A stretch of DNA of 38,231 nt from Candidatus Thorarchaeota archaeon (GCA_038893995.1 JAWAQK010000020.1:1-38231); one strand, 5' to 3'. Positions 1 to 38,231 are shown, counted from the stretch's first letter. A program made the numbers and translations. The notes: generated by a model not told the origin, from the sequence alone.

Positions 1-1
1 T

Positions 2-298
2 TTACTCAGGTACATCTTCTTCACTGAGATGCAGGTCGAGCAGGCCGCCAAGATACTCAACACCATAATGGAGCGGGACGGAGTCATGCCCGACACCGAC
101 TGGGAACGACTCATGCTGTCCAGCAGGGGACTCTACGTCAAGGTGATGAAGAAACTCCGTGACGCGGGACTGGTCGAGAAGAGGTCTGGAGAGTTCAGAC
201 TGAGCAGGGACTTCGCCTACGCACTGGGCAAGATGGCCCAGTACTGGACCGAGATCGTCGACTCATTTGGCGCCGGCGACCGCTCAGTCAAGTTCTGA
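2..298 (+). CDS. Winged-helix DNA-binding protein, 5'-truncated by the window edge
   Basis: The frame is open from base 2 (LLRYIFFTEMQ...). 'SRGLYVKVMKKLRDAGLVEKRSGEFRLS' fits a wHTH recognition helix plus wing. Confidence 0.65.
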   Translation, partial: LLRYIFFTEMQVEQAAKILNTIMERDGVMPDTDWERLMLSSRGLYVKVMKKLRDAGLVEKRSGEFRLSRDFAYALGKMAQYWTEIVDSFGAGDRSVKF

Positions 299-305
299 GC
301 CTGAA

Positions 306-1880
306 CTACACCTTGACCTCGCCTTCTCCTATCTCGGGTCGGGTCAGCGTAGAGTACACTCTCTCGCCCTCGATCTTCAGGACTCCGAGCTTCTCCAGCT
401 GGCGCGCGTGCTTGGCCGCAATGGGCACCTGTATCGCAAGAGCCTTTGCGAGGTCTGCGAAGGTCATGGAACCCACCTCGTCAACAAGGAGTAGGACCTT
501 TGTACTGGCATCGACATTGAGCACCCTGATGTATCGGGCTGCACGCTCGTTGGCGTAGTCTCTCATCTCGAGCGCCATATCCCGCTCCCGTTCCATGAGC
601 CTGGTGGCCTTCTCGAATGCCTCCTGCTGCATCCGAAGCATGTCCGCCTTCTTCTGTGATTCCGCAAGTTCCTTCTCCAGCTGGTAGATGCGCTCCTCGA
701 GGTCTTTCACGCTGCCCAGTCTAGTCTGGAGCGACTGAAGCTCTGCAAGACGTTTCTGAGCCAGCGACTCTGCAGCGTTCTTCGCCTCGACTGCTGTCTT
801 CAGGTTCCTCTCGAGCTCCTGAATGATGGACGCGTTGGTCTCGATCTCCTTTCTCTTCTCAGCAAGTGATGCCTCAAGCAGCTCCACCTTATGGGCCAGT
901 GCCGTGAACTCAGCCTCGGACCTTGCAGACACGGCTCTGGGCGCAGCCCTCTCGGAGGCATAGACCCGGAGCTGCCCCTCCACCTCTGCAAGTCTAGCCT
1001 TCAGCTCCGTAATGGTGTTCGCCTGCTGCTGTATCTGCTCATCCTTCTTTGCGGCAAGCGCGTCACGTTCTAGTAGCTCCCTGCGGAGCCTGTCAGCCTC
1101 TGCTTCAATCTCACCAAGCCTCCTACTCAGCTCTGAACTCGCAACACCACCTGCGGTCTCGATATCTATCCTTGCCTGCAGCTTGCGGACCTCAGCCTCC
1201 AGCGCCTGGACTTGCCTCTCTTTCTCACGTAGCTCCTCTCTGACTGCTAGGGCATCGTTCTCGAGGCTCTTCATGAACTCCCTTACAATATCCTGCTGTT
1301 CTACGATCGTCGTCCGCAGGTCATCTTCAGACTCTCTGACCTTTGTCGCAAACTCTTGAAATCGTTCCTGAGTCTGCTCAACAATCTTATTGATGAGTTC
1401 CTTCTCCATCTTGGAGAACTCCGAGTCAACGATCTCGACAAAGGTGTTCTCGATGACGGACTTGAAGAACTGCATCCGGAGTTTCTCGACCATCTGCGCA
1501 GATATCCTGGACTTCAGCTCCACAACCTTGCCTCGGAAGGCCAGCAGCTGGGCCGCAAATACACTGACAACTCCCCGCTGAAGCGACGAGATATCAGAGC
1601 GTAGAGTTTCCAGTTTCTTGAGTAGAGCGTCAAACCCCGATACTGCGTCGCGCTCTGCCATGGCAGCCTCAGCCTCACGCCCCGGTGGCTCAAGCTTCTC
1701 AACGAACTCGAGCGCTGACGCTGCTGCACTCACTATGTCGTCGTCGCTAATCACAGGCCTTGAGCGGGCCGGATCATCTCCCTGAGCGATTGCGACCAGG
1801 TCCGAGTCTGATAGCAGTGCTCTCCTCAGGCCCTCTTCGATGGCCTGCTTCTCACTATCTGTCAGTCTGTCTTCTGACAT
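306..1880 (-). CDS. Long coiled-coil protein with C-terminal winged-helix domain
   Basis: About 400 aa of E/K/R/Q/L/A-rich heptad sequence, then 'KVLLLVDEVGSMTFADLAKALAIQVPIAAKHARQLEKLGVLKIEG' (wHTH). Start placed at MSEDRL (1880). Confidence 0.75.
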   Translation of the reverse strand: MSEDRLTDSEKQAIEEGLRRALLSDSDLVAIAQGDDPARSRPVISDDDIVSAAASALEFVEKLEPPGREAEAAMAERDAVSGFDALLKKLETLRSDISSLQRGVVSVFAAQLLAFRGKVVELKSRISAQMVEKLRMQFFKSVIENTFVEIVDSEFSKMEKELINKIVEQTQERFQEFATKVRESEDDLRTTIVEQQDIVREFMKSLENDALAVREELREKERQVQALEAEVRKLQARIDIETAGGVASSELSRRLGEIEAEADRLRRELLERDALAAKKDEQIQQQANTITELKARLAEVEGQLRVYASERAAPRAVSARSEAEFTALAHKVELLEASLAEKRKEIETNASIIQELERNLKTAVEAKNAAESLAQKRLAELQSLQTRLGSVKDLEERIYQLEKELAESQKKADMLRMQQEAFEKATRLMERERDMALEMRDYANERAARYIRVLNVDASTKVLLLVDEVGSMTFADLAKALAIQVPIAAKHARQLEKLGVLKIEGERVYSTLTRPEIGEGEVKV

Positions 1881-2112
1881 GCCAAGCAGGTAATGACCCA
1901 TCTGCAGTATAAGGTTTGCTAGACCAAGCACGATGTACATCGAACAAGTGAATTGCTCCGAACACAAGAGCATGCGGATGATCCTGAGTGCCAGAACAGT
2001 TCAGGGGAGCCGTGTCAAAGATGACGCACGGGCTCAGTACTGAGCCTGCGTGTCTCTCGCAATGACACTAATGCCTTAAGCACTTGATGATACTCACGAT
2101 GACCGACCTGGG

Positions 2113-3336
2113 ATGGACCAAGTTGCATCACGGCTCAGAGGTGCAACGGTCGGCGTCATTGCGTTCAATGCGAGACCGATTGCAATGTCACTCAGACGAT
2201 TGGGCTGTCGTGTTCTTGTCTCGGACTACTGGGGCGATACGGACCTCGCCGAGTTCTGCGAGAGGTACGTTGCGATCCTAGACCAGCACTCTGACGAGAG
2301 TACCGGAGGCCGTGAAGATGGAGAGACCATAGGACACATGCTAGTAGACAACATGCTGAGGACATTCGGTTCGGAGGACATCGATCTCGTCTTCATTGGG
2401 AGCGGACTCGACAACGATCATGATGAGGTGCGCAGGTTGACAGAGTGTTTTACGGTCGTTGGCAACGACGCAGATGCATTCAGGAGGGCCCGCGATCCTG
2501 AGACTGTGACAAGAGCAGGCCGAGATGCCGTGTTCAGGATACCCAGACGCGTGTATTTCGACTCACTCGAGGATGCATCACGAGCCGCTGAGGACATCGG
2601 ATACCCGTGTGTGATGAAGTCTGTGCGCTCAGGTGGGGGGACAGGCATACGTCTCATCCGCAACCCAGAGGATCTTCAGAGATGGGCAGGGAAGGGCAAG
2701 ACAGAGGGAAGGTACCTCCAGGAGTATATCGAGGGCACTGACGTGAGCTGTAGCGTCCTCAGCTCAGGGTCCGATGCACATGCTCTCTCAGTTCAGGGGC
2801 AGCTGATAGGAATGCCTTCTGCGGGTAGGCGATGCGACTTCGTCTATTGCGGAAACTACATTCCTGTTCCGCTTGGCGAGGAGGTCCTGCAGGAGATCAT
2901 GAGGGCAAGCGAACAGATCTCTCTGACACTCGGTCTCCGCGGTTCGAATGGGGTCGATATGGTGGTCGACAGAGAGGGAGAAGCATGGCTGATGGAGGTC
3001 AATCCGAGGCTACAGGGCTCCCTAGAGATGTTCGAATGCAGCACTGGCCTGAGTGTGACGGAACTTCACTACCTTGCCTGGTCTGGAGAGCTCCCCGCCG
3101 TGAACGTGACCCCGAGGCCGACTGTGAGAATGGTCGTGTACGCGAATCATGGGGGAACGCTATCAAGCCTTGAGGGACTCAGTGGCGTATGGGACCGCAC
3201 ACCGGGGGGTTCAATCGTGAACAGCGGGGACCCCATATGCACGGTAGTCATGACAGGGGCGAGGCTGTCGGACTGTTACGGCGAGTGTATGAAGATGGCG
3301 AGAATAGTCCAGTCGCTTGTCAGGCCAGAGGGCTGA
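2113..3336 (+). CDS. ATP-grasp domain carboligase (COG2232-like; possibly C1-cofactor related)
   Basis: ATP-grasp motifs 'YPCVMKSVRSGGGTGI', 'YLQEYIEG' and 'GVDMV...WLMEVNPRLQGS'. A TATA-like CTTAAG lies at about 2075. Confidence 0.85.
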   Translation: MDQVASRLRGATVGVIAFNARPIAMSLRRLGCRVLVSDYWGDTDLAEFCERYVAILDQHSDESTGGREDGETIGHMLVDNMLRTFGSEDIDLVFIGSGLDNDHDEVRRLTECFTVVGNDADAFRRARDPETVTRAGRDAVFRIPRRVYFDSLEDASRAAEDIGYPCVMKSVRSGGGTGIRLIRNPEDLQRWAGKGKTEGRYLQEYIEGTDVSCSVLSSGSDAHALSVQGQLIGMPSAGRRCDFVYCGNYIPVPLGEEVLQEIMRASEQISLTLGLRGSNGVDMVVDREGEAWLMEVNPRLQGSLEMFECSTGLSVTELHYLAWSGELPAVNVTPRPTVRMVVYANHGGTLSSLEGLSGVWDRTPGGSIVNSGDPICTVVMTGARLSDCYGECMKMARIVQSLVRPEG

Positions 3337-3394
3337 CGAACCACATACCTCTATATTCGCCGGAGGGCAGTCAAGAAAACAGGATTGGCTGTAC

Positions 3395-5479
3395 ATGATA
3401 AGGCTGGTCATCGTCCTGACAAAGGGCGGGGTCACTGTCCGATTCAGGGGTGTGACGAACAGTCCCAACGAATTTGTTCTGGGAGCCCTAGTTGAGGCGG
3501 TGCAGAGTCTTGGCGATATGGTGGGCAGTGGCGATGTACAACACCTGAAGTTCAGGGACGACACGATGATCCTCACCAAGTCCAAGAAGGGTTACAGCGT
3601 CGTCGCCCTAGTAGACAAGTCTGAGGACTACATGGACAGCCTCATCCGGCTCATTGCCGATGCCATAGACGACTCTCAGATACCCCCGGCGGATGGTACA
3701 GTCGCAGAACTCCACATGGACATCGTTGACAGAGTACTCTCTGAGTACATCAAGGAAGACATAGACGTCTCCTTTCTGGATCTGGTATCAGAGGTCTGGC
3801 CCCCGCTTCTGAGAGCGCTCGAGGATGTCCCTGAGATGAAGGCCCAGCTAGACGAGGTACGAAACGCGTTCAGCAGGGCCGATGTGGGATGTGGGACTGG
3901 GCCGGTCGTAGCTGGTCCCCACGTCAAGGACAGAACTGCGCTCGAACATGCGCTCGACGGGGACTTCGAGTGTGCATGGGAGGCTGCTAGAGACCAGCCA
4001 GGTGTCGAATCAAGGGTGCTTGCCGTGAAAATGGGGTGCGTGCTGCACTCGATGACACTCTGCTGCGCGCCTCCTATCCCGGAGATAAGACTCGTGGCTC
4101 AAGCGCTGCCCGACGACCACCCCCTGACTGAGCTGGCCAGGGCGCTGGTCGGGACTCTCACCGGCGAGACCATAAGAGCTGACTACGCCAGAGCCTATCG
4201 CTCAGCCATCAGCAGGTTCAGGTTCGTCGACGATGGCTCACTCGCGGAGGGACTCATCTTCCTCGACCCGCTCATAGTCGAGTACCCTGCCTTTGCTGAG
4301 GAGATGGTCCGGGCCTACAGGGGACGCTCAACGATGGTAGTTTCATACATCACGGCCATGCAGGATAGGAGAAGGATCTTTGACCGACTATATTCGGCGA
4401 CCAGCTACGACGAGTTCAGGTCTGAGCTGATTGCCTATCGACGTCAGATCTCGGCCGTGATGGAACAACTCGACAAACTACTTGGGATGCAACCTACGAC
4501 GAGCGGGGAGGAACATAAGATACTCAGACTCGGCCCCACGTTGGCGTTGACTCTCCAGAACTATGTGATGTTGCTCACGGGAGTGGCTGAGTCACCAGTC
4601 CTGTCGTTGCGTGAGCGAATCGACGTGCTGCGGGAGGTCAGAGCAATCTACAGGAAGCAGATCAGGCCTCTGCTGTTGTCCCGATGTCCACTCTTCGCGC
4701 CTACTGTAGACAGCATCTTCCAGAGCGTGAGCGTAGTCCTCGCCGAGTCACATACGCTGGCCAAGCTAGCTTCGCGTACGAGGAGCATTGACGAGATAGT
4801 GGAATTCATCCAAGATCTGATGTCTGTCATGAAGAGAGAGGCGCCCAAGCGTGGAGTCCGTATCTCTTTCAATGTCGTTGCAAACGCGCTTCTGCCTGTC
4901 CTCGCACAGTCAAGGAAGATGCCAGAGTGTGCGGTCCAGCTCCTCATGGCAATGATGATGACTCTCGATGTGCAGACCGTGGACGCAATCCAGTTCACAC
5001 GTCCAGACGACTTCGCGACAGACCTTGCCAACACTGTTTCTGCGCTCGCCTCGGCAGTGTCCTACTACATGCAGGGTGACCTCAGAACCACCCTGCTCAA
5101 GAAGTGTGTCTTTGCTGGGGTTGAGGCACATAGGTGGTTTGTGGCACATGGGACTGTGTGCAGAGACGACATCATGGCGCTCACGAGCGGTGCCGCGGCA
5201 ATCGCCCCAGAGCTCAGCGATAGCGAACTGGACACCCTGACTGAAAGGGTCTGCACATTGAATCGGGTTGCTATGGGGGTGCCGATCAAGTACAGGGATG
5301 ATGCAACAATGATGGCGCTCCCCCTCGTGAGTCTACTAAGGACTGCGTGGTTGAAACTAGGACATGTGAAATACAGACAGGCGGCCCAGGAGACCCTTAG
5401 GAACGCCATCAGCACCTTGCAGGAGGCGGGTCTAGATGACCATGCTCGACGTCTCGAGCAGTTGTTTCCCCCAACATGA
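3395..5479 (+). CDS. Protein with N-terminal longin/roadblock-like domain and long alpha-helical C-terminal region
   Basis: The N-terminus 'MIRLVIVLTKGGVTVRFR...VLGALVEAVQSLGDMVGSGDVQHLKFRDDTMILTKSKKGYSVVALVD' has the beta-beta-alpha-beta-beta-beta-alpha pattern of longin folds. The remainder looks helical. Confidence 0.6.
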   Translation: MIRLVIVLTKGGVTVRFRGVTNSPNEFVLGALVEAVQSLGDMVGSGDVQHLKFRDDTMILTKSKKGYSVVALVDKSEDYMDSLIRLIADAIDDSQIPPADGTVAELHMDIVDRVLSEYIKEDIDVSFLDLVSEVWPPLLRALEDVPEMKAQLDEVRNAFSRADVGCGTGPVVAGPHVKDRTALEHALDGDFECAWEAARDQPGVESRVLAVKMGCVLHSMTLCCAPPIPEIRLVAQALPDDHPLTELARALVGTLTGETIRADYARAYRSAISRFRFVDDGSLAEGLIFLDPLIVEYPAFAEEMVRAYRGRSTMVVSYITAMQDRRRIFDRLYSATSYDEFRSELIAYRRQISAVMEQLDKLLGMQPTTSGEEHKILRLGPTLALTLQNYVMLLTGVAESPVLSLRERIDVLREVRAIYRKQIRPLLLSRCPLFAPTVDSIFQSVSVVLAESHTLAKLASRTRSIDEIVEFIQDLMSVMKREAPKRGVRISFNVVANALLPVLAQSRKMPECAVQLLMAMMMTLDVQTVDAIQFTRPDDFATDLANTVSALASAVSYYMQGDLRTTLLKKCVFAGVEAHRWFVAHGTVCRDDIMALTSGAAAIAPELSDSELDTLTERVCTLNRVAMGVPIKYRDDATMMALPLVSLLRTAWLKLGHVKYRQAAQETLRNAISTLQEAGLDDHARRLEQLFPPT

Positions 5480-5904
5480 TCTCGAAGAAGCGGCTAGCCT
5501 TGCGAAGTGCGCTGACCCCAACACTGGAAGTTCCGACAGCACTGTCGCAGCAGGTCAGACTGGGAAATCGCATTAAGCACTGGCGGGCCTCTCATTGCTG
5601 TGGCGCCAGATCGGTCTCTCCAAGTGCATGATCGTGGCTTCTGCGGCAGAATGGTCGAAGAGTATCTGGCCTTTCGCACAAGGGCATTCTGCTGCTTCCG
5701 CCTCCAGACGCCAACGAGAGGGGCAGTTCGACGTACTGCGGGTATCGAGAGTCAGCATGAAGTATCCTTAGTAGTTGGTAAGTCCGACAGCTTCCGGGTC
5801 GGGCACAATGTGGTGATCTGGGCGGAGGCGTGTCTGATTGAAAGTCCTGATAGCAGGCGGTGCAGGGTATCTGGGGTCTGTCCTGTCGAAGCGGCTTCTT
5901 GATT

Positions 5905-6179
5905 CAGGCCATGAACCTTGGCTCTGGCACTGAAACCAAGGTGAAAGACCTGGCTCAGATGATCATTGAGATCACGGGGAGCAGGTCAGAGATAAGGTAC
6001 GCGCCCAAGCGGGACTGGGACAAATCAGAGGGCTCGCGTCAACAGAAAAGGCTCGCAGACTGATAGGATACCAGCCTAGGATGTCCTTCAAGGAGGGCCT
6101 CAAGAAGGTGTATGAATGGATCATAGAGAACAGACAGAACATAGAACAGACGATGAAACCCCAGTACCGGCTCTGGTAG
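5905..6179 (+). pseudogene. C-terminal remnant of an NAD-dependent epimerase/dehydratase (extended SDR), frameshifted
   Basis: 'QAMNLGSGTETKVKDLAQMIIEITGSRSEIRYAPKRDWDK' continues after a frameshift near 6025-6030 as 'LASTEKARRLIGYQPRMSFKEGLKKVYEWIIENRQNIE...W*'. No GxxGxxG Rossmann N-terminus is present upstream. Confidence 0.8.
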
Positions 6180-6550
6180 CCTGGCTGTAGAAACCTCGAG
6201 AGAATGCGTAATACCCAGCACTCTCGCAGGCAAACTACGTCGCGAAGAGCTCGGCGCATGACCAGGTCCGAATTCGTTCCGGAATGTTGTCATCCGGCTA
6301 GGAGATGCTCTGACGAAGTTCCCATCATCTGTCCGCAGGATTATACGTGGTGCGGCCTCAGTTTGGGCTGTCAAAGACAGGGCTTGATCAGCAGAGTGAT
6401 CATGGGCATTGTCATCCACGAATGCAGACGGAGACCAAACGTCTTCGATCTACTCCGAACACATCGGTGCCCGGAGGAAATGTCGTGTCACAGTTTTCCT
6501 TGGGTAAGGATACGATGTCAGATAGGGAGGGGAATGGTCGTCAGATGGGA

Positions 6551-8950
6551 CTACGGGACCGAGGAGCCCTCACGACTCCCAAGTGCATGCATGAGCGCCC
6601 AGATTGCGAGAGGACGCATGTAGAGAGAGGCACGAAAGTCCCCCTGCTCGGTCCATGCCTCCGGTGTTCTAAACCAGTAACCACGATCCCGGTACACGAC
6701 ATTGTAGGCACCCTCTGCAGTCCTGAGAGCCTCGTCGACGAGACCCTCGTGGACCATGAGGGCGGCAAGTGCGTATGTGGTCCCCACCCAGACCTCTGAG
6801 GACTGCAGACTGGAGCGGTCCACACGCCCATCGGGCCGCATGCCATTCATTGCGCCCATCGTCCCGTTCCTGAACCCGAGCACGTTTGACCTGTATATCG
6901 TCTGGAGGGCCCTTCGGGCATTCTCATGGCTCACTATGCCGCCCAGACCACAGACGAGCGAATACCAGTGACCAGCAAGCTGGTCGGCCATGATGCTATC
7001 GCTGTGAGGACCGCCGCTCGCATCGAACAGGTAGTAATCACCATTCCACAGCTTGCTCTCGTAGGATCTCCGACCTCTCTCGAGAATGTCCGTATAGCGT
7101 GATGCCACATCTTCATCGCCCATGAGTCTGGCCATTGCGACCATGGCCTGGGCAGCTCCCAGATAGAGCCCACCGCAGTATGCACTTGGGCCTCTCATTG
7201 TCCATGCGTCATATGTCTGGTCCGGGAATCCCTCGTTCTCGGGAAGGCCGTCACCGTCCGTGTCGAATCTGTCGATGTACTCCATGGCCTTCTTCAGTGC
7301 AGACCAACAGTACCTGACCAGCTCGATATCGCCTGTCATGATGTAGTTGCGGTATACCTGAAGAACGAACTTGGTGTTGAGGTCCTTCCACCTACTGACA
7401 TCCTGTGCCCTGTAGGCGTTCAGTCTGAACCATGGATCCTCAAGGGGCGTGCCAATGTCGTGAGGCACAACTCCAAGTGGTTTGCGCGGGGCAGTCCTCC
7501 CCTCGAAGAGCAGTTGGCGCATGGTGTTGTCCTCGTGGAGTACTGCATCTGCGTAGTCTATCTGAATCGAGTTGTCAATCTCTGGGAAATTCATGATCAG
7601 TGCAAACGTGTAGAAGTGAACATCGTACGTGTTGTAGAAGAGATAGTCGAAACACTCAAGGTATGCGAATCGGCACCGACCGGTCTTTCTGAGACCCTCG
7701 TCCACGTTGCCAGTCTCCCAGACGGTGCCCCCATCCAGCAGGTAGTACAACTCGTTGAACAGACCAGCCTTGAGCCAGTCAGGAACGCCTGACTCAAGAA
7801 TGGGCCTCTGCCACTCGACTATAGAGGCATCCCACTTCTCCCAGTTGTCGAGGGCCATCTCTGCTATCAGTGGTGCGTTGTCGCCACTGGAGTCAAAGAA
7901 TCGCGTGTACATGCGATACCATTCGGTCCCAGCCCCGAACCTGGCTATGGGGATATCCCACGAGAGTGCGAAGACCACTGTCTTTGTCTCACCGGGCAGG
8001 AGATCGACCCTGGCACATAGGGCAGCGCCATGGCGGTCCCTCTCAGGCGTCGCAGAGAATGGTCCGGTCAGCTGGCCGGTCCTCGAGAAGTCATTCCAGA
8101 TGTCGGACCCATCTCCCTGCGGGTCAAAACGGGTATTGCAAGAGATGTGTGCAGCATCCTCGGCGCGGACACCGATTGCAAACGAGACAGGATACACGTC
8201 ATCGGTCCGCTCCTTGGCGAGCTCCACGATGCACGTACGATGGTCGTGCCTTACGGTCCTAGTCGTATCGCCACTCCTGTGACCTGATCCTGGTGTGACG
8301 GCATTCTCCCATGAGAACATGAGCGAAACGCCAGCAGGTTGATCGCCCACATTCTCGACCTGCCACGCGAACACTCCGACAGGGTATGAGGATTCCACGT
8401 AGTTGTGTCCAATCACTGGGGACAGTTGCTCGCACACGAGCCTGATGTCTGCCTCACTGAAGTCGTACGTGGTCCAGGCACGCGGAAACAGGGCGTGGTA
8501 GACTGCACGCTCCGCGCTCATTCCCCAGCCCCATGTGCTCAGTCGGTCATCAGCGGGCGTTCTGGGGTTGAGGGTCTGAACGACGACCGGTCGTCCGCCA
8601 CGCTCTATTCTGAGATGGAACTGGTCGGGAAGGGACGGTTCGTAATGATGCCTGCCAATCTCGAGGTGCCAGCGCGCAAAGTCGCCCCTCAGGGTTCGAC
8701 CAATACTGCCAGCGCCCAGACCTCCGATCGGCAGTCCCTGATTGAATCCATCGTCGACTGGTCGGAGAACATCGAATCCAAGCGGAGGTTCCATGCCCTG
8801 CTCAGCGAGTCTCTTGAGCCGTTTCATCCTCATGTAGACCGGGATCATTGGCAAGGCGAGTCGGAGCGGGTATCTCCTTGGTCGACCGGGTCTGCCAGGA
8901 GCATAGTCGATAGGTACAGACCATGAGCAGGATGGTGGTTCAAGACGCAT
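6551..8950 (-). CDS. GH116 non-lysosomal glucosylceramidase / beta-glucosidase (GBA2-like)
   Basis: Motifs 'GLPIGGLGAGSIGR..RGDFARW', 'YHALFPRAWT', 'LFNELYYL.DGG', 'YLE.FDY..YNTYDVHFY', 'VPHDIG...DPW...NAY', 'WKDLNTKFVLQVYR', 'PDQTYDAW', 'QSSEVWVG' and 'YMRPLAIW'. Confidence 0.93.
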   Translation of the reverse strand: MRLEPPSCSWSVPIDYAPGRPGRPRRYPLRLALPMIPVYMRMKRLKRLAEQGMEPPLGFDVLRPVDDGFNQGLPIGGLGAGSIGRTLRGDFARWHLEIGRHHYEPSLPDQFHLRIERGGRPVVVQTLNPRTPADDRLSTWGWGMSAERAVYHALFPRAWTTYDFSEADIRLVCEQLSPVIGHNYVESSYPVGVFAWQVENVGDQPAGVSLMFSWENAVTPGSGHRSGDTTRTVRHDHRTCIVELAKERTDDVYPVSFAIGVRAEDAAHISCNTRFDPQGDGSDIWNDFSRTGQLTGPFSATPERDRHGAALCARVDLLPGETKTVVFALSWDIPIARFGAGTEWYRMYTRFFDSSGDNAPLIAEMALDNWEKWDASIVEWQRPILESGVPDWLKAGLFNELYYLLDGGTVWETGNVDEGLRKTGRCRFAYLECFDYLFYNTYDVHFYTFALIMNFPEIDNSIQIDYADAVLHEDNTMRQLLFEGRTAPRKPLGVVPHDIGTPLEDPWFRLNAYRAQDVSRWKDLNTKFVLQVYRNYIMTGDIELVRYCWSALKKAMEYIDRFDTDGDGLPENEGFPDQTYDAWTMRGPSAYCGGLYLGAAQAMVAMARLMGDEDVASRYTDILERGRRSYESKLWNGDYYLFDASGGPHSDSIMADQLAGHWYSLVCGLGGIVSHENARRALQTIYRSNVLGFRNGTMGAMNGMRPDGRVDRSSLQSSEVWVGTTYALAALMVHEGLVDEALRTAEGAYNVVYRDRGYWFRTPEAWTEQGDFRASLYMRPLAIWALMHALGSREGSSVP

Positions 8951-9067
8951 CTTGATCGCTGGAAGGAGGGCGTGACCCACTTATCTCTTTCACCCATGTC
9001 CCGCATTGCTCAGGAAACGTTATCAGCAGAGGCGTAGTATGTGTATGCAAGGCTCAAGGGTGAGAAA

Positions 9068-10075
9068 ATGATCAGCTGCCAATACTGTGGAAAGGCGAAC
9101 CAGCCGACCCGAAAGTACTGCATAAGGTGTGGTCGTTCACTGCTGAAGCCGTTGCCTGATGAGAAGAGTACACCACAGCAGCCGCAGGCCGTAAGAGTGG
9201 CAGCCGCTCAACCCGCAATGCAGGCGCCCGTCGAGAGGGAGCAAGCCGAGCAACCACCTCAAACGACCACGGACGATCGGTGGGTGAAACCCTCATCAGT
9301 GCCCAGGGACCGTGTCCGGACGGCGGCAAGACGTCCTGACATGAAGAGTGAGAGCGAGAAGGCCAGGGAGGTGTTTGAGAGAGCTATGAGCTATGGCATA
9401 GATGAGGCACCCTCTGGAGTCGTTGAAACACGGATGCTCAGAGCGAGTGAGGTCAGGGATCTGCTTGGGTCCGCCGAACCCGTTCCATCGCCTCCAGAGC
9501 CCGCGCCGGCACCGAGCGCCCAGACGCTCACTGGAGCTGGGGGGACTCCACGAGTCGAGCAGTCGTCTCGGACCGATACGGAGGAGATGGTGCTTGGGCG
9601 CAGGTCAGCAATTGTCAGAGGGATGGGACCCGAGCCTGTGACACCCCCTCCTGCCTCTGCAGGCGTTTCCGAAACCTCTGAATTCAGATCGTCGCGGTAT
9701 ACCGAAACAGATGTTGCAGGTCCAGCAGCTGAGCCACCCACGTCGATATCCAGAGACCGGACAGAAGAACTCACGTTCGACGAGATTCCCGTGGCCGCCC
9801 AGCAGATGCCGTCTGGTCCCCGGGCTCAGGAAGAGACGACCAGTGTCTGTCCAAACTGCGGCTCCGTGATACACATAGACAGGTTTGAATATCCGACCGA
9901 GATCTACAAGATGATGGGAGAGGCAAGACTCAGACAGGCCAGATTCTTTCTGGTTCAGGGAAATGGGACAGAAGCACGAAGAATCTGCATGATAGCTGCA
10001 GGGTTGTTCTCAAGGGCTGCAGACGAACAGGGCCTAGCCCAGGTCGACAGCCTACTCAGCTCGCTGGCAAGATAG
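9068..10075 (+). CDS. Zinc-ribbon protein with disordered P/A/T-rich linker and C-terminal CxxC plus helical hairpin
   Basis: N-terminal CQYC...CIRC, low-complexity middle, CPNCG and a TPR-like helix pair. GGTGA SD precedes the ATG at 9068. Confidence 0.75.
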   Translation: MISCQYCGKANQPTRKYCIRCGRSLLKPLPDEKSTPQQPQAVRVAAAQPAMQAPVEREQAEQPPQTTTDDRWVKPSSVPRDRVRTAARRPDMKSESEKAREVFERAMSYGIDEAPSGVVETRMLRASEVRDLLGSAEPVPSPPEPAPAPSAQTLTGAGGTPRVEQSSRTDTEEMVLGRRSAIVRGMGPEPVTPPPASAGVSETSEFRSSRYTETDVAGPAAEPPTSISRDRTEELTFDEIPVAAQQMPSGPRAQEETTSVCPNCGSVIHIDRFEYPTEIYKMMGEARLRQARFFLVQGNGTEARRICMIAAGLFSRAADEQGLAQVDSLLSSLAR

Positions 10076-10873
10076 CTAACAGGCCTCAGACCAGAGCCTC
10101 ACGAACTTTCTACGTTCATCATTGAACCGGCTCCGGTCCGAACATAGCATCAGAAACCTGCCATCGTAGCCTGTACATCTAAGTGCCGAGAACAGCTCAT
10201 TGAACCTGATAGTGCCCTCTCCAATTGGCAGGTGTAGGTCGTACTTTCGGGCTATCTCCCTGACCTCCTCGACAGACACTGTTCTCCTCTTCCTTGTCTC
10301 CAATACCTCGTTCAGCGCATCCTGTCCGCGATTGTCGTGAACATTCACCTGCACGATCCGGTCGTGGAAGACCTGGATGAGATCGATGGCCCTGTTCCTG
10401 CTTGCCACGAGCTGCTCGTGACCGATGTCCAGTGTCAGTCTCATCTCAGGACACGCGTTGAAGAGAAGAGCCAGCTCTGCATGGTTGAATCCGAACGACT
10501 CGACCGAGAGGACGACACCAACCTCACGGGCGGCGTCGTACACGAGGGGAACGTTATCTAGGAACGCATGTATCTCTTCGTCTGTGTAGAATAGGCTTGA
10601 CAGTGTTGTGTGCATAGTGACAAATTCGGCATCCATCTCCCTGCCAAGATCGACATATGGCAGGACCATCCGACTGATGTCAGCACCTCTCCAGTTCTGC
10701 TCGCTGGGAGTGTGTAGGGAACTGCTGATACCGTGCTCTGCAAGGGTCTTCTTCGCATCTGCAAGCACCAGCCCAGACCTATCAATTCCGAGTCTGATGT
10801 CGACAAAGTCTGCATTCTCCCTCACAGCATCCTCGAGTTCCCTGTTGTCCCGCGCAAATGTACCGACTCTCAT
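10076..10873 (-). CDS. Sugar phosphate isomerase/epimerase, xylose-isomerase-like TIM barrel (AP endonuclease 2 family)
   Basis: Motifs 'SLHTP', 'VTMHT', 'LSVES', 'LTLDIGH', 'VNVHDN' and 'HLPIGEGTIRF'. Confidence 0.85.
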   Translation of the reverse strand: MRVGTFARDNRELEDAVRENADFVDIRLGIDRSGLVLADAKKTLAEHGISSSLHTPSEQNWRGADISRMVLPYVDLGREMDAEFVTMHTTLSSLFYTDEEIHAFLDNVPLVYDAAREVGVVLSVESFGFNHAELALLFNACPEMRLTLDIGHEQLVASRNRAIDLIQVFHDRIVQVNVHDNRGQDALNEVLETRKRRTVSVEEVREIARKYDLHLPIGEGTIRFNELFSALRCTGYDGRFLMLCSDRSRFNDERRKFVRLWSEAC

Positions 10874-11020
10874 GTCACTGTCCAGTCAGAATTTGGACGC
10901 CCTACTTTTCTCAGTTTTGGTGATCTGGCAACGCCGGCCAATTATTTCGCTTCAGCATGCTCAAGACTTTTATCTCGGCGGCCCCTATTAGACGCATACC
11001 ACCCGACGGAGAACGAGGCA

Positions 11021-11563
11021 TTGCCAAAGGACGTGGACTACCTATTCAAGATCTGCTTCCTGGGAGAACCGGCCGTCGGCAAGACGAGCCTTGTGGGCAG
11101 GTACGTCTATGACTCATTTGAGGGAAACTACCTGGCGACCATAGGCACCCACATTCATGTCAAGACGATACAGATTGGCGACACAAGGGTCAAGCTCGTG
11201 ATATGGGACATTGCAGGACAGGATGACTTTGCAGGACTGCGGAAGGCCTACTATCTCGACTCTGCAGGTGCATTCTTCGTGTTCGACACGACACGTCCGG
11301 AGACTCTAGACAGAATAGACGCATGGATCGACACCCTGTTTGCGGTTGCGGGTCCAATACCAGTGGTGCTGGTAGAGAACAAGACAGACCTCCCGTCTCA
11401 GATGCCAGCAGGGATGGTTGAGTCAGTCGCCAATCGATATGGATTCTCGATAGTGAGGACGTCTGCAAAGGTGGATGTAAATGTCGAGACCGCCTTCGAG
11501 GAGATGACGACAAAGATCCTCGAGCGGGCCCGCCAGAGGCCTGCAAGGCACATTCAGGAGTGA
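11021..11563 (+). CDS. Rab/Ras-like small GTPase
   Basis: 'DYLFKICFLG', G1 GEPAVGKTS, G2 TIG, G3 WDIAGQ, G4 NKTD, G5 TSAK. TTG start chosen after GAGG. No C-terminal Cys. Confidence 0.92.
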   Translation: MPKDVDYLFKICFLGEPAVGKTSLVGRYVYDSFEGNYLATIGTHIHVKTIQIGDTRVKLVIWDIAGQDDFAGLRKAYYLDSAGAFFVFDTTRPETLDRIDAWIDTLFAVAGPIPVVLVENKTDLPSQMPAGMVESVANRYGFSIVRTSAKVDVNVETAFEEMTTKILERARQRPARHIQE

Positions 11564-11597
11564 CCCATATATAGCACCACGTCCAAGCATCTTGCAG

Positions 11598-12119
11598 ATG
11601 ACTCTGAGAGACCCGGACTACGTACACAAGATCGTGGTCCTCGGAGAGACCGGCGTAGGGAAGACATCTCTCGTGCAGCGATACGCCTACGGCAGTCTCG
11701 ACCCGCAGACCCAGAAGACCATAGGTGCGGTCCTGCATGTCAAGATGGTAGACCATCGGTCACTCCGGCACAAGCTCGTGATATGGGACCTAGCGGGAGC
11801 AGAGTCGTTCCTGATGATGAGAGAACAGTTCTGCACCAGCGCCTCCGGTGCCTTCCTGGTGTTTGACACCACCCAGCCTAGTACGCTGGCCGCCACCGAA
11901 GACTGGCTGGAGGCACTATACACAAGTGCTGGTCGTGTCCCTGTTGTCTTGGTCGAGAACAAGGTCGATCTAGAGTCAAGAGTGGATCCACAGGTCGTAA
12001 AGAGGATAGCCGAGGAGCATGCGTTCAGGCTAGTACGCACTAGCGCACTCCACAATATCAACGTGCAGCTTGCATTCGTTTCCCTTGTCGATGCTATCAC
12101 TGAGCGCCTTCGGGACTAG
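11598..12119 (+). CDS. Rab/Ras-like small GTPase (atypical G3)
   Basis: G1 GETGVGKTS, G2 TIG, G3 WDLAGA, G4 NKVD, G5 TSAL. Confidence 0.9.
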   Translation: MTLRDPDYVHKIVVLGETGVGKTSLVQRYAYGSLDPQTQKTIGAVLHVKMVDHRSLRHKLVIWDLAGAESFLMMREQFCTSASGAFLVFDTTQPSTLAATEDWLEALYTSAGRVPVVLVENKVDLESRVDPQVVKRIAEEHAFRLVRTSALHNINVQLAFVSLVDAITERLRD

Positions 12120-12802
12120 TGAATACCCGTTCCTGGGGCGTCCCTGTAGGCAAGACCAAGACGTCTGTGATGTCCTGTGTGAACATATATTGCTCGTTCG
12201 GCAATAGAGAATGCGTGGTCTGCGGCCCTCTCACAGTATCTTCCGACGAGGACATAGAACAGGGACATCCTCACGATGTCACTCATGCGCTTCATATAGT
12301 CCGCGATCTCCTCGAACATCTCGACAGTCTCTCTATCACTCTCTGCCTCAAGTTTCTCCAGCTTGTCTATCTCAGAGAAGTCATTGTTCAACAGCGCGTT
12401 CATTGCGATGTCGAGTGTGCTCTTGAATATCCGGGCCAGATACGGGATGGACTGGAGCTCCTTGTAGTGCTCCATTCCCTCGCACATCTTCGTGATATGC
12501 GCCACCTTGTGAGCATGACGCCCGATCCTGTAGAGGTGGAGGGCAACGAAGTTGTATGAGGCAAGTGTGCGAAGGTCCTTTGCGACAGGCTGCCTCCGGG
12601 CAATCGTCTCGAACACATTGTCCTCTATCTTGAGAGCAAGTTCATCGATCTCCGCCGTCATCTCCTGGACGCTAGCAGCCATCTTCTGGTCTAGCTCCTC
12701 GAATGCCTTTATGGCAGTCATGAAAGAGTGTGACGAGAGCTCATACAGTCGTTCCAGACGCCGGCGAATCTCGTCGATATAGAACTCCAGTTGTGTGCGC
12801 AT
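12116..12802 (-). CDS. phoU: Phosphate signalling protein PhoU
   Basis: 'IARRQPVAKDLR' and 'GRYCERAADHAFSIAER'. Last gene of the pst operon. Confidence 0.92.
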   Translation of the reverse strand: MRTQLEFYIDEIRRRLERLYELSSHSFMTAIKAFEELDQKMAASVQEMTAEIDELALKIEDNVFETIARRQPVAKDLRTLASYNFVALHLYRIGRHAHKVAHITKMCEGMEHYKELQSIPYLARIFKSTLDIAMNALLNNDFSEIDKLEKLEAESDRETVEMFEEIADYMKRMSDIVRMSLFYVLVGRYCERAADHAFSIAERAIYVHTGHHRRLGLAYRDAPGTGIH

Positions 12803-12813
12803 TGCGACATCAC

Positions 12814-13575
12814 CTACCCTATACGCCCAGTGATGAACGCCTCAGTCCGCGGGTCGCTCGGAGCCTCAGCAATGACCTTGGTCTTGTCGAACTCGACAAG
12901 CTCACCCATGTACAGGAATGCAGCTTGGTCCGACACCCTAAAAGCTTGTTGCACATTGTGAGTCACGAGGATGATTGTGTAGTCGCTCTTGAGTTCGACA
13001 ATCAAGTCCTCGATCTTCGCGGCACTTATAGGGTCAAGTGAAGACACGGGCTCGTCCATGAGTAGGACCGGGGGATCCACTGAGAGAGCCCGTGCGATGC
13101 ACAGACGCTGCTGTTGACCGCCTGACAGGGTGGGTGCGGGACTGTCCAACCTGTCCTTGACCTCATCCCACAGAGCAGCCTTCCTGAGACATCTCTCAAC
13201 GATCTTTTCGAGCTCGTCCTCGTCGCGGACACCATGGATCTTCGGTCCAAAGGTGATGTTGTCTCTGATGCTCATCGGAAATGGGTTGGGTCGCTGAAAT
13301 ACCATTCCGATCCTTGTCCTGAGTGAGTACACATCAGCATCCGGAGCATAGATGTCCTTGCCCTCGATCAGTATCTGACCAGACATCCTGAAGTTGTCGA
13401 CCAGATCGTTGAGCCTGTTGATGCTCCGCAGGAGCGTGCTCTTTCCGCATCCCGAGGGACCCATGACACCTGTGACCGACCTGTCCTGAAACTGACAACT
13501 TATGTTCTTCAGTACTTGCTTATTCCCGAACCAAGTGCACAGATTCCTGATCTCAATGCTGAACGTCCCCTGCAC
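12814..13575 (-). CDS. pstB: Phosphate ABC transporter ATP-binding protein
   Basis: Walker A GPSGCGKST, 'GMVFQRPNPFPMSI', LSGGQQQRLCIARAL, LLMDEP and VTHN. Confidence 0.97.
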   Translation of the reverse strand: MQGTFSIEIRNLCTWFGNKQVLKNISCQFQDRSVTGVMGPSGCGKSTLLRSINRLNDLVDNFRMSGQILIEGKDIYAPDADVYSLRTRIGMVFQRPNPFPMSIRDNITFGPKIHGVRDEDELEKIVERCLRKAALWDEVKDRLDSPAPTLSGGQQQRLCIARALSVDPPVLLMDEPVSSLDPISAAKIEDLIVELKSDYTIILVTHNVQQAFRVSDQAAFLYMGELVEFDKTKVIAEAPSDPRTEAFITGRIG

Positions 13576-14537
13576 TAGGCGAGCCTCCTAGTAAACTTCC
13601 TTGACAGATAGTTGGCCAGTAGGTCGACCAACAGTACCATCACTAGCAGTGTGAATGCCGTTGCATGGGCCTTTTCCTGCAGGTAAGACCTGGGATCACT
13701 TATGTATGCCCAGACAGTGAAGGGCATGGAGGCAATCCATGAACCAGGGCCGGTGAACGTCGTGGGCAGTGAAACACTGTTTCCGGCAGTGAAGATGAGG
13801 GGAGCAGTCTCGCCCATGACTCGACCCACGGCGAGGAGCACACCGGTGATGACACCTGGCAATGCAGACCTGATGGTGACCATCCATGTCGTGGTCCACT
13901 TTGTTGCACCCAGAGCGAGTGAGGCCTCTCGTAGTGAGAGTGGTACCTGTCGCAGGGCCTCTTGAGTGGTCCGCAGGACAGTCGGTATCATCATGAACGC
14001 AAGTGTGAGCCCTCCTGCAAGCATGCCCATGCCAATCTTCATGTACACGACCAGGAAGACGAAACCGAAGGCCCCAAAGACTATGGATGGTATTCCGGCC
14101 AGTACGTCAGCAGCAAACTCAACAGTTGCGCGGACTAGTCCTGGACGTGAGTACTCGCTTATGTAGACCGCGCCCAACACGCTCAGAGGTATGCCAACTG
14201 CGCAGGCAATTGCTACCACGCAGCCAGTACCGACTATCGCATTCAGAATACCGCCCTGGAGGTTGGGTCCCGGTGTGGTAGAGAAGAAGCTCAGGCCCTC
14301 CCTGGCCAGTACTGGAACCGCAAGGCTCAACAGTTCTACCAGGACCAGAAAGAACGGAGATATGCTGGCCAGGGCGGCCACCGCCACCATGATCTTGAAC
14401 ACCAGATCCTTGGCGTCCCTTTTGGACCGAACATGTAACTGCTTCACCAACCAGCTACGAACTCTCCTGAGTCGTGACAGCGGCTCCATGAACGGACATG
14501 TCGAGACATGGCCGTCAGTTACACCGCGCTCTTCCAT
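13575..14537 (-). CDS. pstA: Phosphate ABC transporter permease
   Basis: 'GGILNAIVGT', 'LAGIPSIVFG', 'REASLALGATKW' and 'GETAPL'. Confidence 0.95.
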   Translation of the reverse strand: MEERGVTDGHVSTCPFMEPLSRLRRVRSWLVKQLHVRSKRDAKDLVFKIMVAVAALASISPFFLVLVELLSLAVPVLAREGLSFFSTTPGPNLQGGILNAIVGTGCVVAIACAVGIPLSVLGAVYISEYSRPGLVRATVEFAADVLAGIPSIVFGAFGFVFLVVYMKIGMGMLAGGLTLAFMMIPTVLRTTQEALRQVPLSLREASLALGATKWTTTWMVTIRSALPGVITGVLLAVGRVMGETAPLIFTAGNSVSLPTTFTGPGSWIASMPFTVWAYISDPRSYLQEKAHATAFTLLVMVLLVDLLANYLSRKFTRRLA

Positions 14538-14538
14538 C

Positions 14539-15615
14539 TCAGACCACTACTCCCCTCGTCTTCATGCCCCAACGGATAGCGATCTTTGCCATCGCGGTGA
14601 AAGTGACAGACATCAGCAGCAGGACCAGTGCCACTGCAAAGAGTGCAGACCTCCAGAGTGGAAAGGCGTACGCGTATCCCAGCTGGTTTGCGATTATACT
14701 GGTCATCACATAGCCCGGGTCTAGCAGGGAATACGGGATGCTCAGCGAATTCCCAGTGACCATCAGTACTGCCATTGTCTCTCCAACTGCACGTCCCAGG
14801 GACAGCACTATTGAGGCACCAACGCCGGGTAGTGCCGCTGAGAGGACAACCTTCCTCGCAGTCTCACTACGATTTGCTCCTAGAGCGTAGGCTGCCTCCC
14901 TGTAGGTATCTGACACACTCTCAAGCGCGTCATTGGAGATAGCGACTACTGTCGGAAGAAGCATTATGCCAAGGATCAGGCCTCCCGCAAGCATGCTCAG
15001 ACCATTCGTAGTACCCTGAAACCATGGCATCCAGGAAGTAAGTGGAAAACTCTGCAGAAATGGCGCAAGACTGTTCCTGATCCATGGCACGAGAACAACG
15101 TATGCCCACAGACCATAGACTATAGATGGAATCCCAGCCATCAACTCAACTATGGACCGAAAGAAGTTCCTCAGCTTGGAGGGGCAGAACTCACTCAGGA
15201 AGGTTGCAGCACCAATTCCAAGAGGAACAGCCAGCAGAATTGCCAGGGCAGTGCAGATGAGAGAACCCACAATGAAGATAGCAATTCCATACAGGTTCCT
15301 GGGAGGATCCCACACAGGTTGAACTAGGATTCCAGGTCCACCATTCGGGTCTGTGAATATGGGAATGCTCTCATACCATAGGAATGAGAGTATGAGAACG
15401 ATGATCGCAAGTCCGGCCAGCGCAGGAATGAACAGTGACGCCCTCCCAATGAGGTCAAGTCGAGCCCCGCCACCAACGCGAAATGCCGTGACGATACTGC
15501 GAAGCTGATGTCCCAGACCCCGGAGCATCTTCAGAGCATGTGAACGGACCAATATGGAGACTGATCGACGTGGTGGTTCAGTGCCAGGTCTGTGTTCAGT
15601 CTGCTCCTCACTCAC
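14539..15615 (-). CDS. pstC: Phosphate ABC transporter permease
   Basis: 'VELMAGIPSIVYGLW', 'REAAYALGA' and 'LGRAVGETMAV'. GGTGA SD lies 7 nt before the GTG. Confidence 0.95.
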   Translation of the reverse strand: MSEEQTEHRPGTEPPRRSVSILVRSHALKMLRGLGHQLRSIVTAFRVGGGARLDLIGRASLFIPALAGLAIIVLILSFLWYESIPIFTDPNGGPGILVQPVWDPPRNLYGIAIFIVGSLICTALAILLAVPLGIGAATFLSEFCPSKLRNFFRSIVELMAGIPSIVYGLWAYVVLVPWIRNSLAPFLQSFPLTSWMPWFQGTTNGLSMLAGGLILGIMLLPTVVAISNDALESVSDTYREAAYALGANRSETARKVVLSAALPGVGASIVLSLGRAVGETMAVLMVTGNSLSIPYSLLDPGYVMTSIIANQLGYAYAFPLWRSALFAVALVLLLMSVTFTAMAKIAIRWGMKTRGVVV

Positions 15616-15733
15616 GGCACATTCACCTATTCAATCATTTTTCGAACCCTGGGCATGCACAAGAAAAGGTTTGTGGGCGATGCCCAAGCGGGCACCGCCA
15701 CAGTTTCGGCCTAGAAGGAGGAGACAACAGGTC

Positions 15734-16777
15734 TCAGGATGGTGTGAGGCCAGCTAGGACTGACAGCGTGTAGGCTGCAGCCGATGTGCCGTTGATTGGT
15801 ACTGCACCAACATCCCTCACAAACTGCTGACCTCTGGTCACACACCAGAATAGGAATGCCAGTGTGTACCACTTGATGTTGTCCTCGTGCACGAGGTAGA
15901 ACAACAGACGGGCAATGGGGTAGGCACCACTGACAGGAGAGTTCATGATGTTCTGACCAGGATTGGTCAACGTGTTTGGCAGCGCCTTCAGGGCGTTCTG
16001 GATGCTTGGGGCAACATACTCACCGTTGCCGTGGTTGTACAACAATGCAGGTGTGAGGTCCTCAATGAATGCGAAGCCAACATAGCCTATCCCATTGGGA
16101 TCGCCCTTCACAGCTGCAGCTACTCCCGGGTTTCCGTCGACCGCATTGACGCCACTGACCCATGATACACTCTCATGAGAACCAAGCATCCATGTGAAGT
16201 TGGCGTTGGGATTCGGGTTTGTCGGTGCTGACTCGAGCCACTTGCAGAAGGTAGCGGTCGTACCGCTGGCATCCGACCTGGCATAGACGTTGATGGAACC
16301 AGTCGCAGTCACGCTGACTCCAAACGTCGACTCAAACTGTTCCCACGTAGTCACATTGCGCTGGAAGATTGCCACTGCCATGTCCACATCCAACTTGAAG
16401 ACAGTCCCGTTGACACTCGGGTTGACAACGATCGCCAAGGCGTCAGCCACAACCGGCAGGACTCTCACCTTAGGATTCTGGGTCCGGTAGTCCGCCGAGG
16501 GGTATGAGCTTGACGCGCCGATATCGATGAGCATCGATGCGACCTGGGACTGGCCCAGACCCGAGCCTCCACTCGATGGGTTAACGATTATGATCGGGTA
16601 CTCCTCATGGAAATAAGATGCCCACTGTTGCGATATCGGATAGACGCTCGTTGATCCTGCTGTGGTAACGGTGTAGATTGTGGGAGCAGCCGATCCGGCT
16701 GTCAGGGCATAGACTGCTGCCGCGCCTACAACGAGACCCAGCACGAATGTCACGATTGTACTCCTTTTTGCACCCAT
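15734..16777 (-). CDS. pstS: Phosphate ABC transporter substrate-binding protein with N-terminal membrane anchor
   Basis: 'AGSTSVYP', 'GGSGLG', 'DIGASS', 'RSDASGTT', 'IGYV' and 'YPIAR'. Confidence 0.93.
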   Translation of the reverse strand: MGAKRSTIVTFVLGLVVGAAAVYALTAGSAAPTIYTVTTAGSTSVYPISQQWASYFHEEYPIIIVNPSSGGSGLGQSQVASMLIDIGASSSYPSADYRTQNPKVRVLPVVADALAIVVNPSVNGTVFKLDVDMAVAIFQRNVTTWEQFESTFGVSVTATGSINVYARSDASGTTATFCKWLESAPTNPNPNANFTWMLGSHESVSWVSGVNAVDGNPGVAAAVKGDPNGIGYVGFAFIEDLTPALLYNHGNGEYVAPSIQNALKALPNTLTNPGQNIMNSPVSGAYPIARLLFYLVHEDNIKWYTLAFLFWCVTRGQQFVRDVGAVPINGTSAAAYTLSVLAGLTPS

Positions 16778-16861
16778 TTCTCTTGTGAGCTCCTATGCGT
16801 AGGATGTGTCAGAGCAAGAAGGATGCGATAGATAAGCTAATTCCAAGAGAATCAGTGAAGG

Positions 16862-16888
16862 CATTGACAACATTTACATGCATTTACA
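16862..16888. promoter_or_regulatory. Triple direct repeat CATT(G/T)ACA between divergent pstS and the PhoU-family regulator (candidate operator)
   Basis: cattgaca 16862-16869, catttaca 16871-16878 and catttaca 16881-16888. Confidence 0.4.
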
Positions 16889-16898
16889 GTCAGTGAGA

Positions 16899-18005
16899 AT
16901 GATGATGACGGATCGTCATGCTCCGCAAGAGAATACGAGCGGTCGCTCCGATGTGACTACAAGAAAACTGAACAAGGTGCGCAACTCGTACTATGTCTAT
17001 CTTCCAAGAGGATGGTGTGAGCGGAACCTTTCTCATGAACATGCCAAGGTCACTGTGCGAGAGATGGCAGACGGTACTCTCTCAATCTCTCCCGCCTCAG
17101 ATACAGTCTCCACTAAGGATGAGATCACCGTGACTCTCTCAGGAGATCCAGTAGAGGCGCAGATTGTCCTGACGGGGGCCTACATAGTCGGAATAGACAG
17201 GATCGAGGTCCGATTTCCACAGAGACCTGACCTATCTGTCAGAGAATACATCAGCAGCTGGACCAAGAATCTGCCTGGCTTCGAGGTCATGGACGAGTCG
17301 GACTATGGCATGGTCATAAGTGACACGAGCGAGAAACAACTGGTGGGGCCAATACTGAGACGGCAGTTCAACATGACAAGATTCATGCTGTATGCGCTCG
17401 TAGACTGCCTCAGGGCACCTGACACGAAGGTCATAGAGCGGATACGGACCAGAGATGAGGATGTTGATAGATACAGGTACCTGGTCGAGAGGATGTGTCA
17501 CATTGCCATCATTGATTCAGCATATGCGCGGAAGATCAACATGCGACAGACTGACTGTCTGCACTACAGTGCTGCAGCAAAACGAGTCGAGAGAATAGCA
17601 GACCACATCTGCGGCGCCGCAACGCAGCTTGAACTCTTGTCTGACGGTACACAGAGCACGATTGAACTGGTACAGAACACGGCCCAGTTGTACGATGACA
17701 CCACGGCTGCATTCTTCTCAGCGCAATCGAGCGACAAGTCGGACGCGAACAAGGCTGATGAGAGAATGGCGGTCGACGTCCTCGGGCAGGCCAAGGAGAT
17801 CGCGCACAGGGCTGCAAAATTCGAGCTGTCTCACGAGAAGTCTCTCCCCTCAGATGTTCTTCTGCTCATGCACATCGAGCGAATAGCGTCCTACTGCGCA
17901 GACATATGCGAGATTGCGATCAATCGTACAATCGAGGGCATGTTGAACCCTTACCAGACTCATAGAGAGGGATGGCATGGTAGTCGACAAAGAGAACGGT
18001 CATGA
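16899..18005 (+). CDS. Archaeal phosphate uptake regulator (AbrB-like N-domain plus PhoU domains)
   Basis: 'RKLNKVRNSYYVYLPRGW' (AbrB/SpoVT-like), 'AYIVG', 'DEDVDR', 'ERIADH' and 'IERIASYCADICE'. Divergent from pstS. Exact start uncertain (16899-16905). Confidence 0.88.
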   Translation: MMMTDRHAPQENTSGRSDVTTRKLNKVRNSYYVYLPRGWCERNLSHEHAKVTVREMADGTLSISPASDTVSTKDEITVTLSGDPVEAQIVLTGAYIVGIDRIEVRFPQRPDLSVREYISSWTKNLPGFEVMDESDYGMVISDTSEKQLVGPILRRQFNMTRFMLYALVDCLRAPDTKVIERIRTRDEDVDRYRYLVERMCHIAIIDSAYARKINMRQTDCLHYSAAAKRVERIADHICGAATQLELLSDGTQSTIELVQNTAQLYDDTTAAFFSAQSSDKSDANKADERMAVDVLGQAKEIAHRAAKFELSHEKSLPSDVLLLMHIERIASYCADICEIAINRTIEGMLNPYQTHREGWHGSRQRERS

Positions 18006-18825
18006 GCCCCGACGCCGCCTGAACGATCTTGATGGCAAGCAGTGGGTAATGGCCACGAAGTCATGGTTCCTGGTGAGACCACGGCCGAGGACCAGGGCTG
18101 AGATGACTCATCCCGCTAAGTTTCCCGAGGAGCTTGCAGAGCGGTTCGTCTGCTTCTTCACGCGGAGTGGGGAATGGGTACTTGATCCCTTTGCAGGGGT
18201 GGGAAGTACTCTTCTCGCCTGTGCCAGACTCGGCAGACGGGGAGTCGGCATTGAGCTCGTTCCAGACTTTGTCAGTGTGGCCCAAGAGACTCTCAGGAGC
18301 CGCGAGAATGGTCTTCAGCAGACAATGATACAAGGTGACGCCAGGCAAGCAGTAGGAATCCTGAACGAACATTTCTCGGGTAATCCTCCCAGGTTCTCGT
18401 ACGTCCTGACTTCACCGCCATACTATGACATGCTCAGGAAGTCGCGGGGTGGCAACAGGACTACACACAGACAGAGGATAGCCATGGGACTCAGGGCGGA
18501 CTACAGCGACATGAGTCTCGACATCGGAAATGTCGCGGAGTATGACGAGTACATCACACAGGTCGTCAGCGTGATGAATGCGCTCTCAGAGCTCCTAGAG
18601 CCTGGCGCATATGTCACGGTCGTAGCTCAGAACATGAGGGATACTGATGGCGTAATGAGGCCCATAGCATGGGACTTGGCAAGAGGGATGTCACAAGCAT
18701 ATGTCCTGAGGCAAGAGCAGATATGGTGCCAGGACGACAAGAGGCTCTGTTGCTGGGGCTATCCCACCACATACGTGTCAAACGTTCATCATCATTACTG
18801 TCTGATTCTACAGAAGCCCAGGTGA
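17977..18825 (+). CDS. Orphan DNA amino-methyltransferase (N4-cytosine/N6-adenine; SPPY type)
   Basis: 'HPAKFPEEL', motif I 'VLDPFAGVGST', 'GIEL' and motif IV 'TSPPY'. Confidence 0.88.
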   Translation: MVVDKENGHEPRRRLNDLDGKQWVMATKSWFLVRPRPRTRAEMTHPAKFPEELAERFVCFFTRSGEWVLDPFAGVGSTLLACARLGRRGVGIELVPDFVSVAQETLRSRENGLQQTMIQGDARQAVGILNEHFSGNPPRFSYVLTSPPYYDMLRKSRGGNRTTHRQRIAMGLRADYSDMSLDIGNVAEYDEYITQVVSVMNALSELLEPGAYVTVVAQNMRDTDGVMRPIAWDLARGMSQAYVLRQEQIWCQDDKRLCCWGYPTTYVSNVHHHYCLILQKPR

Positions 18826-19031
18826 TGATCCGTCGTCTCAGACACGAGTCGAGCAACAGCAGCAGTCATGCTACCTGGCTGCTAGTGAGAAAGAGACCCT
18901 GTGGCCGCAGCCTGAACCTCTCGTAGACGAATGCCGCCTCCAATGTGAGGCATGACCTGTCGAGGGGAGACGTCCGCCTCCGGCCTCCGCGGGTCATCAG
19001 ACCCGGGGACCAGAGATCGCCACGCCTCCTC

Positions 19032-19550
19032 TCACAGGAGCTGCAGGGCCATGAGCAACAGGCACATCAGAGCAGGGAAACCGAACCAGACAATGTAGTT
19101 TCCGGGAGGGGCAGTGAACCGGTTGAACTGCGATGGGATGAAGCTGAAGTATCCACGTTCAACGGGGGTCCAGAGCCACAGACCCTTTACACGGCTGAAC
19201 AGTGGCTCTACTAGACTAAGGTCAGTCAGCATTCCCAGCATGCCCGTCCCTATGACGATCCAGTGCCCTGTCAGTCCCACGGCCAGGGACAGTAGGTGGA
19301 AGAAGTGGCATGCGAACACCCACATGAAGGGTATCCACACAGGCACTCTCCCAACAAAGATGCCATTGATGCTCGTGTAGTGATAGTATCCTCTCCCTGA
19401 GACATGGTGCTCACCAACGCCTGCGATGATCAGGGTGACGAGCACCTGGACACCAATTCTCCATCCGACCAGTGTCCACAGGACATAGGTCGAGAACGCA
19501 GAGAGGACTACGAATAGCGATGTCACTGCAAGACCAAACCACTTGGACAT
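19032..19550 (-). CDS. CruF/DUF422-like (carotenoid biosynthesis family) membrane protein
   Basis: Multi-TM with 'GYYHY...VPVWIPFMW', 'DLSLVEP', 'LWLW' and 'PPGNYIVWF', matching the recalled family pattern. Confidence 0.55.
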   Translation of the reverse strand: MSKWFGLAVTSLFVVLSAFSTYVLWTLVGWRIGVQVLVTLIIAGVGEHHVSGRGYYHYTSINGIFVGRVPVWIPFMWVFACHFFHLLSLAVGLTGHWIVIGTGMLGMLTDLSLVEPLFSRVKGLWLWTPVERGYFSFIPSQFNRFTAPPGNYIVWFGFPALMCLLLMALQLL

Positions 19551-19556
19551 ATCCGA

Positions 19557-19874
19557 CTACTCCCTCTTCCTCTTCAGTCTGGATCCTGCCGAATGGATTG
19601 CATCTCTAGCTCGTTGTGTTGTGTCTTTGAGGTAGACCCAGTATCCCCGGGCTCCCTCTGGCCGCACCTTGAAAAGTTGAGTGTTCTTGAGGGTCTCCTG
19701 TATGTCGAGGAGCATGTCTAGGACCTTCTCGACGGTCCTTCGATCTATGCTCACCCTTCTCGAGATTTCTGAGATAGTCATCACGGATCCCTTCTTCAGT
19801 TCCGCCATTACACGGACCACTGCCTCGGGGAATCCGACTCTGTCTGCGGGTGGCGGCGCAAGATTGTTGGACAC
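19557..19874 (-). CDS. Small helix-turn-helix protein
   Basis: 'MTISEISRRVSIDRRTVEKVLDML' HTH. Co-oriented 6 bp upstream of the CruF-like gene. Confidence 0.75.
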   Translation of the reverse strand: MSNNLAPPPADRVGFPEAVVRVMAELKKGSVMTISEISRRVSIDRRTVEKVLDMLLDIQETLKNTQLFKVRPEGARGYWVYLKDTTQRARDAIHSAGSRLKRKRE

Positions 19875-19878
19875 AGGA

Positions 19879-19951
19879 CTAGTGTAGACCCTCTAGTGTA
19901 TATATACATTATTACGATAGCTTTACAATGACTGCATAAATGAGTGCATAA
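19879..19951. promoter_or_regulatory. AT-rich promoter/operator region upstream of the HTH gene
   Basis: Palindrome TGTATATATACA 19897-19908. Direct repeat CTAGTGTA at 19879 and 19893. Tandem ATGA(C/G)TGCATAA at 19928 and 19940. Confidence 0.45.
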
Positions 19952-20031
19952 CTTGCCTGGAAAGGCATGACACACCAGGAGTCAGACCCAGCCTCAAGCC
20001 AGGCCACGGACCATCTGATTGATTCATCCCT

Positions 20032-20598
20032 TCACTCTGGAGTGCTATTATCTGTTGGTGGTGTGTACCTGACTGGCAGACAGAAACCGAGGACCGCAAC
20101 GAAGAGACCGAGAACGTTCAGCCAGGCCCCCAGAGGGGCCATTCCATCTGAGTCCGTCAGCTGCCTCAGCCCCAAGTCTAGAGAGTCGGAACCAACAAGC
20201 CGGTCGATGCGTATCAAGTACTCGCCTGGATACAGATCCAGAACGGTGACCCGGTTGAATGAGGACGAACTGAGTCTGTCGGACTCTGTCATTGTGATGT
20301 TGAGTACCAGAGAGTCCAATGTGTCAATGTTCAGTATCAGCATGTCCAGTAGGGGTGGTTCCGCTGCATTGCGAACAAATGTTGTGACTTCCAATTGGGG
20401 ATAGTGGCCGGGTTCGTCAACTACTGTGAACGAGACCTCCCGTCCTGCGCCGAGGAAATGCCACCTGTAGTTGTAGGGAACATTGAGCAGGATCATTCCA
20501 CCCGTCACTATGACGGCCACGCTCGTCACGTATAGGAGCAGCTTTAGCTTCACCATCATTCGAGACATTCCGACTAGTCGCTCAGTCACGGCTACCAC
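20032..20598 (-). CDS. Hypothetical membrane protein (two TM helices flanking a beta-rich extracellular domain)
   Basis: Hydrophobic segments near both termini. 'LDLYPGEYLIRI' looks like a beta-sandwich strand. Confidence 0.65.
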   Translation of the reverse strand: MVAVTERLVGMSRMMVKLKLLLYVTSVAVIVTGGMILLNVPYNYRWHFLGAGREVSFTVVDEPGHYPQLEVTTFVRNAAEPPLLDMLILNIDTLDSLVLNITMTESDRLSSSSFNRVTVLDLYPGEYLIRIDRLVGSDSLDLGLRQLTDSDGMAPLGAWLNVLGLFVAVLGFCLPVRYTPPTDNSTPE

Positions 20599-20720
20599 AT
20601 ATATGTCATTCTGATGGCGTATTCAGCACGAGCAGGCAGGCGTGAACCACATTGTTTAAATCACCGGAACCTTCCCCAGCCTTGACCTGACAAGGCACTG
20701 CAAAAGGAGCTCGGTCCGAT

Positions 20721-21104
20721 ATGTGGTTTGAGATCGCGTTGATCATCTGGCTTCTGAACCTGATCTTCTTCACCATATTCTGGATAGTTGCTGAGGGCGC
20801 CCGCTGGCAGAAACATAGAACGCTGGGCCCGTTTGCACGATTCATCCAGGCGAATCCCGCAAGAACCTTCTTTGTATTCATGAGCCTCACGATATTGATG
20901 GTTGTATTCACGATGATGCTCCCGCTCGGTTACTGGATCGACGTGTTCCCTAATATCCCGAACTCAACAGCGCCTGTCGTGAACGGGCTTGTGTTGTCAC
21001 TCTTGCTACTCTCAGTTGGGATCAGTGTCACATGGGGAAAGTACCGTTCGTGGAGACAGGCCGTCCGTAGCGCTGCCGAGATGAGAGTGAAGACAACAAG
21101 ATAG
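20721..21104 (+). CDS. Hypothetical three-TM membrane protein
   Basis: Three hydrophobic stretches and a basic C-tail. GGAG upstream and TTTAAA at about 20655. Confidence 0.7.
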   Translation: MWFEIALIIWLLNLIFFTIFWIVAEGARWQKHRTLGPFARFIQANPARTFFVFMSLTILMVVFTMMLPLGYWIDVFPNIPNSTAPVVNGLVLSLLLLSVGISVTWGKYRSWRQAVRSAAEMRVKTTR

Positions 21105-21322
21105 TGGACGCCGCGAGTCATCTTCAGTGGGATATGGCAGTCTTCGGACAACTGCATGGCGCGCTCATTGCCAGGAGGGGAGGTGGTCAACGGATCCCTC
21201 CACCTCCAGCCCGCTCATGTCAAGGAAACCACTGCTGACACATCTCTTATCTTCCTGCAGGCACGTCGAGGATTGCAGAAGTCCCTGATTGCTGTTTGCC
21301 ACTGGCCCTCCGCCCTGAGAAA

Positions 21323-22807
21323 CTACTGACTTGGTCGTCTCTTGGTGTACCAGAATGCCAGCACTACTACGAGCCCCACGACAACACCGCCCACGACAAT
21401 GTAGGGACCGTACACCGTGATGAAGTCGTTAGGCCATATCTCAGCCAGCTCCAGTCCGGCGTCCCTCCATGAGTCTGCAATGCCCAGGAGGTGTGAGGAT
21501 AGCTCCGCGAGACCCTGAGAGTAGGTCTCGAGTGCAACATCTATGTTCCCAGTGGAGTTGTAGTGCTCTGCAATCTGTCTGAGGACAGTCGATGCAAGAC
21601 CATCGCAGGCCGTCAGATTGCCCGGATCGATCAGAGTCTTGTTGTTCGATAGGGCTGCGAAATGAGGTAGTGCCAGCTCTCCCTTTTGAATGAACTCTGT
21701 CAGATTGACTCCGACGAGATACTTCGGCAGTCTGTACAGTGCAGCACGATAGGCGAGGTACTGTAGCGTGACCTGTGCCTCGATGCCTATCCCTATGTAC
21801 CTCAAGAGCGCCGTCTTGAACTGCCTCTCATTGGCAATACCATCGAAGATTCCGAGATAGCCCCTGATGACATCAGCAGTCATGTCTGCGCTCATCTTTC
21901 TGAAGCCCCGCTCCCCGAAGGACCAGAGAAAGGCACTCTGACTCCCTGGTGCGTACCTCTGACTGTCCCCCAACAACAGGTCTCGGACATATGGCCCGAT
22001 CTGTGATGTCGCGTCCGCCACCGGAGTGCCACCCGGCTTGATGATGACCGAGATGTAGTACCTCGAGGACCACGCTGATTCAAGGGCTGTGTAGGATATC
22101 TGACTGTAGTTACCACGGCCATCGTAGGGATAGCCAAAGTCTGCTCCGAATGAGCCCACGCCCGGGTCGATTATTGTGACTGTGCCTGCCGTATCATCGT
22201 AGCCAACCACCACGACACCATGGCCACCGCCAGTCTGATTACGTGCCCTCAGGATATCGTAGTCGCTGATAGGAAGCCACCTGGGATCCACACTGATGAG
22301 AACTGGGTTTCCTGAGTCGATGGATGAACGAATGAGCGAGAATGCCTCGGATGAGCTCCTGATGAGTCCTGCATTGACACCCATCTGACGGAGTTGCTCC
22401 AACTGCGACTCTGCACTTGGTACCTGATCTCCAAAGTACAGGGTGTAATTCAGACCATACAGGTCTGTCACGAACTTCACCGGGAATATCTGCTGAAAGA
22501 ATGCTCCAGGGTATATCAGGATGGTGTCATTGTACCTGATGTAGGCGAACGAGAAGCCCACTCCAGTGAGCGCCAAGACGTCATGAAGGTCCGCATCGAC
22601 CCCTACCGACTGAAGTAGTATCGATGTCCCAGCCCAATTGCAGAACCCGTTGATCTCTTGCCACACATATGGTACGCCACTGACTATCCCTTGACCTAGT
22701 GGGACCATGCCCTGCGTGTCTCGGATCACCGTTGCAGCGTCCGCCGTTCCAGAGGTCGACCCCATGATGAGGAGAGAGAAGATAATCACACAGACCGTGA
22801 GTCTCAT
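21323..22807 (-). CDS. Secreted, membrane-anchored C39-like (papain-fold) peptidase family protein
   Basis: Signal peptide, 'VPYVWQEINGFCNWA' (Q..C), 'GNPVLISVD', 'GHGVVVVGYD', 'IIDP', and a C-terminal TM followed by KRR. Confidence 0.75.
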   Translation of the reverse strand: MRLTVCVIIFSLLIMGSTSGTADAATVIRDTQGMVPLGQGIVSGVPYVWQEINGFCNWAGTSILLQSVGVDADLHDVLALTGVGFSFAYIRYNDTILIYPGAFFQQIFPVKFVTDLYGLNYTLYFGDQVPSAESQLEQLRQMGVNAGLIRSSSEAFSLIRSSIDSGNPVLISVDPRWLPISDYDILRARNQTGGGHGVVVVGYDDTAGTVTIIDPGVGSFGADFGYPYDGRGNYSQISYTALESAWSSRYYISVIIKPGGTPVADATSQIGPYVRDLLLGDSQRYAPGSQSAFLWSFGERGFRKMSADMTADVIRGYLGIFDGIANERQFKTALLRYIGIGIEAQVTLQYLAYRAALYRLPKYLVGVNLTEFIQKGELALPHFAALSNNKTLIDPGNLTACDGLASTVLRQIAEHYNSTGNIDVALETYSQGLAELSSHLLGIADSWRDAGLELAEIWPNDFITVYGPYIVVGGVVVGLVVVLAFWYTKRRPSQ

Positions 22808-23001
22808 GATGATCGACTGTATCTGAATACAGAGGTCCTTAAAGGTGATGTGAAGAGGTCAATCTGTCTGCGTCTGCTACTGCAGGGGGACGAACTGGAC
22901 GTGTAGAATACACGTGTAGGTCCCCCAGGAATGTCGACAGGTGAAGTATGTACCGTCCATGTTCTGCATGGAGGGCGAACCAGTGAACAGAGTGACCTCG
23001 C

Positions 23002-23691
23002 ATGACACGACGTACTGAGGCTATCTACTCAAGTGTTGTGCACGCATATGAGATGGTGAATCATCTGACCACATTCTGGCTGGACTCGTTATTCAGGCGT
23101 AGGGTCGCAACGCTTGTCGCTCATCGCCCAGGGGGAGTGTGGGCTGACATGGGATGTGGCACAGGGGAGACGTTCTCGCTGCTTCGACGGGAGGCGAAGC
23201 GGGGTCAACGGATCGTCGGCGTAGACATATCTATGCCAATGTTGCGCGCCGCTGCTGGGAGGGGAGAGAACGATGTCCAACTAGTCCTTGCTGACGCCAG
23301 GAGTCTTCCGTTCAGGGATGGTTCTGTACAGGTCCTTGTGAGTACGTACGCACTACGTGGTATATGCGATGAGGAATGTCATCCGACCGGGCAGTTCAGA
23401 GAGTTCAGGAGGATTCTACGACCGAACGGCTGCGTCGTTGTCCTCGAGACAAGCAGGCCTGAATCCTGGTTCGTGAGATTCCTCTTCAGGACATATGTGT
23501 CGCATGTCGTCACTCCACTCGGCTCGCTGATCTCTGGGGCTGCCCTCTCGTATAGGTTTCTTCGGGACAGTATCATCGGATTCTACTCAGCACGGGGGCT
23601 CTCATCCATCATGATCAACGCGGGGTTCAGGAAGGTCAGATACGAGAGTCTCATGCGGGGCATGTTCGCGCTGCATCAGGCCGTTGCGTAG
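23002..23691 (+). CDS. UbiE/MenG-family SAM-dependent methyltransferase
   Basis: 'YEMVNHLTTFWLD', 'DMGCGTGE', 'GVDIS..ML', 'ADARSLPF', 'RILRPNG..VVLE' and 'YRFLRDSI'. Confidence 0.88.
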   Translation: MTRRTEAIYSSVVHAYEMVNHLTTFWLDSLFRRRVATLVAHRPGGVWADMGCGTGETFSLLRREAKRGQRIVGVDISMPMLRAAAGRGENDVQLVLADARSLPFRDGSVQVLVSTYALRGICDEECHPTGQFREFRRILRPNGCVVVLETSRPESWFVRFLFRTYVSHVVTPLGSLISGAALSYRFLRDSIIGFYSARGLSSIMINAGFRKVRYESLMRGMFALHQAVA

Positions 23692-23731
23692 ACAGACAGC
23701 GGAGACTCTGAGAGTCCCAGAGTCAGCCTCA

Positions 23732-25063
23732 CTACGACGACTGACGTGTGATCTCCCTGACGCGCTTCTCTCGTGAGGCCTCAGTACTCTTTATCCGGCG
23801 CTTTCGGTCCTCGATGTACTTCAGGACTGACTGGACATCTCGGTCTCGTCGCGTCCTCGCACGGTCGTAGTCGTCAGTCGCGTCCCTGAGTTCATTTCTT
23901 GCCTGACGCAGCTGCGCCTCCAGAGACTCCACTCTGGTCCTCTTCTCCTCCATTACCCTGTGGTATCGTTCGACATCCTCATCCAGGCGAGACCGAGTTG
24001 TGGAAAGCTCTCTCTCTGCCCTGCTCAGTTCCTCTCTGAGCCGAGACAGCTCGCTATCCATCTCTCTCAGACGAGGGTCGTCGTAGGTGAGAGACCTCGT
24101 TTCGGAGGACTTGATCTCTGTCTTCAGGGACGAGTAGGATCCCGTTAGACCGGCTGTGGGACCGGCTGGCGTACCCTGAATCAGGGGCGTCTCCCTGGCC
24201 TCGGATACTTCTGCAGGTTTCGAATACTGTAGAGTCGGAGCAGGTCGAGATGCTGGTGTCACGACCGTTGGAGGCTGACCAGTGCCAGAGGCAGGAGCAG
24301 TACTTGATCCTATGGGACCTCCCGCAGGTCCAACAGGCGAAGTTCCTCCAATGGGCGACGTAATGGGCGCGACCGGGCTGGAGGGACCGGGGACTGACGA
24401 GGGAGGACCGGCGGACCGAACGGGTGGAGGGGACTGTGGGGTTCCCGCGCCTACCGGGAATGCCGTGGGAGAAGTGGACTGAGTAGGTGAGGCAGCGGGT
24501 CTGACTGCAGTCTCGGGACTCGCATGTGGGGCTGGTGTACTGATGGGGGTACTCACCCGTGGCGGGCCGCCGGGGGGTACGAAGACCGTGGAACCGGGGA
24601 CTGACGGGGCCACCTGCTGTGGAGAGGGCCGCCCCATACCGGTCTCAACAGATGGAGTTCGAGCAGATGCTGACACTGTGGGCTGGGGTGAAACGGTCGG
24701 CGACTGCATGAGCGCCCTGAGCTCACTTGCCCGGACCATCCTCTGTTCGGGATCGGTCTTGTCTGCGACTGCAAAGGCCTCGCGAGCCTTCTCGAGTTCA
24801 GTCTTCTCGATGTGTCGTTGACCGGTCCTTATTCGCTCTTTTGAAACTTCAGACGGACGCACCCACCGATCTCCAGTAGTCACGCCCAGAGTCTCGGGGG
24901 GGCGCACAACCGGGTCCGGTCTTGTCTGGGACACGGCGGAAGATATCGTGGGACTCGGCGCCTCTTTCGACCCCACTTGAGTCGACAGCAGTGAGGCACC
25001 ACAACGGATACAGAACTTGCGAGTGGGCTGGTTGGCCTTACCACAGCTCTGACATGTCAGCAT
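23732..25063 (-). CDS. Zinc-ribbon protein with proline-rich disordered linker and C-terminal coiled coil (paralog of 9068..10075)
   Basis: CQSC...CIRC N-terminus nearly identical to the 9068 protein, a P/S/T/G-rich middle and an R/E-rich heptad C-terminus. Confidence 0.78.
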   Translation of the reverse strand: MLTCQSCGKANQPTRKFCIRCGASLLSTQVGSKEAPSPTISSAVSQTRPDPVVRPPETLGVTTGDRWVRPSEVSKERIRTGQRHIEKTELEKAREAFAVADKTDPEQRMVRASELRALMQSPTVSPQPTVSASARTPSVETGMGRPSPQQVAPSVPGSTVFVPPGGPPRVSTPISTPAPHASPETAVRPAASPTQSTSPTAFPVGAGTPQSPPPVRSAGPPSSVPGPSSPVAPITSPIGGTSPVGPAGGPIGSSTAPASGTGQPPTVVTPASRPAPTLQYSKPAEVSEARETPLIQGTPAGPTAGLTGSYSSLKTEIKSSETRSLTYDDPRLREMDSELSRLREELSRAERELSTTRSRLDEDVERYHRVMEEKRTRVESLEAQLRQARNELRDATDDYDRARTRRDRDVQSVLKYIEDRKRRIKSTEASREKRVREITRQSS

Positions 25064-25220
25064 CTGGACTCACCCTAGTGCTACCTTCAGTGTACTAGTA
25101 GTTGCAAGACCTGTACATATTCTTTTGGGGGCAACCAACTCTGAGAGAGGCTGGCTAGAGCTGCTCGTTGTTTCGTTCCTCGACCGATGCGGCGATCAGC
25201 AGGATGAATGTCGTTGGCCT

Positions 25221-26618
25221 TCACCCCACCACTGTGAAACCGTCGAAGACAAGCGAGGGAGCGACCACACCAAAGCGCGTCACTCGTGAGTCACTTCCAA
25301 TGGCCCTCAGGTGTCTTAGGCCCTCGTAGAAGTTTCCAGCAATCGACACTGGCTGAAGTGGTCCAACGACCTCACCGCGATTGACCAGCAGCACACTATT
25401 GGCGACTATCGAGAACTCGCCCGTTGAAACGTCCGAGTGGAATATTCCCAGTGGAAAGTCACGTATCAAGACGGCCTGACCGTCAATGGAACTCACCAGA
25501 TCCTCCAGTGTCCCTCTCCCAGGTTCGACACGGACCTGGTGGGCAGATACGCTCAAGACCGACTCGTAGGGAAGACGACCGCCGAACATCTCGCTCCCCC
25601 GACTGCAGTTCCCTGTGGACTCCAGGCCAAATGCACGACCGTAGTACGAGTCGAACAGGTAGCTCTTCAGTATCCCATCTTCGATAAGGACCGTGCTCTG
25701 CTGGGGATGGCCCTCTGCGTCTATAGCTCTTGTGCGCATTCCGTCGGGCGATTGCCCGTCATCTACCACTGTCAGGTGCTTTGGCCCTATTGCGTCGCCG
25801 ATCCTGTCGCAGAGTGGAGAGACACCATCCACAACGGGTTGTCCAGTCACCGACTCGCCAACACTAGCCCTGAAGTACAGAGCGGACGGGATTTGGGTCC
25901 AGACAGTGGTCAGCTGACCTGTAAAGTCGAGCTTCTTGGCGCGGAGCAGCCGGACTGCGTTCTGTGCAGCGGCCTCTCCAAGTCCCTCTGGTCTGACGAC
26001 TCGGTCAACAGCAACGTCATACTCGTAGGAGGACCGTCTCTCCTCGTTCAGCTGGGCCTGAGCATCGACTGCACAGTAGTTCATACCAAAACGAGTCGCA
26101 GCCAAGATTCCTCTACTGTTTGATACCGCATAGGCGCCCCAGGAGACACTCGCTGCCGCGCTCACTGTCTTGATGTGGTCATCAGACGAGGATGCATCGT
26201 GGGCCATATCCCTGCAGATCCTCACGAGTTCATCAGTGTGTAGCTCGAGTATCCTCTTGTCAAAACGGGACTCAGAGGCTGAGGGTCTTGGATCGTCGAA
26301 TCCCTTGAAGCGTTTGTCCTCACCCCTCATGCTCTTTACGACCGATATCGCCTCCTGGATACTGTGTCGGACTCTGTCCACTGTCATGCCAGATGAACAT
26401 GCAAACGCGACCCGTGTACCCAAGGCGGCGCGGACGGCACTTCCAGCAATCGCACCATGAGTTGCAGTGGCCCTACCCTGGTCCACCTCTGCCTCATTCG
26501 AGTCCTCGTAATACACAAACACCTCGTATTCCAGACCACTGTCGAGTCGACGAGCAATCTCGATCGCACGATCTGCCACAGACAGCAGTTCGTCCTTTAT
26601 TGTGTCATAGTTCATCAT
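25221..26618 (-). CDS. pmbA: TldD/PmbA family, non-catalytic PmbA/TldE-type subunit
   Basis: 'DAEGHP....LIEDGILKSYLFD', 'STGN', 'STGEFS' and 'IAGNFYE'. No HExxxH. Confidence 0.88.
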   Translation of the reverse strand: MMNYDTIKDELLSVADRAIEIARRLDSGLEYEVFVYYEDSNEAEVDQGRATATHGAIAGSAVRAALGTRVAFACSSGMTVDRVRHSIQEAISVVKSMRGEDKRFKGFDDPRPSASESRFDKRILELHTDELVRICRDMAHDASSSDDHIKTVSAAASVSWGAYAVSNSRGILAATRFGMNYCAVDAQAQLNEERRSSYEYDVAVDRVVRPEGLGEAAAQNAVRLLRAKKLDFTGQLTTVWTQIPSALYFRASVGESVTGQPVVDGVSPLCDRIGDAIGPKHLTVVDDGQSPDGMRTRAIDAEGHPQQSTVLIEDGILKSYLFDSYYGRAFGLESTGNCSRGSEMFGGRLPYESVLSVSAHQVRVEPGRGTLEDLVSSIDGQAVLIRDFPLGIFHSDVSTGEFSIVANSVLLVNRGEVVGPLQPVSIAGNFYEGLRHLRAIGSDSRVTRFGVVAPSLVFDGFTVVG

Positions 26619-26627
26619 GACCAACTC

Positions 26628-28052
26628 CTACTGTGCCTTTCCACCGAAGGTGACACCATCCATCAGCAATTCAGGACCTCCCGAACCTACCGGGAGTGGC
26701 GACTGAGCATGCTTGCCACATCCTCCGAAGTAACCACTCCACAGCCTCAGATCTCTCGTGGCTCCCTCGACTCGTCCCAGTAGCTCCAGGATGTTGCCGG
26801 ACAGAGAGACCTCGAGGATCGGATACTGTATCTCACCATGTTCCACCCAGTAACCCCGCAATGCCTTGAAGAGGAAACTTCCGTCTCCCTCGACCTGACC
26901 TCCATACGAACCTATCGCGTACACACCCGTCTTCAGTAACTCCATCGCCTCATCATGAGTCAGATCTCCAGGTTCGAAGTACGTGTTGGTCATCCGGACT
27001 ATCGGCGCAAAGGAGAAGTCAACGGCCCTTGCGTTGCCTGTAGGGGACTGACCCAGGGCTCTTGCAGTTCCGCGATCGTGTAGGTAGTGGTTCAGGACAC
27101 CATTCTGAAGGACGACTGTACGAGTCGCTGGAGTACCCTGGTCGTCGAATGGCACAATCAGGCCTCCATATTTCTCCACATCTGGCATACCCGTGTCGAC
27201 AATGGTGGCGTGTTCAGTGCCAAGTCGCTGACCAGTCTTGCCAGTCAGCGGAGAGAGACCAGTGACTACAAAATCAGCCTCGCTGAGATGGCCGAACGAC
27301 TCATGGGCGAGCACGCCGCACAGTCGGCTCTCTATGAGTGCACGGAACCTCCCCGCGGGGCACATCCGGGCCTTCTTCTGGCCGACTATGGTCTCACCGG
27401 CAAGCGTCCCGATGGCTTCGGGGGTCTTGTCCTTGATCTGAAAATGCTCAAGTCCAAATGTGCCACCAGAGCCCTCGAAAGCGACTACTGCATTTCCGCT
27501 GTCTGACCGCGCGACTATGCTCACACGAAGATCACAGATCAAGAACTCCCAGCTGATCTCTGACCGATCGCTGTTGACCACTGTCTTGGTACCATAGAGC
27601 TCACCGTACATTCCTCGGATGTTCTTTGCATCGGGAACTATAGACCTGGCCGTGTCAGTCACTCTCTGAACCAGGTCCATCTTTGATGACTGGTCAACTT
27701 CTGACGGATGCATCCTGGGGGAGAGTATCCTGTGCCGATGTTCCCTCCGCTGGGGCATCTCTGCAAGCGGAAGCCTCATGGTCGATGTCTCTGACGACAC
27801 CTTCGCCATCTTGACGGCAGTCGCTACGGCACTGTCAATGTTCTCCCTGTCAGTAATCGCAGTGAACGAGTATCCGAGAACTCCGTCAACGTAGCAGCTC
27901 ACTCCTATGCCATTCCTGGACTTGGACATGATGTTCTTCCAATGCTCGTCGTGACGTGATATCGTCCGGAGGGTCAGATCCTCGTGCCTCGCAATGACAA
28001 ACTCTGCCCCGAGTGACTCTCCTTTCTCAACACAGTGGTTCAGCAGATCTAT
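26628..28052 (-). CDS. tldD: TldD metalloprotease
   Basis: Zn motif 'HESFGHLSEAD', 'FDDQG', 'PTGNARA', 'PIVRMTNTY' and 'GCGK..Q...VGSGGP'. Start uncertain (see findings). Confidence 0.92.
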   Translation of the reverse strand: MDLLNHCVEKGESLGAEFVIARHEDLTLRTISRHDEHWKNIMSKSRNGIGVSCYVDGVLGYSFTAITDRENIDSAVATAVKMAKVSSETSTMRLPLAEMPQRREHRHRILSPRMHPSEVDQSSKMDLVQRVTDTARSIVPDAKNIRGMYGELYGTKTVVNSDRSEISWEFLICDLRVSIVARSDSGNAVVAFEGSGGTFGLEHFQIKDKTPEAIGTLAGETIVGQKKARMCPAGRFRALIESRLCGVLAHESFGHLSEADFVVTGLSPLTGKTGQRLGTEHATIVDTGMPDVEKYGGLIVPFDDQGTPATRTVVLQNGVLNHYLHDRGTARALGQSPTGNARAVDFSFAPIVRMTNTYFEPGDLTHDEAMELLKTGVYAIGSYGGQVEGDGSFLFKALRGYWVEHGEIQYPILEVSLSGNILELLGRVEGATRDLRLWSGYFGGCGKHAQSPLPVGSGGPELLMDGVTFGGKAQ

Positions 28053-28540
28053 CGTACTCTCACCACCCAGACCTTGCTCAGGGCTACGAGCATCCGCACT
28101 TAAGCTTTGGCGATAAGGGGTAGTCAGGGACAGGGCCAAGATGACATTGCTGTTCTCGACACGAGCGGACCTGGCCACATGCAGCATCCACAGGTCAGTC
28201 CTGTCTCTGGAAGACTGGCTGGTGCATCAATGTTCCCCCCCATGCATACCCGCCTCTCAGTTGAGAAGAGCAGGACTGACTCTCAGAGGAACATGGAACT
28301 CGTCATGGTCGGCTCTGGCAGCCCACTGCCAATCTCAGAAGTCGAATCCAACACCAGACCGAGACCGCCGACGTCAGGCGCGGGCGTGAGTGACGAGGCT
28401 CCTAACTGGGACGTCTCAGAGAGAAAAATAATTAGGACCCAGGAGAGGTGCCGGCGACCAGAAGGCAGGCTGCTCAGTCCGTGAGAGGTCTGATGCCGTG
28501 CTGCACGCCACAGGCATACTGCTAGTGGGTCGGGATACCC

Positions 28541-29623
28541 ATGAACTATCATATCGTGCTCACTCGAAGGTGCAACCTCAACTGCAGGTACTGCCACGGG
28601 GGAGAGGAGATAGGTCCACAGACAGAGGTCACCTACGACATCGCAGACCTGGCCAGGTTCCTATCGCAGGACCCAGAGCCTGTACTGCTCTTCTACGGGG
28701 GAGAGCCCACCCTCAGACCACGGCTGATGGCGGAGATAATGGACAGCCTGCCCTCAGCAACCTGCATGCTGCAGACAAATTCACTGATGCTTGATAGTGT
28801 GCCAGAGAAGTATATCCATCGCCTACACTCAATACTTGTCTCTATTGATGGACCACGCGAGCTGACGGACTACTACAGGGCTCAGGGAGTATACGACAGA
28901 GTGATCTCCAGTGTCAGATGGTTGAGGCGCATAGGCTACAGGGGGGATATCGTGGCCAGGATGACGGTCTCAGAACAGACAGACATCTACGAGGCCGTGT
29001 CGCATCTCCTCAGGCTACGGAATCCGCACTTCGACCACGTTCACTGGCAGCTGAATGTGGTATGGTCTGCCGAGGACAACTGGAGCGACTTTGACGGATG
29101 GCTGCACCGGTCGTATATGCCCGGGATAACGAGACTGGTTGACGACTGGGTAGAAGCGATGAGGTCTGGGACGGTCATGGGGATCGTGCCATTCATCCCT
29201 GTCATGTACTCGATACTGACCGATACCCCGAGTGGACTGAGATGCGGCTCTGGACTCGACACGTTTGCTATTCACGTGAACGGGTCGATCGGAGTATGTC
29301 CGATCTCGCCAGACTGGGACTTCTCTATCGTCGGGGATATTCGCAGTACTAGGCCACAGGACCTCAGAAACATCATGCCGGTCACCGAACCGTGCCCCTC
29401 GTGCGAAGAGTTCTGGTTGTGTGGGGGCCGGTGTCTGTTTGCCAACAAGCAACGACTGTGGGGAGAGTCAGGCTTTGCTGCCATCTGTGAGTCGGTCAAA
29501 CACATGCTCGCGGAACTGAAGACCCGCAGACAGGAGGTCCAGGGATTGATTGACGACGGGACCATCTCACTCTCTGACTTTGAGTATCCGGAGTACAACA
29601 ATGGTTGTGAAGTGATCCCCTAG
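28541..29623 (+). CDS. Radical SAM/SPASM-domain protein (archaeal AF0577/TIGR04084-like)
   Basis: CNLNCRYC, 'FYGGEP', 'QTN', 'SIDG', and SPASM cysteines 'CGSG...CP...CPSC....CGGRC...C'. Confidence 0.88.
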   Translation: MNYHIVLTRRCNLNCRYCHGGEEIGPQTEVTYDIADLARFLSQDPEPVLLFYGGEPTLRPRLMAEIMDSLPSATCMLQTNSLMLDSVPEKYIHRLHSILVSIDGPRELTDYYRAQGVYDRVISSVRWLRRIGYRGDIVARMTVSEQTDIYEAVSHLLRLRNPHFDHVHWQLNVVWSAEDNWSDFDGWLHRSYMPGITRLVDDWVEAMRSGTVMGIVPFIPVMYSILTDTPSGLRCGSGLDTFAIHVNGSIGVCPISPDWDFSIVGDIRSTRPQDLRNIMPVTEPCPSCEEFWLCGGRCLFANKQRLWGESGFAAICESVKHMLAELKTRRQEVQGLIDDGTISLSDFEYPEYNNGCEVIP

Positions 29624-30126
29624 GACTCTTCCTCCGTCTCGTCTGTCTCGGGCTCACACAGGTCTCTCCGCATGAGAATGATCTCCTCGCCCTCTCGGAT
29701 AGTACGCCCGTATTCCACATAGCCCCTTCTCTTGTAGAAATTGACCTGCTCCTCCACCGCGCCATAGACCTCAATCTCGATACAGGTCGCATTCTTCTGA
29801 CGCAGGGTTTCCTCAGCATAGTCCATCATCACCGTGCCAATGCGTCTGCCCCGGAAGCTGTTCCTTACCGCAAGACGTGCGATCACTCCGGTACGTCCCC
29901 TCAGCATGACTCGCATTGTGCCGACGACCTGATTTCCAACAATGGCAACGTATATGTGTCCCATCTGGACGTGCCTTGCGATCTTGTCGAGACCCTCCTG
30001 CAAGGCGCCGGGGAGTCGAGAGAGCTTCCTCCGGACAGGCTCGTAGGCCTCCTTGATTATCTCCTTGATCACATCAACCTCAGACAGCTCTGCACGACGT
30101 ATCAGGACCTCTGCGTAGTTGTAGAT
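29620..30126 (-). CDS. GNAT family N-acetyltransferase
   Basis: 'IARLAVRNSFRGRRIGT' (motif A) and 'NFYKRRGY'. Start uncertain (30126-30192). Confidence 0.88.
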   Translation of the reverse strand: MYNYAEVLIRRAELSEVDVIKEIIKEAYEPVRRKLSRLPGALQEGLDKIARHVQMGHIYVAIVGNQVVGTMRVMLRGRTGVIARLAVRNSFRGRRIGTVMMDYAEETLRQKNATCIEIEVYGAVEEQVNFYKRRGYVEYGRTIREGEEIILMRRDLCEPETDETEEES

Positions 30127-30303
30127 GGGGGTGACCTCCTCTGGACCAGTGTTGGTGACAACATTGCCTAGGAGAAACATAAACCATTTCATTGGTGAAG
30201 AAGTGTGTCAGATCAAGCTCAGGCATGAGGAATATCTCGTGCCGACCCTTTGGCAAAACACTTTATTAGAACCCGCTGCCTGAACGACCCCGAGGACTCT
30301 TCT

Positions 30304-30450
30304 ATGGCACGCAAGAAGAAAGAAGAAGTGATCGACTCACAGAAGATGTCAGAAAGAGACAAGAGAGAGGCAGCAGAAGGGGCCTGTGTGAACTGCGCTG
30401 TTGCCGTCCTGCTGATCGTGGTAGTCACAGTGCTATCGTTTGTGATCTAG
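30304..30450 (+). CDS. Small tail-anchored membrane peptide (48 aa)
   Basis: MARKKKEE... charged N-terminus, CVNC and a C-terminal hydrophobic helix. TATA-like CTTTATTA at about 30261. Confidence 0.55.
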   Translation: MARKKKEEVIDSQKMSERDKREAAEGACVNCAVAVLLIVVVTVLSFVI

Positions 30451-30644
30451 GCCAAACTCGGTGAGGAACGGTCGGGGTCTTCCGAACCCCCACAACACAC
30501 TCGAACAGCCATCACGGTAGGATGCGAAGGGGGTCTAGCCACAGTGCAACTCTATGAGGGACATGTAAAGACGCAGGACCCCCGCCAGACTGGCCTTCTG
30601 GGGGCCGCGTCCATCTCGTGAGGCTGGAGAACGACCAGACTCTA

Positions 30645-32030
30645 TCACTTATCCTTCTCTTCGTCTTCACCCAATCGCTTGACCTTTCCGAGTCGTCTGC
30701 TGCTGTCCACAACTAGCCTCTTGGAGTCTGGCGTAGACAGCTCATGGCCCTGCTTTCCCTTCTTGATACCCTCGACGGTCTCACTCGGGTACGGCTGACC
30801 AGCAGGTGGGACCTCTCGTGCCAGGTCCTTGTCGACATCCTCTGGATGCAGTGTCACACCCTCTGCCTTTGCACGTTCAATGACTCGTTCTGCCCTCTGG
30901 AACTTCAGGTAGTAGAAGGACGTCAGGATGGCAGTGATCGGAAATGCAATCAGCTTGGCAATGTCCCTGAAGAGGAATGTCTCGAAGCTGACTGTGGTCG
31001 AGTAGTCGAGGAACGTCCAGTGGGAGAGCAGTCCTGTAGTGGCAGAAACTGCGATCACAGAGTCGACATAGAAGAAGCCACTTGCCAGGAAGAATGTCAT
31101 CAGTGGACCCAGGTCACGTAGCCGGCGTCTCGATTCCTCAACAGACTCTGTCAGTGTTCGCCCGATGCCACTCATTGCGTAAGCCAGGAAGAACAAAGCG
31201 ATAGCAATGTCGACCGGTTCTATGCGTGGGGCGCCAGTCCGCCGCATGATGTTGAACAGGAAGTAACCTGAATACACAGAGACAAACAGCGTGAGTAGCG
31301 AGATATTGAGGGACGCACCCCGAGCAGCGTACCTGAAAAAGCTCAACAGGGATATGACTCCGAACAGGACAATCAGTCCCATTGCAACCACGAGCAGCGA
31401 GTAGTACTCGTTGAGATTGTTGATCGCACTTGGAAGAATTGAAGTCACCATATCTCCGAGACCGAATACGTTCTGAGGTATTAGTACGAGTGCAGCCAGG
31501 ACCAGGGCAGCAATTATCCCGAGTCCTACCAGAAGGATGAGAAAGCTCCCCAGTCCGATCATGATGCTCCCCTTCTTGGGTTCCGCAATTGTTGCCAGAC
31601 GCAGACTCGTGCGTGTCGACAGGTAGGCCTGAAAGGCGATCCAACCCACCCAACCGAACATTGAGAAGAACAGTAGTGGTCCCTGTCCCAGAGCGATGGA
31701 GAGATACACGGCTATCGCGAACGAGACGGCCATCCATGCGAGACCCTTCAGTTCTGTGACGCGGCCACGACCCCTGTGCGTGATCCAAAGATTGTCGAGG
31801 CCTACGGATGTAAGGACCACCCCGATTGCAAAGTAGATCGTGCCCGTCGCACCAGCATAGATGAAGAACTGGACCAACACTGGGCCATAGGTGGACGCAT
31901 ACATGGTCATGGCAGCAGACAGGAACAACGATAGTACAGTGGTTGCCACGAAGATGGTCAGATACGCCACATACCTCTTAGTCTTGAAGAAGACCTTGAG
32001 GCCACCAAAGAACATGTCGAGGATCAACAC
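30645..32030 (-). CDS. Multi-pass membrane protein of unknown function
   Basis: About 10-11 hydrophobic segments and a charged C-terminal tail. GGAGG SD upstream. Confidence 0.8.
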   Translation of the reverse strand: MLILDMFFGGLKVFFKTKRYVAYLTIFVATTVLSLFLSAAMTMYASTYGPVLVQFFIYAGATGTIYFAIGVVLTSVGLDNLWITHRGRGRVTELKGLAWMAVSFAIAVYLSIALGQGPLLFFSMFGWVGWIAFQAYLSTRTSLRLATIAEPKKGSIMIGLGSFLILLVGLGIIAALVLAALVLIPQNVFGLGDMVTSILPSAINNLNEYYSLLVVAMGLIVLFGVISLLSFFRYAARGASLNISLLTLFVSVYSGYFLFNIMRRTGAPRIEPVDIAIALFFLAYAMSGIGRTLTESVEESRRRLRDLGPLMTFFLASGFFYVDSVIAVSATTGLLSHWTFLDYSTTVSFETFLFRDIAKLIAFPITAILTSFYYLKFQRAERVIERAKAEGVTLHPEDVDKDLAREVPPAGQPYPSETVEGIKKGKQGHELSTPDSKRLVVDSSRRLGKVKRLGEDEEKDK

Positions 32031-32129
32031 GACTTCCTCCTGCTCTATGCGTCTGAAGGATTTGTTTTAAGCTTTGCACGTACTTGTGCTGAACATTGAT
32101 CGGCGTGCGGGTAGTAGCGGCGACTTATC

Positions 32130-32963
32130 CTAGGTCCGTGCCTCGACCCAGGCAACCATGTCATCTATCATCTGCTGACCACCAGCCTCCTCGAAGGGCT
32201 CATGATACAGACCCGGGTACGACCTGAACGTCTTGTCCTGAGAGGCGACCCTACGGAAAAAGTCCTCGTTTTGGACCGGATCCACAAGCATGTCATCACC
32301 TGATTGCTGTAACAGCAGTGGAGTCTTCAGCAGATGGGCAGACTCAAACGCCCTCTCACGTGCACCAAACCCCTCTGCTGCAAATCTGGCGGTGACATAG
32401 TCCCATCTCAGAGGGTCATTCTTGAGACGCTGAACGTATTCGGAGTTTCTGGAAACAAGGTCAAGTTCAATTCCATCGTAGAACTTCTTGCGAAGATTCA
32501 GTCTCGACAGGAGTCCTACAATCATCCGCGTAGGTCGTGATACCTTCAGCTTCTCAGACACTCCCGGGCACACTGCAACGAGCCCTGCGACTCGATCAGG
32601 ATGACGCATGCAGTACCTCACAGCATGTAGTCCACCAAGGGAGTGTCCCACAAGAAACACCTTGAGGCCTGGGTATCTCAGATTCAGGTCTGATATGAGC
32701 CGCTCCATGTCCTGGACATACTCGTCGAAACTGTTCACGTGTCCTTTCTCTCCGGAGAAATGGCCGAAGCCTCGCATATCTGGTGCGAACAGGACGAAAC
32801 CCCTCTTCGCAAAGGCCTCGCCGATCTTCTCCAGCGTGTCCGCATGACTACCAAGTCCGTGAATGGCAATCACTACAGCCCTAGGATGGTCATCAGGGTG
32901 CCAAGACACCATGTACATCCTAGTGCCATCGTACCCAGAGTATTCCTCTGCAGAACGCCGCAT
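32130..32963 (-). CDS. Alpha/beta hydrolase (lysophospholipase/monoacylglycerol lipase-like)
   Basis: 'IHGLGSH', 'DMRGFGH', nucleophile elbow GHSLGG, 'GDDMLV' and 'YPGLYHE'. Confidence 0.9.
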   Translation of the reverse strand: MRRSAEEYSGYDGTRMYMVSWHPDDHPRAVVIAIHGLGSHADTLEKIGEAFAKRGFVLFAPDMRGFGHFSGEKGHVNSFDEYVQDMERLISDLNLRYPGLKVFLVGHSLGGLHAVRYCMRHPDRVAGLVAVCPGVSEKLKVSRPTRMIVGLLSRLNLRKKFYDGIELDLVSRNSEYVQRLKNDPLRWDYVTARFAAEGFGARERAFESAHLLKTPLLLQQSGDDMLVDPVQNEDFFRRVASQDKTFRSYPGLYHEPFEEAGGQQMIDDMVAWVEART

Positions 32964-33670
32964 GAAGCATGAATGTACCCCGTTCAACTAATATGACTAT
33001 CGACCCATACTGTTGTCGATCATCCGAACGTCCTGTAGGACCAGTGTCTACCGTATCTAGGAGATAAGATTATAACCTCCTGTCAGGAACGTAGACACGT
33101 GGTCAGGTGAAGGACAGAGCCTAGTTTTTCGTAACATGCCCTCATTATCCATAACTCCCCCCTCCTACCACGAAGCTCTGTCCAGCCTGGCCACACCCAG
33201 ATGTCTTCGCTATCTGAACTAGATGATTGGCTCACTCTGTTAGGCTCGCATACATTATCAACAGCCAAGACCTACTCAGTGGCGATCTGCGCCGAAACTA
33301 TCACCAGTCCCTGCTGCGGAAGACAGGCCGCCCAAGTATCAGAGGCCCAATACCGACGAACATGGCTGCACCAGGAGCGGGGATGGCGTGGACTCCGACC
33401 AGTGTGATCCAACCGTGGTAGCAGTTGATGATACCATTGAGAGGTGTGAGGTCGGACTCATTGAGGGATGATGCGGATGCGAACATGAGCTCAGCAATGA
33501 TCCTACTTCCGACAGAGTGCACCCCATGTCCCTGAGCAGACCGGACGGATATCAACCATGAGACGCCGACTCATATGCTGGTGTTGCATAGGAGTGGTAT
33601 CGTAGACTCTGTCTGGTCGGAGATGAGGTACTGGGAGGAATGTGTCCTGCCAGAAGGCAGAGGGGACATT

Positions 33671-33692
33671 GGGCTGGGGATGGTCCCAGCCC
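33671..33692. terminator. GC hairpin downstream of the 33733 gene (possible terminator or processing stem)
   Basis: GGGCTGGG-gatggt-CCCAGCCC, an 8-bp stem about 40 nt past the stop codon. Confidence 0.25.
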
Positions 33693-33732
33693 CGTCTCTT
33701 GCGCCCTGTGAGATGACTGATAGATTGTCACG

Positions 33733-35838
33733 TCACCTATCAATGGTTGCACCGCAGTAGGAGCAGACAACGCTCCGTCCCGCCTTCAGCTCGTTGACCA
33801 GCTCGATCGGCAGGCAGGCACTGCACCTGGGGCACATCCACATGCACAGCCTCTGGCTGATCTCGTCAATGGCAGGTAGGACCATCGCCTCGTCCTCACC
33901 GGATACACGGACCTTGCAGCTTGCTCCCCTGACACCAGGACGCCCCGTCACGATGACCTCGACCCCGACATCCTTGCCAGTGTACTTTCCCCTTGCCCAT
34001 CCAGTGATCCTTGACTCGACATGCTGGCCCATGTCTCTGGTTGTGCTCTCTACGCCGAAGAAGTTGGCACTATTCAGCACCTGAATGGTCTTGGAGTGCA
34101 TCTCCTCAGGGGTCCAGTCGTTCACCTTCACCACCATCTCGCCATGATTCATGTCCTTCAATCGGGCCTCGAAATCCTCGGGGCCTATTACCTGTGGCAC
34201 GAGGAGGTCACAGACTGCACGGACGGTGAACCTCTCAGTGGTCTGCGACCGGGGATTGCCTGCAGAGTCGAGGTAGGACACACTCGCCACAATGTCGCCC
34301 TTGACGCAGTCCTGAGTGGGAAGGAAATCGAACGATGGGCTTCGGAAGCCTCCCGGTTCCAGCTTGGGGATGACCTTCGTCGTCTCGCCCTCTAGCTTCA
34401 GGCTCTCACGCGGGTATGAGATGATGCTCACAGTCACGTCAGTGACGACCAGCTTCGATTCATTGACCAACTTGACCTTGTACCTGAACCTATTTCCAAC
34501 GAATTCACCACCACGGAGTACCTTCAGTTGAGTCCCCGTCGTCGGTAGTGGGCCTTCAGGCATCCGGGACGCTGGGAACTCCTGGTAGGCGGACGGCAGT
34601 GCGTAGTAGATGCCCGTGAGCTTGTCTAACCTGCCAGGAACGTACCTCTGCAGTAACGCGATGACAACTGAGACGTCTACTGACAACGAATCTGCAAGAC
34701 TCTTGACATCGACACTCTTCCGTTCTCTGACCGTCCTGAGAAAGCCAGAGAACCATTCTCTACTCACGAGCACCTGCAGTTGCGGTATGAAGACAACATC
34801 GTCAAGGTTGACATACCTCATTATCCCTGGCCAACGGACATCCACGCCGTGTTCAGCCGAGAATGTATTGAGGTCGAGGATCCCCTTCTCATTCAGCACA
34901 GAAGATACGCTCTTCGCGATCCAAGTTCCTGTGACTATATTGCCCCTCGACGTGACAGCCTCAAATGGCAGTGACCAGATCATCTTCGAGATGAGGCCTC
35001 TGCTGACATCCCACCCAGAGAAGACGTCCTCAATTCTCACGATTCCCCTTTCCTCGAGCAATGACTGTAGACGTCGACTGAGCGCTTCTGAAGTCGTCAC
35101 ACGTGTTCCATCAGAGGAAATCACGAATGAAGAATACCGCTTCAGATATCGGAGAACGGTGTCCTTGGGCATGCCTGCTGCTGAGCAGATCTCTTCAACG
35201 GAGACTGCCTGCTGGTCACGAGTCCTTGAGTTCACAATTGACTCTAACGGGCGCGCGGCCCACATACGACGGAGGCTCACAGCGGACAACAGGGCGATCA
35301 GGGCCAGAGACACCACGATCATCAGTAGGCTCACTGTGTGGACCAATGAGACATAGGTAACAGCGACCAAGGACGAGGACGAATTGCCATCGATGTCCCA
35401 CACGACCAGCTTGTACCAGTAGGTACCCTCGGTCAGCCGTAGCAACCGGACAGAGATCTCACCATTCCCCAAAGGGCCCGCCCCCACGAGCATGACATCG
35501 TTCAAGTAGACTCGAAAATGAGAGGGATTCTCGTCGTACACAACCCAGGTGAGTCGAGCGTTCTGAGAGAGCTCCACGAAGACTGTCATGTTTGGAGCTG
35601 GATCTATCCTTGGCGGAGTCAAGTCATCAGAGATCTCAAAGACGCCACCGGTCGAGACGCGACCGTGACACGGTACTATCGAACAGCTCGAACGGGTTAA
35701 GACTTCGGGATACGTGTTCCGAATGGTCACCGAAGGCAGACCGCTGCAAACCCCCTGTTCAGCGGCGGTGAACAAGAAGAATGTGCTAGCATAGCACACA
35801 ATGATCACAAATAGTAGGCCGAAGATACTGCGCCTCAT
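33733..35838 (-). CDS. Membrane protein: signal/TM, Ig-like domain, TM, tandem winged-helix-like region, appendage-like beta-sandwich plus platform, zinc ribbon
   Basis: TM 'SIFGLLFVIIVCY', Ig-like 'LTWVVYDENP..GTYWYKLVVWD..GN', second TM, wHTH-like repeats, 'YKVKLVNES...LEPG...VSYLD' and CPRC/CSYC. Confidence 0.75.
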   Translation of the reverse strand: MRRSIFGLLFVIIVCYASTFFLFTAAEQGVCSGLPSVTIRNTYPEVLTRSSCSIVPCHGRVSTGGVFEISDDLTPPRIDPAPNMTVFVELSQNARLTWVVYDENPSHFRVYLNDVMLVGAGPLGNGEISVRLLRLTEGTYWYKLVVWDIDGNSSSSLVAVTYVSLVHTVSLLMIVVSLALIALLSAVSLRRMWAARPLESIVNSRTRDQQAVSVEEICSAAGMPKDTVLRYLKRYSSFVISSDGTRVTTSEALSRRLQSLLEERGIVRIEDVFSGWDVSRGLISKMIWSLPFEAVTSRGNIVTGTWIAKSVSSVLNEKGILDLNTFSAEHGVDVRWPGIMRYVNLDDVVFIPQLQVLVSREWFSGFLRTVRERKSVDVKSLADSLSVDVSVVIALLQRYVPGRLDKLTGIYYALPSAYQEFPASRMPEGPLPTTGTQLKVLRGGEFVGNRFRYKVKLVNESKLVVTDVTVSIISYPRESLKLEGETTKVIPKLEPGGFRSPSFDFLPTQDCVKGDIVASVSYLDSAGNPRSQTTERFTVRAVCDLLVPQVIGPEDFEARLKDMNHGEMVVKVNDWTPEEMHSKTIQVLNSANFFGVESTTRDMGQHVESRITGWARGKYTGKDVGVEVIVTGRPGVRGASCKVRVSGEDEAMVLPAIDEISQRLCMWMCPRCSACLPIELVNELKAGRSVVCSYCGATIDR

Positions 35839-36142
35839 CTGATACACCCGCGAATGACCTTCCCGAGAAACAAGATTAGGGTTTCTGTGCTCAGCGCGGT
35901 GTCGTACACGTAATTGTGATGGTCTCTGTGCAGTATGGGCTGCACATGACAGACCCGTCAGTCCTGCCTGAGGCGCTGAGCCTGATGCATGTGTCCATCC
36001 CATTCTGTTTCCCCAGAGCAGGCTCAGCCTCACCGGTCCACGATCGCAATTGAATCACAGACACCTCAGAAATTCCAGCGTGCCAGAGAGATCGTCGTTC
36101 ACACATAGTCTTATGAGATAATACACAATAATATGAACGGGG

Positions 36143-36988
36143 ATGGGCATGTTCACACTGTCAAACCTCGTAAACACGGTCTTGGGGGTCCTTCTGTCAA
36201 GAGGCGCAGGCCGGCTTGAGTCCGCAGGGGACCTTGCGGTGTTCCGAGTTGGGAGGCATACTCTAACGGTCCCCGCCCGAATGCTCGAGAAACGCGTCCT
36301 AGACCTCGTCGCGGGTCAGTGCGAACTGCGAGTACAGAGAATGAGAACATGGCAGATCTTGAGACTCGTTGACAAGATACTCGACGACTACATGTGTCCT
36401 GAGCTCCAGGGTATTGACGAGGATATTCGTAGAATACGGAAGAGTCTTGCTCGGCCTCTTCACTCACCCTTCCGTAGTGATCCTCCGGGGCGGGTACACA
36501 TCAGATTCCTCATAGAGGGGCAGAAGTACGTCCTCGTCAGCGAAGCACCCGCGAATACAGAAGTACTTCATGAGAAACCCATGTTCGCACAACTGCAGAG
36601 AAGATGGACACTGTCATCTCTCCTGCATAATTTCTCACTACTGAGGGAGGATAGATTCGGGTGGCAACGAGAGTTCGAGATAGATGCAATATCTGTGGCG
36701 GGAGACATTGCGTTCCTGTTCGAGATGAAGAATAGCAGATCCCCCGTTCCTGCCAGGATTCTGTCGATCCACTACAGAGCGGCCCAATGGATCGAGGCAT
36801 GGCATAGGAAGATGCACAGACAGATCAACAGTTTCTGTCCTATCGTCTACCTGAGGAAAGCCACGTCAGAGACATCGGAGGAGCTGAACTACATATTCTA
36901 CGACGACATGCCAGAGTTCTCCGACACTGAGATCGCAGAATTCAAAAGATACCCTGTGGGGCCTGATGTCGTTTCTCCGGCTGAATGA
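36143..36988 (+). CDS. Protein with C-terminal PD-(D/E)XK (NERD-like) nuclease domain
   Basis: 'LLHNFSL...EFEIDAISVAGDIAFLFEMKN' gives an ID...ExK catalytic pattern. AT-rich promoter-like stretch at 36110-36135. Confidence 0.65.
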   Translation: MGMFTLSNLVNTVLGVLLSRGAGRLESAGDLAVFRVGRHTLTVPARMLEKRVLDLVAGQCELRVQRMRTWQILRLVDKILDDYMCPELQGIDEDIRRIRKSLARPLHSPFRSDPPGRVHIRFLIEGQKYVLVSEAPANTEVLHEKPMFAQLQRRWTLSSLLHNFSLLREDRFGWQREFEIDAISVAGDIAFLFEMKNSRSPVPARILSIHYRAAQWIEAWHRKMHRQINSFCPIVYLRKATSETSEELNYIFYDDMPEFSDTEIAEFKRYPVGPDVVSPAE

Positions 36989-37254
36989 CCATCGCGGTCA
37001 GCACCGAATCAACGTTCGGACAAATTGCTAGTCGGTCAACTCCACGACCAGTCTCCTGAGACACGGCCGCCAGCAGATGGTCGAGCCGGTCACCCGGCGA
37101 TGGACCCACGGACTCCTGTGGTCCGTGGCGGACATAAAGGCAGATCCAATCAGACGTACTGATGCGGTCATTCGTAGGAAACGACAGGTCTGATACCATG
37201 GTCGATCTGGCCGTACATTCAGTGGACTGGTGAGGACATGTATCTCAAGACATG

Positions 37255-37836
37255 TCACACTCTCCGTGCTGCACGAGTGATAGACACGCTGTTGATCAGC
37301 TCCCTGTCTATCTCGTGACGCTCATCGCACACCTCTATTAGCTCGTCATGAGCCTTCGTCTTGCTCTGTCCCTGGTAGTCACAGTTCTTGTAGTATAGGA
37401 CTGTCACGACTCCTTCATGCTTGGCCGCCTCAACCGCGGGGACGAGGTCGCTGTCTCCTGATACCAGGATGACAGCATCAACCCACTTAGCACAGCTCAT
37501 CCGGACCAGATCGACTGATATGAGCACGTCAACTCGCTTCTGTTCGTACTCACCAGTCGACGGATTGCGTGCCAGCTTCCCCAGCCGCACCTCGAAACGA
37601 TCAAGTCTCTTCAGGGTGTGAATGAACCTGTCGTGATCGCCGAACCTCCGACTCTGCTCATCCGTAGGCGGATCGTCACGGTAAGGCATGCAGTCGTAGA
37701 AATAGGTCCTGAATCGTTCCCATCCCGAGCAGAGTCTGTCCGACAATAGTCCGTAGTCGATCCGCGGTTCACCAAAACAGTATTTCAGGACCTTCGAGAA
37801 GTAGCCATTGTCTATCAGTACCGCTGCCTTCCCCAC
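37255..37836 (-). CDS. NYN-domain (PIN-like, LabA/DUF88) ribonuclease
   Basis: 'AVLIDNGY', 'QKRVDVLISVDL', 'ILVSGDSDLVPAVEAAKHEG' and 'ELIEVCD'. GTG start at 37836. Confidence 0.9.
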   Translation of the reverse strand: MGKAAVLIDNGYFSKVLKYCFGEPRIDYGLLSDRLCSGWERFRTYFYDCMPYRDDPPTDEQSRRFGDHDRFIHTLKRLDRFEVRLGKLARNPSTGEYEQKRVDVLISVDLVRMSCAKWVDAVILVSGDSDLVPAVEAAKHEGVVTVLYYKNCDYQGQSKTKAHDELIEVCDERHEIDRELINSVSITRAARRV

Positions 37837-37951
37837 AATAGACCCACGACACCATATTTGACCACCGTCCCCCATTGGAACCCCTGGTCGTGTTCCCTGG
37901 TGAACCAGAGGGACTCCATGGAACGGTGGCGAGAATATTCGTGGTATTGTG
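37834..37951 (-). ncRNA. Long imperfect hairpin in the 5' leader of the NYN gene (candidate structured RNA)
   Basis: Nested complementary blocks: 37834-40/37945-51, 37844-49/37939-44, 37854-58/37934-38, 37862-68/37923-29 and 37884-88/37904-08. Confidence 0.5.
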
Positions 37952-38231
37952 TGCATCGGCCATTCTTAAGCGTATCTGATATTTCGAGTGGGGTAGTTCT
38001 TCGGTCATGAAGTGCTGGACCATGGGGCACGAGGTCTGTCCCGAGGAGGGTCGCTTGACATTGTCACACGTCGGGGAAACGATTCGCAGCCTAGGCCTTC
38101 TCCATTCGGCACAGACGTGTTCGGCCACAACATCCGACTTCGGTGGCAGGAGAGCCCGCTGGCCGAGGCGAGGGCTCTCCCACGAGTCGTCAGACTAATC
38201 CCGGTAGGTTCACGTCCCTCAGGGTCCACAC

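Follow-up and report, generated by a model that had tools for sequence, protein, structure and literature searches.

The question raised by this locus is what a 118-nt hairpin, closing on the start codon of a ribonuclease gene, contributes to that gene. The window (the whole stretch of DNA that was analysed) is an entire contig of 38,231 bp (C20), belonging to a Candidatus Thorarchaeota archaeon assembly of 2.33 Mb in 82 contigs. An initial annotation described, on the minus strand, an NYN ribonuclease gene preceded by a series of nested helices that would hide its start codon, and took the arrangement for either a type III-like pair of RNA antitoxin and RNase or an autoregulatory leader. Here we compare this leader with those of orthologous genes, separate its conserved part from its local additions, and weigh the roles that it may play.

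The gene (37255..37836, minus strand; GTG at 37836-37834 and TGA at 37257-37255) encodes a protein of 193 residues, assigned to the NYN (LabA-like) nucleases by PF01936; its start is set by orthologue alignment. The Pfam match (48.3 bits against a curated cut-off of 24.2) agrees with the NYN assignment first proposed, and the profile search returned no other family for this protein. In the longer minus-strand ORF 37956-37255 the match begins only at residue 43 and covers residues 43-215. Orthologues at 48-60% identity begin at the position of GTG 37836, as had been predicted, and several of them carry a stop codon just 5' of it, so that GTG 37836 is the true start and the 40 codons 5' of it are non-coding. 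The same orthologue starts and upstream stops rule out an N-terminal extension from ATG 37956, in which the hairpin would be translated. A GGAGG-type ribosome-binding site is present in most of the orthologues.

Four acidic residues stand out in an alignment of 36 sequences, D9 and D130 being invariant and D103 and D128 at least 90% conserved. A search of the PDB by sequence alone returned no match for the protein, and a fold search was needed: with the AF2 model (pLDDT 94.8), the top matches are 2QIP (LabA-like; E 1.2e-8) and the NYN domain of MARF1. By profile and predicted fold, the protein is thus placed in the LabA-like NYN group. A prokaryotic NYN protein has been characterized as a Mn-dependent, sequence-nonspecific endonuclease of single-stranded RNA (PMC11346440), and the 2017 classification of PIN-like domains lists the stand-alone prokaryotic NYN members as being of unknown function (PMC5499597).

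The nested helices of the leader are present both in the minus-strand sequence and in the predicted fold of 37815-37960(-), where the long hairpin is at once the MFE and the centroid structure. They comprise CACAATA/TATTGTG (37951-37945 with 37840-37834, which includes the GTG at 37836-37834), CCACGA/TCGTGG, AUAUU/AAUAU, GCCACCGUUC/GGACGGUGGU and an inner stem; the outer 5' arms CACAATA and CCACGA occupy 37939..37951, and the outer 3' arms TCGTGG and TATTGTG occupy 37834..37849. Other details of the initial annotation also hold, namely the two occurrences of the inner-stem word (ACCAGGG on one strand), the pair U37922-G37869, which is U.G on the sense strand only, and the upstream CTTAAG at 37970-37965. 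By BLAST, the hairpin sequence is single-copy in its own genome.

The 118-nt hairpin as observed is confirmed to be real. Its significance is carried less by energy than by conservation. The MFE of the folded region is -58.9 kcal/mol, and the z scores are -2.5 (sense) and -2.9 (antisense); the expectation that it would fold better than shuffled sequence was borne out for the sense strand, but the effect is modest and does not pick the strand. Among pieces of the window of equal length, 0.47% fold as well as the 118-nt hairpin by itself (-51.3 kcal/mol). It is because the core of the hairpin is conserved in other genomes, and not because of its energy, that we regard it as non-random.

The NYN orthologues were collected as a set of Asgard relatives, a set of 80 loci from prokaryotes (one genome per species), 40 metagenome loci and 18 IMG/VR loci. 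Among the relatives at family level are MAGs deposited under the names Thorarchaeota or Promethearchaeota, and locus L008, from relative G004, is identical DNA to L022, whose record bears the name Candidatus Thorarchaeota A361. In most of the collected loci the NYN gene is closely preceded by a short stem-loop. The same stem is found 5' of approximately 80 orthologues, in Thor-, Bathy-, Thaum-, Aenigm- and Micrarchaeota, Methanotrichaceae, Methanomicrobiales, Methanocellaceae and Thermoplasmata, and its bacterial carriers are two bins, Eremiobacterota and Paludibacter. The 10-bp core has the consensus 5'-(G/A)CYRYCGUUC ... GGAYGRYRG(U)-3', and A/U-rich single strands flank the stem. Translation of a short ORF starting in the 5' box was rejected as an explanation, given that an ATG is found there in some lineages but the frame through the stem varies, and that the Methanomicrobiales lack the ATG.

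In an alignment of 47 distinct NYN-upstream sequences (A2), 97.2% of the cells of the 10-bp helix are paired, and pairing drops to 20-62% in slid registers. Compensatory changes occur in five of the ten pairs: 17-38 (GC/AU/UA), 18-37 (CG/UA), 16-39 (UA/CG), 14-41 and 23-32. The covariation score is 0.328 against 0.200 for column shuffles, with 0.328 reached by none of 500 shuffles, although such statistics overstate the significance because related sequences are not independent. A conserved, covarying hairpin upstream of homologous NYN genes, which the initial annotation had set as its own test, is therefore found.

The same alignment distinguishes the strands. The second pair from the loop is a U.G wobble in 43 of the 47 sequences and another pair is G.U in 13 of the 47; over the helix, which contains 81 wobble cells, 97.2% of the cells can pair when the sense strand is read, against 80.4% for the antisense strand. 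A near-invariant U.G that pairs on the sense strand only indicates a structure at the RNA level, in line with what had been suggested from the window alone. The loop typically measures 4-8 nt, and reaches 12-29 nt in some relatives and 50 nt in the window, in each case with the stem kept; such variable spacing of the arms speaks against a dimer site in double-stranded DNA. Together, the pairing, the covariation, the wobbles and the variability of the loop suggest that selection acts on the structure of the transcript. Neither the region in the window nor ten canonical relatives had a relevant match in Rfam 15 at E <= 1 (one tRNA only), and this absence extends to the abiF motif RF03085. Our search of the literature found no paper on this stem-loop and no cognate leader RNA reported for LabA-like NYN proteins. 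The stem-loop is a candidate new Rfam family.

A covariance model (R1) was built from A2 with the window excluded. Applied to both strands of the window with filters off, it produces one match (37930-37851, 18.5 bits, E 0.036), and applied to the whole genome it again produces one match, on the same hairpin (37943-37846, 35.5 bits, E 2.8e-5). In the R1 alignment, the 5' arm GCCACCGUUC (37921..37930, minus strand, aligned to R1 positions 14-23) and the 3' arm GGACGGUGGU (37861..37870, including G37869 of the wobble pair) enclose a lineage-specific insertion of 50 nt (37871..37920) that folds as an extension of the stem. Directly 3' of the stem is the AT-rich box AAATAT (37854..37859; family consensus AAAT(A/T)AT), and 5' of it is the AT-rich box AATATT (37934..37939), the counterpart of the family's A/T block at -10..-6 and probably situated at the 5' end of the mRNA. 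With 50 nt between its arms, the window copy departs from the short loop of the family (4-8 nt), but loop length is not strictly defining, since some relatives have intermediate loops. Judged by these alignments, the 118-nt hairpin is an enlarged copy of a short stem-loop that precedes NYN across numerous phyla of Archaea and also in a few bacteria.

The association of stem and gene is exclusive wherever it was searched. In five other carriers (two Methanothrix, one member each of the Thermoplasmata, Aenigmatarchaeota and Bathyarchaeia), R1 gives one strong match each, at the NYN gene. Neither these genomes nor the window's own contain extra copies that would indicate a regulon, among the best 150 candidates scored per genome, a depth at which weak copies may escape. 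Across 450 kb of fetched loci, R1 has 62 matches on the sense strand, each of them a short distance 5' of NYN. Of 36 loci in a separate, independent set from metagenomes, 28 have the hairpin, 26 times directly upstream of NYN and at L145 and L160 some 300 nt upstream, and it is also carried by four IMG/VR contigs. Asgard genomes without the NYN gene gave no R1 match, under the stricter filters used there. The functional tie between hairpin and gene, assumed from the outset, is supported by this pattern of one match per genome, always at NYN. No neighbouring protein gene is conserved, the only other features being antisense ORFs inside NYN and lineage-limited synteny; promoter, hairpin and NYN gene form a self-contained unit that occurs once per genome. 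A dispersed palindromic repeat (MITE- or REP-like) was rejected on the single copy found by both BLAST and covariance model and on the one strong match in each of the five other genomes. A pattern scan of viral contigs was likewise set aside: it gave more than 119 matches to a 16-base pattern, and the 80 loci examined had no NYN gene and represent chance matches.

Within the Asgard archaea the NYN unit is patchy (12 of 61 genomes). Among 60 Asgard relatives a canonical copy of the stem is present only in G002, and within the Asgard set the canonical stem was detected only in G000 and G002, the other Thorarchaeota NYN loci having degenerate, expanded or absent copies, which implies that the element is dispensable or fast-evolving in this lineage. 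A scan of metagenomes for close relatives of the window locus found identities of up to 61%. Variants of the stem differ between clades of the nuclease: in a Thor paralogue clade GTTATA boxes enclose another stem, and in Acidobacteria-type loci an intrinsic terminator comes after a variant stem (whose arm in L058 and L094 is CCGUUCUUC). The Thorarchaeota leaders L025 and L024 close near the ribosome-binding site or the start codon. Five of the metagenome copies are perfect palindromes, for which the opposite strand gives the slightly higher score.

In many loci an identical 6-8-mer is found in direct orientation on both sides of the stem, the word differing by lineage (e.g. ATAATGG, ATAATGAC, ATAATAGA and TTTATGTG). 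The longest shared flank word averages 4.88 over all loci, against 4.06 +/- 0.13 after permutation (0 of 500 permutations reach 4.88), and the Methanothrix-like group alone gives p ~0.0125; in the window copy the shared word is AATAT only. These direct-repeat flanks resemble a target-site duplication, and they would be compatible as well with processing of the mRNA in which removal of the box and the hairpin restores an identical 5' end.

Where the stem lies within the transcript can be predicted from the promoter. When 54 loci are aligned with the stem's first base as reference, the highest A/T content is seen at -46..-35 (0.72-0.98), 43 of the 54 have a TATA-like octamer with its start at -44..-38, and a second A/T block (fraction 0.80-0.98) lies at -10..-6. 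The archaeal TATA box is usually centred about 26 nt before the transcription start. Transcripts are accordingly predicted to begin about 11 nt before the stem, the fixed distance of the TATA from the core placing the core some 10 nt from the mRNA 5' end. In the window, the TATA-like box CTTAAGAA (37963..37970, minus strand) lies 41 nt 5' of the stem, within the family mode and homologous in position to the TATA of the relatives, and the predicted start is near G37940. An alternative AT-rich site, AAATAT at 37984-37979, could set the start near 37954, with the whole hairpin transcribed; on positional homology, we consider the start near 37940 roughly twice as probable. A scan of the region for sigma-70 promoters and intrinsic terminators was uninformative.

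Taken together, these comparisons suggest that the hairpin most likely serves the nuclease itself, as a controlling RNA or an RNA partner. The structure is conserved and strand-specific; an autoregulatory leader would moreover lie inside the mRNA of its enzyme, where the TATA spacing is predicted to place the stem. We infer that NYN itself reads the stem, because the two co-occur exclusively in two domains and on predicted viral contigs, and because the stem has clade-specific variants; the lack of sequence preference with which the characterized NYN enzyme cuts single-stranded RNA (PMC11346440) also makes some restraint on such an enzyme plausible. In the reading that we favour, at slightly better than even confidence, the hairpin is an enlarged version of a conserved leader stem-loop that the NYN protein recognizes, for autoregulation or for neutralization. 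Binding or cleavage at the leader would limit the synthesis or the activity of a potentially harmful single-strand RNase, through negative feedback in cis and possibly through neutralization by the RNA as well. In the Thorarchaeota-like genome, the loop has been lengthened by 50 nt, and complementarity of the flanks has come to extend as far as the GTG. The direct-repeat flanks are not explained by autoregulation, and could point to a history at the DNA level.

The model of the initial annotation goes further, placing the whole 118-nt hairpin in the mRNA as a translational repressor, whose outermost helix hides the GUG and a weak Shine-Dalgarno-like GGUG/GUGGG until it is opened or cut by a signal or by NYN. 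We consider this doubtful, despite several features that speak for it. The long fold is, as described, the optimal one. The outer flanks contribute -16.5 kcal/mol, whereas shuffling them gives -10.0 +/- 3.0 and a gain of that size in 2.9% of cases, so that they stabilize the fold more than 97% of shuffled flanks do; the 50-nt insertion alone folds at -18.2 kcal/mol, against -13.3 +/- 2.8 for shuffles, of which 4.4% reach -18.2. At locus L025 of G002, the closest canonical relative, pairing joins the 5' flank to the GGAGG Shine-Dalgarno sequence (z -3.05), the leader of G015 closes at the start codon (z -5.0), and the upstream AAATAT could put the start near 37954, 5' of the entire hairpin. Set against these, the outer helices are not conserved. 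The hairpin of the relatives ends 17-77 nt before the start codon (24 nt from stem end to GTG in the window), and pairing of the 5' flank with the Shine-Dalgarno or start region shows no enrichment over 55 loci (z ~0; window z -0.65). Inverted words between the two AT-rich flanks, as an outer helix there would need, are not enriched either (4.02 vs 3.92 +/- 0.12), and 20% of random pairs of window segments match these flanks in pairing. The outer pairs are all Watson-Crick and so carry no strand information, and no relative above 61% identity was found in which covariation of the outer helices might be read.

The promoter bears directly on this point. The initial annotation had itself cautioned that a start near 37940 would exclude the outermost helix from the transcript, and the TATA geometry predicts the start there; CACAATA (37951-37945) and most of CCACGA would then be untranscribed, and the GTG would not be sequestered. 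Start-codon sequestration is thus not supported, only the inner 10-bp stem being conserved and the outer 5' arm probably lying 5' of the transcription start. The outer helices and the loop insertion are best read as lineage-specific decoration, marginally above chance, around a 10-bp core that the alignment indicates to be under selection. Any translational repression contributed by the extension in flanks and loop would depend on a transcription start 5' of 37951, an option that the promoter geometry disfavours; a lineage-specific elaboration of the leader, of the kind seen at L025 and L024, is possible.

A bolder extension of recognition by NYN, which we put forward tentatively and hold to be rather improbable, is that stem-loop and NYN constitute a two-part RNA-nuclease module common to Archaea and Bacteria, in which the cognate hairpin is excised and kept bound. 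Each NYN clade would recognize its own hairpin and excise it from the leader, the matching direct-repeat boxes would allow the processed mRNA to regain the same 5' end, and the hairpin, once released, would remain bound and act as an inhibitor or a specificity subunit. If true, the locus would represent a novel type of cassette under RNA control, serving as a toxin, in defence or in self-processing, and not a case of simple feedback.

The type III-like reading, in which an excess of a separate small RNA inhibits a toxic NYN in trans as part of a selfish or defence module, is unlikely. The unit is solitary, has two parts and is patchily distributed (12 of 61 Asgard genomes), with identities of 45-58% across phyla and domains; some IMG/VR contigs carry NYN and hairpin together, and in the bacterial homologues the hairpin is followed by a separate stem-loop with a U-run and then by the gene. 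AbiF/RCd22 provides a precedent (PMC12373285), and PADLOC returns weak, partial matches to its NYN and HEC-09 models. A canonical type III toxin-antitoxin system, as first suggested, can nevertheless be dismissed because there is no repeat array: Tandem Repeats Finder (37200-38231, minimum score 30) found nothing, and no toxin of the ToxN/AbiQ, CptN or TenpN types is present at the locus, which has Pfam NYN only and the partial PADLOC matches. Two further observations weigh against a separate RNA partner, namely that the archaeal loci have no consistent U-tract terminator after the stem, and that the Methanothrix locus is syntenic and looks vertically inherited.

A DNA-level element is very unlikely. 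It could be an operator between the TATA and the gene, or a palindromic site of insertion or recombination; in the insertion version, the arms are terminal inverted repeats and the flanks a target-site duplication. The palindrome does adjoin the promoter, the lineage-specific direct repeats of 6-8 nt exceed permutation (4.88 vs 4.06 +/- 0.13), and L150 has a second copy some 600 nt upstream, before a HicB-like ORF. The U.G and G.U positions, however, make the half-sites asymmetric and reduce pairing on the other strand to 80%, the spacing of the arms ranges over 4-50 nt, there is one element per genome, and the distance to the TATA is conserved across phyla, which would not be expected from repeated insertion. 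An integron attC site was also rejected: attC has inverted R''/R' cores (RYYYAAC...GTTRRRY) at the base of its stem and lies 3' of the cassette ORF, unlike the NYN hairpin, which has direct flanks and lies 5' of the ORF with a co-conserved TATA further upstream.

Least probable of all is a 5'-terminal stem-loop read by another host factor, as a stabilizer against 5'-3' decay or as the site of a translation regulator: 5' stem-loops do stabilize prokaryotic mRNAs and about 10 nt separate the stem from the predicted 5' end, but the CGUUC/GGACG stem and its wobble are kept over at least eight phyla in two domains, occur only at the NYN gene with one match per genome, and travel with the gene into predicted viral contigs, so that the factor would have to be universal and yet single-target.

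Recognition of the leader by the NYN protein itself is therefore the reading that we carry forward. Stand-alone prokaryotic NYN/LabA-like proteins form a very large family, and an exclusive cognate RNA in one of its subfamilies offers a concrete candidate for a substrate or a regulator. To our knowledge, few conserved cis-acting RNA elements have been described in Archaea. The NYN-leader stem spans at least eight phyla of Archaea and extends into Bacteria, is small enough for biochemistry, and occurs in cultured methanogen lineages (Methanoculleus and Methanothrix). The analysis of the window further separates a functional 10-bp core from the lineage-specific loop insertion and outer arms of the 118-nt hairpin.

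Several nucleases act on their own mRNAs, including RNase III (leader of E. coli rnc), RNase E (hp2 in the rne 5' UTR) and Regnase-1/ZC3H12A (stem-loop in the 3' UTR), the catalytic domain of the last being PIN/NYN-like. The NYN locus resembles these in having a nuclease gene with a conserved stem-loop, predicted to lie in its own UTR, as a possible target of feedback; it differs in that those cases are experimentally proven, whereas the link between NYN protein and RNA is drawn from exclusive co-occurrence, and there is no relationship in sequence or family. With the type III systems (ToxIN, CptIN and TenpIN) it shares an RNA element directly 5' of an endoribonuclease gene in a small, horizontally mobile unit, but it has a single short stem-loop and no array, no ToxN fold and no archaeal RNA-gene terminator. 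The protein belongs, by profile and predicted fold, with the LabA-like NYN group (NYN.COG1432, 2QIP, MARF1 and the CRISPR-associated NYN of B. fragilis). Lineage-specific structured ncRNAs have been discovered by comparative analysis 5' or 3' of the gene for PhoH2 (PIN-PhoH), another PIN-like nuclease (bioRxiv 10.64898/2026.10.21.760802); that protein family and those RNAs are different, and NYN is not mentioned in that work. The best working analogy is AbiF/RCd22 (C. difficile phi027 prophage, RF03085). There the protein is Abi_2/HEPN-like and not NYN, and two abiF motifs take the place of one NYN stem-loop; the NYN-hairpin family is mainly archaeal, has no Rfam match at E <= 1 and is known from sequence. 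What the two have in common is a conserved, structured leader RNA before a gene that stands alone and encodes an RNA-targeting protein with potential toxicity, and in AbiF the leader RNA motif, acting in cis and in trans, lowers expression of the toxin and neutralizes it by direct binding (PMC12373285).

In the window, the gene for the LabA-like NYN nuclease (minus strand, 193 aa) lies close to the contig end, which falls 275 bp upstream of the conserved leader hairpin (37957-38231), so that any gene upstream of the NYN unit lies outside the view; no convincing ORF was found within 37957-38231. At the 3′ end of the gene, a 7-bp inverted repeat (GACATGT...ACATGTC, 37235-37256, minus strand) overlaps the NYN stop codon and is not followed by a T-run.

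Homologous loci (L-numbers, with coordinates within each locus) place the unit of promoter, hairpin and NYN in different settings. In the Methanoculleus-type loci L081 (2285-2369), L083 and L095, the unit is directly downstream of a tRNA gene (Rfam tRNA, 57 bits), with ∼60 nt between the tRNA gene and the hairpin. In L282-L285, an NYN of the same subfamily as that of the window, hairpin included, is found on contigs classed as viral by IMG/VR.

The same word of 6-8 nt occurs in direct orientation on either side of the conserved hairpin in L037 (2427-2478), L038 (2422-2473), L064 (2432-2483), L069 (2439-2492) and L131 (1140-1200). The word depends on the lineage (ATAATGG, ATAATGAC, ATAATAGA, TTACAAT or TTTATGTG), and the arrangement looks like a target-site duplication, or else like a 5′ end that is regenerated, such that the processed mRNA would regain the same 5′ end once box and hairpin are removed.

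L150 (524-579 and 654-947), and likewise L151 and L153, carry a second, weaker hairpin copy ∼600 nt upstream of the NYN-proximal one, followed by a 97-aa ORF that is HicB-like judging by its sequence motifs; the leader in these loci may have been duplicated by insertion. In two fermentation-metagenome loci (L145 and L160, both 844-898), the hairpin precedes the start codon of NYN by ∼300 nt, and a GC-rich stretch lies between the two.

Thorarchaeota also contain a further NYN clade, 34-39% identical to the window protein and with only three members found among 201 Asgard genomes (L016:2050-2135, minus strand; L020:1345-1485; L021:655-737). It has a distinct leader hairpin of its own, CUCCCCGG...CCGGGUG, bounded by GTTATAC and GTTATAT boxes.

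In the Acidobacteria-type homologues L056, L073, L130, L136 and L138, the stem located ∼130 nt before NYN is a variant, CACUGGCCUCC...GGAGGCCAGU; L058 and L094 have a CCGUUCUUC-type stem in its place. Downstream of either stem type comes a further hairpin, separate from the stem, which is GC-rich and has a U-run, and the layout therefore resembles that of an attenuator.
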